From an uncultured Acidobacteriota bacterium (GTDB taxonomy: Bacteria > Acidobacteriota > Polarisedimenticolia > J045), in the NCBI GenBank assembly GCA_963702425.1, contig CAVPCQ010000037.1, forward strand, positions 64,001 through 128,000: a stretch of 64,000 nt of DNA. The letters run 5' to 3'. Below the pieces are notes generated by a model, which saw only the letters and a program-made list of their open reading frames with translations, did no database searches and was not told where the DNA came from. A program made the position numbers and the translations under genes. Of the stretch, positions 1-64,000 are shown piece by piece (position 1 is the first letter of the stretch; every line of letters starts with the position of its first letter).

Positions 1-2
1 TC

Positions 3-788
3 TGGGCCTGGCGGACCGGGCGGGTGCACCGCATCAAGCGCGACGTGACGCGGATGCTGACGCTGTTCCCGTTCGAGAAGGAGTTCTACGACCGGCACGG
101 GGTGCCGGCGACCTTCGTCGGGCACCCGGTAGCGGACGACGCGCCGCAGGAGGCCTCGGTCACGGAGGCCCGGCGGCGCCTCGGGCTCGACCGCGGGGCG
201 CCGGTCTTCGCGCTGCTGCCCGGCTCGCGCACCGGGGAGATCCGCCGACTGCTCGAACCGCTGCTCGAGACCGCGCGCGAGACGCTGAAAGCCGTCCCGT
301 CGGCCGCCTTCCTGATCCCGATCGCGCGCACCGTCGATGCCGCACTGCTCGAGGGGGCGGCGGCGCGCTCCGGGTTGCCGGTCGTCGCGCTGTCGAACTC
401 CTTCGACGCGATCGCCGAGGCCGCGGACGCCGCGGTCGCGGCGTCGGGGACCGCGGTGCTGGAGCTCGCCGTGCGCGGCGTGCCGGCGGTCGTCGTCTAC
501 CGCACGAACTGGACGACCTACGCGATCGGCCGGGTCGCGCTGAAGGTTCCCTACATCAGCCTGGTCAACCTGCTCTCCGGGCGCGCGGTGCTGCCGGAGC
601 TGATCCAGAACGACTTCACGCCGCAGGCGGCCGCGCGCGAACTGGTTGCGCTCGGCCTGCCCGGCCCGCGGCGCGACGCGGCGCTGGTCGGGCTGGCGGA
701 GGTGCGGGCGAAGCTCGGCGAACCGGGAGCGTACGGGCGCGCGGCCCGCGCACTGGTCGAGGTCCTGAACGCGAAGGAGCGGCGATGA
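3..788 (+). CDS. lpxB: Lipid-A-disaccharide synthase (5' end outside window)
   Basis: WAWR at window start, FPFE, FVGHP, LLPGSR, SGT and PELIQ motifs typical of LpxB. Confidence 0.95.
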   Translation, partial: WAWRTGRVHRIKRDVTRMLTLFPFEKEFYDRHGVPATFVGHPVADDAPQEASVTEARRRLGLDRGAPVFALLPGSRTGEIRRLLEPLLETARETLKAVPSAAFLIPIARTVDAALLEGAAARSGLPVVALSNSFDAIAEAADAAVAASGTAVLELAVRGVPAVVVYRTNWTTYAIGRVALKVPYISLVNLLSGRAVLPELIQNDFTPQAAARELVALGLPGPRRDAALVGLAEVRAKLGEPGAYGRAARALVEVLNAKERR

Positions 789-1669
789 TCCGCAGCATGA
801 CCGGTTACGGGCGCGGGCGCGCCAGCGGCGGCGAGGTGGCGATCCGGGTCGAGATCCGCTCGGTCAACAACCGCGGGCGCGAGGTGCGGGTCCGCTTACC
901 GAACGAACTGGTCGCGCTCGAGCCCGAGCTGCGGGGCGAGGTCCAGGAGCGGGTCGCGCGCGGGCGGGTCGACGTCTTCGTCGAATGGGAAGGCCCGGCC
1001 CCGGCCGGCCCGCGCTACGCGGTCAACGCCGCGCACGCGGCGGCGATGCTCGGGGCCTGGCGCGAACTCTCGGCCCGGCTCGCGCTGCCGGGCGAGCCGG
1101 GGGTAGGCGACATCCTGCGCCTGCCCGGCGTGGTCGAGCCGGTGCCGGGGACGGAGCTCGACCCGGCGCAGTTCCTGCCGCTGGCGCGCACGGCGCTGTC
1201 GGCCGCGCTGGCCGAGCACACGCGCTCCCGCGAGCGCGAGGGAGACGCGCTCGCCAGCGACCTGCGCGCGCGGGCGGAGTCGATCGTGCGACTCGTCGCC
1301 GAGGTCGAGGAGCGGGTGCCGGGGGCCGCGGCGCGCCAGGCGGAGGACCTTCGCGCCCGCGTCACCGAACTGCTCGGTGCGGTGCCGCTGGACGAGGCGC
1401 GGCTGGCGCAGGAGATCGCGCTGCTCGCTCAGCGGGCCGACGTGACCGAGGAGATCGTGCGCCTCGACGCGCACCTCTCGCGGCTGGCCGCGCTCTTCGG
1501 GCCGGAGGGCGCCGAGATCGGGCGCGCGCTCGAGTTCCTGGTGCAGGAGATCCGGCGCGAGGTCAGCACTCTCTCGGCCAAGTGCGGCGAACCCGAAATC
1601 GACGCCCGGACGCTGGCCATCAAGGCCGAGCTCGAACGGATCAAAGAGCAGTCGGCGAACCTCGAATGA
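785..1669 (+). CDS. yicC: YicC/YloC family endoribonuclease
   Basis: MIRSMTGYG N-terminus, EIRSVNNR, DVTEEIVRL, IKEQSANLE C-terminus; upstream of gmk. Confidence 0.93.
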   Translation: MIRSMTGYGRGRASGGEVAIRVEIRSVNNRGREVRVRLPNELVALEPELRGEVQERVARGRVDVFVEWEGPAPAGPRYAVNAAHAAAMLGAWRELSARLALPGEPGVGDILRLPGVVEPVPGTELDPAQFLPLARTALSAALAEHTRSREREGDALASDLRARAESIVRLVAEVEERVPGAAARQAEDLRARVTELLGAVPLDEARLAQEIALLAQRADVTEEIVRLDAHLSRLAALFGPEGAEIGRALEFLVQEIRREVSTLSAKCGEPEIDARTLAIKAELERIKEQSANLE

Positions 1670-2298
1670 ACGGCGCGCCGGGGACGCTCTTCGTGATCTG
1701 CGCCCCGTCGGGGGCGGGGAAGAGCACGCTCGTCGCGCGGCTGCTCGAGGCGATCCCCGGGCTCGCGTTCTCGGTCTCCTGGACGACCCGGCCGCCACGG
1801 CCCGGCGAGGTCGACGGCCGCGCGTATCGCTTCACCGACGAGGCGGGCTTCCGCGCCCGGATCGCCGCCGGCGAGTTCCTCGAGTGGGCCGAGGTCCACG
1901 GGCGGCTCTACGGCACGGCGCGGGCCGACGCCGACCAGGCGCTGGCCGCCGGGCGCGACCTGCTGCTCGACATCGACGTGCAGGGGGCCGAGCAGGTGCG
2001 GCGCTCCCGCCTGCCGTCGGTGTCGATCTTCATCCTGCCGCCCGACCGCGCGACGCTCGAGGCCCGGCTGCGCGGCCGGGGGACCGAGGACGAGGCCGCG
2101 CTGGCCCGGCGCCTCGGCAACGCGGCGCGCGAGATCGCGCGCTGGCCGGAGTTCGACTACCTCGTGGTGAACGACGAGCTGGAGCGGGCGGCGGCCGAAC
2201 TGACGGCGATCGTCGTCGCCGCGCGACGGGCCCGCAGCTCGATGGCGGAGCGGGCCGCCGCGATCGCGCGGACCTTCGGCGTGGAGGAACAGGGATGA
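1666..2298 (+). CDS. gmk: Guanylate kinase
   Basis: APSGAGKST P-loop, TTRPPRPGEVDG, FLEWAEVHG..YGT, DIDVQG; ATG overlaps yicC stop. Confidence 0.96.
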   Translation: MNGAPGTLFVICAPSGAGKSTLVARLLEAIPGLAFSVSWTTRPPRPGEVDGRAYRFTDEAGFRARIAAGEFLEWAEVHGRLYGTARADADQALAAGRDLLLDIDVQGAEQVRRSRLPSVSIFILPPDRATLEARLRGRGTEDEAALARRLGNAAREIARWPEFDYLVVNDELERAAAELTAIVVAARRARSSMAERAAAIARTFGVEEQG

Positions 2299-3497
2299 AC
2301 GGCGCCCCGCGGATCCTGCTCGGCGTGACCGGCGGCATCGCGGCCTACAAGGCGGCGGAGATCGTCCGCGCGCTGGTCAGGGAGGGGGCGGAGGTCCAGG
2401 TCGTCCTGACCCCGCGGGCCGAGGAGTTCGTGACGCCGCTGACGCTGGCGACGCTCTCCGGCCGCGCCGTGGCCCGGACCGAGTTCACGCCCGAGCCGTC
2501 GCCGACGATCGGCCACATCGAGCTGGCCCGCTGGGGGCACGCGCTGGTCGTCGCGCCCGCGACGGCGAACGAAATCGCGCGCTTCGCGCGCGGTCAGGCC
2601 GACGACCTGCTCACGACCGTCTACCTGGCGTTTGCCGGCCCGGTCGTCGTCGCCCCGGCGATGAACCCGAAGATGTGGGACCACCCCGAGACGCGCGAGA
2701 ACGTCGAGCGGCTCCGGGCGCGCGGCGTCGCGATCGTCGACCCCGAGGAGGGGTACATGGCGTGCGGCGACGAGGGGGCGGGGCGCCTCGCGACGCTGCA
2801 GAAGATCGTCGCCGAGGCGCTCTGGGCCGCGCGCCGCTCGTCGAGCCTGCTCGGCGTCAAGGTGCTGGTCAGCGCCGGCCCGACGCGCGAGCCGCTCGAC
2901 CCGGTGCGCTATCTGGGCAACCGCTCCTCCGGAAAGATGGGGTTCGCGATCGCCGCCGCCGCGGCGGCGCGCGGGGCCGAGGTCGTGCTGGTGGCGGGGC
3001 CCTCGCGGCTGGCGCCCCCCTTCGGCGCGCGGACGATCCCGGTGACGACGGCCGCCGAAATGCAGGCCGCGCTGGAACGCGAGGCGGCCGACGCGAAGGT
3101 GGTCGTGATGGCGGCGGCGGTGGCGGACCACCGGCCGGCCGACGAGGCGCCCCGGAAGCTCGAGCACAAGGGGGAGGCCTGGTCGCTGCCGCTGGTCCCG
3201 AACGCGGACATCCTGGCCGGGCTCGCGGCGCGCCGCCCCGCGGGTCAGCTGATCGTCGGCTTCGCCGCCGAGACGCACGACGCGCTCGCGCGCGGCCGGG
3301 CCAAGCGCGAGCGGAAAGGGTGCGACCTGCTGGTCGTCAACGACGTCACCGCGGAAGGGGCCGGCTTCGAGGGCGACACCAACGTCGTGACGCTGATCGG
3401 CCGCGACGGGGCCGCCGACGCGTGGCCCCGGATGAGCAAGCGGCTGGTCGCCGAGCGGCTGCTCGACCGGATCGAGGCGGAAAGGAAGTCGTCGTGA
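2295..3497 (+). CDS. coaBC: Phosphopantothenoylcysteine decarboxylase/ligase
   Basis: [48 protein letters not shown]. Confidence 0.96.
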
Positions 3498-4265
3498 CGG
3501 GCGATCCGCGCGAAGACGCCCTGCTGTGGGCGACCCTGTTCCGCGACCTCGGGGTCGAGGTGGTGCCCCCGGCTTCGCGCGCGGCCGCCGGGGCGGCCGT
3601 CGTCGCCGGCGAGACGAGGCGATCGGGCTACGCCGGGCAGGCCCGCGCGCGCCACCGACTTCGCGCTGCGCGACCTCGCGCTGGGCGGCGACGCGGCCGC
3701 GGCACTGGAGACGCTGCGGGTCGAAGTGATCGGCGACTGCCGGCGCTGCACGCTGTGCGAGGAGCGGACGAACGTCGTCTTCGGCGTCGGCAATCCGCGC
3801 GCGCGGCTGATGTTCGTCGGGGAGGGGCCCGGCGCCGACGAGGACGCGCAGGGCGAGCCGTTCGTCGGCCGCGCCGGCCAGCTGCTCGACCGGATCATCG
3901 TCGCGATGGGCCTGTCGCGGCCCGAGGTCTACATCGGCAACGTCGTGAAGTGCCGGCCGCCCGGCAACCGCACCCCGCTCCCCGAGGAAGCCGCGACCTG
4001 CCTGCCGTTCCTGCGCACGCAGATCGCGATCATCAAGCCGGAGGTGATCGTCGCGCTGGGCAAGACCGCGCTGGAAGGGCTGCTCGGCCCGCTCTCCGGC
4101 GGGATCACGGCGCTGCGCGGGCGGTGGTTCGAGACCCAGGGGATCCCGCTCAAGGCGACCTTCCACCCCGCGTACCTGCTCCGCAGTCCGGCGGCCAAGG
4201 CGCCGGTGTGGGAGGACATGAAGGACGTGCTGGGGCGGCTGGGGCTTCCGGTGCCGGCGCGCTGA
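3494..4265 (+). CDS. Family 4 uracil-DNA glycosylase with an apparent frameshift in the N-terminal linker (~3560-3650)
   Basis: [40 protein letters not shown]; the coupled GTG at 3494 is in a different frame from the catalytic ORF 3726-4265. Confidence 0.88.
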
Positions 4266-4365
4266 CATTCGGGCCGGCACGGAGGCCGGCCTCTACGGGC
4301 CAGCGGCGCGTTCCGTGCGGTCCGACGATCCCTGACGACCTCCGCGAGCGGGCCTTCGAGTTCTC

Positions 4366-5967
4366 CTAGGGAACGGGCCCTCCCCCCCGACGGGCGCTGA
4401 AGAGCGTACACAGGGCCAGGCAGGCGCCGATGCCCCAGGGAATCAGCTGCCCGTGACGCGCGTACCAGGTCTCGCGGTTGCCGCCGACGGAAACGCCGGC
4501 GCGCAGCGTGGTGATCGTCGACAGCTCACTCCTCGCTGTCATGCGCCCGGACGAGTCGGTCACCGAGCAGATCCCGCTGTTCGCCGCGCGCACGACCGGA
4601 ATCTCGAGCGAGCGGGCGAACGACGCGACCATTCCGGCGTGCCACGCGGGGAAGATGCTCCGGCCCCACCAGGCATCGTTGGTGATGACGGCGAGGACGT
4701 TCGCTCCCGCATTGGCGTACGCCCTGCCAAGCTCGGGATACATGCCCTCGTAGCAGACCAGGACGCCGATCCGGGCATCGCCCACCCGGAACACGGTAGG
4801 CTCCGGCCCGCGCGAAAAATTACCGAGCAGGGTCAGGGGTGATCGGCGGCCCGGCTTGATCTCGCGCTTGGAAGGGTCCCAGCCCACGATCTCGGCGAAG
4901 GGGACGCCCTCGACGAAGGGCAGGAGCCGCTGCTTGCCGTACCACTTCTCGCTCATCCCCCCCCCGGGGAGGGCAAGTGCGGCGCCATTGTAGAGCGCGA
5001 TGATGCGCTCGCTCCGCACCTTGACGATTTCGCAGCCGTAGAGGATCGGCACGCCCGTCCTCGCCGCGAGCGCCTCGACCTCGGGATCCGACAACGGCTC
5101 GCCGTCCCGCCAGATCAGCGGCCCCGGTCGCGTCGTCTCCGGCCACAGCACGAGGTCGCTGTCCGCGGCCGCCTCGACCGTGAGGCGCTCGAGGCGCTGC
5201 CAGGTCGAAGGCCACTGGCTGCGATCGAGCTTGGCCTGGACCTCGATGAACGGCTGCACCATGCCGACGCGGAATCTCGCCTCCGACTGCGGCTGCTCCT
5301 CGCGGCGCAGGGCGTCCGTGAGCGGGATCGCCAACCAGACCGCGATCGCTGCGGCGAGCAGGGCGGCGGCGACCCGGTGCTCCCGCCGGCGTTCCCAGGC
5401 CTCGTCGAGGACGGCGCCGAGCGACCAGATCAGCAGCGACATGCCGTACGGGCCGGTCCAGGGCATCCACGACAACCAGGCCGGGTTGGTTCCAAAGGTG
5501 TACGCCAGCAGGTCGGCTGGGAAGGAGGCGTCGCTCGCGGTCTTCAGCATCTCCAGGAGCGGCCAGAGCAGCACGAGCCCGAGCCGGCGCGGGAGGCCGA
5601 AGCGGCGCTCGAGGAACAGTGCGCTCGTGAAGAGCGCGATCCAGTAGATGACGTAATACGCCACCGTCATGGGGTAGAGCGCGAAGGCGAGCCACGAGTA
5701 GCGCATCAGCACGAGCAGGAAGTGGGCCGCGATTCCCTGGTACGCGAGCGCGCCGATCGCTCCGAACGCCACGGCCTGCCGCATCGTCTGCATACCCCGC
5801 GCGCCGCGGAGGACGAGAAAGGCCGCGACCGGAAGGAGCGGAGCGAGTCCCGTCGGGATCCAGCAGGTTGCCAGCAGCGCGCCTCCCGCGGCGAGGGTCA
5901 GGGCGGATGCGCGCGGGAAGCTCTCGGCCGTTCCGGTGGGGCGGGTGGAGGCGTTCCCGCTACGCAC
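4366..5967 (-). CDS. lnt: Apolipoprotein N-acyltransferase
   Basis: N-terminal TM helices, LWPET, KQRLLPFVE, VCYEG, TNDAWWG, RAANSGIC; GTG at 5967 with GGAGG upstream. Confidence 0.92.
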   Translation of the reverse strand: MRSGNASTRPTGTAESFPRASALTLAAGGALLATCWIPTGLAPLLPVAAFLVLRGARGMQTMRQAVAFGAIGALAYQGIAAHFLLVLMRYSWLAFALYPMTVAYYVIYWIALFTSALFLERRFGLPRRLGLVLLWPLLEMLKTASDASFPADLLAYTFGTNPAWLSWMPWTGPYGMSLLIWSLGAVLDEAWERRREHRVAAALLAAAIAVWLAIPLTDALRREEQPQSEARFRVGMVQPFIEVQAKLDRSQWPSTWQRLERLTVEAAADSDLVLWPETTRPGPLIWRDGEPLSDPEVEALAARTGVPILYGCEIVKVRSERIIALYNGAALALPGGGMSEKWYGKQRLLPFVEGVPFAEIVGWDPSKREIKPGRRSPLTLLGNFSRGPEPTVFRVGDARIGVLVCYEGMYPELGRAYANAGANVLAVITNDAWWGRSIFPAWHAGMVASFARSLEIPVVRAANSGICSVTDSSGRMTARSELSTITTLRAGVSVGGNRETWYARHGQLIPWGIGACLALCTLFSARRGGGPVP

Positions 5968-6622
5968 GGCCGCCTCCCGGGGGAAGCGGCGGCTCGTCCC
6001 GTAGCGCATCGGGGCGCTGGGAGAGCCGGACGATGCTCTCCCGCAGGCGCGCGTTGAATGCCTCGACCTCCTCGCGGGGCGGAACGCCTTCCCGCGGCGA
6101 TCCGTCGAACCGGATTGGTTCCCCGACGTGGACCGAGACCTTCGTGGGCCGCGGGAAGACACCATCGCGCGGAAGGCTCTCCGCGTTGCCGCGCAGGCCG
6201 ACGGGGATCACGGGGACTCCGGATCGTGCCGCGATGCGGGCGATGCCCGGGCGAAACCGATGGATCCGGCCGTCGCGCGAGACCTCGCCCTCGGGAAAGA
6301 CCCCCACGACGGATCCCGCCTCCAGGTGGCGATGGACGGCGTCGAGGGTCGCATCGGGGCGTTTCGCCACCGGGATGGTCCCCCATGCGCGGAAGAACCA
6401 GTTCCAGACGGAGTTCCTGTAGTACCACGAATCCGTGATGAGGTAGCGGATCGGCCGGGGGAAGCACATGCCGATGAACCACGGATCGAGACGCGACGCG
6501 TGGTTCGCACAGACGAGCAGGGGGCCGTCCCGCGGAATCGTGGCCGTCTCGCCGGTCAGCTCGAGCCGCCAGTACGCTCCGAGCAGCGGCCCCAGCTGGC
6601 GGTTGACGACGTAGAGCCACAT
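5960..6622 (-). CDS. Lysophospholipid acyltransferase (PlsC family)
   Basis: NHASRLD (HxxxxD), FPEGEVS and PVIPV motifs. Confidence 0.9.
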   Translation of the reverse strand: MWLYVVNRQLGPLLGAYWRLELTGETATIPRDGPLLVCANHASRLDPWFIGMCFPRPIRYLITDSWYYRNSVWNWFFRAWGTIPVAKRPDATLDAVHRHLEAGSVVGVFPEGEVSRDGRIHRFRPGIARIAARSGVPVIPVGLRGNAESLPRDGVFPRPTKVSVHVGEPIRFDGSPREGVPPREEVEAFNARLRESIVRLSQRPDALRDEPPLPPGGGRA

Positions 6623-6860
6623 GCGCGCTTCGCTTTCCTTCGATGAGTGGAAACGGCTCGGTCACCGAGAGTGATCATCGCCCGGATCTCGCCGGTCGGC
6701 TGCAGCGTCGACGGCATGCAAGTCTACGGTTCTGCTCGAAGCCGATCAAGGAACCAAAGCAGTCGGCTCGACGCCCTGGTTCGTTCCGCGGCCGGCCACG
6801 ACAGGGTGGACGCCGCGCACTAGAATGCACCATCGCGCCCTGCGATCCGGAGCCCGTCCC

Positions 6861-8903
6861 ATGACCACGACCTCGTTCGACCGCGTCCGCTTCCAGGATC
6901 AGGTCCGCCAGGGAATCCCGTCCGCGTTGCCCGACCTGCCGCCGGACGAGCCGGGCGTCGACCACGCGCCCCCGCGGCGGCCCGAGCTGACCGCCTCCGA
7001 GCGCGCCCTGGCGCTCGCCAACGCACTGCGCTACGTCCCGCGCGCCTGGCACGTCGCGCTCGCGCCGGAGCTCGCGGAGGAGCTGCGCACCGACGGCCAC
7101 ATCACGATGCGCCGCTTCCGCCCCTCCTACCCGATGCGCGCCCGGCCGATCGACGACTACCCGGCACGCTCGCGGCAGGCCGCTGCGATCATGCTGATGA
7201 TCCAGAACAACCTCGATCCGCAGGTCGCCCAGTTCCCGCACGAGCTGGTGACCTACGGCGGAAACGGGGCGGTGTTCCAGAACTGGGCCCAGTACCTGCT
7301 GACGATGAGATACCTCTCCGAGATGAGCGACGAGCAGACGCTGGCCGTCTACTCGGGCCACCCGCTCGGGCTCTTTCCGTCGCACCCCGATGCGCCGCGC
7401 GTCGTGGTGACCAACGGGATGATGGTCCCGCACTACTCGACGCTGGCCGACTACGAACGGTTCAACGCGCTCGGCGTCACCTCCTACGGCCAGATGACGG
7501 CCGGCAGCTACATGTACATCGGCCCGCAGGGGATCGTGCACGGCACGGCGATCACGCTGCTCGGTGCGGGCCGGCTCTACCTCCATTCCGGCGAAGAGGG
7601 GCTGGCGGGCCGGGTCTTCGTCACCTCCGGTCTCGGCGGGATGAGCGGTGCACAGGCCAAGGCCGCGGTCATCGCGGGGGCGATCGGCGTGGTCGCCGAG
7701 GTCAACCCGGAGCCGCTCGCCAAGCGCCACCGCCAGGGCTGGCTGATGGAGGTCGAGACCGACCTCGACCAGCTGCTGCTCCGGATCGAGCGCGCCCGGA
7801 AGAACCGCGAGGCGGTCTCGATCGGCTACCTCGGCAACGTCGTCGACCTGTGGGAGCGGCTGGCGTCGGCCGGACTCGCCGTGGAGCTGGGCTCGGACCA
7901 GACTTCGCTCCATAACCCGTACGGCGGCGGCTACTACCCGGCCGGCCTCACCCTCGAGCAGTCGCGCGCGCTGATGAAGGACGACCCCGGCGCCTTCGCC
8001 GAGGCGGTCCACGCCTCGCTGCGCCGGCAGGTCGACGCGATCAACCGGATGGCGGAGCGCGGCACCTTCTTCTGGGACTACGGCAACGCCTTCCTGATCA
8101 CCGCGCGCCGCGCCGGGGCGGCGATCGACCGGCCCGACGGCTCGTTCCGCTACCCGTCGTACGTCGAAGACATCATGGGGCCGTTCTACTTCGACTACGG
8201 TTTCGGGCCATTCCGCTGGGTCTGCGCCTCGGGGCGCCCCGAGGACCTCGCACTGACCGACGCGATCGCGGCCGAGGTGCTGGCGCACCAGGCGCAGCAC
8301 GCCGCGGCCGAGAACCGCCAGCAGGTGGAGGACAACTTCGCCTGGATCCGGCAGGCCGCGCAGAACCGGCTCGTCGTCGGCTCGCAGGCCCGGATCCTCT
8401 ACGCCGACCGCGCCGGGCGCGTGGCGATCGCGCTGGCCTTCAACGCTGCGATCGAGAAGGGGCGCCTGGCCGGGCCGGTCGTGCTCGGGCGCGACCACCA
8501 CGACGTCTCGGGGACCGACTCGCCGTGGCGCGAAACCGCGAACATCCGGGACGGCTCGCGCTTCACGGCCGACATGGCGGTGCAGAACTTCGCCGGCGAT
8601 TCCTTCCGCGGTGCGACCTGGGTCAGCCTGCACAACGGCGGCGGCGTCGGCTGGGGCGAGGTGATCAACGGCGGCTTCGGGCTGCTGCTCGACGGCACCG
8701 CCGACGCCGCGCGGCGCGCCGCGTCGATGCTCTCGTGGGACGTGACGAACGGGGTCGCCCGCCGCGCCTGGGCCCGCAACGACGGCGCGCTTTTCGCGAT
8801 CCGCGAGGCAATGGAGGCCGACCCGCGGCTGGCGGTCACACTGCCCGAGATCGCCGCGCCGGAGTTGGTTGCGGACGCGCTGCGCGGCGCGGGACTGCTC
8901 TAG
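6861..8903 (+). CDS. hutU: Urocanate hydratase (long ~680-aa type)
   Basis: PHELVTYGGNG, YGQMTAGSYMYIGPQGIVHGT, GLGGMSGAQ, GRDHHDVSGTDSP, HNGGGVGWG. Confidence 0.96.
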   Translation: MTTTSFDRVRFQDQVRQGIPSALPDLPPDEPGVDHAPPRRPELTASERALALANALRYVPRAWHVALAPELAEELRTDGHITMRRFRPSYPMRARPIDDYPARSRQAAAIMLMIQNNLDPQVAQFPHELVTYGGNGAVFQNWAQYLLTMRYLSEMSDEQTLAVYSGHPLGLFPSHPDAPRVVVTNGMMVPHYSTLADYERFNALGVTSYGQMTAGSYMYIGPQGIVHGTAITLLGAGRLYLHSGEEGLAGRVFVTSGLGGMSGAQAKAAVIAGAIGVVAEVNPEPLAKRHRQGWLMEVETDLDQLLLRIERARKNREAVSIGYLGNVVDLWERLASAGLAVELGSDQTSLHNPYGGGYYPAGLTLEQSRALMKDDPGAFAEAVHASLRRQVDAINRMAERGTFFWDYGNAFLITARRAGAAIDRPDGSFRYPSYVEDIMGPFYFDYGFGPFRWVCASGRPEDLALTDAIAAEVLAHQAQHAAAENRQQVEDNFAWIRQAAQNRLVVGSQARILYADRAGRVAIALAFNAAIEKGRLAGPVVLGRDHHDVSGTDSPWRETANIRDGSRFTADMAVQNFAGDSFRGATWVSLHNGGGVGWGEVINGGFGLLLDGTADAARRAASMLSWDVTNGVARRAWARNDGALFAIREAMEADPRLAVTLPEIAAPELVADALRGAGLL

Positions 8904-8931
8904 CCCCGCGGTCGGTGCGGGCGGGGGCGCC

Positions 8932-11385
8932 ATGGGCGAGGGGGAAGAGCAGTTCGTCGCGGTCGCCGTCCCGGCACCGCTCCTGACGCCGCTGACCTAC
9001 CGCGTGCCGCCAGACCTGGCCGGCGCGCTGACGCCCGGAATGCGCGTCCGCGTGCCGCTCGGGCGGCGCTCCGTGGTCGGCGTCGTGCTCGGGGAGTGCG
9101 GGCCGCCCGCGGAGGGGATCGCGATCAAGGAAGTCGCGGCGCTGCTCGACCCGTCCGGGTGCCCGGCGCTCGCTCCCGACGTCCTGGCCACGCTGCGCTG
9201 GACCGCCGACTACTACGTCGCGCCTCCCGGGGAGACGCTGCGCGCCGCGCTCCCGGCAGCGGTCGCGCCGCGCGAACAGGGGATCGCGACGATCACCTCC
9301 GCCGGCCGCGACGCCGCACGCGACCCCGCCGCGCCGGCGTCGCTGCGCTGGCTCGCGTCGCGCCCCGGCGGACGCGCGCGAACGGAGGCGCTGTCCGCGC
9401 GCACTGCGAGCCGGGCCGAGCTGCGGCGCCTGGCCGACGCCGGCTTCGTGGCGCTCGAGCGGGAGAGCGGTCCCGCGCGCGGAGCGGCGCCGGAACGGCG
9501 GCTCGTCGAGCCCGCGCCCGAGACGCGGACCGCGCCGGAGGCGGCGCTGGCCGCGCTCGAGAAGACCCCGGCGCGCCGCCGCGTGCTCGCGGCGGCGCTC
9601 GCCGCGGATGGCCCTCGCCGCCCGTCGGCGCTGGCGCAGGAAGCCGGCAGCGGCCTGGCGGCCGTGCAGGCGCTGGTCGCCGCGGGGCGACTGGTCGAGC
9701 GCTTCGAGGCGGTTCCCGTCCCGCCGGTTCCCGAGGCGGGCTTCCCTGCCTCCCCGCCGCCGGCGCTCACGCCCGAGCAGGCCGCCGCGGTCGCGCACCT
9801 GAAGCAGCGGCTGGATGCCGGCGCGTTCCGGCCGGCCGTGCTCTACGGCGTGACCGCCTCGGGGAAGACCGAGGTCTACCTGCAGGTCGCCGAACACGCG
9901 CTCCGCGCCGGCGGCGCGGTGCTGTTCCTCGTGCCGGAGATCGGCCTGACCCCGCAGCTCGCCGAGGCGGTGGCGCAGCGGCTCGGCGGCGACACGGTGG
10001 TGCTCCACTCCGGTCTGTCCGACCGCCAGCGCTTCGAGGCCTGGCAGCGCGCCCGCTCCGGCGCGGCGCGCGTCGTCGTCGGCGCGCGCTCGGCCCTCTT
10101 CGCACCGCTCGCCGGGCTCTCGCTGATCGTCGTCGACGAGGAGCACGACGCCGGCTACAAGCAGGAGGAGACGCCGCGCTACCACGCCCGCGACCTGGCG
10201 CTGGTGCGCGGCCGCGAGACGGGCGCGGTCGTCGTGCTCGGCTCGGCGACGCCGTCGATGGAGGCCTGGAACCTCGCCCGGGAAGGGCGCGCCGACCTGC
10301 TCCGGCTGCCCGAACGCGCGACCGGCGGCCGCCTGGCCGCGATCGAGCTGGTCGACATGCGGCAGGAGTTCCACGAGACGAAGGCCGACCGCCCGCTCTC
10401 GCGGCGTCTCGTCGCCGGGTTGCAGGAGGCGCTCGCGCGGGGCGAGCAGGCGATGATCCTGCTCAACCGGCGCGGCTACACCCGGGCGGTCCTGTGCCGC
10501 GCCTGCGGCGAGGCGCTCGCCTGTCCGGCCTGCTCGATCGCACTCACGTGGCACCGCGTCGGCGAGAAGCTGCGCTGCCACTACTGCGGGCATGCGCGGG
10601 CCCGGCCCGCGACCTGCCCCCTGTGCAGCTCGCCGCACCTGGCCGACGTCGGCTCCGGCACGCAGCTGGCGGAGGAGGCGCTGGCCGAGGCGCTGCCCGG
10701 GGCGCGGATCGCGCGGCTGGACCGCGACGCGGTGCGCTCCGGAGAGCGGCTCGCCGCGCTGCTCGGCGGCTTCGCGCGCGGCGCCTTCGACGTCATGGTC
10801 GGGACGCAGATGATCGCCAAGGGGCACCACTTCCCGCGGGTCACGCTGGTCGGCGTGCTCTCGGCCGACGCCGCGCTGCGCCTGCCCGACTTCCGCGCCG
10901 CCGAGCGCACCTTCCAGCTGCTGACGCAGGTCGCCGGGCGGGCCGGCCGCGGGGAACGCCCGGGGCGGGTGCTGGTGCAGGCCTTCCGACCCGATCACCC
11001 CGCCCTGTCGTCGCTGGTCCACCAGGACTTCGAGGCCTTCGCCGGCCGCGAGCTGGCCGGCCGCCAGCTGCTGCGTTACCCGCCGGCGGCAGGGCTGGCT
11101 CAGATCATCGTGCGCGACGCCGACCTGCCGCGTGCGGAAGAGCGTGCCGCCGCGATCGCGCGCAGGCTGCGCGAAGCGGGGGAGGGAAAGGTCGCCGTCC
11201 TCGGCCCGACGGCCGCCCCGCTGGCGCGGTTGCGCGGACAATGGCGGATCCAGATCCTGGCCCGGGCCCTCAAACGCGCCCGGCTCGGGGAGGTGCTGCG
11301 GGCCGCGGTGGCCGAGGCCGCCGGGCCCGACGGAGCGCTCCCGGGGTGGCTGGTCGTCGACGTGGACCCCCAGTCGCTGCTGTGA
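8932..11385 (+). CDS. priA: Primosomal protein N'
   Basis: GVTASGKTEVY, VPEIGLTPQ, DEEHD, two CxxC zinc-binding pairs, GTQMIAKGHHFP, QVAGRAGR. Confidence 0.96.
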   Translation: MGEGEEQFVAVAVPAPLLTPLTYRVPPDLAGALTPGMRVRVPLGRRSVVGVVLGECGPPAEGIAIKEVAALLDPSGCPALAPDVLATLRWTADYYVAPPGETLRAALPAAVAPREQGIATITSAGRDAARDPAAPASLRWLASRPGGRARTEALSARTASRAELRRLADAGFVALERESGPARGAAPERRLVEPAPETRTAPEAALAALEKTPARRRVLAAALAADGPRRPSALAQEAGSGLAAVQALVAAGRLVERFEAVPVPPVPEAGFPASPPPALTPEQAAAVAHLKQRLDAGAFRPAVLYGVTASGKTEVYLQVAEHALRAGGAVLFLVPEIGLTPQLAEAVAQRLGGDTVVLHSGLSDRQRFEAWQRARSGAARVVVGARSALFAPLAGLSLIVVDEEHDAGYKQEETPRYHARDLALVRGRETGAVVVLGSATPSMEAWNLAREGRADLLRLPERATGGRLAAIELVDMRQEFHETKADRPLSRRLVAGLQEALARGEQAMILLNRRGYTRAVLCRACGEALACPACSIALTWHRVGEKLRCHYCGHARARPATCPLCSSPHLADVGSGTQLAEEALAEALPGARIARLDRDAVRSGERLAALLGGFARGAFDVMVGTQMIAKGHHFPRVTLVGVLSADAALRLPDFRAAERTFQLLTQVAGRAGRGERPGRVLVQAFRPDHPALSSLVHQDFEAFAGRELAGRQLLRYPPAAGLAQIIVRDADLPRAEERAAAIARRLREAGEGKVAVLGPTAAPLARLRGQWRIQILARALKRARLGEVLRAAVAEAAGPDGALPGWLVVDVDPQSLL

Positions 11386-11499
11386 GCTCACCGCCGGGGG
11401 GCGGCGCCCGGCGTGCGCGCCGGGCGGGAGCGGGCTTAACATCGTCTTCTCCTGCGGGCGCGGTGGCGCTTTCCGGGCCGGAAGGCCAGGAGGAACGAG

Positions 11500-12174
11500 A
11501 TGGAAACCGACCGTCGAGCAAGGCTCTTCCCCCGCGTCACGCGCGCCGCACTGGCGGCGGCAGCGGTCGCATTGCTGGCCCTCGCGCTGCTCTCCGCCGC
11601 AGGCTGTGCCTCCGGCTTCAACGACCTGCCGCAGGAGCCGGGGTACAGCCCGCGCCTCACGCGCTTCACCTACCTCGAGGAAGGGAAGCTCGTCGCGCTG
11701 GCCGCCGACACCGAGGCTACGATCCAGCGCGAGAAGCAGAAGTTCATCCCGGTCGGCGTCGGGATCGCCAACCTGGGCCTGTCGACCAGCCTCACGCTCA
11801 ACCGCGAGTCGTTCACGCTGGTCGACGACCAGGGAAAGAAGTACTCGCTGGCCACCGTGCAGGAGGCGCGTTCGCTCGCCGGGCTGCAGACCTACGACCT
11901 CAAGCTCGAAGAGCCCTTCGTCTCCGTCCTCCTCACCCGCTTCACCACGCTCCAGCTCGTGCCGATGGTCTTCTTCCCGGTGCAGAGCACCGAGCCGCAG
12001 TACGCGCGGCGCGGCATCGTGCGCGACCGCGTGGAGCTGCCGCTGCGCAGCTGGGCCTGGGACATCCTCTACTTCCCCCATCCCGAAGGGAAGCTGAAGG
12101 GTCGCAAGTACGAGCTGTGGATGAGCGCGCCCGAACTCAAGGAGCCGGTCTTCGTCCGTTTCGCCGTGAAATGA
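11500..12174 (+). CDS. Hypothetical lipoprotein
   Basis: AGGAGGA RBS; signal peptide ending LSAAGC (lipobox-like); host-like codon usage. Confidence 0.75.
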   Translation: METDRRARLFPRVTRAALAAAAVALLALALLSAAGCASGFNDLPQEPGYSPRLTRFTYLEEGKLVALAADTEATIQREKQKFIPVGVGIANLGLSTSLTLNRESFTLVDDQGKKYSLATVQEARSLAGLQTYDLKLEEPFVSVLLTRFTTLQLVPMVFFPVQSTEPQYARRGIVRDRVELPLRSWAWDILYFPHPEGKLKGRKYELWMSAPELKEPVFVRFAVK

Positions 12175-12770
12175 TCCGGCCGGTCCGGTCGCTCCTCCAC
12201 GGCCTGACGGATCCGTCGCAGGCCGTGGAGGCGACCGCGCTCGGTCTCGACGGCGCCGTGATCTCGCTCGCCGGGTCCGGCGAGCCCGACTTGGAGCTCG
12301 ATCTCCCGGCGGCGGCGCGCGTCGCCGCCGCGCTGCCGCCGCTCGCCGCGCGGATCGCACAGCTCGGCCCCGGCGCCGCGCTCCCGGCGCCGTTCGGCGT
12401 CGCCGTCACCCGCGGCGGCGCACCACGGCCCCCCGGCGCCGCGGTCCACCTCGTGCGACTGACCTGGGAGGAGTTCGCGGCGGGCCGGAGGCCGGCCGCG
12501 GACGGACTCTGGCTTCGCCCACGCGCGGGAGCCGGCGCCACGGCAACCGGGTTCGAGTGGTCCAGCGTCTCCGCGGCGGCGGCCCGCGTCCGGCTCGTGC
12601 TCGAGATCCCCGACGGCGCCGACGGCGTGGAAACCGCGGTGCGGCTGGGCCACCCCTACGCGGTGGCCTTCGCCGAAGCCGCCTGGTTCCGGCCCGGCAT
12701 CGTCGATCTCGATCGGCTGGAGTCGGCGCTGGCCGCGGTGGCGCGGCTCAACAAGGCGGCTTTCAGCTAG
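12171..12770 (+). CDS. Divergent TrpF/PRAI-like TIM-barrel protein
   Basis: HGLTDPSQAVEATALGLDG start and VRLGHPYAVAFAEAAWFRPGIVDLDRL end align by eye with TrpF; catalytic residues absent. Confidence 0.55.
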   Translation: MIRPVRSLLHGLTDPSQAVEATALGLDGAVISLAGSGEPDLELDLPAAARVAAALPPLAARIAQLGPGAALPAPFGVAVTRGGAPRPPGAAVHLVRLTWEEFAAGRRPAADGLWLRPRAGAGATATGFEWSSVSAAAARVRLVLEIPDGADGVETAVRLGHPYAVAFAEAAWFRPGIVDLDRLESALAAVARLNKAAFS

Positions 12771-14040
12771 GTCCGGCGGTCGCCCGGTCCCCCGCTGCGC
12801 GCCGCTCGCGGACCAGCTTGCGGCCGCACCAGGGACAGCCCCGCCAGCGCGACGAGACGCCCCAGCCGCAGCCGGGGCAGGGGACCTTGAACTCCACGTC
12901 CCAGGAGAGCCGCTCGCGGCAGTGCGGGCAGTGCCGCGCGTAGAGCGGCACGTGGCGCCGGCACGACGGGCAACGACCGCGGCAGTCGGCGCGGTCCTTG
13001 CCTTCCCGCCGGCGCGCGAATTCGGCCCCGCACCAGGCGCAGAAGCTCCAGACCGGGCTCCTTTCCCAGGCGCAGCTCGGACAGCGCCCGGGCAGCTTGT
13101 CCGACCAGATCAGCTTCTTGCGGTCGGCGCACTCGGGGCAGTAGCGCATGTGGGTGATCAGGTCCGAGCCGCAGGTCACGCAGACCCGCCGGATGTCGTA
13201 ATACGCATCGAGCAGCTGGGGCAGGGAACGCCCGCGGCGCGGCGGCCGGACCTCCTGCAGCGCGCGCCGCAGCGCGCCCATCGAGGCGAAGCGATCGCGC
13301 GGCTCGCGCGCGAGCATCTTGAGCAGCGAGGGCCGGAACGGCTCGGGGAGCGCGGCAAGCTGGCGCGCCAGCCGTCGCCGGTCGAGCCGCTGGATCCGGT
13401 AGGCGATGATCGCGGTGCGCGCCGCCCCCCACGGCACGCTGCCGGCGAGCAGCTCGTGCAGCAGCACGCCCAGCGCGAAGACGTCCGTCTGCGGCGTTGC
13501 CCGGCCGCGCATCTGCTCCGGCGCCATGTAGGCCAGCGTTCCGGCCCCGGAGCCCGTCTGCGTCGACAGGCCGAGGTCACGCGCGATCCCGAAGTCGCAC
13601 AGGATCGGCCGGCGCGAGCGGCGCTCGATGATCACGTTCGAGGGGGTCAGGTCGCGGTGCACGATCCCCTCGCCGTGAATCGCCTCGAGCGCCGCGGCGA
13701 GGTCCACCACGATGTCGACCGCGACCGCCGGGGGGAGCTTGCGATGGAACTCGACGAAATCGGCGAGCGTCGGCCCCTCGAGGTAGTCCATCACCAGGTA
13801 GAGCCGCCCGCGCTCGTCCTCGCCGACCTCGTGGACCCGCACGATGCTCGGGTGCGACAGGAAGCGCAGCCCCTTCGCCTCGCGCAGCAGCGACTCGTCG
13901 CCCATCCGGTTCGCGACCTTGACCGCGCGCAGCTCGCGCGTGACGCGGTCGCGGCAGAGCAGCACGCGGGCAAACCCCCCCGCCCCGATGTCGTTGAGGA
14001 TCTTGTAGCGCCTGCCGGAGTCCACGTAGGCGTCGAGCAC
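12763..14040 (-). CDS. Ser/Thr protein kinase with C-terminal tandem zinc ribbons
   Basis: IGAGGFARV, AVK, HRDLTPSN, CDFG, YMAPE; eight CxxC motifs in the C-terminal ~130 aa. Confidence 0.9.
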   Translation of the reverse strand: MLDAYVDSGRRYKILNDIGAGGFARVLLCRDRVTRELRAVKVANRMGDESLLREAKGLRFLSHPSIVRVHEVGEDERGRLYLVMDYLEGPTLADFVEFHRKLPPAVAVDIVVDLAAALEAIHGEGIVHRDLTPSNVIIERRSRRPILCDFGIARDLGLSTQTGSGAGTLAYMAPEQMRGRATPQTDVFALGVLLHELLAGSVPWGAARTAIIAYRIQRLDRRRLARQLAALPEPFRPSLLKMLAREPRDRFASMGALRRALQEVRPPRRGRSLPQLLDAYYDIRRVCVTCGSDLITHMRYCPECADRKKLIWSDKLPGRCPSCAWERSPVWSFCAWCGAEFARRREGKDRADCRGRCPSCRRHVPLYARHCPHCRERLSWDVEFKVPCPGCGWGVSSRWRGCPWCGRKLVRERRAAGDRATAGPS

Positions 14041-14089
14041 GCCGGGTCCTTCCGCGCGGCCTCTCGGCGGCCCGCGCCCGGGAGCGATG

Positions 14090-17000
14090 TTACCGCAGCG
14101 GGGCCCCCGGCCCGGTGGCCAGCGGAAGGAGGATCGTGAAGCGCGCTCCCGCGCCCGGGCGGCTCTCGACCTCGATCCGCCCCGCCTGGGCCTCGACCGC
14201 CTGGCGCGCGATCGGGAGGCCCAGCCCGGATCCCGTGTCGCGCGTCGTGACGTCGGGTTCGAAGAGCTGGGACAGCCGGCCGGGGTCGATTCCGGGCCCG
14301 GTGTCCGCCACGCTGATCGCCAGCGTGCGCGGCGGCCCCTCGCGAACCGCCCACCCGACGGTGACCGTCCCGCCCGCCTCGACCGCGGCCAGGGCGTTGA
14401 GGACGAGATTGGCCAGCGCGCGGCGCAGCAGCCGCGGGTCGGCGAGAGCCGGCGGCAGGGCCGGAGGTCCCGTGGTTTCGAACCGCACTCCGGCCGGCGG
14501 GGCCAGCCGGTACGGGGCGAGCCATTCGGTGAGCAACGGGGCGAGGTCGAGCCGCTCGGGCCGCGCGGCGAACAGGCGTGCGTAGTCCGAGAACTCGCTC
14601 GAGGTCTCGCGCAGCACCCGCACCTGCTCACCGATCGTGGCCAGCGCGCGGTCGAGCACCTCGGGCAGACGCGGGTCGTCCTCGGCCGCGAGCCGGCGCA
14701 CGTGCTCGACGACGAGGCTGATCGGCGTCAGCGGGTTCTTGATCTCGTGCGCGATCCGGCGCGCCATCTCGGCCCAGGCCACGAGCCGCTCGCCGCGCAC
14801 CGTGTCCGACAGGTCCTCGACGACCACCAGCCGGGCCGGCTCGTCGTCGGTCTCGCGCGGCAGGCGGATCGTCGAGACGCGCAGGTGGCGCGTCTCGGCG
14901 TCGCGCGGCAGATCGACCATCAGGGGGGGCGTCGCATCGTCCGGCAGCGGCAGGTCCGGCGCCGCCTCGAGCAGCGCCCGCGCTTCCGGGTTGGCGGCCC
15001 AGATCGAGCCGTCTTCGCGCAGCGCGAGCACCGCCAGCGGCATGCTCGCGATCAGCCGCTCCATCGCCTCGCGCCGGCGCTCGAGACCGTCGCGCTGCGT
15101 GGCCAGGCTCGCCCCCATCGCGCGGAAGGCGCGGGCCAGCGAACGCGTCTCGTCGTAGCCCGTCTCCGGCACCGCCGTGTCGAAGGCGCCGTCGGCGATC
15201 CGTGCGGTGGCGCGCTCGAGGTCGGCCAGTGGCCGGACCAGCTTGCGCGTCGCGGGCGCGACCACCACCGCGGCGAGCAGCACGAGCAGCGCCGAGCTGA
15301 ACAGCAGCGCGCGATCGACGTCGCGCAGCTCGTCGGCCACGCGCTGCCCGGCCCGTCCGAGCGAGACGCTGACGACGCCGGTCGCCGCGCTCGGCGCGAC
15401 GAGCGGGCCGTGCGCGACCGCAGACGAAACGACGCGCCCCCCGGGTGCCCGGCGGGCCGGCTCCTCGACCAGCGACGCTCGCCCTTCGACGATCCGGCGC
15501 CACGTCGCGCCGTCGAGGCGGTCGGGGAGCAGCCCGGCGCGGACGAGGTCGGGGCGGCTCGAGGCGACCAGCGCCCCGTCGCCTTCCCAGGCGCAGACGT
15601 CGTCGTCGAGCGTCCGCGCCAGCCAGGCCGCCAGCGCGTCGTCGAGGCGCATCCCGCGCTCCCCCTCGAGCGCCAGGTAGTCCTGCAGGAAGCCGCGGGC
15701 GTAACCGACCGCGCGCGCCCCCTCGGTCGCGAGCTGCTGCGCCGCCTGGCGCGCCGCGAGCACGCGCAGCGAGACGCCGAGCGCCAGCAGCGGCACGAGG
15801 CCGGCAGCGAGCAGCAGCAGCGCGACCTGCACGCGGAATCGCCCCAGCACCCGCTGCAGTCCCTGCTCCAGCGCGGCGCCGCTCCCGCGCGGATCGGTGA
15901 CGACACGGCGCAGCGCCGCGGCGCCCAGCCCCAGCGCGACGAGCAGCGCGCCCCAGGCGACCGCCATCGCGGCGACCGCGACCGGGCGCGGCGGGAAGAC
16001 GATCACCGAGACGGTGCCGCCTCGATCGGGCAGGTCGAGGATCCGCGCCCGGCGCCCCTGGACCGGCACGGAGCGCCAGGTCGGCTCGTCGGGCGCCGCA
16101 GCGGGAGGGGGCGGGGCCGGCTCGACGTCGGAGTGAACGACGCGACGCGCGGCGTCGTACCACGCCAGCCGCGGCTCGAGGTCGGAGGCAGGCGGGTAGA
16201 GCCCGCCGTGCCGATCCGCGCCGCGGCGCGCGCGCAGCGGGTCGGTGGCCGCGAACCCGGGGAGGTTCCCCGGCGCCTCGAGGACGGCCGCGATCCAGCG
16301 GCCGCCCAGGGGCCGCGCGCGCTGCGCCAGCCGGACCCGGAAGGTCCCGCCGACGAAGGAAAGCGCGACCTGCGCCGGCCGCTCGGCCCCCGCGGCGTCG
16401 CGTCCGAGCGCGTCGAGCTGCGGAGCCGGATCGACCGGCGGGAAGCCGGTCGCGAAGGCGTCGTCGAGGTGTCCGTCCGCGTCGTACTTCCAGACCCCCG
16501 AGGCGAGTCCCTGCCGCCCGAGCGGGCTGTTCCACCAGAGGTCGATCGCGTCGCGTTCCGGCGAGAGCGAGGCCGGCCCCGGGTCGGGGCGCGTCAGGGC
16601 GAGCGTCTCCTCGAGCGCGGTGTCCCAGGCGTGATCGCGCGACGCGATCGCCGGCTCGACGCTGCCGTCGACGGCACGGACCTGGGCGCGCGGGACGGCG
16701 AGCCCGTGCGCGAGCGCCGCCAGCGCGCCCGCGCCGACGGCAGCGAGCGCGACCGTCACCCCGCCGGCGCTTCGCTCCAGCCGCGGCGCTCCCAGGCGGG
16801 CCGCCAGGACGAACGCCGCCCACACCGGGGAGGCCAGCGCCAGCGTGAGGGCGACGCGCACGCCGGTCCCGCCGCGCGGCCCGACGAGTTCCAGCAGCGA
16901 GAGACGCTCGCCGACGGTGACGGCGCCGGCGAGCGCGAGCCCGAGCGCGGCCGCGGCGAGCGCCGCGATCCCCAGCGCGCGCCGCGCGCGCGTCCCCCCC

Positions 17001-18139
17001 GGCAGCGGCGTCAGCGCCGCCACGGCGGCGAGCGCGAGGCCGGTGAGTGCCGCGCCGGCCGGCGTGTCGACCAGCGGGGCGAGCGACGCCGAATGCGCGC
17101 CCCGTCCCTTCCGCGAGCCAGCTCGCGGTCCCGATGCCGCCGACCCGCTCGAGCGCGCCCGGGGCCGCGGCCAGCGCGAGGCGCGCGGCGATCACCGCCA
17201 GCGCCGCGCCGCGCCGCACGGCCAGCGCGAAGAGGGCCAGCACAAGCGCCGCCAGCGCGGCCGCGAGCTGCGCGCGGCGGTCGGCCAGCCGGGCTCGTTC
17301 CAGCGGCGCGGGCAGCACCTCGAGCGAGACGCGCGCGACGACCTGTCCCCCCGAGGCCATCAGCGGCACGAGCGACCAGTAGGGCGCGCTCTCGGCCGCC
17401 GGGCGCGTGGGCGCCACGGGAGCGCGCACCCCCTCGCCCCAGGCCTGCCAGCGCACGCTGGCATCGACACCGGGGCCGAGGTCACCGCCGAGCGCGCCGG
17501 CCGCCGGCTCGGAGGGGAGCGGCACCTCCGCCAGCAGCACGTGCGGTGCGCGCGCGGTGCGGCGCGCGACCACGAGCCGCAACACGAGGCCGCGCCGGAG
17601 CGCGATCACCGCCGGCGGCGTCGCGAGCTGGGCGCGGAGCGCCTCGCGCTCGTCCGGCGCGAGCCGCATGCTCGAACCGGACCAGGCGACGATCGTCGCC
17701 AGGTCCGGGCCGAAGAGGACGAGTCCCGCGTCGGGACCGAGCGCGGAGCGCTCGGCGTCGAGCCAGCCGGCGATCTCGGCGTCGAGGGGGCGGCTCCCTC
17801 CGCAGGGTGGCGTCGACCGCCGAGACCAGCGCCGCCCAGTTGCGCTCGACCCCCTGCACCGCGATGGCGAGGCGCTCGTAGGGAGCGCGACGGGGGGCGA
17901 TCTCCGACTGTCCGGCGAGGCCGGCGACCACGGCGAGCAGCGCGGCGAGGCGCAGCGCTCGGCCGCGTCCCCGGACCGCGGCGAGCGCCGCGGCGGCGAG
18001 CGCGACCGAGGCCAGCCACCAGCGCCCCGACCGCAGCCCCCGGCGCGCGGGAGAGCGCGGCCAGGAGGGCGGTCGACGCCAACGCCAGCGGGAGTCCGTC
18101 GAGGACGGCGAACGGGGCCGCGCGGCGCAGGTCGTTCAT
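14090..18139 (-). CDS. Large membrane sensor histidine kinase (NtrY-like HAMP-PAS-HisKA-HATPase); N-terminal part split over several frames
   Basis: MARRIAHEIKNPLTPI H-box, NLVLNA, DTGPGI, GSGLGL; upstream coding-like segments in ORFs starting at 18139, 17931, 18203 and 17023. Confidence 0.85.
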
Positions 18140-18199
18140 CGCGAGCGGATGATAGTGCGCGGCGCGTCCAGGGAGCTTCCCGTCCCGCGCCTCCTCCTC

Positions 18200-18435
18200 C
18201 CAACGCGGAACGGCCCGCCGCGAGGCGGGCCGTTCCGGGAACTCAAGGGGGGGTGGTCAGTCGGTCGGGAAAGGAGTCGTCTCGTCCAGGCGATGGGAAA
18301 TCCCGACAAGGGGCCGAGGGTTGGGTTCCACTTGCTCGGGGCAAAGTGGGCAACGGGCTTGGCACTGCGTCGGGTTCTTAGGGCAACGGGGTCGGTTCCC
18401 CTCGAACCCCCTGTCGGGTCTTTCCGCCTTCGCGC
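18200..18435 (-). ncRNA. Candidate sigma54-dependent structured sRNA (~230 nt)
   Basis: Lies between a sigma54 promoter and a hairpin; long stem GGAAA-GA-CCCGACAGGGGG-UUCGAGGG / CCCUCGG-CCCCUUGUCGGG-A-UUUCC; no credible ORF. Confidence 0.6.
18207..18236. terminator. GC-rich hairpin, probable terminator of the leftward sigma54 transcript
   Basis: GGAACGGCCCGCC-gcga-GGCGGGCCGTTCC, 13-bp perfect stem; no clear U-tract. Confidence 0.6.
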
Positions 18436-18445
18436 TCTAGACTTA

Positions 18446-18462
18446 TGCAACGGGGATGCCAA
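18446..18462 (-). promoter_or_regulatory. sigma54 (-24/-12) promoter
   Basis: Minus strand TTGGCATCCCCGTTGCA, GG-N10-GC spacing. Confidence 0.8.
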
Positions 18463-18568
18463 GACCGTCCGAATGCCGTAAACCACTAGAGAGGCGTGAC
18501 TTGCCGCGAAACGCGGCATCGAGCCCTGCGACCCGGGGGGAGCGACGGGTGATGCATCGAGCCCGGTC

Positions 18569-18585
18569 TGTTGCGTCCTGCAACG
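18569..18585. promoter_or_regulatory. Palindromic putative enhancer (UAS) for the sigma54 promoter
   Basis: TGTTGCGTCCTGCAACG at about -134 to -150 from the predicted start; 15/17 identical to the site at 23848-23864. Confidence 0.6.
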
Positions 18586-18597
18586 CGCGCGGCCCGG

Positions 18598-23827
<5,230 letters not shown>

Positions 23828-23847
23828 GCGGTCGTTATGCGCCACTC

Positions 23848-23864
23848 TGTTGCAGGGCGCAACA
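23848..23864. promoter_or_regulatory. Palindromic operator ~20 bp upstream of the kinase-activator start codon
   Basis: TGTTGCAGGGCGCAACA; reverse complement matches 18569-18585 at 15/17. Confidence 0.6.
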
Positions 23865-23939
23865 CTTCCGGGGCGGGTGGGGAGCACGGCCGGAGGCGCT
23901 GGGCCGGGGCCGGAAAGCCCTCGAAACACGGGGCCAGGC

Positions 23940-23995
23940 AAAAAAATAGGCCCTCCGAGGAGGGCCGAACTGGTAGAGGAAAAGGAGTCAGTGAC
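23940..23995 (-). ncRNA. Candidate very short sigma54-dependent sRNA (~55 nt) including intrinsic terminator
   Basis: GUCACUGACUCCUUUUCCUCUACCAGUUC-GGCCCUC-CUCG-GAGGGCC-UA-U7 directly after a consensus sigma54 promoter. Confidence 0.55.
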
Positions 23996-24004
23996 AGTTA
24001 CATA

Positions 24005-24020
24005 AGCAATCGCCGTGCCA
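24005..24020 (-). promoter_or_regulatory. sigma54 (-24/-12) promoter
   Basis: Minus strand TGGCACGGCGATTGCT, full TGGCAC-N5-TTGC consensus. Confidence 0.8.
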
Positions 24021-24157
24021 CGTCGGGCAAAAAGGGAAGTCGAGACGGCCCAAGGGGTTGCCGTTCGGAGTGCTTCGGAATGTGGCGGGGAGGTTCTGCC
24101 AGCGTGACGCGGCGGGTCAGTCTGACGGGGCGGGCCTGACGTTCAACGGCAGCGGGG

Positions 24158-24233
<76 letters not shown>

Positions 24234-24248
24234 GATGGGAAGGGGAGT

Positions 24249-24323
24249 TGGTGGGGCGTGTAGGATTTGAACCTACGACTTCCACCGTGTGAAGATGGCA
24301 CTCTACCGCTGAGTTAACGCCCC
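24249..24323 (-). tRNA. tRNA-Val(CAC)
   Basis: GGGGCGTTAACTCAG...CCATC-TTCACAC-GGTGG...GGTTCAAATCC...CCCCACCA, 75 nt. Confidence 0.96.
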
Positions 24324-24465
24324 TGAAACCCGCGGGATTAGAACATGCGGCACCGGGACTGTCCACCAACCGCCGCCGCCGCCGCGCGTCGCGCCGGAGC
24401 GACTCCCGGCGACGCCTCGAGCGGCCGATTCGGGACTGGCGACCATTCCCCGGAAGTTGTAGATT

Positions 24466-24513
24466 TGTCAACATCTAGCGGTGATCGGGGCCGCGGCGCG
24501 CAAGATCTTGTGG
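24466..24513. promoter_or_regulatory. Tandem NrdR boxes
   Basis: TGTCAACATCTAGCGG and GCGCAAGATCTTGTGG, 32 bp apart, upstream of a ribonucleotide reductase. Confidence 0.75.
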
Positions 24514-24521
24514 TTCCCCCG

Positions 24522-24550
24522 TTGACATTGCGGAACGTCGCGGCTAATGT
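24522..24550 (+). promoter_or_regulatory. sigma70-type promoter of nrdJ
   Basis: TTGACA-N17-TAATGT. Confidence 0.6.
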
Positions 24551-24770
24551 CGCGCGCGCCGCAGGAGCCCGCGAGTGTTCCCTTTTGCCCGCGGGCAAGG
24601 GGCACCCGGGTGGGTGCGGCCGAAAGGGAGAGCCCGGGGGTCCGCGCGTCGAGGGGTGAGTTGGGGGCGGCGCCGCCGTGGCGCTGCACGGCGGCACTCC
24701 CCGGGACAACCAACAGCGGCGGAGGGCGTCCCACGCCCCCGCACGGCCATCGCTCCACGGAGGATCCAGC

Positions 24771-27605
24771 ATGTCCGTCCAGGAAACGCCTCGCGGTCCC
24801 GACAGCACGCCGCGCACCTCGACGGGCGCGAGCGCGGGCACCTATTCGAGCGGCCCGGTTCCGCGCCGCAATCGAGGCGGTTTCGCGCCCGGTCCGGGTC
24901 TCGTCGTCGAACGCCGGTTTACGGAACCCGGCGAGCAGCCGTTCGACCGGGTCGAGTGGGATCGGCGCACGGCCGGGATCAGTACCGAGAAGGGCGAGGC
25001 GGTCTTCGAGCAGGAGAACGTCGAGGTCCCGCGCTCGTGGTCGCAGACGGCGACCAACATCGTCGCCCAGAAGTACTTCCGCGGCACGCTCGGGACGCCG
25101 CAGCGCGAGCACTCGGTCCGCCAGCTGATCGGTCGCGTCGTCGGCGCCATCGTGCACTGGGGCGACGAAGGGGGCTACTTCCGCTCCGAGGTCGACTGCG
25201 ACGCGTTCCGCGACGAGCTGACCTACCTGCTGCTGCACCAGATGATGAGCTTCAACTCGCCGGTCTGGTTCAACTGCGGCGTCGAGGAGCACCCGCAGGT
25301 CTCGGCCTGCTTCATCAACAGCGTGCAGGACTCGATGACCTCGATCCTCGAGCTCGCCAAGACCGAGGGCATGCTGTTCAAGTTCGGATCGGGCACGGGA
25401 AGCAACCTGTCCGCGATCCGCTCCTCGCGCGAAGCCCTGTCGGGCGGCGGAACCGCGTCCGGACCGGTCTCGTTCATGAAGGGCTACGACGCGTTCGCCG
25501 GGGTCATCAAGTCGGGCGGCAAGACGCGACGCGCGGCGAAGATGGTGATCCTGAATGCCGATCACCCCGACATCGTCGACTTCATCGACAGCAAGGCGCG
25601 TGAAGAGCGCAAGGCGCACGTGCTGATCGACTCCGGCTACGACCCGGCCTTCAACGCGCCCGGCGGCGCCTACGACTCGGTCTTCTTCCAGAATGCCAAC
25701 CACTCGGTGCGCGTGACGGACGAGTTCATGCGCGCCGTCGCCGAGGACCGGAACTGGTCGACCCGCGCGGTGACCACCGGCGAGCCGGTCGAGACCTACA
25801 AGGCCCGCGACATGATGCGCCGCATCTCGCAGGCGGCGTGGGAGTGCGGCGATCCCGGCCTGCAGTTCGACACCACGATCAACACCTGGCACACCTGCAA
25901 AGCGACCGGCCGGATCAACGCCAGCAATCCGTGCTCGGAGTACATGTTCCTCGACGACACGGCCTGCAACCTGGCCTCGCTCAACCTGATGAAGTTCGTG
26001 CACCCCGACGGCCGGTTCGACGTCGAGGCGTTCCGCCACGCGGTCGGCATCACTCTCCTGGCCCAGGAAATCGTCGTCGACAGCGCGAGCTACCCGACCG
26101 CGCGGATCGGCGAGAACTCGTTCGCCTTCCGGCCGCTCGGGCTGGGCTACGCCAACCTCGGCGCGATGCTGATGTCGCTGGGACTGCCGTACGACTCGGA
26201 GGCGGGGCGGGCCGCGGCGGCGGCCGTGACCGCGCTGATGTGCGGCGAGGCCTACGCCACGTCGGCGCGCTGCGCGCGGGACCACGGCGGGCCGTTCGCG
26301 GCCTTCCCCGAGAACCGCGCCCCGATGCTCGAAGTCATCGCGCGCCACCGCCTGCACGCGGAGGCGCTCCCCGAGGACCTGGCCCCGCGCGCGATCCTGA
26401 CGGCGGCGCGCGACGCCTGGCGGCAGGCCGAGGAACTCGGAGCCCAGCACGGGATCCGCAACTCGCAGGTCACGGTGCTCGCGCCGACCGGCACGATCGC
26501 CTTCATGATGGACTGCGACACGACCGGCATCGAGCCCGACATCGCGCTCGTCAAGTACAAGAAGCTCGTCGGCGGCGGGATGATCAAGATCGTCAACAAC
26601 ACGGTCCCGGTCTCCCTGCGCCGGCTCAACTACTCGATCGACCAGATCCAGGAGATCCTCGACTACATCGAGGCCAACGGGACGATCGAGGGGGCGCCGC
26701 ACCTGCGCGAGGAGCACGTTCCGGTCTTCGACTGCGCTTTCCGCGCGCCGAACGGCTCGCGCTCGATCGCCTGGATGGGCCACCTCAAGATGATGGCCGC
26801 GGCGCAGCCGTTCCTCTCCGGCGCGATCAGCAAGACGGCGAACCTGCCCGAGGACGCGACCGTCGAGGACGTCGAGAAGGCGTACATCGAGGCCTGGCGG
26901 ATGGGCCTGAAGGCCGTCGCGATCTACCGCGACGGCTGCAAGCGGACCCAGCCGCTGTCGACGAGTTCCGGCACGGGGGACGCCAAGGAGAAGATCACGG
27001 CCATCGAGTACCGGCCGATGCGCCGCCGCCTCCCGGACGAGCGGCCGGCGGTGACGCACAAGTTCTCGGTCGCCGGTCACGAGGGGTACATCACGGTCGG
27101 GCTCTACCCCGAGACCCGGCAGCCGGGCGAGATCTTCGTGCTGATGGCCAAGCAGGGCTCGGTCGTCTCCGGTCTGACGGACGCCTTTGCCACCGCGATC
27201 TCGATGTCGTTGCAGTACGGCGTGCCGCTCAAGGTGCTGGTCGACAAGTACAGCCACATGCGCTTCGAGCCGTCGGGATACACGAACAGCAAGGAGATCC
27301 CGATCGCGAAGTCGATCGTGGACTACATGTTCCGCTGGCTCGCGTTGCGCTTCCTGCACGAGATGCCGGACGACAAGGCCGAGGCGAAGGCCGCGGCTGG
27401 AACCTCGGAGCGGGCCTTCGGCCTGACCCTCGAGGACGAGGCCGCGCGGGCCGATGCGCGGGCGATCGCGATGGAACACCAGGAGAAGGAGGTCTTCCGC
27501 GCCTCGTCCGATGCGCCGCCGTGTTTCGAGTGCGGCCAGATCATGGTGCGCAACGGCGCCTGCTACGCGTGTACCAACTGCGGTTCGACCTCGGGCTGCT
27601 CCTGA
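24771..27605 (+). CDS. nrdJ: Vitamin B12-dependent (class II) ribonucleotide reductase with C-terminal TSCPD/Zn domain
   Basis: FNSPVWFN, SACFI, ASNPCSEY, ACNLASLNL, APTGTI, C-terminal CFECG...CTNCGSTSGCS; GGAGG RBS. Confidence 0.96.
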   Translation: MSVQETPRGPDSTPRTSTGASAGTYSSGPVPRRNRGGFAPGPGLVVERRFTEPGEQPFDRVEWDRRTAGISTEKGEAVFEQENVEVPRSWSQTATNIVAQKYFRGTLGTPQREHSVRQLIGRVVGAIVHWGDEGGYFRSEVDCDAFRDELTYLLLHQMMSFNSPVWFNCGVEEHPQVSACFINSVQDSMTSILELAKTEGMLFKFGSGTGSNLSAIRSSREALSGGGTASGPVSFMKGYDAFAGVIKSGGKTRRAAKMVILNADHPDIVDFIDSKAREERKAHVLIDSGYDPAFNAPGGAYDSVFFQNANHSVRVTDEFMRAVAEDRNWSTRAVTTGEPVETYKARDMMRRISQAAWECGDPGLQFDTTINTWHTCKATGRINASNPCSEYMFLDDTACNLASLNLMKFVHPDGRFDVEAFRHAVGITLLAQEIVVDSASYPTARIGENSFAFRPLGLGYANLGAMLMSLGLPYDSEAGRAAAAAVTALMCGEAYATSARCARDHGGPFAAFPENRAPMLEVIARHRLHAEALPEDLAPRAILTAARDAWRQAEELGAQHGIRNSQVTVLAPTGTIAFMMDCDTTGIEPDIALVKYKKLVGGGMIKIVNNTVPVSLRRLNYSIDQIQEILDYIEANGTIEGAPHLREEHVPVFDCAFRAPNGSRSIAWMGHLKMMAAAQPFLSGAISKTANLPEDATVEDVEKAYIEAWRMGLKAVAIYRDGCKRTQPLSTSSGTGDAKEKITAIEYRPMRRRLPDERPAVTHKFSVAGHEGYITVGLYPETRQPGEIFVLMAKQGSVVSGLTDAFATAISMSLQYGVPLKVLVDKYSHMRFEPSGYTNSKEIPIAKSIVDYMFRWLALRFLHEMPDDKAEAKAAAGTSERAFGLTLEDEAARADARAIAMEHQEKEVFRASSDAPPCFECGQIMVRNGACYACTNCGSTSGCS

Positions 27606-27832
27606 TCCTCCCCCGCTGACCCTCGCCGGGCTCTCCTCCCGGCGCCCCCCAGGGGAGGGAGCCGCCGGTGCGCCGGCGGCTCCCTCTCTCTTCGGCAGCC
27701 CGCTCACCGACCGCATTCAAATCGAGCACGAATCCGTCAGGCGGTGTACCAAAACCGGGCATGGAATTCCCCGTCCTCGCCCGGCGGAACCGTAAGCGAC
27801 TTATTTGCAAGGTCTTATGGGAAGAGTCTCGC

Positions 27833-27848
27833 TGGCACGCGGGATGCT
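27833..27848 (+). promoter_or_regulatory. sigma54 (-24/-12) promoter
   Basis: TGGCACGCGGGATGCT, GG-N10-GC spacing. Confidence 0.7.
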
Positions 27849-27858
27849 CTATCCGGGG

Positions 27859-27981
27859 TGCCAGCGGACGGGAGACTGCGGGCACCGGGATGGTCCCGGG
27901 AGCTTGCGGGTCGGGCTCTCCCGTCCGCCCCTTTCACCATGGCAGAAAAAAGCGGCGGCCGAGAGGCCGCCGTTTCACTTT
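27859..27981 (+). ncRNA. Candidate sigma54-dependent sRNA (~120 nt)
   Basis: 12-bp perfect stem GCGGACGGGAGA/TCTCCCGTCCGC (27864-27875/27917-27928), CCCTTTCACC linker, terminator 27951-27981. Confidence 0.55.
27945..27981. terminator. Bidirectional intrinsic terminator
   Basis: AAAAAA-GCGGCGGCC-gaga-GGCCGCCGT-TTCACTTT. Confidence 0.75.
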
Positions 27982-28026
27982 CCGCGCTCCACGCCGGCCG
28001 GGCGGTCGTTCCCGCCCGAGCGACCG

Positions 28027-28674
28027 TCACTCGTGATCGTGGGCCAGCGCGGAGAACATCCCGGGCGCGATCCGCACGACCTGGCCGAGGCTGACCGTGA
28101 TGAGGCGGCCGGCGGTGATCGCCCGGATCTGGTGCGGCGTGTGCTGGGGGACGGTCACGCTCAGGACGTTCCCGTCGGCGGAGATCTGGTGCGGGGTGTC
28201 GCCAACCATGATCTCGAAGCTGCCCTCGACCGCGATGAAGACCTGGGGAACCTTGTGGGCGTGGGTCGAGAAGCGCGCCTCGGCGGCCTTGGCGCGCAGC
28301 AGCGCGACCTGGAAGCTGCCGTCGGGCGAGGTCGAGAGGTGGCGCAGGCTGTAGTCCGGCGACTCGAAAACGTCCTTGCGCGCCTCGATGAACGGCTGGT
28401 TGAACTCCTCGGTCGGCGTCAGGTCGTCGAAGATCGAGTGGAAGAAGTGGCGCGTGTCGTCGGAAGCCCGCGCCCGGTAAGCCGCGAAAAGCAGCTCCCG
28501 CCGGTCGAGGCCGAGCGCGTCGGCCAACCGCAGCACCACGCCGTCGCCGGGGATCTTTCCGTCGTTCTCGATCTGGACGATGTAAGGCTGGGTGACGGCG
28601 ACCTTCTCGGCCAACTGCTTTTTGTTCAGTCCCAGGCGTTCGCGGTGGAAACGGACGATCTCGGCAAAGGTCAT
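28027..28674 (-). CDS. XRE-family HTH regulator with C-terminal cupin domain
   Basis: LNKKQLAEKVAVTQPYIVQIEN HTH; HAH...EG...PHQ cupin motifs. Confidence 0.85.
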   Translation of the reverse strand: MTFAEIVRFHRERLGLNKKQLAEKVAVTQPYIVQIENDGKIPGDGVVLRLADALGLDRRELLFAAYRARASDDTRHFFHSIFDDLTPTEEFNQPFIEARKDVFESPDYSLRHLSTSPDGSFQVALLRAKAAEARFSTHAHKVPQVFIAVEGSFEIMVGDTPHQISADGNVLSVTVPQHTPHQIRAITAGRLITVSLGQVVRIAPGMFSALAHDHE

Positions 28675-29240
28675 GGCGGTGACCCCCCTCGCGGAAACTG
28701 TTGGTAAGGCACTAGCAAGTTAGCCGAAGAGCGCGCGATGAGTCAAGCCTGGTCAGACGAGAAAATTAGGCAGCCGGGTAAGCCCCGGAGAGCGCCGGGT
28801 TACGGCGCGATTCCCTCGGCTAAGCCAGTCGGCGCCGGAGGGGGACGCCGACAACGCCCGGCGCGCCCGAGGAGCCCCCGCGAACGCTTCGTGACGCCAG
28901 CGAACAAGCGGCCCCTCGCGCCGCACGGCCTCGACCATCGTCCCCGGCGGACGAGCGCGGCGATTGCTTCGATCGAGCCGCGGGGCGGGAAATCGCGGCG
29001 CGGCAGCGGCACCTGGCGCGTGAATCGTCCGGGCCACGGCTTCCAGGGCCGCCGCGAAGCGTAAGGGGCGGCAAAACCGCAAACCCGAAACTCCGGCAAG
29101 CAACTCGACCGCGACCGGTTTCTCGAGCCGGTCGAGGTCCTCGCGGAACTCGCGCGCGCACCAGGGGGCCCTCGAGGCGTGATCCTCTATACTGCCCCGC
29201 TTTGGGGCCGCCTCCGCGGCCCGTGCGGGAGCCTTGAAGC

Positions 29241-30557
29241 GTGTCGAACGTCGCGGTGATCGGGGCCCAGTGGGGCGACGAAGGGAAGGGGAAGATCGTC
29301 GACTTCCTCGCCCCCCACTTCACCATCGTGGCGCGCTACCAGGGCGGCCCGAACGCCGGCCACACCGTGGTCTTCGGTGGCGTGCGCCATGCGTTGCACC
29401 ACATCCCGTCCGGGATCTTCCACGACGGCGTGCTCTGCCTGATCGGCGGCGGCGCGCTGGTCGATCCGGACAAGATCCTCGAGGAGATCGACGGGCTGCG
29501 CGCCGCGGGGATCACGCCCGAGGGGCGGCTGCGGATCTCTTCGCGCGCGCACGTGATCCTGCCGCTGCACCGCGAGCTGGACGCGGCGAAGGAGCTGCGG
29601 CTCGGCGCGGCGGCGATCGGGACCACGAAGAAGGGGATCGGCCCGGCCTACGGCGCGAAAGTGGAGCGCTGGGGCGTGCGGCTGATCGACCTCGCCGACC
29701 CGCCCGAGGTGGCCGACCGGCTGCAGCACGCGCTCGACGCCGGCCTCGCGGACTGGCTGCGGGTGCTCGACGCGAAGATCCCCGACCTGGACCAGGTCCA
29801 ACGGCAGGCCGCGGCGTGGTGGGAGCGGCTCGCACCGTTCGCAGGGAACGTGCGAAGTGCGCTCTCCGGCGCGCTCGGCAGCGGGGCCCCGATCCTCTTC
29901 GAGGGCGCGCAGGGGGCGCTGCTCGACGTCGATTTCGGCACCTACCCGTTCGTCACCTCGTCGAGCACGATGGCCGGCGGGATCCCGGCCGGCCTCGGTG
30001 TGCCGCCGCGGGCGGTGGAAAAGGTGATCGGCGTCTCCAAGGCCTACGCCACGCGCGTCGGCAGCGGGCCGTTCCCGACCGAGGACACCGGGACGGTGGG
30101 CGCGGCACTCCGCGAGCGCGGCCACGAGTTCGGGACCACCACCGGCCGGCCACGGCGCTGCGGCTGGTTCGACGCGGTCGCGATGCGGCTGGCGGTCGAG
30201 GTCAGCGGACTCGACGCGATTGCGCTGACCAAGTTCGACGTGCTGTCGGGGCTCGACCCGATCCGCCTGGCCGTGGCCTACGAGATCGACGGGGAGCGCC
30301 GGACCGAGATGCCGCTGACCGCCAAGGAGCTGGCGCGGGCGATCCCCGTCTACGAGGACTGGCCGGGCTGGGCGGAGGAGGTGCGCGGCGCCCTGCGCCT
30401 GGCGGACCTGCCGCGCGCGGCCCGCCGGGTGCTCGATCGGATCGCCGAGATCTCGGGGACGCCGGTCGGGATGATCTCGACCGGACCGGACCGCGAGGAG
30501 ACGATCGTGGTCGAGGGGCTGGTGCAGGAGATCGTGGAGGCCGGGGGCCGCCGGTGA
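29241..30557 (+). CDS. purA: Adenylosuccinate synthetase
   Basis: GAQWGDEGKGK, GPNAGHT, EGAQG, GTYPFVTSS, TTGRPRRCGWFD. Confidence 0.97.
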   Translation: MSNVAVIGAQWGDEGKGKIVDFLAPHFTIVARYQGGPNAGHTVVFGGVRHALHHIPSGIFHDGVLCLIGGGALVDPDKILEEIDGLRAAGITPEGRLRISSRAHVILPLHRELDAAKELRLGAAAIGTTKKGIGPAYGAKVERWGVRLIDLADPPEVADRLQHALDAGLADWLRVLDAKIPDLDQVQRQAAAWWERLAPFAGNVRSALSGALGSGAPILFEGAQGALLDVDFGTYPFVTSSSTMAGGIPAGLGVPPRAVEKVIGVSKAYATRVGSGPFPTEDTGTVGAALRERGHEFGTTTGRPRRCGWFDAVAMRLAVEVSGLDAIALTKFDVLSGLDPIRLAVAYEIDGERRTEMPLTAKELARAIPVYEDWPGWAEEVRGALRLADLPRAARRVLDRIAEISGTPVGMISTGPDREETIVVEGLVQEIVEAGGRR

Positions 30558-30757
30558 GCGTCGTGGAGTCGACGCTCCCGTGCGCGCTGGTCGAGGGGCG
30601 CGACGCAGCGGAGTGGGTCGTGTCGCGGCTCGCAGAGGCCGGGATCGAGGCTACGCTGCATGAGCCCGGCGAGCGCTACCACGACGTCGGGCCCGGCCGG
30701 TTCGAGGTCCGGGTTCCGGCGACGCAGGTCGCGCGGGCTCGCGTGCTGCTGGGCTGA
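30554..30757 (+). CDS. Small DUF2007-like hypothetical protein
   Basis: GTG overlaps purA stop; AEWVVSRLAEAGIEA...EVRVP..ARARVLL pattern. Confidence 0.65.
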   Translation: MSVVESTLPCALVEGRDAAEWVVSRLAEAGIEATLHEPGERYHDVGPGRFEVRVPATQVARARVLLG

Positions 30758-30771
30758 CGCCCGCCCGGTCC

Positions 30772-31584
30772 TCAGAAGATCTCGGCGAAGAAATCCCTCA
30801 TCGCGCGCCAGGCCCGCTTGGCGGCCGTCTCGTTGTAGGCCGCGCCGCGCGAGGGATCGACGCCGGCCTTGGGGTTGGTGAACGAGTGGACGGCGCCACC
30901 GTAGGCGACCAGTTGCCAGTCGACCTTGCCGCGGCGCATCTCATCCTCGAAGGCGGTCACCTCGGGCGGCGGCACGAGCGGGTCGTCCGCGCCGTGCAGC
31001 ACCAGCACCTTCCCCCTGATCGCCTTCGCGTCTGCCGGGTCCGGCGTGTCGAGGCCGCCGTGGAAGCTGACGACGCCGGCCACCGGCGCCCCGCTGCGGG
31101 CCAGCTCCAGCACGGTGGTGCCGCCGAAGCAGAAGCCGATCGCGGCCAGCTTCCCCGGCGCGACCTGCGGCTGCTTCGCGAGCGTCTCGAGGCCGGCGCG
31201 GGCGCGCGCGCGCATCTCGGCCCGGTTCCCCTTGAGGGCCCCGGCGAGCCGGCCCGCCTCCTCCTGGTCCGCGGCGATCAGCCCGTCGCCGTACATATCG
31301 ACCGCCAGCGCGACGTAGCCAAGCTCGGCCAGCTCCTGGGCCTTCTTCTTGGCGAAATCGCCGAGTCCCATCCAGTCGGGCACGACCAGCACGCCCGGCC
31401 GCTGGCCCGGCTTGGCGTCGTCGTAGGCGAGGTAGCCGATCAGCGTCGTCTCGCCGGCCTCGTACTCGACCGCGCGGGTCACGACCGCGGCCGACGCGGG
31501 CGGGGCCGCGAGGCCGGCGAGCAGGGCGAGAGCGGCCTGGGAGGCGAGGGTCGTCCGGGTGAGAGCGGGCAGCGCGCGACGCAT
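30772..31584 (-). CDS. Secreted dienelactone hydrolase family protein
   Basis: Signal peptide; GFCFGG nucleophile elbow, HGADDP, HSFTNP. Confidence 0.92.
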   Translation of the reverse strand: MRRALPALTRTTLASQAALALLAGLAAPPASAAVVTRAVEYEAGETTLIGYLAYDDAKPGQRPGVLVVPDWMGLGDFAKKKAQELAELGYVALAVDMYGDGLIAADQEEAGRLAGALKGNRAEMRARARAGLETLAKQPQVAPGKLAAIGFCFGGTTVLELARSGAPVAGVVSFHGGLDTPDPADAKAIRGKVLVLHGADDPLVPPPEVTAFEDEMRRGKVDWQLVAYGGAVHSFTNPKAGVDPSRGAAYNETAAKRAWRAMRDFFAEIF

Positions 31585-31694
31585 GGTTCCTCCTCGGCCG
31601 GAGCGGCGCGGTGGCCCCGGGCATCGGAGAATACCCTCGCCGGCGCCGGCCTACCCGCCGGCCGGCGGACAGGTACACTGGTTCCTCGCCCTCG

Positions 31695-31734
31695 TGGGCC
31701 GTTAGCTCAGTCGGTAGAGCAGCGGACTTTTAAT
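31695..31734 (+). repeat. Left att site: copy of the 5' half of tRNA-Lys up to the anticodon loop
   Basis: TGGGCCGTTAGCTCAGTCGGTAGAGCAGCGGACTTTTAAT, identical to 42933-42972. Confidence 0.95.
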
Positions 31735-31749
31735 GCATTTGACACGTCG

Positions 31750-31787
31750 GCGGCAACTTGGCTCACCTCAGCAAGTTGCCGCTTTTT
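31750..31787 (+). terminator. Intrinsic terminator just inside the left att site
   Basis: GCGGCAACTTG...CAAGTTGCCGC-TTTTT. Confidence 0.75.
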
Positions 31788-31801
31788 CTATCAGATAGCC
31801 C

Positions 31802-31869
31802 GTCACCGAGTGTCACCGAGTGTCACGAAACGCACCCCGTTTCTGGAAAACGTGACACGATTGGACACG
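31802..31869. repeat. Putative integrase arm-type sites
   Basis: GTCACCGAGT tandem copies; 23-bp CGTTTCTGGAAAACGTGACACGA at 31838-31860 repeated at 42881-42903, each followed by NNGGACACG. Confidence 0.7.
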
Positions 31870-32559
31870 ACCGAGAGCAGCGGATTCGATCCGCGGACGC
31901 GACCTAGGCCGTATGCATATGGCCTGAAAAGGACGGCCCGACCGTGGACAGCGGCCGGGCCCTAACAGCGCGATCGGGCGAAAGGACGATTCCACGCGTT
32001 GACAACGATATCAGATCGGGAGCACTCTGCGTGCGATCGAACATGCCGTGGACAGCGGCAGAAAGGACGATCCCCATGGATGACCACCCCAGACTTGAAT
32101 CAGAAGCTGAGGCCCTTGCACGGTTCCGCGCGGCTTTCGGCACCCCCGAGGAGATGTTCGCGCTAGGGCCTGGCGTCGGTCTGCGCGATCATGGACGCGG
32201 AGGAGCGGGGCGAGACCACCGCGTCACCGTCGGAGTTCCTGGCAAGGCACCCGGAAGTCGTGCGCGTGATCGCCCGCAAGGCCCGCGAGGCCGCGGCTGA
32301 GTTCCACGCGCGACGAGTGCCGGTCCGTCCCCCGATAGTGCGCCGGATGATTCGCTGCGCTCCCCGCCGGCTAGCTGTCAGGAGTCACCGAAGGGCCGCC
32401 CGGGCGCTCCAGAAGACCGGCACCGACGACGACGGCCCCGAACCTGACCCAGCCGCTCGGCTGGGGTTCTTTCCTGACAACCTGTCCCCGGTAGCCGCGG
32501 CCGTCGTCGTCGTCTATCTGGCCGCGTCCCTGGTGGGCTTCGCTGTCGGCTCCGCGCTG

Positions 32560-32746
32560 GCCTGGTGTTGCAGTGACGGCAGCCTGTTGAACCTGGCGAA
32601 GCCGCGGAGCGGCTGCGGTGTTAGGTCTCCTGGTACGCAAGCTGTCGCGGGTCGGGCAGCTAGAAACGGTACTGATAGGGCGCCTGCCGCGCTACACAGA
32701 AGCCGCGCTAGACGACTACGTACAGCGCAGCACGAAGCGCGTCTAG
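32560..32746 (+). pseudogene. Excisionase-like HTH remnant
   Basis: Reconstructed LLNL.EAAERLRC*VS.VRKLSRVGQLETVLIGRLPRYTEAALDDYVQR across two frameshifts and a TAG. Confidence 0.65.
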
Positions 32747-32975
32747 ACCTGGCAGTCGCGCGGCGCAGAGGTGCGAGGTGAGCGCGGCCGCGTCTAGTCC
32801 ACGCGCCCCCGCCCCGTCTTCCAGCTGGTCCACTCTTCCAGCGGGCAGCAGATCTAGGAGCTGCGCGTGGCAGATGCGAGGCTAGCTGGCGTAGAGGCAG
32901 CGCTGGCAGGCGGCGATCTGGCTCTCGCGCAACGGCTGGTTCGCTAGGCGCTAGACGACTGGCAGCGGTGTCGCG

Positions 32976-34392
32976 ATGACGGCACTCGCCGCGGACAGCG
33001 TGCACGAAGTCGGCAGGGCGGTACTGGCTAGCGTACTGGTAGGCGAGCGAGCGCGGCTGGACAAGATCTAGAGTAGCACTTCTCGCGCGAGCTGGCAGCA
33101 GTCTGGTAGACAGACGTAACCTGCAACGGGCAGACGGGGAAATAGACAAGTGGCTCTGATGACCTGCGCGAACCTGAACGAGGAATAAGTCGCCGCCCTG
33201 GTAGGCGCAGACGAGCGCCACCTGATACTGTCCGCGGCGGCGGGCGTGGAGAAGCTGGCAGAGTACTTGCGCAGAAGAGAGGTAGCTAGGCTGGCAGAGA
33301 CGTTCCGCGAGCGATTCCTAGACGGCGACGGAGAAGAGACGTGGACGCGCTGCTGGCCGCTCACGATGCCGCCGTCCGCCGGCCGGACACGCTCGCGCTC
33401 GTCTCACCGGCAGAGCTGGCGCCGCCACGAGCCGGTACAGTGGATCATACCGCACTACGTCGCCACGGGCAGACGTGACGCTACTCGCCGGCGACGCGGG
33501 CAGCGGGAAGACATGGCTCACAGAGAACTGGGCTCTAGAGGTAGCTCTGCGCGGTGAGAAGGTACTGGAGTGGCAGGCAGAGCACGAGCTCCGGCTGGCG
33601 TCTCTGCGGGTACACAAGCTGCTAGGCGGCGCTGGCGCCGCTACGGAGGCAGTCGCTTAGTGGCGGTTACTGATACAGCCTGACCTCGACTCTCGACAGA
33701 TGCCGGCCTCGCGGCTCTCCGCGCTCTGATAGAACGCGAGCGCTCCGCTCTGGTAGTCTTCGATTCTCTGGTATGCGTCATGGGCAGCGCTAACGAGGAC
33801 AAGGCAGAGGAGGTCTCGGCGTTCTTAGGCAGCGTGTTCGTTCAGATCGCTAGGGACTACGGCTGCGGCGTCCTGGTACTGCACCACTTGCGGAAGCAGT
33901 CCGGGTCAGACGATAGCGGCAGCCTCCAGCACAAGGTCCGCGGCTCCTCCGATCTGCGCGCCGCCGTCGGGTACGTCCTGGTACTAGACCGCAACGGCGA
34001 GACGAGCACCTCTGGCAGACGAAATGCCGCTGGCAGCCAGAACAGCCGCTCGTCGGAATCCAGATCGAGGAGTGGACCACGGCGTCCGGGTCTCTGTCAA
34101 GGGCGCTGCAGACGCAGAGGTACTGATACTGAACAGCCTCGCAGATGCCGGACGGGCAGGGATGCTGCGCACGGAGCTGCGAGACCTGCTGGCAGAGCAC
34201 GGCGTCCGGGATACAGATAAGGCAGCGACGAGGACTCTCGGCTCTCTGAAGCGTAAGCGTCGCGTTGCGTGCACGGATACGGCAAGGCCGGGACAGCTAC
34301 TGGCTCCGCGACCACGCTCCGAAAGAAGCGCTGGAGGCGTCCGAGTGAGCTCAGAATACGGACACAACACGGACACTTTCACGGACAGATAA
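32976..34392 (+). pseudogene. AAA/RepA-like replicative helicase remnant
   Basis: Walker A GDAGSGKT, Walker B LVVFDSL, VLHHLRK...VRGSSDL; internal stops and frameshifts; start uncertain. Confidence 0.75.
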
Positions 34393-34460
34393 GAATACGG
34401 ACAGCTACTAGGCATAGCCGTATACACGCACGGACAGAGTACGGACAGATAAAAGGACAT
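34358..34460 (+). repeat. Iteron-like cluster (putative origin of replication)
   Basis: Six ACGGACA copies at 34358, 34369, 34381, 34397, 34430 and 34441. Confidence 0.7.
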
Positions 34461-34771
34461 ACGCTCGGAGGCGGGAGGCTCGCTGCCGCTCGCGCCGTCC
34501 CGCCACCGGGCAGACGTTATGTCGGGCGAATAGTGATCGTCTACAGGCACCGCGAGGCAGGGCGCATGACAGTCCCTTTCAATGCAGAAACACCCAATAG
34601 ATATAACGGTTCAGTGTAGATTTGGGTGGGCGCGGGCTTCTACATCGCCGCCCCTGAAAAAACGAACCTGTCCGCGGCCGCTGTTTTTTCTGAACCTGTC
34701 CGCGAGCAACGGCAGACGACACATTTGCACGCGCGGGTAAGTAAGGATACAGCTCTGAGAGGAGGCACCAC

Positions 34772-35190
34772 ATGAGCACGAGAGGTCAGATCGCGAAGTC
34801 TCACGCCGCGGCTCGCTGCGGCCACTACGGGCTCGCCAGCAAGGTAGCGCAGGTGTCGCAGAGCGATAGGCAGTTGCAGACGACGGCGCAGTCCTGGCTG
34901 CCAGAGGAGGCTCGGGCGATCTACCTCGCAGCGCTCGAGGCGCTGGTAGGTAGGGCAGGTGTAGAGGCGGTAGAGGTACTGTGCGGGTACGCGCTGGCGG
35001 TGGCAGAGCTGCGCCGGCAGACGGCGGCGGCGCGACAGAACAGGGCGGCGATCAGGGCAGAGCACGCGTGGTGCTGGCCTACGCGACGGCGCTCGGGCTA
35101 AGCTCTGCCGGCAGGGCTAGTCTACGAGAGCTGAAACAGGTTGATCAGATGACAGAGCGCGAGGCGACGATCGCCTCGCTGATTAGATGA
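34772..35190 (+). pseudogene. Terminase small subunit-like remnant
   Basis: GGAGG RBS; LPEEARAIY...LCGYALAVAE... then frameshift to LGLSSAGRASL, resembling P27-type LGLTPxxRxxL. Confidence 0.55.
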
Positions 35191-35700
35191 AAGGAGACGG
35201 AAATGCAGATAGGGTTGAATGTGACAGAGAGCCGCAGTACGGTGCGCCACACGGAGAAGACGCACTGATTCAAAGACGCCGCTCTGAGCGCGGCTGTACG
35301 ACTGGGCGCAGATTCGCTGTGCCGCTGTGGCAGGCCGGACAAGCCGGGTCACGAACAATGCCTAGTCGCGCTCGCGACGCTGGCGATAACGCACCTCAAG
35401 CTGTTGCGGGGGGTGCTGGCGGCCGGCGACGCGGACGCGGTGCGGCGAGACTACACAGAGACGGCGACGGTACTGAAGCTCGAGGCGGAGCTGCTAGAGG
35501 AGTTGGTGCGGACGCGGGTGAACGCGCCGCAGGGCTAGACCGCGCAGAAGGTGACGAAAGAGATTCGCCGTCTCGACGACGGTAGTTTCATCATAGAGGA
35601 ACGGACCGCGTGAACCTGACCACGAACACCCAACGAGGGGCGTCTGCGAAATCTCTGTCGGCCCCGACACCGCGCCAGAGGGCGCACGAAGGGACAGACC

Positions 35701-36968
35701 ATGAGTGACGCACGAATCAGCGAGCTGGTACAGGAAGAGGTAGCGGCCTACTGGAGCAAGCAGAAGTACAGGAGGCCGGACGAGGTGAGCGAGGCGGTGG
35801 CAGCGTAGAAGCGGGTAGTGACGCGGCGGGCTACCGGGGCAGGGCGGGGTCGGCGAAGATGGAGGCGATCTTCCCGGCGCTAGAATCCGGGATGACAGGT
35901 AGGCCGCTGCCGGTGAAGCCGCTGGCGCAGCGCGGGGCGGAGGCGGCCCGGCACGCCGGGGACTTCTGGAGTGACCTGCGAGCGGCGGCGCTGGACCATC
36001 TGTCCGGTCAGAGGGTAGCGCAGGGGCTGCTGGCGGCGGCCACGGGGCTCGGTCAGCAGGTTCAGAGCGAGGGCGGCTACCTGACGCCCCCGCAGCAGGC
36101 GTCCGCGATCTGGGACGCGCTGAACAGCAGTGTCAACGCGCTGTCGACGCTGTGCGACAACCACACCGTCACCGGCGAGTCGCTGAGCCTGCCGGCGAAC
36201 GCGGAGACGAGCCGAGTGCAAGGCAGCCTGTACGGCGGTCTGACGACCTACTGGGTAAACGAGGCAGACCAGATCACGGCGAGCAAGCAGAAGTTCCGGC
36301 TGCTGAAGCTAGAGCCGCAAGAGCTGATCGCTCTGTGCTACGTGAAGGACAAGGTACTGAACAACAGCGGCGAGGCGCTGGGCGCGTACCTGGAAGTCGC
36401 GGCAGGGATAGCGCTCGGGCACAGGCTAGACGCGGCGATAGCGGGAGGGATAGGGACAGGCCAGCGGCTAGGGCTCCTCAACGCGGCGTACACGGTGTCG
36501 GTAGCTAAGGAAGGCGGTCAGGCGGCGGCAACGGTAGTGCCGCAGAACGTCGCGAAGATGGTAGCGCGGCTGCATCACGGGGCGCACGGGACGGCGCGGT
36601 GGATCATGCACCCGACGGTGTACGCGCAGCTGCTACAGTTGGTGACCACGACGGCGGTCGGGAAGGGCGGGTACAACCTGTTAGATCCGGCGACGCGGAC
36701 GCTGGCTGGCTTCCCGCTCACGGTGACAGACGTGCTGCCGGTGCTCGGGAAGGTAGGAGACCTGATACTGTGGGATCAGACGAGCTACGCGGTCGGGAAG
36801 CGCGGGACTGAGCAGGCGGTGAGCATCCACGTCCGCTTCGACTACGGGGAGAGCGCCTACCGCTTCAAGCTCTCAGTAGACGGCCAGCAGTGGCTAGACT
36901 ACGAGATCACGCCGGCGGTGGGGTAAGACACTCTGAGCACGGCAGTGACGCTGGCGACGAGGACCTAG
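35701..36968 (+). pseudogene. HK97-type major capsid protein, disrupted
   Basis: SEGGYL, YWVNEADQITASK, SIHVRFDYGESAYRF; ORF 35859-36926 continues after TAA as DTLSTAVTLATRT; N-terminus has a TAG and a frameshift. Confidence 0.85.
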
Positions 36969-36971
36969 GCC

Positions 36972-37451
36972 ATGTTAGCGAAGCAGAAGAAACGAGAAGT
37001 GATAGTGCGCACGTCGCGCGGGACGCTGGCAGAGCAGTTGGCAGCGCTCCGCGCGGCGCGGCGAGGCAGTCTGGCTGGGGTAGAGCAGAAGCGGCACGCG
37101 GCGGCGGTAGAGGCGGCGCGTCTGATGGACGCGTCTTTCCTCGCGATGCAGAAGCTCAGAGCGGTAGATTCAGAGGCGCACGGGGTAGAGTACGGTCTCG
37201 ACCTGGAGGAGCACGAGCTCTCGTGCAGGCTGGCAGACACGGCGTCGCCGGTGATAGACGAGTATCTCGAAGCGCTCGACGCGTGGTGGCAGAAGCACCG
37301 CCACGAAGTGCCGGAGGCAGGGCCGGACGAGACAGACGCAGAGGCGAGGGCGGCGCACCGCCGGCGGGTAGCACGGTTCCACGAGGTACGGCGCGAGGTG
37401 CTCGAGCTGCGCGTCGCCGAAGTTCCAGACCTGCATGACCGGCTCGGATAG
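36972..37451 (+). CDS. Hypothetical element protein
   Basis: 159-aa ORF starting 3 nt after the reconstructed capsid stop. Confidence 0.55.
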   Translation: MLAKQKKREVIVRTSRGTLAEQLAALRAARRGSLAGVEQKRHAAAVEAARLMDASFLAMQKLRAVDSEAHGVEYGLDLEEHELSCRLADTASPVIDEYLEALDAWWQKHRHEVPEAGPDETDAEARAAHRRRVARFHEVRREVLELRVAEVPDLHDRLG

Positions 37452-37647
37452 TTCGCGCGGGAGATCGGTCTCGCGTGGATGCCGCCGCTGCCGGTGGCCT
37501 GACGAGGGGGCGGTAGTGACAGCGCGGGCCGCTCTGCTGGGTACCGGTCTCCTGGTAGAGCCGGTCCCGGTTGTACGACCCGCGCGGATTCTCTCCGGGG
37601 GACCTGGTCGCATCGCGCGGCAGGGCCCCGCAGTTACGGAGGTGTTC

Positions 37648-37863
37648 ATGCGTGACGTGAGCGAGGCGCAGCGCCGGACGGCCGAACGGGCGGCGGCGCG
37701 GATCTTGGCGGACCTGCCGGGGATCATCGCGGCCGGCCGCGCCATGGGCGGCGACGTGGGCGCGGTGGCGGCGCTGGCGCTGCTGTTCGGGGAGTTGAGC
37801 AGGCGCGGCGTGCTGCCGGCGGAGCTACGAGACCCGGGACCGACGCCGGAGGTGCTGGCGTGA
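37648..37863 (+). CDS. Small hypothetical element protein
   Basis: GGAGG RBS, ATG at 37648, stop overlaps the next GTG. Confidence 0.5.
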   Translation: MRDVSEAQRRTAERAAARILADLPGIIAAGRAMGGDVGAVAALALLFGELSRRGVLPAELRDPGPTPEVLA

Positions 37864-38389
37864 GCACGCTCGACAAGGTTCTCAGGGTGCAAGAGTTGTA
37901 CCGGACCGGGGTGTCCCGCTTCACTCTGCCGTCGCTGGACCGGCCGTTGAGCGACGCCGACCCGGACGGGCTGGCGCTGATCGACGTACTGCGGTCGCCC
38001 GACCCGTCACGGAGGCCGAGGCCGTAGACGCCGACCTGCGGCGCCGGCTGGCCGACCGGATGATGGCGCGGCTCGACGATCGGCAGCGGGCAGTGCTGTT
38101 CGCCCGGTTCAGCGGCTGGACGCTGGAAGATACCGGACGGTACTGCGGGCTGTAGCGCGAGCGAGTGCGCCAAGTCGAGCGCGAAGCCGGCGCGAAGTTG
38201 GCGGCCGAGGACTGGCCGCCCCCGGAGCCGATGCCGCTCGGCCGGCCGCGTAGCGAGCACCCCGAGGCCGACCCGCGGCACGCCCGGATGCGCGAGCTGT
38301 GGGATCGGCTGCGCAGCCTTCGCTGCTATCGAACGAACGCGAGCGGCTGGAGGCCGAGCACCGGGAGCTGGCCGCGGCGCTCCGGGTAG
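37860..38389 (+). pseudogene. sigma70 region 3.2/4-only protein, disrupted
   Basis: SLDRPLSDADPDGLALIDVL...LDDRQRAVLFARF.GWTLEDTGRYCGL*RERVRQVE; frameshift near 38009, TAG at 38153. Confidence 0.75.
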
Positions 38390-38604
38390 AGGGACCGCGC
38401 CGGTGACGAACCTCCGCAGGATCTACGCGCTGCCCCGCAGCCTGCGGTGCGGGATCGACGCGATCGCTTGGAGAGAACGGCACGCATTCCCGATCCCGCC
38501 CGAGCGCGTCGAGCTGACGGCCCCTATCGGCAGCGAGCCGGCCGAGATTCTGGGCGGCATCGCCGAACGGATGGCGCAATGACGGCCGCCGCTCGGAGCG
38601 GCTG

Positions 38605-39563
38605 TCAATACGGTTCCTCTTCCTTCTTCTCAGGTTTTTCCAGGCGCAGCTTCACTTTCAAGGCAGCGCACTCGGTGGCATTGAAACCGACTTTTTCAAG
38701 GAACCTCGACTCACCCATCGCATCCGCTTTGACTAGCAGTTCCTCCGGTGTTTCAGATTCCGTAATAACCATAGCGCCGGCAGTTCGAAACTCCAGCAAT
38801 GGACTCAATGCGAGCACATCTAAGCGCTTTCTGGCCTTCTTGAGGTCTTAGAACGGATGCGTCGCGGAACAGACGTCGCCCAAGTCAACTTCATCTGTCG
38901 CGGAACCGTATTTGAGGAACTCCGGTGTATAGAGCACTGTCGGGGTTGACGCTCTATACGGCAATTCGATATTCGTGGTCAGATACTCTGCTCGTGTGAT
39001 AGCGCGGACTCGTTCTAGAATCTCCTCTGCGATTTCCCTAAGATCTCGTTGCGATTTCCCACCCCCTGCTTTCGGAAGTTCCGCAGCGATCGCACTGAGA
39101 CTCTTCTCCAGTTCAGGCCACCAGACACGAGCAATGTGTCTTATCACTTCCTCGGGCTTCCTGGATTCATCTGGCTGTGCCCTGTTTAGGGCGAGTAACA
39201 GGTCGCGGGTTCCATCCTTGTCCGCATCTACTGCCTGGAACTGCCCGAGAGGCGCGGACAGGTCCGCCTTGTTGATGCCGATTAGGTACGGACAAACAAG
39301 CGAACCGGCGAGGTCTCTGGCGATCGCGCCGGCCTCGAAGTGCACCCATGGCGCGTCCTTGTTCTCCGGCGTGAGACATACAACCGCGATCCTAGAACTC
39401 GCGAGTCGATCTGCGAGCGCTACCGCTCATCGGCTGCTCGCAGAAATATCACTGGAAGAAACCGTCTCAAGTTTAGCATCGCTCGTTCGAGCTATTTCGC
39501 GAGCGCTTGTGCCACTAACTTGCTTCGGTTGCAGGACCACGAGATGAAGACGCTCACGCTCAT
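38605..39563 (-). pseudogene. TIR-domain protein, disrupted
   Basis: MSVSVFISWS..RSK.VAQAL; CLTPENKDAPWVHFEAGAIA; PLGQFQA; several stops; 38605-38817 is in frame after TAA at 38848. Confidence 0.8.
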
Positions 39564-41167
39564 TCGCACACCTCGCAACGTCGTAACGGAGCGATCGGGG
39601 CTGTGACACACACTTGTGCAAGGGGTTGGGCTCTGGCTCGCACGTCACGTCGCTGGCTTGTCTGCAAGGGAGATGCTTGCGAAATGAGGGTTGGCGGTCA
39701 AGGGGTCGCGGGGAACGTCTGTACAGACATGTATAGAGCTCTGGCGCTGCTCTGACTGGGTTGGGTATGGCGCTGATCTCGCTGGTTGGTTGGGGCGCTG
39801 CTCTACAGTTGTCTCGGGGGTGGCGTCTAGAACGGGTGAGGTACGCGGTTTATAGAGCGACATAGATCTGGACGGAGCGAACGCATTATTCTTTGTGCGC
39901 TCACTTACAGAAAGGAACATCAGTCTCTTCTGCTCGCCTCTTTGTTCTCTCTATTGCGCTGAGAATGTAATAGACAGATAGCTCAAGCACCACAAGGGTG
40001 ACGTAGCAACAGACGGCAAAGGAATGTCGATATAAGAATGTAGTGGCTTGGCTCATGATCTAGAGAGCGAGGTAGGGAAAAAATAGAAACATAAAGGTAC
40101 GAATGAGTATCGTACACGGGACTAGCACGATCATGCGAAGCACATACGAAGTTTTCTCGGAGCGGCTCATGTCAGGCCAGAACTTCATGATAGTGTAAAT
40201 GGTGCGCTGGCAAGATGGGCATCGGACAATAGGCGGGATAATCACTCTTTGGCGTAGAAGGACGTCTCGAGGACGTGGTTACAGTGGGGACACGTGTAGT
40301 TCGAGTTCGTATCTGATCTTCTCTAGGCAACTAGACAGGAACGTTCTACAAAACTATTTGTGAGCAGGGCTATGCTCTTTCGCTCGTCACTCGCTGGAGA
40401 GGTATGCTCGCGCTGTCAGCTCACTAAGACGGTGACGGGGTTATCGGACATCGCAGCGTCTACTAGACGGTGCATTTTTTGATATTGATAGCGTTAGGCT
40501 TCGTAGCTGCTTGATCTCGCAAGGATGGACGATTGCAATAGCTAATAGAAGAAGAGGGCCATCTAGAACAGCATCTCAATAGAAAACAATAGTAGTCTGA
40601 GAGCGGTGCTTACAGAAGATAGAGATTGCACAACAAGTGATCAGCGAGGTTTGGAACGCAAACATCAGGGAGTTGCTTTCTTGGGTGCGTCGTATAGGAG
40701 TAGAAGAACATATACGGCGCTGCTGCGACTCTGTATGCTCACATCGTGGCGGCTCAACTGGGATTGATGCTGGGGTGTCGGTCAGAGAGATAAAAACGGC
40801 TCAGACAGAGACGACAATCAACACGAATTTGTAGGCGATTTCTAAGAAGATAAGGACGAGCGCAGTCTCTCACGCTCGCGGGCTGCCGCATACTGGGATG
40901 CGGACCCAGGAGGTATGACGGCACATGGCTAGAGTAAGGGCTGGGACGCTGCTGAGTAGGAAGGCGATTACAACGAAGATTAAGTGCACTTCGCTTGCAG
41001 GAAAAGTGAGATTGCTGATATCGGCACGGACAAGAATGCAGCTGCGAGGATCACTACAGGATGTTCGCGACGAGGGGGGGAATACTAGGGGGATATAGAT
41101 TGGGGACGCGTCTTATGACTATACACGTTCAGCTTATGATGTGCTACGCATGTCGAACAGACAATAC

Positions 41168-41617
41168 TCAGCTCGATGATGCGGGTTCGTAGATGTTGGT
41201 GCTGCACAGTGACATCTCAGGGCTCCCATCTCTTGCGCAGGTTCTCGTGCTGCTGACGACTCGCGTTATCTCGACGGTTTTCAAACTCTTGGTCTGAGGC
41301 GCGTTCTGGCAGTTCGGGCAGGAACGATAGCTGTTCGTCTTGACAATCAGGTGAACGAGTTTCCGCTGCGTGTAGAGACAGTTGGAACAGAAGGGCTCTC
41401 GGTTGTCGTTAGTACAGATGGCGTTGTCTTCGAATAGAGTGGTCGCGCGAATCTCAAGGTGCTCTTTGAGTGTCAGATTCTCGGCCTCCAATTCGGCGAT
41501 CTTCTTCTGTGCGTCGCTCAGATCGTCCACGACCACAAGGAGCGCCTGTTTGGGTTCGAGGTTGGCAATCCCCTTACTGACCTCGAGGATCGTCTTTATC
41601 GAGTCAATGAGCTCTAT
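41168..41617 (-). pseudogene. Coiled-coil plus CxxC...CxxC phage-associated protein; start codon reads ATA
   Basis: GGAGG-ccac-ATA in frame with ORF 41168-41536; PFCSNC...CPNC. Confidence 0.55.
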
Positions 41618-41810
41618 GTGGCCTCCCGAATGTTAGACCGCATGGTACGATCTTACTCGAAGCGGGACCGCCGAGCGTTGATAGCGCGCGACGGCCCCTA
41701 ACGCAAGGCGTGAAAGGCCACGCGATGCGCTGTCCCGATTGTAACCAACTTCACCGCAAACGGGGACCGCTTGCGCCGTCGTGCGCTGCCCGCGCGCGGA
41801 GGGCGTCTTA

Positions 41811-42932
41811 ATGTCCAAGCGAAAGGTGCGGCGGTACGGAAGCGGCGCGGTGCAGCAACTCCCGTCCGGCTCGTGGCGGGCGCGGTTGCGCGCGGCCGGG
41901 CAGACCGTCGGCCGGACGTTTGCGACCCGCGAAAAGGCCGAAGAGTGGCTTCGGCAGTCGTCGCCGGGGGTCGCGGTCGCGAACGTGTTCGGGCTTCCGG
42001 ACCGGGGCGAGAGGCCAGACTGCACCTTCGCCGAGGCGGCCGAGTTGCTGCCGGCGGCGTGGGCGGCGCGCGGTCGGACGGCGGACAGTATCCGCGGTTA
42101 CCGCTCGCACCTGACGGCGGCGATGAAGGACTGGGGGCCGCGGCGGATCGCCGACACCCGACCGGCAGCAGTTTCACGTCTGGATCGCCGCCGAGCAGAA
42201 TGCCGGCCGGGCCAACCGAACGATCCTGCAACGGCTGGTGCAGTTGTCACAGTGCGATGAAGGCCGCCGTTGACGCCGGCTGGCTTCCCGGCGGTGCCCT
42301 GCGCGGTTCCGCGGCCCCGCGTCGTGGCGAAGTCGGAGCGCACCTGCACCCCGGAGCCGCAGTTCGAGAAGCTGCTCAAGGCCGCCACGAAGACGAAGGA
42401 CCCCCGGCACCTGGCGCTGCTGCTGCTGGCCGCGGACGCCGGGCTGCGCCGCGGAGAAATCGGCCGCGTGCTCGGCCGGCACGTCCGGCTCGGGGGCGAC
42501 GGGATCACGTCGTGGGGCACGATCCACGTCGCGGTGATCTCGGAGACCAGCCGCACCAAGTCGGGGAAGGGGCGGACGGTCCCGATCCTCTCGGCCCGGC
42601 TGGCGGACGCGCTCCGGGCCGTCTTCCCGCCAGCAGACGAGACGGTCCTGCGGCTGACGGCGCACGGCGTCCGGCTGCTGTCCGATGATCTCTGGACGGC
42701 GGCCAAGCTAGGGCCCGGCTCCCGGCTCCACGAGCTGCGGCACCGATGGGTGACCCGGCTGCTGGACGCCGGGGTCCCGGCGGTCACGGTCCAGTCGTGG
42801 GCCGGGCACGCGAGCGTGACCACGACGGAGAAGTATCATCACGGGGCCGCGGAACCGACCGCGGTAGCCGCGGCCGCGGTCGTTTCTGGAAAACGTGACA
42901 CGAAAGGACACGCGGTCAAGCTAAGTCGTTGA
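41811..42932 (+). pseudogene. Tyrosine recombinase/integrase with frameshifts at ~42160-42290
   Basis: YGSGAV.QLPSGSWRAR arm-binding domain; GLRRGE, TKSGKGR, HELRH, WAGHAS..TTEKY catalytic motifs. Confidence 0.88.
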
Positions 42933-42933
42933 T

Positions 42934-43009
42934 GGGCCGTTAGCTCAGTCGGTAGAGCAGCGGACTTTTAATCCGCCGGTCGCTGGTTCGAGTCCAGCAC
43001 GGCTCACCA
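42934..43009 (+). tRNA. tRNA-Lys(UUU), overlapping the right att site
   Basis: GGGCCGTTAGCTCAG...GCGGA-CTTTTAA-TCCGC...GGTTCGAGTCC...CTCACCA, 76 nt. Confidence 0.97.
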
Positions 43010-43158
43010 CACCGCGCCGCCGGGCGCCATACAGGGAGCGGTTGCCCCGTTCGTAAGGCCCCCGTCCGACCTCGCGGCCGTTTGTCCAACTTGACAGCGG
43101 ACGCAGGGCCGATTAACTCCTGTGACACCGCGGCCGGCAGGTCCGCACGGAGAGAACC

Positions 43159-43872
43159 ATGTATTTCGATCCGCTCTACTGGGTCGTCATCGGCGTCGGG
43201 ATGGCGTTCAGCCTCTGGGCCCAGTTCCGCGTCAAGTCGACCTTCGCCAAGTACTCCCAGCTCCCGACCCGGGCCGGCCTCAGCGGAGCCGACGTCGCGA
43301 GGAACATCCTGCAGGCGAACGGCATCCACGACGTCACCGTGGAACCGGTCCCGGGCGCGCTCACCGACCACTACGACCCGCGGGCGAAGGTGCTCCGCCT
43401 GTCGGAGCCCGTCTTCGGCGGCCGCAGCATGGCGGCGGCGGGGATCGCCGCGCACGAAGTCGGCCACGCGATCCAGCACGCGACGGGGAACGCCTTCCTC
43501 AAGTTCCGCTCGGCGTGGGTGCCGGTGGCAAACCTCGGCGGCGGGATCTCGATGTTCGTCATCATCGCGGCGCTCTTCTTGGGCGGCACCGCGACCGCCC
43601 TGGGCGGCAAGCTCGCGATCCTCGGCGTCGCGCTGTTCGCCACCACGACGGTCTTCACGCTCGTCACGCTGCCGGTCGAGTTCGACGCCAGCCGGCGCGC
43701 GCTGGCCACGCTGCAGCAGGGCGGCATGATGTCCGGCGAGGAGCTGGGGGGGGCGAAGAAGGTGCTCGACGCGGCGGCCATGACCTACATCGCGGCGGCC
43801 GCGACGTCGCTCGTCACGCTGCTCTACTACGCCTTCCAGCTCGGTCTTTTCGGCGGGCGACGGAGCGACTAG
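43159..43872 (+). CDS. Membrane zinc metallopeptidase (YugP-like)
   Basis: LTDHYDP, AAHEVGHAIQH, TLPVEFDASRRA, AAAMTYIAA. Confidence 0.92.
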   Translation: MYFDPLYWVVIGVGMAFSLWAQFRVKSTFAKYSQLPTRAGLSGADVARNILQANGIHDVTVEPVPGALTDHYDPRAKVLRLSEPVFGGRSMAAAGIAAHEVGHAIQHATGNAFLKFRSAWVPVANLGGGISMFVIIAALFLGGTATALGGKLAILGVALFATTTVFTLVTLPVEFDASRRALATLQQGGMMSGEELGGAKKVLDAAAMTYIAAAATSLVTLLYYAFQLGLFGGRRSD

Positions 43873-44068
43873 CTCGGCAGCGAATCCCGCTGCCCGTCGA
43901 CACCGCGAGACCGTCGCTCAACGCGGCGGCCCGGCGTAGCCGCTCGCCGCCACACGCGGACGGGGCGGTGTCGCGTCCCAGCGGTCGTCGCCACCGACCG
44001 CCACGCGACACCCGTCGACGCCCGGGCCGCCCGCCCCGTATGATCCGCGCGCTTCCGCGGAGGAACGC

Positions 44069-45166
44069 ATGGCCCCGACAGAGACCGACCTCGGCCGCTT
44101 CCGGCGCTGGACGATGCTGCTCTACGTCGTCGGCATCACCGCTCTCTTCGTGGCGATGATCCGCGGCTACCTCGTGGCGCTGATCATGGCGGCGGTGCTG
44201 GCGGCGGTCTCGATGCCGGTTTTCCGGCGCCTTTCGCGCTGGTTCGGCGGCCGGCAGTCCCTCGCGGCGGCGCTCACCGTGGTGGTCATGCTGCTGGTCG
44301 TCGTGATCCCGCTGCTCGTGCTGCTGGGGATGATCGTGGCGCAGGGAGCGGAGGTGGCGGCCGACGTCACCCCCTGGATCCAGCGCCTCATCGACGACCC
44401 GGGGCCGACCGAGCAGGAGTTGATCCGCACCCTCGGGCTCCCCGATCGCTGGGGCCCGCAGATCCACCAGGGACTGACCAAGATCGGCCAGGTTTCGGAC
44501 CAGATCGGGAAGTTCGCGTTCGACGCGCTCTCGGGCGCGGCGGCGGGCGCGGCCGGCTTCCTGTTGCAGGTGTTCGTGGCGCTCTACGCCATGTTCTTCT
44601 TCCTGCTCGGCGGCCGGGCGCTGATCGAGCAGTTCATGCACTACCTGCCGGTCCCGCCGGAGGCGAAGAACCAGCTGATCGACCGCTTCGCGCTCGCGGC
44701 GCACGCGGTGATCAAAGGGACCTTCCTGATCGGGCTGATCCAGGGCGCACTCGGCGGCCTCGCGATCTGGGCCGCGGGGGTCCCCGGCGCCGTGTTCTGG
44801 GGCGCGGTGATGGCCGTGCTCTCGGTCCTTCCCGGCGTCGGGGCGACGCTCGTCTGGATCCCGGTCGCGATCTACCTGTTCGCCACCGGCCCACTCCTGC
44901 CCGGCGTGCTCTACGTTCTTTGGAACGCGGGCGTCGTCGGCAGCATCGACAACGTCCTGCGCCCGCGGCTGGTCGGGAAGGACATCCAGCTGCCCGACCT
45001 GATGATCCTGCTCGGTACGCTCGGCGGTCTGAAGGTCTTCGGCGCCGCGGGGCTGATCGTCGGCCCGATCGTCGCCGCGCTCTTCGTGACGATCTGGGAG
45101 ATCTACGGCACCGCCTTCGCGGACTACCTCGCGCCAGGGCCGCCGGATGCGGCGCCGCCCGCCTGA
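44069..45166 (+). CDS. AI-2E family transporter
   Basis: Multiple TM helices, DNVLRPRLVG, GGLKVFGAAGLIVGP. Confidence 0.9.
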   Translation: MAPTETDLGRFRRWTMLLYVVGITALFVAMIRGYLVALIMAAVLAAVSMPVFRRLSRWFGGRQSLAAALTVVVMLLVVVIPLLVLLGMIVAQGAEVAADVTPWIQRLIDDPGPTEQELIRTLGLPDRWGPQIHQGLTKIGQVSDQIGKFAFDALSGAAAGAAGFLLQVFVALYAMFFFLLGGRALIEQFMHYLPVPPEAKNQLIDRFALAAHAVIKGTFLIGLIQGALGGLAIWAAGVPGAVFWGAVMAVLSVLPGVGATLVWIPVAIYLFATGPLLPGVLYVLWNAGVVGSIDNVLRPRLVGKDIQLPDLMILLGTLGGLKVFGAAGLIVGPIVAALFVTIWEIYGTAFADYLAPGPPDAAPPA

Positions 45167-45182
45167 TAGAATCCCGCGCACC

Positions 45183-45767
45183 ATGACCGACGACGGCAAG
45201 ACGCGCTGCGGCTGGGGCCTCGGGGACCCGCTCTACGTCGCCTACCACGACCGCGAGTGGGGGGTCCCGGTCCACGACGACCGGCTGATCTTCGAGTTCC
45301 TCGTGCTCGAGGGGGCGCAGGCCGGCCTCTCCTGGCTGACGATCCTGAAGAAGCGCGACGCCTACCGCCGCGCCTTCGCCGGCTTCCACCCCGAGAAGGT
45401 CGCGCGCTTCGACGCCCGGCAGAAAGCGGCGCTGCTCGGCAACGCGGGGATCGTGCGCAACCGGATGAAGATCGAGTCCGCGGTCGGGAATGCCCGCGTG
45501 TTCCTCAAGGTCCAGGAGGAGTTCGGCTCGTTCGACGCCTACGCCTGGCGCTTCGTCGGCGGCAAGCCGATCCAGAACGCCTGGCGCACGCTGTCCGAGA
45601 TGCCGGCCGAGACCGCCGAGTCGAAGGCGATGAGCAAGGACCTGAAGCAGCGCGGCTTCCGCTTCGTCGGGCCGACGATCGTCCATTCCCACATGCAGGC
45701 GACGGGGATGGTCAACGATCACCTCGTCGGCTGCTTCCGGCACCGCCAGGTCGCGCGGCTGCGGTAG
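45183..45767 (+). CDS. tag: DNA-3-methyladenine glycosylase I
   Basis: RCGW, YHDREWG, LEGAQAGLSW, GMVNDHLVGC. Confidence 0.95.
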   Translation: MTDDGKTRCGWGLGDPLYVAYHDREWGVPVHDDRLIFEFLVLEGAQAGLSWLTILKKRDAYRRAFAGFHPEKVARFDARQKAALLGNAGIVRNRMKIESAVGNARVFLKVQEEFGSFDAYAWRFVGGKPIQNAWRTLSEMPAETAESKAMSKDLKQRGFRFVGPTIVHSHMQATGMVNDHLVGCFRHRQVARLR

Positions 45768-45794
45768 GGAAGGGGAGCGGGCCCTGCGGCCCGC

Positions 45795-46139
45795 TCAGGC
45801 CGGCGGCTCCCCGTGGCGGTAGATCAGCACCTGCACCCGCTCGAGCGTCACCAGCCCCTCGCTCACCATCGCGTCGAGCCGCGGCAGGAAGGCCGCGATC
45901 CGCTCCTCGCTGTCGACGATCTCGACCACGATCGGCAGATCCTCGGACAGCCGCAGGATCCGCGCGGTGTGGATCCGGCTGTGCGCGCCGAACCCCTCGA
46001 GACCGCGCAGCACGGTCGCGCCGGCGAGGCCCGCCTCGCGCGCCGCGAGCACGATCGCCTCGTAGAGCGGCTTGCCGGCCGAGCGGTCGCTCTCGCCGAT
46101 GAAGATCCGGAGCAGCTGGGCCTGGCCTTCGAGCTTCAT
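45795..46139 (-). CDS. DUF190 (PII-like) protein
   Basis: LRIFIGESD, AGATVLRGLEGFG, LSEDLPIVVEIVD; coupled to crcB. Confidence 0.92.
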   Translation of the reverse strand: MKLEGQAQLLRIFIGESDRSAGKPLYEAIVLAAREAGLAGATVLRGLEGFGAHSRIHTARILRLSEDLPIVVEIVDSEERIAAFLPRLDAMVSEGLVTLERVQVLIYRHGEPPA

Positions 46140-46149
46140 GGGGACCTCC

Positions 46150-46530
46150 TCAGGAGAACGCGAGCCGCGCCGCGGCGTCGCCGAGCCAGACCGCCACGAG
46201 GCCGCCGAGCACGCTGGCGGCCGCGTTTCCGAGCGCCGGCCCGAGGCTGCCGTTGCGGACCAGCTCGAGCGTCTCGTAGCCGAAGGCGGAGAAGGTGGTG
46301 AAGCCGCCCAGGAAGCCGACGATGAGAACCGTGCGCGCCTCCGGCGACAGCAGCTGGCGGTCGCGCACGAGGGCCATCACCGCGCCGATCAGGAAGCAGC
46401 CGACGAGGTTGACCGCCAGCGTGCCGAACGGGAAGGTCTCGCGCGCCAGGCGCTGGACCCAGCCCGAGAGGCCGTAGCGGGCGAGCGTGCCGGCGGCGCC
46501 GGCGGCAGCGAGGGCGAGGAGCTTCAGCAT
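46150..46530 (-). CDS. crcB: Fluoride efflux channel
   Basis: GTLARY, FPFGTLAVN, GFLGGFTTFSAF; GGAGG RBS before ATG at 46530. Confidence 0.95.
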   Translation of the reverse strand: MLKLLALAAAGAAGTLARYGLSGWVQRLARETFPFGTLAVNLVGCFLIGAVMALVRDRQLLSPEARTVLIVGFLGGFTTFSAFGYETLELVRNGSLGPALGNAAASVLGGLVAVWLGDAAARLAFS

Positions 46531-46643
46531 CGAGCCTCCAGGCGCGATTCTCGCGGCCAGCGGGCCCGCGTGTCCAACGCGATTCCCCTTCCGGGCGCGC
46601 GCGGGGTGGATCGCGGCGGCCGCGGCGGGCAACATGGCACGGC

Positions 46644-47651
46644 ATGGGCACGGCAGCGACGCAGCACGGCAGGAGCGGTTCCGGCGGGGGTGCGACGATC
46701 ACGCCCCGCCTGCGGCCGGCCGCGGTCGTCATCCGCCCCGAAGCGACGGTTGCCGACGCCTTGGCCCTGCTGCGCGCTGCGGGGGAGGCCGAGCCGATCC
46801 TCTACGCCTACGCGGTCGAGGCCAATGGCCGGCTGGCTGGCGTCGTACCGGTGCGGCGCCTCGCGGTGGCCAGCCCCGGCGAGCGGCTCGAGCCGCTGCT
46901 GGTGCGTCACCCGGTGACGGTCGCGGAGGACGCGCCGCTGGACGAGGCCCTGGCGCTGTTCCAGAAGCACCGCTTCCTGGCGCTGCCCGCGGTCGACCGG
47001 GCCGGGCGGCTGGTCGGTGTGCTCGGTCTCGACGCGGTCTCGCAGGAGTTCGAGGAACTGGTCCGGCGCCAGGCCTTCGACGACGCGTTCCAGCTCGTCG
47101 GCGTGCACGTCGCGCTCGGCCGGCAGGCCGGTGCCTGGGCCTCGTTCCGGGACCGCTTTCCCTGGCTGCTCTTCAATATCGGCGGCGGACTGGCCTGCGC
47201 CCTGCTGGCCGGGCTCTTCACACCGTTGTTCGAGCGGGTCGTGGTGCTGGCGCTGTTCGTGCCGGTCGTGCTGGCGGTCTCCGAGAGCGTCGGGATGCAG
47301 TCCCTGGGGCTGACGCTCGAGACGCTGCACGGAACGGCCGGCGCGCGTCCCGGATTCGCGCGCGCGCTGGCCCGCGAGCTGGCGGTGGCGCTGCTGCTCG
47401 GTGCGGGGACCGGGGCGCTGGTCGGGGCGATCGCCGCGCTCTGGCACGGCCTGCCAGCGCTCTTCCCGGTGCTCGGGATCGCGATCGCGGCCGCCGTCGT
47501 GACCGCCAGCCTGCTCGGTGTCGCCCTGCCTTTCACGCTGCGGGCGCTGTCCCAGGACCCGCGGATCGCCGCCGGGCCGGTCGTGCTCGCGGCGGCCGAC
47601 CTGGTCGCGCTGACGCTCTACCTGGTGTTGGCGGCCCGGCTGCTCGGCTGA
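46644..47651 (+). CDS. MgtE-family magnesium transporter (CBS pair plus TM domain)
   Basis: CBS domains, RFPWLL, ESVGMQS, DPRIAAGPVVLAAAD. Confidence 0.85.
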   Translation: MGTAATQHGRSGSGGGATITPRLRPAAVVIRPEATVADALALLRAAGEAEPILYAYAVEANGRLAGVVPVRRLAVASPGERLEPLLVRHPVTVAEDAPLDEALALFQKHRFLALPAVDRAGRLVGVLGLDAVSQEFEELVRRQAFDDAFQLVGVHVALGRQAGAWASFRDRFPWLLFNIGGGLACALLAGLFTPLFERVVVLALFVPVVLAVSESVGMQSLGLTLETLHGTAGARPGFARALARELAVALLLGAGTGALVGAIAALWHGLPALFPVLGIAIAAAVVTASLLGVALPFTLRALSQDPRIAAGPVVLAAADLVALTLYLVLAARLLG

Positions 47652-47667
47652 CCGTGCGCGCTGCGCC

Positions 47668-49407
47668 TCACGGGCAGGCCGCGGGGGAGGCGGCGATCCC
47701 GGCGTCGCGTGGCGCGGCCAGCCCGTCCGCATCGTCGTCGTAGCTGCCGGGATCGCCCGGCGGCCCGTTCGGCCGCACCAGCAGGTACGAGCCGCTGCCG
47801 GGGGCCGGGACGAAGGGGTCGTCGGCCGCGGTGTCCGGTCGGTCGTTCGCGAGGCAGAGCGCCAGCGACGACGCGAAGCTTCCGCCGGCGGCACGCAACG
47901 CGGCCAGGTCGCCGCGCACGGCGTCGTACGAGAGGGCGTCGGGCCGCGGCGACCAGGCCAGCGTCCGCCGGTCCGGACTCACGGAGAGGCCCGCGACGCG
48001 GAAGGCGAACTCGTACGCACCGATGTCGAGCACGGCGTCCTTCCGCCGCGGATCCGACGCCCGGTGCCGACGGTAGACGCGCGTGGGCTCGTGGGCCGGC
48101 AGCTCGGCCGGGTCGAGCGCGCGCCCGGCGTCGCGGCAGGCCGAATCGCGCCGCGGCCGGAAGTCCTCGCCGGCCTCGTCGAGGAAACCGGGCGTCGTCC
48201 CGGTCACCGTCGTCCCGTCGTCGTGCAGCACCGCTTCCGGCGCGCCGTCGAACGACAGCCGCCAGCCGGGCTTCGTCCAGTTGTGCGACCAGTCGAGCAC
48301 CCCCGAGAAGTCGAGCAGTGAGAGCGTGGTCCCGGCCGCGACCGCGGTGGTGACGACGTTGTTGCGCGCGTCGGCCCGTTCGTCGTTGGTCGACAGCCGG
48401 AACAGCGTCGTCCGGTCGGTGCGGCGCGAGACGACCGTGTTGTTGTGGAAGTAGAGCGTCCCCTTGCGGTAACCGGCGGTGTTGCCGGAATCGCCGCCGT
48501 AGTGCGCGATCTGGCGGTTCCCCGCGCCGGCGGGCTCGATCAGCACGTTGCCGTAGACGTGCGTCGCGCGGTAGGCCGGGTCGCTCTCGATCACCGAGCT
48601 GTCCTCGGCGTCGACGAGGTCGAGCTGGCGGTTCCCGCCCTCGATCCAGTTGGCGCGCACGACCAGGCCGGCCGAGCGGTCCTTGAGGCCGTTCCCGGAC
48701 GCCCCCGGCGTCGGCGGGCCATAGCGGTTGAACTGGAAGGTGATCCCGATCGCGGCGGTGTAGCTGTTGTGCTCGTACGCGCTGCCGGCGTTGCCGTTGT
48801 CGTGGATGAAGTTCCCTTCGATCAGGATGTCGCGCGACACCGTCGTCCCTGACGAGGCCACGAACAGCCCGTTGCCGCCGTCGTGCAGCTCGCAGTTGCG
48901 GATCACCAGGTGCTCGGCCTTCTCGACGTAGATCGGCGCCGCGTTGGCGGCGTAGCTCGAGGCCGCACCGGCGTCGTTGCTGAAGGCGTAGGGGGGCCGC
49001 GCACCGCGCACGTCGAGGTTCTCGATGACGATGTAGCGCGGCATCGTGTCGGCGGGGATACTCGCGCCGCCGACCTTGATCACGCCGCGCTCCTCGTTCC
49101 AGTAGTCGAGGGCGAGCCGCGTCACGGCGCCGTTGCCGTCGATCACCGGGAGCTGCCCTGCAGGGCCGGGCACGCCGCGCACGGTGATCGGAGCGGTCGC
49201 GGTCCCCTGCCGGCAGATCACCCACTTCTCCTTGTAGGGCGCCTCGCGCCAGTGGATCAGGACGAGGTCGCCGGGCTGCAGCGCTTCCCAGGGGACGGCG
49301 CCGATCGAAGCGAAGGCGCGGCCGGGACCGACCTCGAAGGTCGCGGCGGCTGCGGGGAAGAGCGCGAGCGCGGCCAGGCCCGCGGCGAGGAGCAGGAAAC
49401 GCGACAC
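47668..49407 (-). CDS. Secreted parallel beta-helix (polysaccharide lyase-like) protein with C-terminal extension domain
   Basis: Signal peptide, Asn-ladder repeats (IEGNFIHDNGN, YFHNNTVV), DIGAYE. Confidence 0.8.
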   Translation of the reverse strand: MSRFLLLAAGLAALALFPAAAATFEVGPGRAFASIGAVPWEALQPGDLVLIHWREAPYKEKWVICRQGTATAPITVRGVPGPAGQLPVIDGNGAVTRLALDYWNEERGVIKVGGASIPADTMPRYIVIENLDVRGARPPYAFSNDAGAASSYAANAAPIYVEKAEHLVIRNCELHDGGNGLFVASSGTTVSRDILIEGNFIHDNGNAGSAYEHNSYTAAIGITFQFNRYGPPTPGASGNGLKDRSAGLVVRANWIEGGNRQLDLVDAEDSSVIESDPAYRATHVYGNVLIEPAGAGNRQIAHYGGDSGNTAGYRKGTLYFHNNTVVSRRTDRTTLFRLSTNDERADARNNVVTTAVAAGTTLSLLDFSGVLDWSHNWTKPGWRLSFDGAPEAVLHDDGTTVTGTTPGFLDEAGEDFRPRRDSACRDAGRALDPAELPAHEPTRVYRRHRASDPRRKDAVLDIGAYEFAFRVAGLSVSPDRRTLAWSPRPDALSYDAVRGDLAALRAAGGSFASSLALCLANDRPDTAADDPFVPAPGSGSYLLVRPNGPPGDPGSYDDDADGLAAPRDAGIAASPAACP

Positions 49408-49574
49408 GGCAGACTCCGGGCTCCCCACCTGAGAAGGTGGGTCCGGCGCGGCCGCCTCGCCAGCCCGGGTTACCATGCGGGAAGGAGGTCCGATGGCAGG
49501 CTCGCGGCGCGCAGGCATCGACGGGACGGTCGACGCCAAGCCGCAGTCCGAGGAGTTCCGCTGGAGTCACCCCG

Positions 49575-50111
49575 GTGGCTAGGCGCGAGCCGCCGTCTGG
49601 TCCGGACGACGCGGACGCCTGGGCGCGGGCGATGGAAGGGGTGAAGCCGGTGGCACCGGTCGCCCCGCGGGTTGTTCCCGCGCGCCGTCCTCCGCGCGTT
49701 CCGCCGGCGGACCCCGATGTCGATGAGCCTGCCGCGACGGGAGGGCCATTCGAGGTTCTCGTCGAGGACGAGCGGGTCACGGGCCGCGCGTCCGACGCTC
49801 CCCGCGCGCTGCTGAAGGCGCTCGGCCGCGGCGAGCCGCCGCCCGAGGCGCGGCTCGACCTCCACGGCTTCACGCGCGACACGGCGCTCCGCGAGGTGAG
49901 CGGCTTCGTCACCCGCTCGCGAGTCGCGGGACTGCGCTCGGTGCTGATCATCACCGGGCGTGGCGAGGTGCTGCGAGCGGCGGTCGCGGAGTGGCTGGCG
50001 CGGTCCCCCTGCGCGGTGCACCTGCTCGCCTTCTCCAGCGCGCCGCCGCGCCTCGGGGGGCCGGGAGCGGTCGCGGTCCTGCTGAGGCGGAGCGGACGCA
50101 AGGGGACGTAG
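49575..50111 (+). CDS. Smr/MutS2 C-terminal domain protein
   Basis: LDLHGFT, IITGRG, GGPGAVAVLL; start uncertain. Confidence 0.88.
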   Translation: MARREPPSGPDDADAWARAMEGVKPVAPVAPRVVPARRPPRVPPADPDVDEPAATGGPFEVLVEDERVTGRASDAPRALLKALGRGEPPPEARLDLHGFTRDTALREVSGFVTRSRVAGLRSVLIITGRGEVLRAAVAEWLARSPCAVHLLAFSSAPPRLGGPGAVAVLLRRSGRKGT

Positions 50112-50196
50112 CCCGCCGGGCCGGAGCCGCTGCCTCGCGGGGGTCGTAGCGATCGCGCCCCCGCGGCAACCAACCGGTCGAAAGGGGCAGGACGGC

Positions 50197-50736
50197 ATGC
50201 GCCAGGATCCGGAGCGGCAGGCCCGATTCGTCGACCTGGTCCACGCCCACCAGGGAGCGATCCGCAAGGTGGCCGCGCTCTACGCTCGCGATCCCGCCGA
50301 TCGCGAGGACCTGTTCCAGGAGATCGTGCTCCAGCTCTGGCGCTCGTTCGACGCGTTCCGCGGCGACGCGGCCTTCTCGACCTTCCTCTACCGCGTCGCC
50401 CTCAATACGGCCCTGATGCGGCTTCGCCGCTCGTACCGCCGGCCCGAGATCGAGCCCGGCCGCACGCTTGACGACGTTGCCGCCCCGGTCCCGGCGCCGG
50501 AGCGCAGCGACGAGGAGGTCGAACGGCTCTACGCCGCGATCCGCCAGCTCGGCCCGCTCGATCGAGCGATCGTGCTGCTCGTGCTCGAGGAGCGCAGCTA
50601 CGAGGAGATCGCCGCCGTGACGGGCCTCACCCGGGGGAACGTCAGCGTGCGGATCGTCCGGATCAAGGAGCGCCTGCGCCGCCTGATGGGCGTCGCCGAG
50701 GACGGAAAGGACGCGAAGTCATGTTCGACGAGATGA
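50197..50736 (+). CDS. ECF RNA polymerase sigma factor
   Basis: DLFQEIVLQLW, FSTFLYRVALN, SYEEIA..TGLTRGNV. Confidence 0.92.
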   Translation: MRQDPERQARFVDLVHAHQGAIRKVAALYARDPADREDLFQEIVLQLWRSFDAFRGDAAFSTFLYRVALNTALMRLRRSYRRPEIEPGRTLDDVAAPVPAPERSDEEVERLYAAIRQLGPLDRAIVLLVLEERSYEEIAAVTGLTRGNVSVRIVRIKERLRRLMGVAEDGKDAKSCSTR

Positions 50737-51428
50737 TCAAGGGGGCCTGGAGCCGGGCCGGGGCGGGCGCGCCGCCGCTCTCGCGCGCTGCGATCGAGCA
50801 GCTGCTGCGCCCGGCCGCGCGCCGGAGCGGCCGCGCGCTCGAGTTCCTCGCCGTGAGCTACGTCGTGATGCTCGCCGTGGCCGCGCTCCTGGCGACGGCG
50901 AGCCTCTACGGCTACCGCGGCAACCCGACGATGCTGGCGGTGGAGGGCGGAGTGCTCGTCGTCTCGGCCGCCTTCGCCGCGTTCGGCGTGCGGATCTACT
51001 CGGAACTGCGCCGGATCGGGCGGGCCGACCTGGCGCTGGCCGAGGCGGTCGAGCGCCGGCTGGTGTTCATCAAGCAGCGGTTTGACCCGTGGCTGGCGAT
51101 GGCCGCGGCGACCCCCTGGCTGCTCAGCTTCGCGATCAACACGCTGGTCGACAACGAGGGCGGGACTTACCGCATCAACCACCCAGTCGAGTTCGGCCTC
51201 GTCACGGCGGCGATGCTGATCGGGACGTACGTGGTACTGAGGCTCTCGCTGGTCCCGATCGTGGTCGAGATGCGCGCGGTGCTGCACGACCTGCGCGCCC
51301 AGGTCATCGAAGAGCTGCCGCGGGCCGAGGCGACCCGCCGGCGCTCGCGCGCCTGGAACGCGGTCGGGGTCGTGGCCCTGGCGCTCGCCGTCCTGTTCTC
51401 GCTCTGGCTCTGGCTCAGGGCAGTATGA
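50721..51428 (+). CDS. Membrane protein, probable anti-sigma factor
   Basis: Overlaps the ECF gene; about five TM helices. Confidence 0.65.
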   Translation: MFDEMIKGAWSRAGAGAPPLSRAAIEQLLRPAARRSGRALEFLAVSYVVMLAVAALLATASLYGYRGNPTMLAVEGGVLVVSAAFAAFGVRIYSELRRIGRADLALAEAVERRLVFIKQRFDPWLAMAAATPWLLSFAINTLVDNEGGTYRINHPVEFGLVTAAMLIGTYVVLRLSLVPIVVEMRAVLHDLRAQVIEELPRAEATRRRSRAWNAVGVVALALAVLFSLWLWLRAV

Positions 51429-51460
51429 GGCCGGGAGCGACTCGTCTATACTCCCCGCCC

Positions 51461-52348
51461 ATGGTGCGCAGGACGCGGGTCCACCCCGCTCTGCCCGTCC
51501 TCGCGCTTCTCGCTTTCGCCTGTTCCGGTCCGCGCGACGCGGCGCCGGGGGCGTCTGCGGACGCGCAGCGGGTCATCACGGACATCGGCTCGGACACGAT
51601 GGTCAACCTGGCCCTCGCCTGGGCGGAAGCCTACGCGGTCAGCCGGCCGGAGATCCGCCTGTCGGTGACCGGCGGCGGGACGGGGACCGGCATCACGGCG
51701 CTGATCAACGGCACGGCCGACATCGCCAACGCCTCGCGGGAGATGAAGAAGGAGGAACTCGAAGCGGCCCGTGGCAAGGGGGTCGAGGCGATCGAGCACG
51801 TCGTGGCCCGCGACGCGATCGCGGTCATCGTCCACAAGAGCAACCCGATTTCGCGGCTGACGATCCGCCAGCTCTCCGACATCTACTCCGGGAAGATCTC
51901 GAACTGGCGCGAAGTCGGCGGGGAGGACCGCCCGATCGTGCGGCTCTCGCGCGAGACGAACTCGGGCACGCACGTCTTCTTCCTCGAGGCGGTCGTTCGC
52001 CGCGGCGAAAAGAAGGACAAGACGCTGCTCTCGACCGACACGCTGCTGCTGTCGTCGTCGGAGGGCGTGACCGCGGAGGTGGTCCAGAACCCGAATGCGC
52101 TCGGCTACGAGGGGCTCGGCTACGTGACCGACGAGATGAAGGTCGTGGCCGTCTCCAAAGGGGACAACGGTCCCTACGTCATGCCTTCCGCCGACACCGT
52201 CGACGACGGCAGCTACCCGATCGCGCGCGACCTGTATTTCTACACCCGCGGCGAGCCCCAGGGCGCGCTGGGCGACTATATCCGCTGGGTCACGGGCGGA
52301 GAAGCCCAGCGGATCGTCCGGCAACTCGGCTTCGTTCCGGTCAACTGA
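51461..52348 (+). CDS. pstS: Phosphate ABC transporter substrate-binding lipoprotein
   Basis: LAFAC lipobox, GSDTM, GGGTGTG, RETNSGT, YPIAR. Confidence 0.92.
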   Translation: MVRRTRVHPALPVLALLAFACSGPRDAAPGASADAQRVITDIGSDTMVNLALAWAEAYAVSRPEIRLSVTGGGTGTGITALINGTADIANASREMKKEELEAARGKGVEAIEHVVARDAIAVIVHKSNPISRLTIRQLSDIYSGKISNWREVGGEDRPIVRLSRETNSGTHVFFLEAVVRRGEKKDKTLLSTDTLLLSSSEGVTAEVVQNPNALGYEGLGYVTDEMKVVAVSKGDNGPYVMPSADTVDDGSYPIARDLYFYTRGEPQGALGDYIRWVTGGEAQRIVRQLGFVPVN

Positions 52349-52367
52349 AGCGATCCGGAACAGGCCC

Positions 52368-53264
52368 GTGGCGCGCACCCGGCACCCTCTCGAAGCGGCG
52401 ATCGAAGCGGTCATCCGACTGTCCGGCTACTCGGCGATCATCTTCGTCGCGCTGATCTCGCTCTTCCTGCTGCGCGAGGGGCTGCCGGCGTTCAGCGAGG
52501 TCCCGCTGGCCTCGCTCTTCGGCTCGCGCTGGTACCCGATCGAGGGCTACTTCGCACTCGGACCGCTGATCTGGGGCTCGCTCGTCGTGACGGTCGGCGC
52601 GGCGCTGTTCGCGGTCCCGCTCGGCGTGGCGGCAGCGATGTTCATCGCCGAGGTGGCGCCGCGCTGGCTGCGCGAGGTCCTCAAGCCGCTGGTCGAGATC
52701 CTCGCCGGCCTGCCGTCGGTGGTCCTGGGGTTCCTGGGGATCGTCGTGCTCGTGCCGATGATCCGCGAGACGCTCGGCCTGGCGACCGGGCTGACGGCGC
52801 TCACCGGCTCGTTGCTGCTGGCCGGGATGGCGCTGCCGACGATCGTCAGCGTCGCCGAGGACGCGCTCGACGCGGTCCCCGCGGCCTACAAGATCGGCTC
52901 GCTCGCGCTCGGCGCCTCGCGCTGGCAGACGCTCTGGCGCGTCACGCTCCCGGCCGCGCGGACCGGCGTGCTGACCGCGATCATGCTCGGGATCGGGCGG
53001 GCGGTCGGCGAGACGATGGCCGTCATGATGGTCACCGGCAACGCGCCGGTCGTGATCTTCGGTCCGCAGGCGCTCGTCTCACCGGTGCGGACGATGACCG
53101 CGACGGTCGCCGCCGAGATGGGCGAGGTCGCGCGCGGCAGCGTCCACTACCACGTGCTCTTCACCGTCGGCCTGGTGCTGTTCGTGATCAGCTTCGCGGT
53201 CAACGTGCTGGCCTCGATGGTCCTGCTGAAGCGGCGCGCCGCCGCCGGGAGGATGCTCTCGTGA
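52368..53264 (+). CDS. pstC: Phosphate ABC transporter permease
   Basis: LAGLPSVVLG, GRAVGETMAV. Confidence 0.93.
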   Translation: MARTRHPLEAAIEAVIRLSGYSAIIFVALISLFLLREGLPAFSEVPLASLFGSRWYPIEGYFALGPLIWGSLVVTVGAALFAVPLGVAAAMFIAEVAPRWLREVLKPLVEILAGLPSVVLGFLGIVVLVPMIRETLGLATGLTALTGSLLLAGMALPTIVSVAEDALDAVPAAYKIGSLALGASRWQTLWRVTLPAARTGVLTAIMLGIGRAVGETMAVMMVTGNAPVVIFGPQALVSPVRTMTATVAAEMGEVARGSVHYHVLFTVGLVLFVISFAVNVLASMVLLKRRAAAGRMLS

Positions 53265-54118
53265 CGCCCGGCGAACGCCGGCTCCTCGTGCAGCGCGTCG
53301 CGTTCTCGATGCTCGGGCTCGCGACCGCGCTGACCGTGCTGCCGATCATCCTGATCGTCGGCGTGATCGCGTGGAAGGGCGCGCCCGCCCTGAGCGCCGC
53401 CTTCCTGTTCGAGGCCCCGCGCGAAGGCCTGCGGGCGGGCGGGATCTGGCCGGCCCTGGTCGGCACGATCTACCTCACGATCGGCACCGGGCTGATCGCG
53501 GTCCCGGTCGGCCTCGCGGCGGCGATCTACCTGTCGGAGTACGCCCGCGAGAACGTCTTCACGCGCGCGATCCGGATCGCGATCATCAACCTCGCCGGGA
53601 TCCCTTCGGTCGTCTACGGGCTGTTCGGGCTGGCGCTGTTCGTGCTGTTCCTGGGCCTCGGCACCTCGATCGTCGCCGCCTCGCTGACGCTCTCGATCAT
53701 GACCCTGCCAGTGATCATCAGCACCGCCGAGGAGGCGCTGCGCGCGGTGCCGCAGAGCTTCCGGCTGGTTTCGCAGGGGATGGGCGGGACGAAGTGGCAG
53801 ACGATCCGGCGGATCGTGCTGCCGCAGGCGCTCCCGGGGATTCTCACCGGCGTGATCCTCGGGCTCGAGCGCGCGGCGGGGGAGACGGCGCCGATCCTGT
53901 TCACCGGAGCCGCGCTCTTCCTGCCTCAGCTCCCGGCCTCGATCTTCGACGAGACGATGGCCCTCCCGTACCACCTTTTCGTCATCTCGACGCAGGTTCC
54001 GGGGATGCCGGTCAAGGTCCAGTTCGGGACCGCGCTCGTGCTGCTCGCCTTCGTCCTGTCGATGAACGTCCTGGCGACCTTCATCCGCAGCACCTACCGC
54101 CGGCGGAGGCAGTGGTGA
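53261..54118 (+). CDS. pstA: Phosphate ABC transporter permease
   Basis: NLAGIPSVVYGLFG, RAAGETAP. Confidence 0.93.
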   Translation: MTPGERRLLVQRVAFSMLGLATALTVLPIILIVGVIAWKGAPALSAAFLFEAPREGLRAGGIWPALVGTIYLTIGTGLIAVPVGLAAAIYLSEYARENVFTRAIRIAIINLAGIPSVVYGLFGLALFVLFLGLGTSIVAASLTLSIMTLPVIISTAEEALRAVPQSFRLVSQGMGGTKWQTIRRIVLPQALPGILTGVILGLERAAGETAPILFTGAALFLPQLPASIFDETMALPYHLFVISTQVPGMPVKVQFGTALVLLAFVLSMNVLATFIRSTYRRRRQW

Positions 54119-54906
54119 TCATTCCGGGCAGCCCCGCTCAACCGGCCTTCGAGCCGAAGATCGAGATCGAGAACCTGCGGGTCTCGTACGGCGACGAGCC
54201 GCCGTCGCTCGACGGCGTGTCGCTGACGGTCCCGGCTAACCAGATCAGTGTCTTCTTCGGGCCGGCCGGCGGCGGGAAGAGCACGCTGCTGCGCACGATC
54301 AACCGGCTCAACGATCTCGTCGACAACGCCCGCACCGAGGGGCGGGTGCGGCTCGACGGGGAGGACATCCTCGGTCCGGACGTCGACATCACGCGTCTCC
54401 GACGGCGGATCGGAATCGTGTTCGCGCTGCCGGTGCCGCTGCCGATGTCGATCCGCCGGAACCTGTGGTACGGGCTGGAGCTGGCCGGCGAGCGCAACCG
54501 TCGCGTCCTCGACGAGGCGATGGAGCAGGCCCTGGCCGCCGCCGCGCTGTGGGACGAGGTCAAGGACCGGCTCGACGAGCCCGCGATCGCGCTCTCCGGC
54601 GGGCAGCAGCAGCGGCTCTGCCTGGCCCGCGTGCTGGCGCTCGAGCCCGAGGTGATCATGCTCGACGAGCCGTCGTCCGGGCTCGACCCGATCTCGACCG
54701 CGAAGGTCGAGGCCTCGCTGCAGGAGCTCAAGAAGCAGTACACGGTGATCATCGTCCCCAGCAGCGTGCAGCAGGCCAGCCGGCTCGCCGACTGGGCCGG
54801 GTTCTTCCTGCAGGGCGAGCTGGTCGAGTGGGCGTCGGGCCGGGAGCTGTTCCTCGCGCCGAAGGACCGGCGGACCGAGGATTACCTGACGGGACGATTC
54901 GGCTAG
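54115..54906 (+). CDS. pstB: Phosphate ABC transporter ATPase with degenerate Q- and H-loops
   Basis: GPAGGGKST, LSGGQQQRLC, LDEP, TEDYLTGRFG. Confidence 0.88.
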   Translation: MIIPGSPAQPAFEPKIEIENLRVSYGDEPPSLDGVSLTVPANQISVFFGPAGGGKSTLLRTINRLNDLVDNARTEGRVRLDGEDILGPDVDITRLRRRIGIVFALPVPLPMSIRRNLWYGLELAGERNRRVLDEAMEQALAAAALWDEVKDRLDEPAIALSGGQQQRLCLARVLALEPEVIMLDEPSSGLDPISTAKVEASLQELKKQYTVIIVPSSVQQASRLADWAGFFLQGELVEWASGRELFLAPKDRRTEDYLTGRFG

Positions 54907-54999
54907 CCGGGGCCTCGCGCCCTGGTGACTGCGTCACCACCGCCGCGGGACTGGAGGGCCGATCAGCGTATTCTCCCTCCGGAATCCCGGGGAGGTCCC

Positions 55000-57635
55000 A
55001 TGCGCCGCACCGCCGCCGCCGTTCTCGTCGCCCTCGTCGTGCTGCTCGCTCCGAGCGCTCCCGGGCCGTTCGCGGCTCCGCCGGAACTCGGCCCGCTGCA
55101 GTTCCTACCCGGCGACGACGCGCTCGCCGGCGCCTGGGGCGATCAATCGCCGCCCGACATCGCCCGCGGCGGCGACGGGATTCCTGGCGGTGTGGGGCGA
55201 CGCCCGCGCCGACGAAGGGAAAGAACGACGTCTACGGCGCCCGGCTCGACGCGGCGGGGAATCCGGTCGGCGCGTCGTTCGCCATCAATCAGGACGACGG
55301 CTCGCAGACGGGACCGAAGGTCGCGTGGAACGGCCAGAACTGGCTCGTCGTCTTCCTGAGCGATGGACTTCTCAAGGCGGCGCGCGTCGCGCCGGACGGG
55401 ACGGTGCTCGACGCGGCGCCGATCCAGCTCGCGAACCCGGGTGCGGGTGCCGGCTACACGATCGCGAGCGACGGCTCGTCGTGGGCCGTCCTGTGGGCCG
55501 GGACGTCGGCAGGGAAGGCCGACCTCCGCGGGGCGCGGATCTCCCGAGCGGGCGTCGTGCTCGATCCGGGCGGGGTCCAGATCCTCCCCGAGACGTACTA
55601 CATCCGAAGCGTCGGCCCGATGGCGTTCTGCCAGAGCCGCTACGTCATGGTCTGGGCCGACGATTCGGGCGTCGTGGCGCTGCGACTGACCCCGACGCTG
55701 CAGAAGATGGACGCCGGGCCGATCACGATCGCGGGCAGTACGGCCTACGCCGAGACCTCCGCCAACATCGCGGCCAGCGCGAGCGAGTTCTACGTCACGT
55801 GGACCGAGACCGACAACAGCTACTGGGTCGAGCAGATCAAGGGCAGCCGGGTCAGCGTCGGCGGCGTGGCAACGACGCCCGCGGGCCTGCCGATCAACGA
55901 GAACAAGTCCGGCGGAAACGGCGCCGACGTCGCGTGGGACGGGACGCAGTGGATCGTCGCCTGGACCGGTGCGGGCGCCTTCGCCAACCGGATCTCGGCC
56001 GCCGGCAGCGTCCTCGACGGGACGGGCTTCCAGCTCGCGTCGGCGACGGCGTTCTTCGACGCGCGCAGCGCCGCGGTCGCCGGCGCTCCCGGCGGCGGGG
56101 CGAAGGTGGTCTGGATGGACTACCGCTCGCACCTCGAGAACGACATCTGGGGCGCGTCCGTGCGGCCGGCCGGCGGCGCGAACGGTCCCGACGCGCTCGT
56201 CAGCGTCAGCGCACCCTCACAGCAGAACCCGAGGATCGTCTGGAACGGCAGCGGCTACACGGTCGCCTGGCTCAGCCAGACGTCGACCGTCTCGCGCGTC
56301 CTCGTCCAGCGTCTCGACGCCAGCGGCGTGCCGATCGACCAACAGCCGGTCGAGGTCGTCGCCGGGCCGAACCTCGTCGAGCCCTGGATCGCGTGGAGCG
56401 GGACGCGCTACCTCGTAACCTGGAAGTCGCGCACGAACGTCCGGGTCTATGCCCGCCGCCTTGCGCCCGACCTCTCGTTCCAGGACGCCGCGCCGATCGA
56501 CGTGATGACCGGCGACGGCCCGGCCGTCGCGGCGCTGGGTGACGTCTTCCTGGTCGCGGTCCAGAACTCGCCGTCGTACTGGCAGTGGCGCGACACCTAT
56601 GCACAGCGGATCGACGGCGCGACCGGCGCGAAGCTCGGCGGCCTGATCGGGATCGCGGGCGGATTCGCCTGGGCGGGGACGGTCGGCACGGTGGGGAACC
56701 GCTGGCTGCTGTCGTGGGAGGCGCACTACTCGCACAACGAGTCGCCCTACACGCTGGTTGCGGCCTGGGTCAACGCCGACGGGACGGCCAGCACCAGCTT
56801 CGGCCTCGTCTCCGGCTCGGGCTTCGGCACCGCCGGGGTCGAGATCGCGAGCCACCCGCAGCTCGGCGCGATCGTCTACTCGACCACCCGCGCCCCGTCA
56901 GCGTCGAACGGCGAGATCTACCTGCTGCGCGTGCAGGCGGACGGCACCTTTCCGGACGGCTACACCGGCCGGCTCGTCACGGGGAATGCCGACGGCAACC
57001 AGTACGCCCCCGGCGCGGCCTGGAACGGCGCCGAGTTCGTCACCGCCTTCCAGGACGACCGGGCGAGCACGCCCTACGTCTCCTTCCCCGAGAGCGACCT
57101 CTACGGCGCGCGCGTCAGCGCGGCCGGGGCCGTGCTCGATGGCGCCGGCGGCTTCCCGATCGCGACCGCGCCGGTGCCCGAGTGGCAGCCGGCGGTTGCG
57201 GGCTCAGGTGGCGATACGCTCGTCGCCGCCTCCTACCTGCGCGCCGGCGCGTACGGCGCGCTGCGGATCGGCGTGCGCCGGCTGATCCCGGCCGGCGCGG
57301 CCCCCCCGGCGGTCGAAGGGCTGCGCTTCCAGGGCGGGGTGAGCCTGGCCTGGAACGCCTCGAAGGCGGCGACCGTCTACGACCTGCTGCGCGGCGACCT
57401 GGCTCGGCTGTCGGCCGACCGCTCGATCGCGGCCGCGGCCTGCCTGGCGAACGACCTCCCCACCACGCTCCACGACGACGCGTCGCGGCCCGCGGCGGGG
57501 AACGGCTTCTACTACCTGGTACGGGCCGACCGCGGCGGTTCGGCGCCCGGCACCTACGACGACCCGGTCACGACCGGGCTCGCCCACGGCCGGGACGACG
57601 ACGCCGGCCCCGCCGCCTGCCTGCACCTCCCCTAG
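55000..57635 (+). CDS. Large secreted repeat (beta-propeller-like) protein; frameshifts at ~55175-55215
   Basis: GGAGG RBS and signal peptide at 55000; repeats DVYGARLDAAG / DLRGARISRAGVVLD / DLYGARVSAAGAVLD; C-terminal domain shared with 47668-49407. Confidence 0.75.
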
Positions 57636-59914
57636 CCGGCGCTCCGCTCGTACGCGGCGACGGGCGGGGTGGTCCGCTCCAGCGACCACCCGCCCTTCAG
57701 CCCGAAGACGAACCAACCGAGGACCAGCATCCCGGCCGCGAAGATCGAGTCGCCGACGACGCGCATCCAGCGCAGCGTCTCCATCGGGCCGGTCTGCATG
57801 AACTCCGCCGAGCGCGCGTACCACAGCCCGTGCTCGACCGAGGCCCAGGTCTGCAGCAGCCCGATCGGCAGCAGGCTCAGGAGGACCATCAGCGAGAGGC
57901 CGATGTTCATCGCCCAGAAGGAGAAGGCCAGGGGTCTCGTCTTCCAGGCCGCGGTGACGTCGAGCCCGCGCAGGCAGAACAGCATCAGCCCGATCCCGAG
58001 CATCCCGTAGACGCCGAACAGCGCGGTGTGGCCGTGGACCGCGGTCGTGTTCAGGCCCTGCATGTAGTAGAGCGCGATCGGCGGATTGATCAGGAACCCG
58101 AACAGGCCCGCGCCGACGAGGTTCCAGAAGGCGACTGCGACGAAGAAGTAGATCGGCCAGCGGTAGGCCGCGACCCAGCTCCGGACGCGGGCCAGCCGGA
58201 GGTTCCCGGTCGCCTCGAAGCCGATCAGGACGAGCGGGACGATCTCGAGCGCCGAGAAGACCGCGCCGAAGGCCAGCACGCCGGTCGGGGTCCCGGTGAA
58301 GTAGAGGTGGTGCATCGTGCCGATGATCCCGCCCGTGAGGTAGATCACGCTCGAGAAGAGCGCGGCGCGCGTGGCGGAAGCGACGCTGACCAGGCCCAGG
58401 CGCGTGAACAGGAACGCGATCGCCACGGTCGCGAAGACCTCGAAGAACCCTTCGACCCAGAGGTGGACGACCCACCAGCGCCAGTACTCGGCGATCGCGA
58501 GGTTGGTGTGACGGCCCCACATCAGTCCGGCGCCGTAGAACAGCCCGATCGCGGCCGCGGCGATCACGAAGAGGCCCAGCAACTGGCGACCCTGCAGGTC
58601 GCGCCTGAAGGCGGGCGCGAGCGCCCGGCCGACGAGGAAGAGCCAGATCAGGAGCCCGGCGAAGAGCAGGATCTGCCAGAAACGCCCGAGATCGACGTAT
58701 TCGTAGCCCATGTGGCCGAACCAGAAGTTCTGCGTCAGGCCCAGCTTCTGCATCACGCCCAGCCATTCGCCGGCGAACGAGCCGCCGACCACGACGAGCA
58801 GCGCGCCGAAGAGCAGGTTGACGCCGAAGCGCTGGCCCCGGGGCTCGGCCCCCGCGACCGCCGGGGCGATGAACAGGCCGGTCGCCAGCCACGCCGTCGC
58901 GATCCAGAAGATGCCCGACTGGACGTGCCAGGTCCGGGCGACGGAGTAGGGGAGCCAGTCGGCGAGCGGGATCCCGTAGAACCCGGAGCCCTCCACGCCG
59001 TAGTGCGCCGTGATTGCGCCGACCGCCATCTGCACCACGATCAGCAGCGCCACGACCCAGAAGTACTTCAGGGTGGCGAGCATCGACGGTGTCGGACGCA
59101 GCGCCAGGAACGGATCGGTGGCCGGGGCGCCCGCGCCGGGCGGATCCTCGTCGCGCCGGCCCCCCTGGTACCAGACCAGGGCGCCGACGCCGGCCAGCAG
59201 CGCGATGAAGCTGATCACCGACCAGACCACGATCGAGCCCGACGGGCGGTTGTCGATCAGCGCCTCGGCCGGCCAGTTGGTGGTGTAGGTGATCGCCTGT
59301 CCCGGGCGCTCCGTTCCGGCGGCCCAGGCGGTCCAGAAGACGAAGGCCCCGAGCAGGCGGCGGCGTTCCGGGTCGGGAATCGTGTCGGTCCTGATCGCGT
59401 ACGCGTCGCGCAGCGCGGCGAGCGCGGGATCGTGGCCGAAGAGCGCGTCGTAATGGCCCGCGACGGCGGCGATCGAGGCTGCCCGGTCGTCGCTGATCGT
59501 GACGGTGCGGGTGACCGGGTCGTAGGTGTTGGTCCGGATCTCCTGCTTGAGGCGCGCCCTGAGCGCCGCCTGCTGCGCGAGGTCGAGGCCGGAGAAGGCC
59601 CCGCCGTGCGCCGCGGCGGCCCAGCGGTCGAGCAGGAAGACGAGCTCGCGGTGGAGCCAGTCGGCGGTCCAGTCGGGCGCGACGTAGGCCCCGTGGCCCC
59701 AGATCGACCCGACCTCATGCCCCCCCATCGACTGCCAGACGTTCTGCCCCGACCGGATGTCGTCGCCCGTGAAGAGGACGGTCCCCGACGCGGTCGCGAC
59801 CCGGTCCGGAATCGGCGGCGCCTGCCGGTAGATCTCGACGCCGAAGTAGCCCAGCGTCGCGAAGGAAAGCCCCACGACGAGGGCGAATGCGATCCAGAGT
59901 CGCCTGTTGGTCAT
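57632..59914 (-). CDS. Quinol-dependent nitric oxide reductase (qNor)
   Basis: GSIWGHGAYVAPDWTADWLHRE, WWVVHLWVEGFFE, GTMHHLY, HGHTALFGVYG. Confidence 0.95.
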   Translation of the reverse strand: MTNRRLWIAFALVVGLSFATLGYFGVEIYRQAPPIPDRVATASGTVLFTGDDIRSGQNVWQSMGGHEVGSIWGHGAYVAPDWTADWLHRELVFLLDRWAAAAHGGAFSGLDLAQQAALRARLKQEIRTNTYDPVTRTVTISDDRAASIAAVAGHYDALFGHDPALAALRDAYAIRTDTIPDPERRRLLGAFVFWTAWAAGTERPGQAITYTTNWPAEALIDNRPSGSIVVWSVISFIALLAGVGALVWYQGGRRDEDPPGAGAPATDPFLALRPTPSMLATLKYFWVVALLIVVQMAVGAITAHYGVEGSGFYGIPLADWLPYSVARTWHVQSGIFWIATAWLATGLFIAPAVAGAEPRGQRFGVNLLFGALLVVVGGSFAGEWLGVMQKLGLTQNFWFGHMGYEYVDLGRFWQILLFAGLLIWLFLVGRALAPAFRRDLQGRQLLGLFVIAAAAIGLFYGAGLMWGRHTNLAIAEYWRWWVVHLWVEGFFEVFATVAIAFLFTRLGLVSVASATRAALFSSVIYLTGGIIGTMHHLYFTGTPTGVLAFGAVFSALEIVPLVLIGFEATGNLRLARVRSWVAAYRWPIYFFVAVAFWNLVGAGLFGFLINPPIALYYMQGLNTTAVHGHTALFGVYGMLGIGLMLFCLRGLDVTAAWKTRPLAFSFWAMNIGLSLMVLLSLLPIGLLQTWASVEHGLWYARSAEFMQTGPMETLRWMRVVGDSIFAAGMLVLGWFVFGLKGGWSLERTTPPVAAYERSAG

Positions 59915-59948
59915 CGAAACTCCTCCATGCGGTCCGGTGAATAGGGAA

Positions 59949-60006
59949 TTACGGACCGTCATATCCGTTATGGAGGAGAGAATACATCCGGATATTCGGA
60001 TGTCAA
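59949..60006 (-). promoter_or_regulatory. qNor promoter with overlapping palindromic operators
   Basis: TTGACA-N16-TATTCT on the minus strand; ACATCCG-N6-CGGATGT at 59984-60003; related imperfect palindrome at 59949-59970. Confidence 0.6.
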
Positions 60007-60059
60007 GATCCCAATTCAAACCGCAGAACCCCCGGAACTCCGCTCGCCAGGCCCTGCCC

Positions 60060-62627
60060 TCAGACCGCCGCGGAGCCGGGCCCGGCCGGGCGAGGCGACG
60101 AGCCCGGCCTGCCCGGATCGAGCGGCTCCGCCCCGAGCGCCTCCCGAACCCCCGGATCGACCGAGCGCAGGTGGAGGTCCCGCTGCGGGAAGGGGATCTC
60201 GACTCCGGCCTCGCGGAGCGCCCGCTCGACCGCCGCGAGCACGTCGCTCTGGACGTTCATCCAGTCGTCGAAGTCGCCGGTCCAGAATCGGAGCGAGAAA
60301 TCGAGCGTGCTGTCCCCGAAGCCGAGGAAGAGCGGGTTCGGCGGCGGGTGGGCCAGGACCTTGGAGTGGCCCGCCGTCGCGCCGCGCAGCAGTTCGAGTA
60401 CCCGCCTCGGTTCCGTGCCGTAGGCCACGCCGACTCGGACGTCGATCCGGCGGAGCTTGTCGCTGTGGGTCCAGTTGACGACCTGGTCGGAGATCAGGTT
60501 GCTGTTCGGCACGATCACGGACGCGCCGTCGAAGGTCCGAACGACGCTCGAGCGGATGCCGATCCGCCGCACCGTCCCGGTCAGTTGCCCCAGCTCGACG
60601 ACGTCGCCGATCTCGATCGGTCGCTCCAGGATCAGGATCAGCCCGGCAACGAAGTTGCTGATGATGTTCTGCAGCCCGAAGCCGACGCCGATGCTGAAGG
60701 CGCTGACGAGCAGCGTCAGCCGGTTGAGCTCGAAGCCCGACATCGAGAGGGCGACCAGGAAGCCGGCCGCCAGCAGCAGGTAGCGGGTGATGGTGACGAT
60801 CGCGTTGGCGTGGCCGCGGGCGATCCGGGTCCGCGGGAGAAACTCCTCCGCGAGCAGGAACGAGACGAGCCGGGCGAAAAGGACCGCGGCCGCGAGGCCC
60901 AGCACGAAGGCCGCGATGTCGCCCAGCGAGATGTCGAGGGCGCCGAGGACGAAGCGGTGCGAGAGGCTCCGGCCGATCCAGCCGGAGACGGCCGGCACCA
61001 CGGTGAAGGTGTGCAGCGTGAAGAGCATCCAGCCGGCGGTGGCCAGGCCCACCAGGAGCCGCGTGCCGCCGGCGACGAACTGCTGCCCGTGAGTGGCCGC
61101 GGTGCGAAGGTGGGAGTGGGGACGGCTCACCCAGGCGCGGAGCAGAATCGCGGCGAGGGCAACCAGCAGATACAGGAACAACGCGGCCATTCCGGTCGTC
61201 AGGGTCGCTGAGGTCAGGAGTTCGGCCAGCGAGAGGTTGCCGGCGACGTTCGAGGCGATCGCGGCGCCGAACAGCGTGGCCGCCACGCCCGCGAGGACGA
61301 GCGCGGCATCCCACCAGCGGCCGGCCAGCGCCCGGCGCGCCGGGCTGCGGGGGCGGAATCCCCAGGCGAGTCCGGCGAACGCGAGCAGCCCGATCAGCAG
61401 CAGGAGCAGGCGCGAGCCGAGCGAGGCCGCGACCGCCAGGGGCTGCAGCCGATCTGCCAGGCCGAGCACCAGCAGGCCGGCCAGGTAGGGTCGCAGCGCG
61501 GTCGCGACGATGGGGCCGGCGAGCGAGCCGATCACCACGATTGCGGCGATCGACAGCAGGTCGTAGAACGCTGCCGGAGCGCGCGGGAACAGCGGCACCT
61601 GCAGCGCCAACACGCACAGGATCGCAGAACGGGCCGGGCGCCGCAGCAACTCGAGCCCGACGGCAGCCAGCCGGTCCGGGGGCGAGAAGCCCGCGAGTTC
61701 CCGGCGCGCGGTGGTCAGCAGCAGCCAGAGCGCCACGAGGACCACGACGCTGAAGGCGATCCGGCGGGGGGACCGGAGCACCGTCGCGAACAGGCGCAGG
61801 CTTTCTCGCCAGGGTTCTTCGCCCGGTGCCGCTGACGGCGGCCCCGCGGCGCGGGCGGTGAGCGCGGTCCACAGCGGCGGGCTGTCGACCCGGAGCAGTT
61901 TCTCCCGCTCGGCGCTCGTCGTCTCCTCGATCCACGCCGAGCCCTCGTCGATGATGAGTTGGAGCTCGGTGAGCCTCGCTTGCAGTTCGAGCGCCCGCTC
62001 GAGTTCGGCGCGCGCTCTCCCGTTCACATCGTCGATCGCCCCGGCCAGCTCCTCGATCGCCTTGCGCGGCACCGCCTCCGAATCCGCTGCACCAAGGGCG
62101 CGTCCCGTCAGGATCCAGCGTTCGCCGAGCAGGGTGAGCTCGGCCTGCAGCGCCTGCAGCGCCTTGATCCGTCGCTGGATCGCCTCGGCGGCCACCTCCG
62201 CTTGCAGTCGCGCGATTCGCCACTCGTTCTCCGCGCTGAACAGGGCGCGGAAGGTGCGCTGGGCGGCCGGAATGTCCCGTTCGGTGCTTGCCAGCTCCTG
62301 GGCCGCCGCCAGCCGCCCCTCGATCTCGCCGTCCAGTTCGGCCATGTAGCGGGGGCGGCGCAGTGTGAGCTCCGCGAGGCGCAACGCCTGCCGCGACTCG
62401 AGCAGCGCGGTCGAGATCGAGACGAGCGGGTACGGGGCGGGCGGGCGGTCCGCGTCCGCGGCGGCGTTGGCGACGGGGCCCGCGCCCGCCGTCGGACCGG
62501 TCGCTGCGGCCGGCTGGGCGTCGCGGGAGGGAAGGCCGGGGAACGGGATCTGCGCCGTGGCCGGCGGCGCGCCGGCGGACAGCAGCAGCGCGACCAGCGC
62601 GCCGGGGATTCGGGCAGGGGACAGCAC
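60060..62627 (-). CDS. Large MscS-family mechanosensitive channel (MscK-like)
   Basis: GVGFGLQNIISNFVAG, IGIRSS, VPNS, IPFPQRDLH. Confidence 0.92.
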   Translation of the reverse strand: MLSPARIPGALVALLLSAGAPPATAQIPFPGLPSRDAQPAAATGPTAGAGPVANAAADADRPPAPYPLVSISTALLESRQALRLAELTLRRPRYMAELDGEIEGRLAAAQELASTERDIPAAQRTFRALFSAENEWRIARLQAEVAAEAIQRRIKALQALQAELTLLGERWILTGRALGAADSEAVPRKAIEELAGAIDDVNGRARAELERALELQARLTELQLIIDEGSAWIEETTSAEREKLLRVDSPPLWTALTARAAGPPSAAPGEEPWRESLRLFATVLRSPRRIAFSVVVLVALWLLLTTARRELAGFSPPDRLAAVGLELLRRPARSAILCVLALQVPLFPRAPAAFYDLLSIAAIVVIGSLAGPIVATALRPYLAGLLVLGLADRLQPLAVAASLGSRLLLLLIGLLAFAGLAWGFRPRSPARRALAGRWWDAALVLAGVAATLFGAAIASNVAGNLSLAELLTSATLTTGMAALFLYLLVALAAILLRAWVSRPHSHLRTAATHGQQFVAGGTRLLVGLATAGWMLFTLHTFTVVPAVSGWIGRSLSHRFVLGALDISLGDIAAFVLGLAAAVLFARLVSFLLAEEFLPRTRIARGHANAIVTITRYLLLAAGFLVALSMSGFELNRLTLLVSAFSIGVGFGLQNIISNFVAGLILILERPIEIGDVVELGQLTGTVRRIGIRSSVVRTFDGASVIVPNSNLISDQVVNWTHSDKLRRIDVRVGVAYGTEPRRVLELLRGATAGHSKVLAHPPPNPLFLGFGDSTLDFSLRFWTGDFDDWMNVQSDVLAAVERALREAGVEIPFPQRDLHLRSVDPGVREALGAEPLDPGRPGSSPRPAGPGSAAV

Positions 62628-62648
62628 GGGCAGGGCTCCCCGTGGAGT

Positions 62649-64000
62649 CTAGTCCAGGTGCGGGACCGACTCGCGCGCCTGCGGCGAGGAAACCCCGGCC
62701 GAATCCGTCCAGCGGGCGACGGCGGCCAGCAGCGCGTCGCGCTCGATCGGCTTGGTCAGGTAGTCGTTCATGCCGGCCGCCAGGCAGGCCTCGCGGTCGG
62801 AGGCCTGCGCGTGAGCGGTCAAAGCGACCACCGGAAGCATCGCCCAGCGCGGTTCGCGGCGCAGGCGCAGCGTGGCCTCGAGTCCGTCCATCACCGGCAT
62901 CTGGACGTCCATCAGCACCAGGCTGGGCTCGGCCTCGGCCAGACGTGCCAGCGCGTCGGCGCCGTTCTCGGCGGCGATCACCCGGTAGCCCGCCCGCTCC
63001 AGGATCGTCGTCACGAGGCGCCGGTTCACGTGGTTGTCCTCCACCACGAGCACCGGGCCTTCGCGGCGAGTCTCCGGCGCCAGGGCGTCGGCCGGCGGCG
63101 CGATCGCGGCCAGCAGTCGCGCGCTCAGTTCGGCCGAAGAGAACGGCACGACGAGCGGGGGCGCGGCCCCGGCCGGCGCGTGGGTGGGGGCCGCTGCCGG
63201 CACGATCGGGATCAGGCGCGCCGGCGTGGCGGCGCCCGAGAGCCACGCCATGCAGAGCGCCTGCGTCTCCGGCGCAGCGAGCAGCGCGTCGTCGATCAGC
63301 ACCGTCGCGAAGAGGCTGCCGTCGCGGCGCGCGTCGAACGCGGCCCGCGCGGCCTCGCCGGGATGCGCGGCGGCGCGGGCCCGCATCCCCAGGGTCAGGA
63401 GCGCTTCGGCGAGGCTGGCCCGCACCGCGGCGCTCGGGTGGACCACGAGGGCGGCCCGGCCGACCAGCGAGTCACAGGGCGGCGGTACCGCGGCGCGCGG
63501 TCCGGGCCACACCCCCAGCACGAACCGGAACGTCGCCCCCTCACCCGGAGGGCTCTCGACCTCGAGCCGGCCGCCGAGTGCGGCGGCGAGCTGTCGCGAC
63601 AGCGCCAGGCCGATCCCGGTCCCGCCCTGCGGGCGGGTGCGGGACGCGTTGGCCTGATGGAACGGCTGGAAGATCTCGTCGCGCCACTCCTCGGGGATAC
63701 CCGGGCCGGTATCGCGCACCGCGAGGATCAGCTCGAAGCCGCCCCCCGGCTGGGCGGCGCCGGGCTGGGCCAGGATCTCGACCTCGCCTTCCGGCGTGAA
63801 CTTGATCGCGTTGCCGACCAGCTGCTCGAGCACGCGGCGCACGCGCCCGGCGTCCAGCATGAGCGGCGCGGGAAGGTCGCGGCGGACGACGGTGGCGAGC
63901 GTCAGGCCCTTGGCGCGGGCCCGTGGGGCGAAGTGGGACGCCACGTCGTGCACCAGCGCACCGACGTCGGTCGGGACCTGCGACAGCTCGAGCTGGCCGG
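62649..64000 (-). CDS. Hybrid histidine kinase/response regulator (5' end outside window)
   Basis: VGNAIKFT, DTGPGI, GTGIGL, receiver VLVVEDN...MDVQMPVMDG...KP. Confidence 0.92.
   Translation of the reverse strand, partial: GQLELSQVPTDVGALVHDVASHFAPRARAKGLTLATVVRRDLPAPLMLDAGRVRRVLEQLVGNAIKFTPEGEVEILAQPGAAQPGGGFELILAVRDTGPGIPEEWRDEIFQPFHQANASRTRPQGGTGIGLALSRQLAAALGGRLEVESPPGEGATFRFVLGVWPGPRAAVPPPCDSLVGRAALVVHPSAAVRASLAEALLTLGMRARAAAHPGEAARAAFDARRDGSLFATVLIDDALLAAPETQALCMAWLSGAATPARLIPIVPAAAPTHAPAGAAPPLVVPFSSAELSARLLAAIAPPADALAPETRREGPVLVVEDNHVNRRLVTTILERAGYRVIAAENGADALARLAEAEPSLVLMDVQMPVMDGLEATLRLRREPRWAMLPVVALTAHAQASDREACLAAGMNDYLTKPIERDALLAAVARWTDSAGVSSPQARESVPHLD

Follow-up and report, generated by a model that had tools for sequence, protein, structure and literature searches.

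What do the three sigma-54-type promoters around a fused kinase and sigma-54 activator gene of this uncultured Acidobacteriota bacterium direct, and what might their products act on? An earlier note on the window (the whole 64-kb stretch of DNA analysed here) had read them as the starts of three sibling small RNAs that block ribosome-binding sites (RBSs) as the output of the activator. As a whole, that reading is partly supported: the two units flanking the activator gene (units 1 and 2) and the kind of target proposed for them stand, while unit 3 as a sibling does not. The features of the locus are listed in Table 1.

Table 1. Features of the locus, with positions counted from the first letter of the window.
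Feature	Position	Strand	Basis or remark
Unit 1 RNA, ~230 nt	18205..18435	-	fold z = -3.3; seed and terminator recurrent across genera
Unit 1 terminal hairpin, 13 bp	18207-18236	-	fold
Unit 1 stretch complementary to leader box A	~18248-18268	-	pairing prediction
Unit 1 single-stranded seed GACUCCUUUCCC	18267-18278	-	seen across genera
Unit 1 5' structured domain	~18299-18435	-	long-range closing stem
Unit 1 sigma-54 promoter TGGCATCCCCGTTGCA	18446..18461	-	pattern scan; GG-N10-GC retained in 13 genomes examined
Palindrome GTTGCGTCCTGCAAC, putative EBP site	18570..18584	.	genome motif scan; ~122 bp upstream of unit 1 promoter
Activator gene: Ser/Thr kinase - AAA_16 - TPR - GAF - sigma-54 AAA+ - HTH_8	18598..23828	-	Pfam
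Palindrome GTTGCAGGGCGCAAC	23849..23863	.	21 nt upstream of kinase ATG, ~158 bp downstream of unit 2 promoter
Unit 2 RNA, ~55 nt	23940..23994	-	fold/terminator analysis; covariance model in 21 of 23 family genomes
Unit 2 U-run	23940-23946	-	part of unit 2 RNA
Unit 2 terminator stem	23949-23966	-	part of unit 2 RNA
Unit 2 5' pairing region UGACUCCUUUUCCUCUACCAGUUC	23967-23990	-	part of unit 2 RNA
Unit 2 sigma-54 promoter TGGCACGGCGATTGCT, perfect match	24005..24020	-	pattern scan; kept in all 12 aligned genomes
Unit 3 sigma-54 promoter TGGCACGCGGGATGCT	27833..27848	+	pattern scan; GG-N10-GC retained in 11 genomes examined
Unit 3 RNA	27859..27983	+	fold z = -5.0
Unit 3 long hairpin	27864-27928	+	16 sequences: 25 consensus pairs, compensatory changes at 6
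Unit 3 invariant bulge GUCGGGC	27910-27916	+	inside unit 3 hairpin; CU-rich tail after hairpin
Unit 3 two-way terminator	27953-27972	+	terminator/fold analysis

The pattern TGGCAC-N5-TTGCW, with at most one mismatch, is matched at exactly three places in the window. They are the sites reported earlier, every one is intergenic, and each is followed, as had been described, by an ORF-free stretch closed by a hairpin. Shuffled versions of the window give a mean of 0.74 such matches, with 3 of 100 shuffles reaching three, and the entire 5.1 Mb genome holds 74. The sites have the GG-N10-GC of sigma-54 promoters in a TGGCAC/TTGC context, they are conserved, and the genome encodes RpoN (G000:C6:152698-153171). 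Pfam finds nothing for the ORFs overlapping units 1 and 3. Across one Acidobacteriota family the units are conserved, mostly in synteny, as promoter, RNA body and position (10-12 genera), and units 1 and 2 lie on either side of the activator gene in all 11 loci fetched from other genomes. An Rfam 15 search of window positions 16000-30500 (E up to 1) returned only tRNAs above the gathering score, the best score of unit 3 being 24.8 bits to BASRCI337 (gathering score 229), and the corresponding search of loci from three other genera (E up to 0.1) gave no match at units 1-3. An exact-pattern scan of the species collection yielded 18 stretches, 13 of them in Acidobacteriota MAG records; the other five, in Spirochaetota, Planctomycetota, Marinobacter (two) and Oscillospiraceae, were taken as chance matches. 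Units 1, 2 and 3 are thus predicted to be conserved, undescribed RNA genes with sigma-54 promoters, much as the earlier note had suspected.

Unit 2 is the simplest of the three. Its terminator consists of GGCCCTCC-TCGG-GGAGGGCC followed by T7, and a strong terminator with 6-9 U closes all 20 copies compared. The stem sequence varies between genera and the spacer from promoter to seed is also variable, while CTCCTTTTCC together with TACC is invariant across the same 20 copies. The covariance model matches 5 of 96 genomes outside the family (E 5.7e-4 to 9e-3); these were not counted, four being to the terminator part only and one a weak full-length match. Genuine tandem siblings of unit 2 occur in other genera. 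Unit 1, recovered by blastn in 20 of 22 relatives, is longer and more structured, with compensatory changes at 7 of the 18 pairs of the stem closing its 5' domain (19 sequences); its terminal hairpin lacks a U-run in the window's genus and is U-tailed in others. The GACTCCTTT(T)CC that the two were said to have in common is indeed there, and the CUCCUUUUCC seed, which resembles the 16S rRNA 3' end CACCUCCUUUCU, recurs family-wide in most copies of both, altered in unit 1 to UCCUUGG or UCCUCUG in five genomes (G009, G018, G020, G013 and G010). The seed is their sole common part; neither unit is a duplicate of the other.

Unit 3 stands apart. With its covariance model it was recovered from 21 of 23 family genomes and from none of 96 others of the class, and its hairpin, like the closing stem of unit 1, carries compensatory changes. 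The motif CCCTTTCACC is present in the window as described, but not conserved in other genera. The stretch from 300 bp before its promoter to 250 bp after it contains no TTGCA-N3-TGCAA, the palindrome of units 1 and 2 described below. Pairing of its CU-rich tail with box A of the lipoprotein leader discussed next reached significance in none of 11 leaders (fractions 0.11-0.96), and the idea that all three RNAs act on the same leader was therefore dropped. With its tail unconserved, no palindrome, no significant leader pairing, and persistence where the rest of the system is lost, the third sibling of the earlier note would instead be a separate, structured sigma-54 RNA under another activator, a view that forms part of the overall reading given below and has the same probability.

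The target predicted for units 1 and 2 is an mRNA leader. The sequence CTCCTTTTCC occurs nine times in the genome, one of these being unit 2 itself; three are antisense to the RBSs of tandem lipoprotein genes (G000:C37:142775-146466), and other occurrences of the seed complement are at the RBSs of unrelated genes. In a scan of 56,852 candidate start regions the lipoprotein gene at 144801 ranked best, against a high background: the margin was small (-35.9 versus -35.2 for a spurious GC-rich match), and the paralog at 142775 ranked about 17th. Three leader boxes are conserved in 17 lead genes (14 genomes, 7 genera): box C, the region from the Shine-Dalgarno sequence (SD) to the start codon; box B, about 30 nt upstream; and box A, which is SD-like. 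Box B was found in none of 20 further paralog upstream regions from 9 genomes. In all 15 cognate pairs unit 2 is predicted to pair in two blocks, with boxes B and C. The energies range from -30 to -49 kcal/mol, where shuffled sRNAs give about -20 (sd about 3.5), though in 2 of the 15 (G000b and G002) at least one shuffle did as well or better. The pairing spans 24-28 nt, extends beyond the SD and reaches to 2-5 nt from the start codon. Compensatory sRNA-mRNA changes are seen at three positions and wobble transitions at a fourth. Over 12 variable positions the cognate pairing score is 9.6 and the cross-genus score 9.1, a difference too small to serve as a test, in a table whose box B columns for two G015 leaders are unreliable (misplaced anchor); with cognate pairs barely above cross-genus ones, the covariation rests on few positions and related genomes.

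Unit 1 is predicted to pair with the same SD in box C. Against box A it outscores 99.7% or more of the random segments drawn from the genome in five of five leaders of the window's genus, where species-level compensatory changes accompany the pairing. Outside g1 and g12 the box A pairing was not significant in g5, g6 and g3 (5 leaders, fractions 0.57-0.81) and marginal in g4 (fraction 0.083). The RBS target proposed earlier thus takes the form of a conserved complementary site, predicted for both units, at the lipoprotein RBS. The lipoprotein itself falls in no Pfam or NCBIfam family, and its Atlas matches (0.83 at most) are labelled only 'hypothetical protein' or 'lipoprotein'.

Distribution ties the same elements together. 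The lipoprotein family is present in 21 of 22 family genomes and in 1 of 18 others. Genome G014 (99% complete) retains unit 3, but it has neither unit 1 nor unit 2, no lipoproteins, and no full-length ortholog of the activator. In each of the six genomes checked, a single contig carries both the sRNA locus and the lipoprotein cluster, 13-42 kb apart.

In the window the activator gene is split into two overlapping frames, with the switch at about 21437-21476; contigs of three DNA runs have one base fewer than the window at 21437-21443, and an intact ortholog of 1748 aa (G008) carries all the domains. As expected of a bacterial enhancer-binding protein, the window's gene encodes a Sigma54_activat domain (E = 4e-68) and a C-terminal HTH_8 (E = 7e-16); Pfam found no Response_reg domain in the intact ortholog. 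The LuxO model NF041946 scores 271.4 bits, below its cut-off of 800, and the NorR, NifA and NtrC models score higher than LuxO, none reaching its own cut-off. Of the eight GTTGC-N5-GCAAC occurrences in the genome, two are at this gene. All 12 genomes compared have TTGCA-N3-TGCAA (at most one mismatch) in two places: between -105 and -132 relative to the unit 1 promoter, with extra half-sites after it, and shortly before the kinase start, +157 to +217 from the unit 2 promoter. In the second place the palindrome overlaps a -35 element of sigma-70 type; the kinase gene is apparently leaderless, with the conserved layout TTGCxx, 17 nt, CATAAG and a start codon 5-8 nt later. No palindrome was found upstream of the unit 2 promoter in these 12 genomes; its sole candidate enhancer is downstream. 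That the RNAs are the output of the kinase-linked activator is therefore upheld in part, in that conserved palindromes of activator type would tie units 1 and 2 to the adjacent gene.

The reading that we favour, at a probability of roughly 0.6, is that units 1 and 2 are trans-acting sRNAs made from sigma-54 promoters that block the lipoprotein RBS, with unit 3 separate. The promoters, seed, structure and synteny are conserved, the complementarity to the leader is conserved as well, and sRNAs and lipoproteins co-occur across the genomes. An activator of about 1750 residues (Ser/Thr kinase, STAND ATPase, TPR, GAF, sigma-54 AAA+ and Fis-type HTH) would bind TTGCA-N3-TGCAA at both ends of its gene, turn on units 1 and 2 from these palindromes, and probably also repress its own sigma-70-type leaderless promoter. 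Both RNAs would expose the seed as a single strand; the 5' end of unit 2 would pair with boxes C and B, and unit 1 with box C and, in at least three genera, box A. Covering the RBS would lower lipoprotein synthesis, possibly with the aid of Hfq: hfq is present in the genome, and unit 2 has what is looked for in an Hfq-type trans-acting sRNA, namely a predicted single-stranded seed, a U-tailed terminator and a complementary mRNA site. Transcription, its dependence on sigma-54 and the activator, repression and the role of Hfq are what we infer from this arrangement. A search for RNA runs covering window positions 18200-28000 listed none.

Units 1 and 2 each lie directly upstream of a gene on the same strand, and they might accordingly be cis-acting leaders or attenuators, unit 2 of the activator gene and unit 1 of the gene starting at 18139. 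The missing U-run of the unit 1 hairpin in the window's genus would suit this, and the palindrome that lies after unit 2 and before the kinase start might belong to a single transcription unit. We nevertheless consider it improbable, given the strong U-tailed terminator of every unit 2 copy, the U-tailed terminators of unit 1 in other genera, and the conserved -10-like box that both downstream genes have 5-10 nt before their starts; moreover, conservation is highest at the letters whose complement lies in a distant mRNA. That there are no RNA genes here at all, only chance promoter-like matches in GC-rich spacers, deserves next to no credence: an occasional shuffle does yield three sites, but the conservation over 10-12 genera and the compensatory pair changes already contradict it.

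Somewhat less easily set aside, though still rather unlikely in our view, is that the RNAs are real and the lipoprotein leader is not their specific target, the seed serving as a general anti-SD mimic against numerous mRNAs whose SD is strong, or the RNAs working through a protein that they bind. The likeness of the seed to the 16S 3' end, its complements at the RBSs of unrelated genes, the high background of the target scan and the weak cognate versus non-cognate test all fit such a role. They have to be set against box B and the flank from SD to start codon, which lengthen the pairing well past an SD, the conservation of box B in leaders of seven genera with no other explanation, the joint absence of sRNAs and lipoproteins in G014, and the nearness of the lipoprotein cluster. 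Even a specific pairing could activate, for instance if it opened up an inhibitory fold or shielded the mRNA; computation does not fix the direction of effect, and the SD-like box A might serve as a standby site. Such activation seems to us distinctly unlikely, as the pairing covers the SD almost to the start codon, and the 10 leaders folded gave weak folds with no consistent SD-sequestering hairpin. Repression in trans by units 1 and 2 thus remains the preferred reading.

A bolder version of it, which we regard as quite speculative and rather doubtful, is a three-RNA circuit private to the family, in which a megaprotein fusing a eukaryote-like Ser/Thr kinase, a STAND ATPase, TPR, GAF and the sigma-54 activator reads LuxO-type sites and drives two unrelated sRNAs that clamp boxes A, B and C (B and C held by unit 2, A and C by unit 1). 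Box A would be an SD-like ribosome standby site, and unit 3, with its invariant bulge GGGUCGGGC resembling box A, would answer to a second activator and serve as a decoy for the part of unit 1 that binds box A.

Several known systems bear comparison. In Myxococcus, whose phylum is rich in Ser/Thr kinases and sigma-54 activators, the sRNA Pxr has a sigma-54-type promoter and lies beside the gene for such an activator, an arrangement similar to the one here; in the present case a specific leader is predicted as the target, and the units match no Rfam family, a difference that counts only if Pxr is in Rfam 15. MicL, RybB and MicA of enterobacteria are short sigma-E-dependent RNAs whose 5' seeds repress lipoprotein or outer-membrane-protein mRNAs at the RBS. 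The units resemble them as short RNAs with 5' seeds, in the predicted use of an alternative sigma factor and in predicted lipoprotein-type targets at the RBS, but depend by prediction on sigma-54 and an activator rather than sigma-E, and are unrelated in sequence. The alpha-rhizobial AbcR1/2 and NfeR1 are reported to have CU-rich anti-SD seeds, and Campylobacter CJnc230 the RpoN-dependent transcription predicted here; they show no homology to the units and have other regulators and targets.

The closest parallel is Qrr/LuxO. Here too a sigma-54 activator gene adjoins sRNA genes, several sRNAs with a common seed pair (here by prediction) at RBSs, tandem sRNA copies occur (in some genera), and a putative activator site overlaps the activator's own promoter region. 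Neither in sequence nor in structure do units 1-3 match Qrr (presumably RF00378) or any other Rfam family, and further differences are the phylum, lipoproteins as the class of target, and pairing in two blocks. The half-sites and spacing, TTGCA-N3-TGCAA, are the same as those tabulated for the LuxO ChIP-seq sites at qrr1-4 (PMC10328515). In contrast to LuxO, the activator here has no receiver domain, its input being kinase-AAA_16-TPR-GAF.

A literature search found no paper on regulatory sRNAs of this kind in Acidobacteriota. What is new here is the predicted complementarity of unit 2, in two blocks, to the leader of a family-specific lipoprotein operon. Here uncultured sediment bacteria present a circuit that is complete and open to test: an unusual sensor-activator, predicted DNA sites, two sRNAs, and a target site that has been mapped and has natural variants with compensatory changes. 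It would join the logic of Qrr/LuxO, down to the same DNA half-sites, to a kinase/STAND/GAF input in place of a phosphorelay. Units 1, 2 and 3 could enter RNA databases as three new RNA families, and these metagenome-assembled genomes would then be better annotated.

Scanning the 64-kb window for TGGCAC-N5-TTGCW with at most one mismatch returned three sites, where shuffled sequences average 0.74 and 3 of 100 shuffles reached three; the whole 5.1-Mb, 71% GC assembly holds 74 such sites. No supported open reading frame lies in the stretch behind any of the three promoters. The arrangement described in the earlier note, three sigma-54 promoters each before an ORF-free, hairpin-closed stretch, is real and, being conserved in the family, far from chance.

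Sigma-54 promoters of the three candidate sRNA genes (window positions) and conserved boxes in the leaders of the lipoprotein genes
Feature	Position	Strand	Sequence or pattern
Unit 1 sigma-54 promoter	18446-18461	-	TGGCAC-N5-TTGCW
Unit 2 sigma-54 promoter	24005-24020	-	perfect match to TGGCAC-N5-TTGCW
Unit 3 sigma-54 promoter	27833-27848	+	TGGCAC-N5-TTGCW
Leader box A			CCAGAAAGGGGGUCGGU..GUCG
Leader box B			GAGUUGGUAGAGAGACGGUAACC
Leader box C (SD to start)			GGAAAAGGAG(U/C)CAUUCA-AUG

The three candidate sRNAs differ in build. Unit 2, of about 55 nt, ends in GGCCCTCC-TCGG-GGAGGGCC and seven U; prediction places its sigma-54 start near 23994, which would have the pairing region begin only a few bases in from the 5' end. 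Unit 1 extends for about 230 nt up to a 13-bp hairpin at 18207-18236 (fold z = -3.3). An invariant GCGAAGGCGGAAAG begins at its predicted +1, and a domain of about 130 nt, closed by the long-range stem CCCGACARGG/CCYUGUCGGG, has 18 consensus pairs, seven of them with compensatory changes among 19 sequences. Past this domain come a single-stranded seed stretch, the anti-SD element common to units 1 and 2, and then the GGCCCGCC...GGCGGGCC terminator, whose U-run is present outside the window's genus. Read by eye, the seed is (A)CUCCUUU(U)CC or near it in 15 of 20 genomes; G004 has CUCCUGAUCC, and G009, G018, G020, G013 and G010 have UCCUUGG or UCCUCUG. Unit 3 forms a long hairpin (z = -5.0) with 25 consensus pairs, six with compensatory changes, and an invariant GUCGGGC bulge; it is followed by a CU-rich tail, not conserved in sequence, and a two-way terminator that also serves the convergent HTH-cupin gene.

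Rfam at E up to 1 gave no match for any of the three units, nor at E up to 0.1 for the loci of three other genera, which bears out their proposed undescribed status; the remaining Rfam matches were two tRNAs and one match of 24.8 bits, where the gathering score is 229. Covariance models found units 2 and 3 each in 21 of 23 family genomes, and blastn found unit 1 in 20 of 22 family relatives, one of which (G014) matches just 25 nt of the terminator; the tallies take in one unpublished genome, G034, entered solely as a no-match. Among the genomes searched outside the family, which are a sample, unit 1 was found in none of 18 and unit 3 in none of 96 class genomes, and unit 2 gave weak matches only, in 5 of the 96, four of them to the terminator only. 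When the unit 2 region was compared with 40 relatives by blastn, the conserved part was exactly promoter to terminator (query 131-215); the alignment shows little or no change in the promoter hexamers, CTCCTTTTCCTCTACC and terminator stem, but a variable promoter-seed spacer. The sequence of the terminator stems varies from genus to genus.

Gene order is also maintained. On one strand run tRNA-Val, tRNA-Ala, unit 2, the activator gene and unit 1; diverging from these are nrdJ and unit 3, with the HTH-cupin gene convergent. In all 11 fetched loci the activator gene has unit 1 on one side and unit 2 on the other, and unit 3 stands behind nrdJ in nine of the 11 and in G006, being elsewhere in the genome in G015 and lost to a contig end in G005. 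The class II ribonucleotide reductase gene is separated from tRNA-Val by a spacer of about 440 nt (24330-24770) with no Rfam match at E up to 1, so a cobalamin riboswitch was not detected there. Unit 2 is sometimes duplicated: G020 has two copies 170 nt apart (L101:1173-1413) with their own sigma-54 promoters and differing terminators, in G010 and G012 the covariance model gives a further, weaker match next to the first, and G021 has copies on two contigs. Those in G020, G010 and G012 are true siblings, outside the window's genus.

The activator is best seen in G008, where one ORF of 1748 codons encodes Pkinase, AAA_16, TPR, GAF, Sigma54_activat, AAA_lid and HTH_8 domains. It reached no cut-off among the NCBIfam equivalog models; the LuxO model scored 271 bits (cut-off 800), and the NorR, NifA and NtrC models scored higher. 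In the window the reading frame of the gene switches between 21436 and 21476. Contigs from DNA runs that cross 21437-21443 (one in X1, one in X3 and five in X4) lack one base, so the window has a base too many, through either a mistake in assembly or a frameshift particular to the strain. Frame switches, at other places, are also seen in G004 and G003, and their nrdJ is likewise broken up, a sign that these assemblies may be error-prone.

The palindrome TTGCA-N3-TGCAA, with at most one mismatch, occupies two places, each in 12 of 12 genomes: one between -105 and -132 relative to the unit 1 promoter, the other between +157 and +217 relative to the unit 2 promoter and some 20 nt ahead of the kinase start. 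The stricter GTTGC-N5-GCAAC occurs eight times in the window's own genome, twice at the activator locus. The half-sites and spacing listed for LuxO ChIP-seq sites at qrr1-4 give the same TTGCA-N3-TGCAA (PMC10328515). The kinase start has a conserved layout of upstream palindrome half, 17-nt spacer, CATAAG and, 5-8 nt on, the start codon; it resembles a sigma-70-type promoter driving a leaderless gene, with a predicted operator lying across it, which would imply autorepression of the activator. A conserved CTATCATCC/CTATGATCC box (18139-18175, minus strand, and the corresponding position in L041-L051) precedes the start of the gene past unit 1 by 8-10 nt, and both this gene and the kinase gene look as if they produce leaderless mRNAs from promoters of their own.

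The search for targets with the seed led to a family of lipoproteins. The sequence CTCCTTTTCC occurs nine times in the window's genome; one copy is in unit 2, and three others run antisense to the ribosome-binding sites of lipoprotein genes that stand in tandem about 15 kb past the window's end (C37:142775-146466). One of these, gene 144801, ranks first, at -35.9 kcal/mol, among 56,852 candidate start regions scanned for duplex formation, although spurious GC-rich regions are nearly equal at -35.2 and paralog 142775 ranks about 17th. The lipoproteins belong to no Pfam or NCBIfam family. Homologs are present in 21 of the 22 family genomes and in 1 of 18 from elsewhere; the contig with the sRNA locus also carries them, at a distance of 13-42 kb, in G004, G003, G007, G009, G008 and G017. 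Ahead of their lead genes stand a sigma-70-like promoter and a leader in which three boxes are conserved across 17 genes in 14 genomes of seven genera. Box A (AGAAAGGGGGU) is complementary, with one G:U, to the assembly's 16S 3' end CACCUCCUUUCU, and might, speculatively, be a standby site. Two differing 16S 3' ends with differing flanks are present (C11:281516 and C20:87380, outside the window), which fits the estimated contamination of 5.85% or two rRNA operons. The leaders have no common SD-hiding fold, which favours repression.

Unit 2 is complementary to box B and, over a stretch that opens with the SD and stops 2-5 nt short of the start codon, to box C; the mRNA between the boxes is looped out in the predicted duplex. 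This two-block pairing is found in 15 of 15 cognate pairs (unit 2 and leader from the same genome) at -30 to -49 kcal/mol; shuffled sRNAs gave about -20 kcal/mol (sd about 3.5) and equalled the cognate in two of the 15. A varying position beside the seed stays paired (A:U in genera g1 and g5, G:C in g4 and g6, G:U or G:C in g12), as does one in box B (U:A in g1, C:G elsewhere), whose neighbour is G:C, G:U or A:U; a further pair is C:G versus U:A in g6. Over 12 positions the pairing score is 9.6 for cognate versus 9.1 for cross-genus pairs, a difference so small that the covariation is suggestive, not decisive. Against box A, the unit 1 stretch past the seed beats random genomic segments (fraction <=0.003) in five of five leaders of the window's genus, with species-level compensation (CCCGAC/GUCGGG in the window's genome versus CCUGAC/GUCAGG in G004); G015a (0.015) and g4 (0.083) are less clear-cut, and g5, g6 and g3 gave no signal against such segments.

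Losses bear on which elements belong together. G014, 99% complete, is without unit 2, a real unit 1 or a lipoprotein homolog, and what matches the activator there is generic AAA+ sequence only; unit 3 is present. G006 (L097, L052; C1:726000-740000) has kept unit 1 and the lipoproteins with their leaders; unit 2 is missing, and beside unit 1 is just a C-terminal activator remnant of 131 residues, 69% identical. Of the proposed family of three, units 1 and 2 go together, in one module with the activator, though they share only the seed and are not duplicates of each other; unit 3 does not belong with them, as it is kept in G014 and has no TTGCA-N3-TGCAA in the 300 bp before or the 250 bp after its promoter. 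Unit 3 appears to be a separate new structured RNA. Another motif, CGAAT ... GTAC, recurs by eye about 90-110 bp upstream of the unit 3 promoter (27700-27830 and relatives) and may mark where a different activator binds.

Elsewhere in the same assembly, a perfect sigma-54 promoter on contig C18 (108967-108982, minus strand) is followed by about 55 nt and a U-run terminator, a further sRNA-like unit of unrelated sequence. Four paralogous genes (C25:16019-18087 and C28:52117-55795) share almost the same sigma-54 promoter and leader (CGGCACACGCCTTGCT ... ATGAGACGCGCTGGCATCTGG).

The genome encodes both rpoN and hfq, and a literature search at title and abstract level turned up no description of such RNAs in Acidobacteriota. 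The kinase-activator, its palindromes, units 1 and 2 and the lipoprotein leader make up one conserved module, which would work in the manner of Qrr/LuxO without belonging to that family.

Follow-up and report, generated by a model that had tools for sequence, protein, structure and literature searches.

A one-strand C>A tract in a decayed, satellite-like island of an Acidobacteriota genome and its possible origins

How a decayed mobile element came to carry a dense run of C>A changes on one strand is the question raised by the window, the stretch of 64,000 nucleotides from an uncultured Acidobacteriota bacterium analysed here. A first-pass annotation had described an element-restricted C>A/G>T signature over 32560-41617 and had offered two readings, an unusual mutation spectrum revealed in unselected DNA or targeted inactivation of foreign DNA.

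A satellite-like island at tRNA-Lys

The changes lie in a decayed, phage-like island of ~11 kb at 31695-42972, whose integration site is tRNA-Lys and whose features are listed below. An intact relative of the element, in congener G001, served as the reference for the substitution counts in the tract.

31695-31734, + strand: attL, repeating only the first 40 nt of tRNA-Lys (100% direct repeat of 42933-42972)
31838-31869, + strand: 32-nt repeat with a second copy at 42881-42912 (94% direct repeat, flanking both att copies)
32170-32465, + strand: small gene, kin to an ORF of the G001 element (tblastn 40% identity, E 9e-5)
32480-37450, + strand: hypermutated tract of ~5 kb, C>A on the + strand, with a peak at YCG and with CCGA nearly saturated
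32592-32790, + strand: excisionase-like remnant with TAG in frame at 32622 and a frame change after it (frame translations)
33475-34220, + strand: primase/helicase (AAA_25) remnants in different frames (PF13481 pieces in two frames, both below the cut-off)
34772-35190, + strand: small-terminase-like gene remnant lacking one nucleotide near 35083 (aligned by codon with the intact gene of G001)
35859-36968, + strand: HK97-type major capsid gene remnant (PF05065, E 8e-24, and alignments)
36972-37451, + strand: open ORF of 159 codons, rich in GTA, ATA and GCA codons, within which the hypermutation fades
37932-38385, + strand: sigma-70 region-4-like pseudogene (PF04545) with TAG at 38153 and two deletions of 1 nt each, free of the C>A hypermutation
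38848-39459, - strand: TIR-domain gene remnant with TAG in frame, in lower-GC cargo (PF13676, E 0.002, below the cut-off; phrog_13899, E 1.8e-33)
39600-41160, no strand: stretch of 49-56% GC (composition)
41781-42932, + strand: tyrosine integrase (PF00589), broken, its middle garbled and codon 160 an in-frame TGA
42934-43009, + strand: tRNA-Lys(UUU) (ARAGORN), its first 40 nt being attR (the 42933-42972 repeat)

Breakage is spread over the excisionase, primase, terminase, capsid, sigma-like, TIR and integrase genes. The excisionase-like remnant, with a 74% DNA match to another island of the same genome (C34), had no match in a Pfam search, and we take its putative name from a sequence motif; that of the small terminase is presumed from position and likeness. 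The primase/helicase remnants also match phrog_906 and phrog_239, the capsid remnant has a TAA at 36924 and an N-terminal part that is absent or garbled, and six-frame Pfam and PHROG searches of 39600-41160 gave no match and no recognisable gene. The 32-nt repeat is a possible integrase arm site.

Capsid-encoding phage satellites and phage-inducible chromosomal islands are a known class with which the island can be compared. It resembles capsid-encoding satellites in its ~11 kb, tRNA gene site, att repeats, integrase, excisionase, primase, small-terminase-like gene and HK97 capsid gene, and no portal, large terminase or tail genes were recognised in the island frames scanned with Pfam and PHROG, where the genes are decayed. 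It differs from them in its high-GC host genome, in having all core genes broken and in having no known helper phage. We describe 31695-42972 as a dead, capsid-encoding, satellite-like island.

Direction, context and limits of the C>A changes

From the G001 relative to the window, we counted 99 C>A against 28 A>C changes (binomial p = 2e-10), with 28 G>T and 22 T>G, and found no excess of transitions (C>T 36 against T>C 35; G>A 40 against A>G 38). The best-conserved match, of 515 bp, had 38 C>A, 2 A>C and 6 G>T. A three-taxon test on the capsid placed the bias in the window lineage (C>A 25 against A>C 5, compared with 11 against 15 in the G001 lineage; Fisher p 0.002), and a by-eye comparison at two terminase prolines found the G001 state in G017, a family-level relative, and Gln or Glu in the window. 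Within the terminase gene, C>A changes numbered 8, 11 and 12 over the three codon positions (C>G: 2, 1 and 9), and this even spread of C>A indicates the absence of a selection filter; the G001 copy has 16 Pro codons, and 15 of these are altered in the remnant, 10 of them to Gln or His. The unusual C>A spectrum in CpG context claimed in the first-pass annotation is thus borne out as dominant and one-stranded, and intact relatives do differ in their codons from the window. At its capsid codons CAG (36063, 36288, 36888) and AAG (36345), 16 homologs mostly have Pro or Thr, as it had expected, and the conserved C-terminus does continue past the TAA at 36924; the GTA-G, ATA-G and GCA-G codon pairs that it noted are visible in 36972-37451.

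The changes depend strongly on context. By trinucleotide, C>A affected 30 of 98 CCG, 12 of 45 TCG, 13 of 101 GCG and 5 of 54 ACG sites, and by tetranucleotide 16 of 17 CCGA compared with 1 of 24 GCCG and 0 of 13 ACGC. Per kb, CCGA numbers 14.0 in the G001 element and 1.4 in the tract, and CAGA 2.8 and 14.1, whereas genome-wide CCGA is untouched (8.78 per kb, compared with 1.94 for CAGA), and the YCGA/YAGA profile of the tract is unique in the genome. The overall strand bias of ~4-6 to 1 persists even at the palindrome TCGA, with TAGA at 6.4 and TCTA at 2.0 per kb. About one-fifth of + strand cytosines in 32480-37450 have become A, and base composition is 20.4% A, 28.3% C, 36.8% G and 14.5% T, compared with 14.2, 35.3, 37.3 and 13.1% in the G001 element.

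CTAG in the tract results from the same C>A change at CTCG. In a genome-wide scan of the kind that the annotation proposed, the 18 CTAG in the 2-kb piece 32001-34000 put it at the top of all 5,035 2-kb windows (genome mean 0.2 per kb), well outside what chance would give; the 12 CTAG that the annotation counted in 32650-33325 are present, the first CTAG of the window being at 4366. Likewise, every in-frame TAG that it listed is present (GL*RERVRQ at 38153, RLRC*VS at 32622, and those at 33658, 35536 and 35806). Such codons could be read as an amino acid if the stop codon were reassigned in the element, and frame 32618-33478 does hold nine TAG and no other stop. We reject TAG recoding, giving it next to no chance, on the shifts of frame seen in what is left of terminase, excisionase and primase, the TAA in the capsid, the lack of a suppressor tRNA in 28-46 kb (where tRNA-Lys alone was found) and the conserved Pro sites that are now Gln, besides the origin of CTAG from CTCG.

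The extent first proposed has to be corrected: the tract covers less than half of the island, the TAG at 38153 falls outside it, and 38.5-41.6 kb is low-GC cargo. Its edge is sharp, the adjoining sigma-like pseudogene keeping 10 CCGA and 0 CAGA. On the other side, the small gene at 32170-32465, with a terminator-like hairpin 3' of it (32448-32465), has a YAG fraction equal to background, and hence is not hypermutated. The capsid gene keeps an open frame of 355 codons, with no indel in 1,065 nt and ~7% of bases differing directionally. The island is single-copy in the genome; a search there for a second copy of the tract found none, the C34 island giving just three short matches, and the tract alleles occur in one assembly only, the capsid protein being represented by one member sequence on one contig. 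These comparisons, made on the assembled sequence, establish which way the bases changed, on which strand, in what context and within what limits.

Other tracts and the ordinary spectrum of the genome

The signature is not element-restricted, since contig C11 carries, within a chromosomal gene (about 41780-42560), another tract with to-A changes on one strand, and two further C-poor stretches occur on contigs C39 and C31. With a 92% ortholog and an outgroup used for polarity, the C11 tract has 35 C>A, 30 T>A and 11 G>A among 99 changes specific to this genome (labelled G000 in lineage-specific counts), with 12 specific to G004. Pyrimidines became A at 48 of 211 and 38 of 136 sites, and purines changed at 11 of 298 and 4 of 112; any C or T may be hit, without a YCG-type preference. 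All indels are deletions, with 17 bases lost in G000 and 0 in G004, and in the flanks G000-specific and G004-specific changes number 15 versus 1 and 16 versus 5. The gene is syntenic in three congeners, the locus is single-copy in the genome, and the truncated protein is represented by one member sequence on one contig. Judged by site variability, a diversity-generating retroelement does not fit C11, the 99 changed sites being identical between G004 and G001 and not hypervariable among relatives.

The four candidate tracts are set in the satellite island, in DNA after an Rhs-like repeat core, in an 833-bp insertion missing in three congeners and in a surface-protein gene, and all four lie on the contig + strand. 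Kilobase-scale tracts with a single strand rewritten toward A number two or more in this genome, probably four.

The other regions compared look ordinary. Over 8,471 aligned sites of the rpoBC region, 80 changes were G000-specific, among them 3 C>A, 0 T>A and 0 G>T, with no G000 gaps and with rpoB and rpoC each in one open frame. The C34 island lacks the signature. Contig ends duplicated at 97-98% identity, which show mixed strains in this metagenome-style assembly (91% complete, 5.85% contamination), differ mostly by transitions and C<->G. Judged by rpoBC and these strain duplicates, the tract spectrum is not the host's ordinary one.

This bears on a further reading, in which the pseudogenised island simply decayed neutrally while the host had an unusual mutation spectrum, for instance through weak 8-oxoG repair; we consider it highly improbable. 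GC-to-AT pressure on unselected DNA is general, and the island is broken from excisionase to integrase. However, neighbouring pseudogenes of the same island escape the signature at sharp limits (besides the sigma-like gene, the broken integrase keeps a normal third-position GC of 0.88-0.98), and strand bias without a transition excess does not fit such decay. Deficiency of the GO system (mutM/mutY) produces G:C to T:A transversions genome-wide and on both strands; the tract shares the G:C to T:A change, but the effect is local and both genes are present, mutY in an open frame of 412 aa (284.2 bits, cut-off 286.5) and fpg in an open frame scoring above its cut-off (224.1 bits). The C>A spectrum noted at first stands, but the reading that unselected DNA has revealed an unusual mutation spectrum is not supported.

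Enzyme, artefact or lesion bypass

Targeted inactivation, the other initial reading, would require an activity on single-stranded DNA at 5'-YCGA-3'/5'-TCGR-3' that modifies or removes a base in incoming or mobile DNA and kills the element. APOBEC3G, which acts on retroviral cDNA, and RIP in fungi both work by deaminating cytosine, with C>T or G>A as the outcome. As with these, change is dense and motif-dependent and fills the element with stop codons and, as with APOBEC, it is confined to one strand, so that two traits of deaminase-type editing, motif dependence and strand bias, are present (CCGA 16/17; C>A 99 versus G>T 28); unlike them, the tract has no transition excess and, unlike RIP, which needs duplicated DNA and affects both strands, it is single-copy. 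Near saturation of a 4-nt motif at >20-fold contrast to other contexts, strand bias even at a palindrome, destroyed genes and the location of three of the four tracts within inserted or exchangeable modules would suit an enzyme. We know of no enzyme class that converts C to A directly. Only part of the element is covered, the C34 island is untouched, and the C11 tract, within a chromosomal gene of conserved synteny, shows no such preference for a motif, all of which weaken the case. No candidate enzyme was found; a DarT search was empty, as it was in 14 of 14 control genomes, and a guanine-specific DarT1 without a strict motif is described in excerpts of PMC11543638. Attack of this kind on mobile DNA is in our view quite unlikely. 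Also unlikely is its broader form, in which the lineage would possess a strand-specific, sequence-selective base-damaging or base-excising activity on single-stranded DNA at 5'-TCGR-3' (YCGA>YAGA) that converts kilobase-long stretches toward A in DNA that is incoming or exchangeable. If true, bacteria would have an equivalent of APOBEC-type restriction working via transversions, with the satellite island, Rhs tip, toxin-antitoxin insertion and recombined chromosomal gene bearing 'entry scars'.

A local consensus artefact is a serious possibility, though one we lean against. The tracts would then be patches resting on few single-molecule reads in one orientation, with strand- and context-specific miscalls and deletions; coverage could be low at strain-variable insertions, with miscalls possibly at modified bases. 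That all four candidate tracts lie on the contig + strand of one metagenome-style assembly could point to an assembly cause. Their settings are likely strain-variable, strains are mixed, C11 indels are exclusively deletions (17 versus 0), and the alleles lack an independent assembly. Nanopore miscalls at modified bases are strand- and motif-specific, as are the changes here, but excerpts of PMC11610603 describe them as mainly C-to-T and G-to-A, with all copies of a motif affected, whereas here they would be C>A and confined to tracts, with CCGA intact genome-wide. Moreover, rpoBC is gap-free with an ordinary spectrum, the capsid frame is free of indels despite its directional differences, polishing should work at the island and C11 because both are single-copy, and the error context differs between the two best-studied tracts, a difference not readily expected from one chemistry.

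We tentatively prefer, at just short of an even chance and from assembled sequence, to read the tracts as one-strand lesion-bypass clusters. By the 'A-rule', A is placed opposite lesions during DNA synthesis. In each tract one strand would have been temporarily single-stranded or gapped, and purines of the template (the - strand in the window tract, where guanines in 5'-TCGR-3' would be those affected) damaged or lost; synthesis would have inserted A opposite the lesions or skipped them, and the change would then have been fixed without selection. Exposure might have come with single-stranded DNA entry and recombination, or with a long gap or resected end; lesion type, exposed strand and occasion are what we infer. 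Chemical damage usually converts far less than ~90% of a given 4-nt motif, 8-oxoG should be countered where fpg and mutY are functional, and one event in a living cell would hardly be expected to change 20-25% of target bases, all of which count against lesion bypass, as do the placement of all four candidates on the contig + strand, the occurrence of the alleles in one assembly only and the surplus of G000-specific changes in the C11 flanks. The window tract (YCG C>A, few indels) and the C11 tract (any C/T to A, many deletions) may moreover have separate causes, given their different contexts.

Kataegis-like strand-coordinated clusters occur in yeast and cancers. Like these and like clusters in E. 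coli conjugation (excerpts of PMC13277962), the tracts are on one strand, of kilobase length, sharply limited and without a selection filter; unlike such laboratory or somatic clusters of few to tens of mutations, they contain hundreds, fixed in a natural genome, with a 4-nt motif near-saturated. In conjugative single-stranded DNA of E. coli, potassium bromate caused mainly C-to-A on the transferred strand together with single-base deletions, according to excerpts of that bioRxiv 2026 preprint, which is a precedent for one-strand C-to-A change on transferred single-stranded DNA.

The island at tRNA-Lys

The decayed island of the window lies between the copies of a 40-nt direct repeat (31695-31734 and 42933-42972) that matches the first 40 nt of tRNA-Lys(UUU), and it has the appearance of a dead satellite-type element that encodes a capsid. 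It holds the following features; the names excisionase and small terminase, like Rhs below, are presumptive, being given from motifs.

Excisionase-like gene remnant, between the att repeats, with TAG at 32622 and a frame change after it
Primase/helicase remnants, between the att repeats, as pieces in different frames
Small-terminase-like gene remnant, between the att repeats, with one 1-nt deletion in the codon alignment
HK97 capsid gene remnant (PF05065), between the att repeats
Open ORF of 159 codons, between the att repeats
Sigma-70 region-4-like gene, disrupted by a TAG and by two deletions of 1 nt each
TIR-domain remnant, - strand, within low-GC cargo
Tyrosine integrase, between the att repeats, carrying an in-frame TGA and garbled in its middle part

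All coordinates of the first-pass annotation proved correct on re-inspection of the window. An intact syntenic relative of the island is present on contig C128 of the congener G001, and a more distant relative in G017, of the same family as the genome under study (G000); no homologs of G001 proteins were found in window 38.3-41.8 kb. On the - strand at 41168-41536, in cargo of 50-58% GC, lies an intact ORF of 122 aa that weakly matches a zinc ribbon. Either side of the att core is a 32-nt direct repeat (31838-31869 and 42881-42912, 94% identical), the second copy overlapping the last integrase codons, which may be an arm-type binding site. A second, different island of G000 (C34:48535-54634, locus L013), which is not hypermutated, has in common with that of the window the att-proximal region (83% identity), an excisionase segment and the sigma-like gene.

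C-to-A changes on the plus strand

The differences, given as G001>window, come from blastn matching of the window to the G001 element over 32100-38500.

Table. Counts of each change (G001>window) and of its reverse
C>A 99; A>C 28
G>T 28; T>G 22
C>T 36; T>C 35
G>A 40; A>G 38
C>G 100; G>C 58

The ordinary, transition-dominated spectrum that the first-pass annotation had set against its claim of C>A / G>T hypermutation was not found, transitions being symmetric. In the best-conserved 515 bp, C>A (38) far exceeds both A>C (2, p about 1e-9) and G>T (6, p about 1e-6). In the codon alignment of the terminase gene, the C>A counts at the three codon positions are 8/11/12, whereas the other classes are mostly at third positions. 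Nor does the intact relative share the altered codons: of the 16 terminase Pro codons of G001 the window has altered 15, with Gln or His in 10 cases, and the prolines are kept in G017 in both cases compared by eye. A three-taxon test on the capsid gene gave 25 C>A against 5 A>C in the window lineage and 11 against 15 in that of G001 (Fisher p 0.002). The window departs from a residue shared by at least 80% of 16 homologs at 34 capsid columns; at 22 of these the change takes one step, with C>A the largest class (6) and G>T absent. Direction, codon position and the three-taxon result together show that the window changes are derived, on the + strand and unfiltered by selection.

The changes follow a motif. 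By trinucleotide, C>A affected CCG 30/98, TCG 12/45, GCG 13/101 and ACG 5/54, and from 0 to about 23% of sites in each of the remaining contexts, with small counts; by tetranucleotide it reached 16/17 at CCGA (p 4e-10 versus all other contexts), 5/10 at TCGG and 8/20 at CCGG, compared to 1/24 at GCCG, 0/13 at ACGC and 0/11 at CCTG. From the G001 element to the window tract (32480-37450), density per kb falls from 14.0 to 1.4 for CCGA and rises from 2.8 to 14.1 for CAGA, from 0.34 to 6.4 for TAGA, from 0.34 to 4.0 for TAGG and from 0.52 to 5.4 for CTAG, with that of GCGA nearly the same. The CTAG enrichment reported earlier is borne out against the genome: 18 CTAG fall in the 2-kb piece 32001-34000, the highest count of any window, whereas the genome has 0.2 per kb. 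The palindrome TCGA yields TAGA at 6.4 per kb but TCTA at only 2.0, and hence the motif itself does not account for the strand bias. Overall, the tract differs from the G001 element by +6.2 points in A, -7.0 in C, -0.5 in G and +1.4 in T.

On the left the signal begins near 32480, just past a terminator-like hairpin (32448-32465), and on the right it fades by about 37450. The next gene, sigma-like, retains 10 CCGA and has no CAGA though it is broken, and third-position GC in the broken integrase is still 0.88-0.98. These sharp limits and the two unmarked broken genes argue against a slow, neutral decay of the dead island as a whole, which would appear very improbable. That the TAGs reflect recoding of this codon we regard as hardly conceivable.

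Further tracts and the surviving readings

The signature had been taken to be restricted to the element. Further tracts exist outside the window island, and this result alters how the window tract is read. The first interrupts a chromosomal gene at C11 about 41780-42560 (locus L015, about 7780-8560), in a 4.2-kb region whose ortholog in the congener G004 is 92% identical throughout. With G001 as outgroup, G000 has 99 specific changes (C>A 35, T>A 30, G>A 11, C>T 8, C>G 7, others 8) versus 12 in G004, and has lost 17 bases versus none. Changes of pyrimidines to A hit 48/211 C and 38/136 T, purine changes were 11/298 and 4/112, and no YCGA preference was found in this tract, which truncates a TIG/PD40-domain gene whose nearest database relative has 956 aa.

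Two C-poor stretches join it. On C39, 86110-86960 (locus L017, 6110-6960) comprises 850 bp with 8-12% C and about 33% G, after the conserved end of one unit of a roughly 3.5-kb tandem Rhs-like array; only its last 90 nt aligned to the paralogous repeat unit or G004, showing C>A and C>T differences from G004 by eye. On C31, 17551-18384 (locus L112, 2552-3384) is an 833-bp insertion that G004, G003 and G002 lack, with a nucleotidyltransferase/HEPN-like pair by eye, in which C becomes rarer towards the right end (2 C by manual count in the final 125 nt or so). A skew scan gave 19 tracts, of which the four that are TAG-rich and non-rRNA all lie on the contig + strand, in flanks of zero to positive GC skew. 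A link to transcription was rejected, the mutated strand being coding in the window and template in the C11 gene. The C34 island is unaffected by the signature.

Two readings survive. Real one-strand mutation clusters are what we tentatively favour. DNA polymerases place A opposite lost or non-instructive template bases (the A-rule), and the C11 pattern would follow if a template with such purines were copied, giving pyrimidine-to-A changes and skipped bases with purines spared; that of the window would need guanine lesions in 5'-TCGR-3'. DNA single-stranded during entry and recombination, or in long gaps, would provide the occasion, and such exposure could account for the strand coordination, the sharp internal limits and the involvement of exchangeable modules as well as one chromosomal allele. 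According to a 2026 preprint, conjugative ssDNA of E. coli is very mutagen-sensitive and bromate causes mainly C-to-A changes and single-base deletions (PMC13277962). Against real clusters stand the conversion of about 90% of one motif, densities of 20-25% and contexts that differ between tracts.

A local consensus artefact in strain-variable, low-coverage patches is a lesser but substantial possibility. The mutated alleles are known from a single assembly: genome, metagenome and database searches turned up neither a closer relative nor a second copy of any of them. Blastn of window 32500-38500 against a phage database gave no match, and the capsid protein had no closer relative in genome_contigs, reached at best 48% identity in an alignment of 28 loci, and occurred in only 4/23 genomes in a family-level search (best 51%). 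Protein P0002 matched 39 loci in metagenome_contigs, all at no more than 52% identity over at least 85 residues, besides two short C-terminal pieces (about 45 residues, 62-65%), and exact DNA patterns of the element were absent from both contig sets. An artefact would also fit the single orientation of the four tracts, indels that are deletions only, and the strand- and motif-specific nanopore miscalls described in PMC11610603; those, however, are mainly transitions and genome-wide. Moreover, no indel interrupts the capsid frame, the core genome is clean and the affected loci are single-copy.

Enzyme-driven attack on incoming DNA seems improbable. No DarT (PF14487) match was found in G000, a weakly informative result as the control search matched 0/14 control genomes. 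Of the repair genes singled out by the first-pass annotation, mutY and mutM (fpg) are both present with open frames.

If the tracts are real, they represent natural, fixed, strand-coordinated hypermutation in a bacterial genome, by transversions to A and single-base deletions with one motif nearly saturated; we know of no described bacterial process that accounts for such a signature, and titles and abstracts yielded no bacterial counterpart. Mutagenesis of DNA while single-stranded (entry, gaps, resection) and a possible base-excision defence would then be directly testable. If they are artefacts, they warn that an otherwise clean metagenome assembly can harbour directed miscalls in kilobase patches, which imitate pseudogenes and 'hypermutation'.

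The host genome and its assembly

The G000 assembly (5.1 Mb, 42 contigs, roughly 71% GC), of which the window is C37:64001-128000, scored 91% complete and 5.85% contaminated. The unpublished genome G034 was not drawn on for any claim made here. Its rpoB and rpoC are each one uninterrupted open frame, and over 8,471 aligned sites show no G000 gaps and 80 G000-specific changes (C>G 31, G>C 17, C>T 12, G>A 10, C>A 3, T>A 0), compared to 139 specific to G004. In a genome scan, no other 1-kb window above 60% GC had YCGA at most 7 with YAGA at least 14 (medians 19 and 2). Scans for YAG/CTR and TAG/CTA are unspecific, being confounded by CAG/CTG and TAC codons; windows high in CAGA or TCTG on C16, C30, C25, C28, C9 and C10 were rejected as normal genes, and CTAG-rich ones on C11 (280 kb) and C20 (57 kb) as rRNA operons.

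Contig ends are present twice over 10-15 kb, at 97-98% identity (e.g. C16:244135-259346 and C41; C7 and C33; C6 and C42), with symmetric differences that are mainly transitions and C<->G, and the bin is therefore a mixture of at least two strains. Over 3 kb, its two rRNA operons (C11:282096-285093 and C20:55433-58433) share only about 80% identity, and one of them may come from a contaminant.
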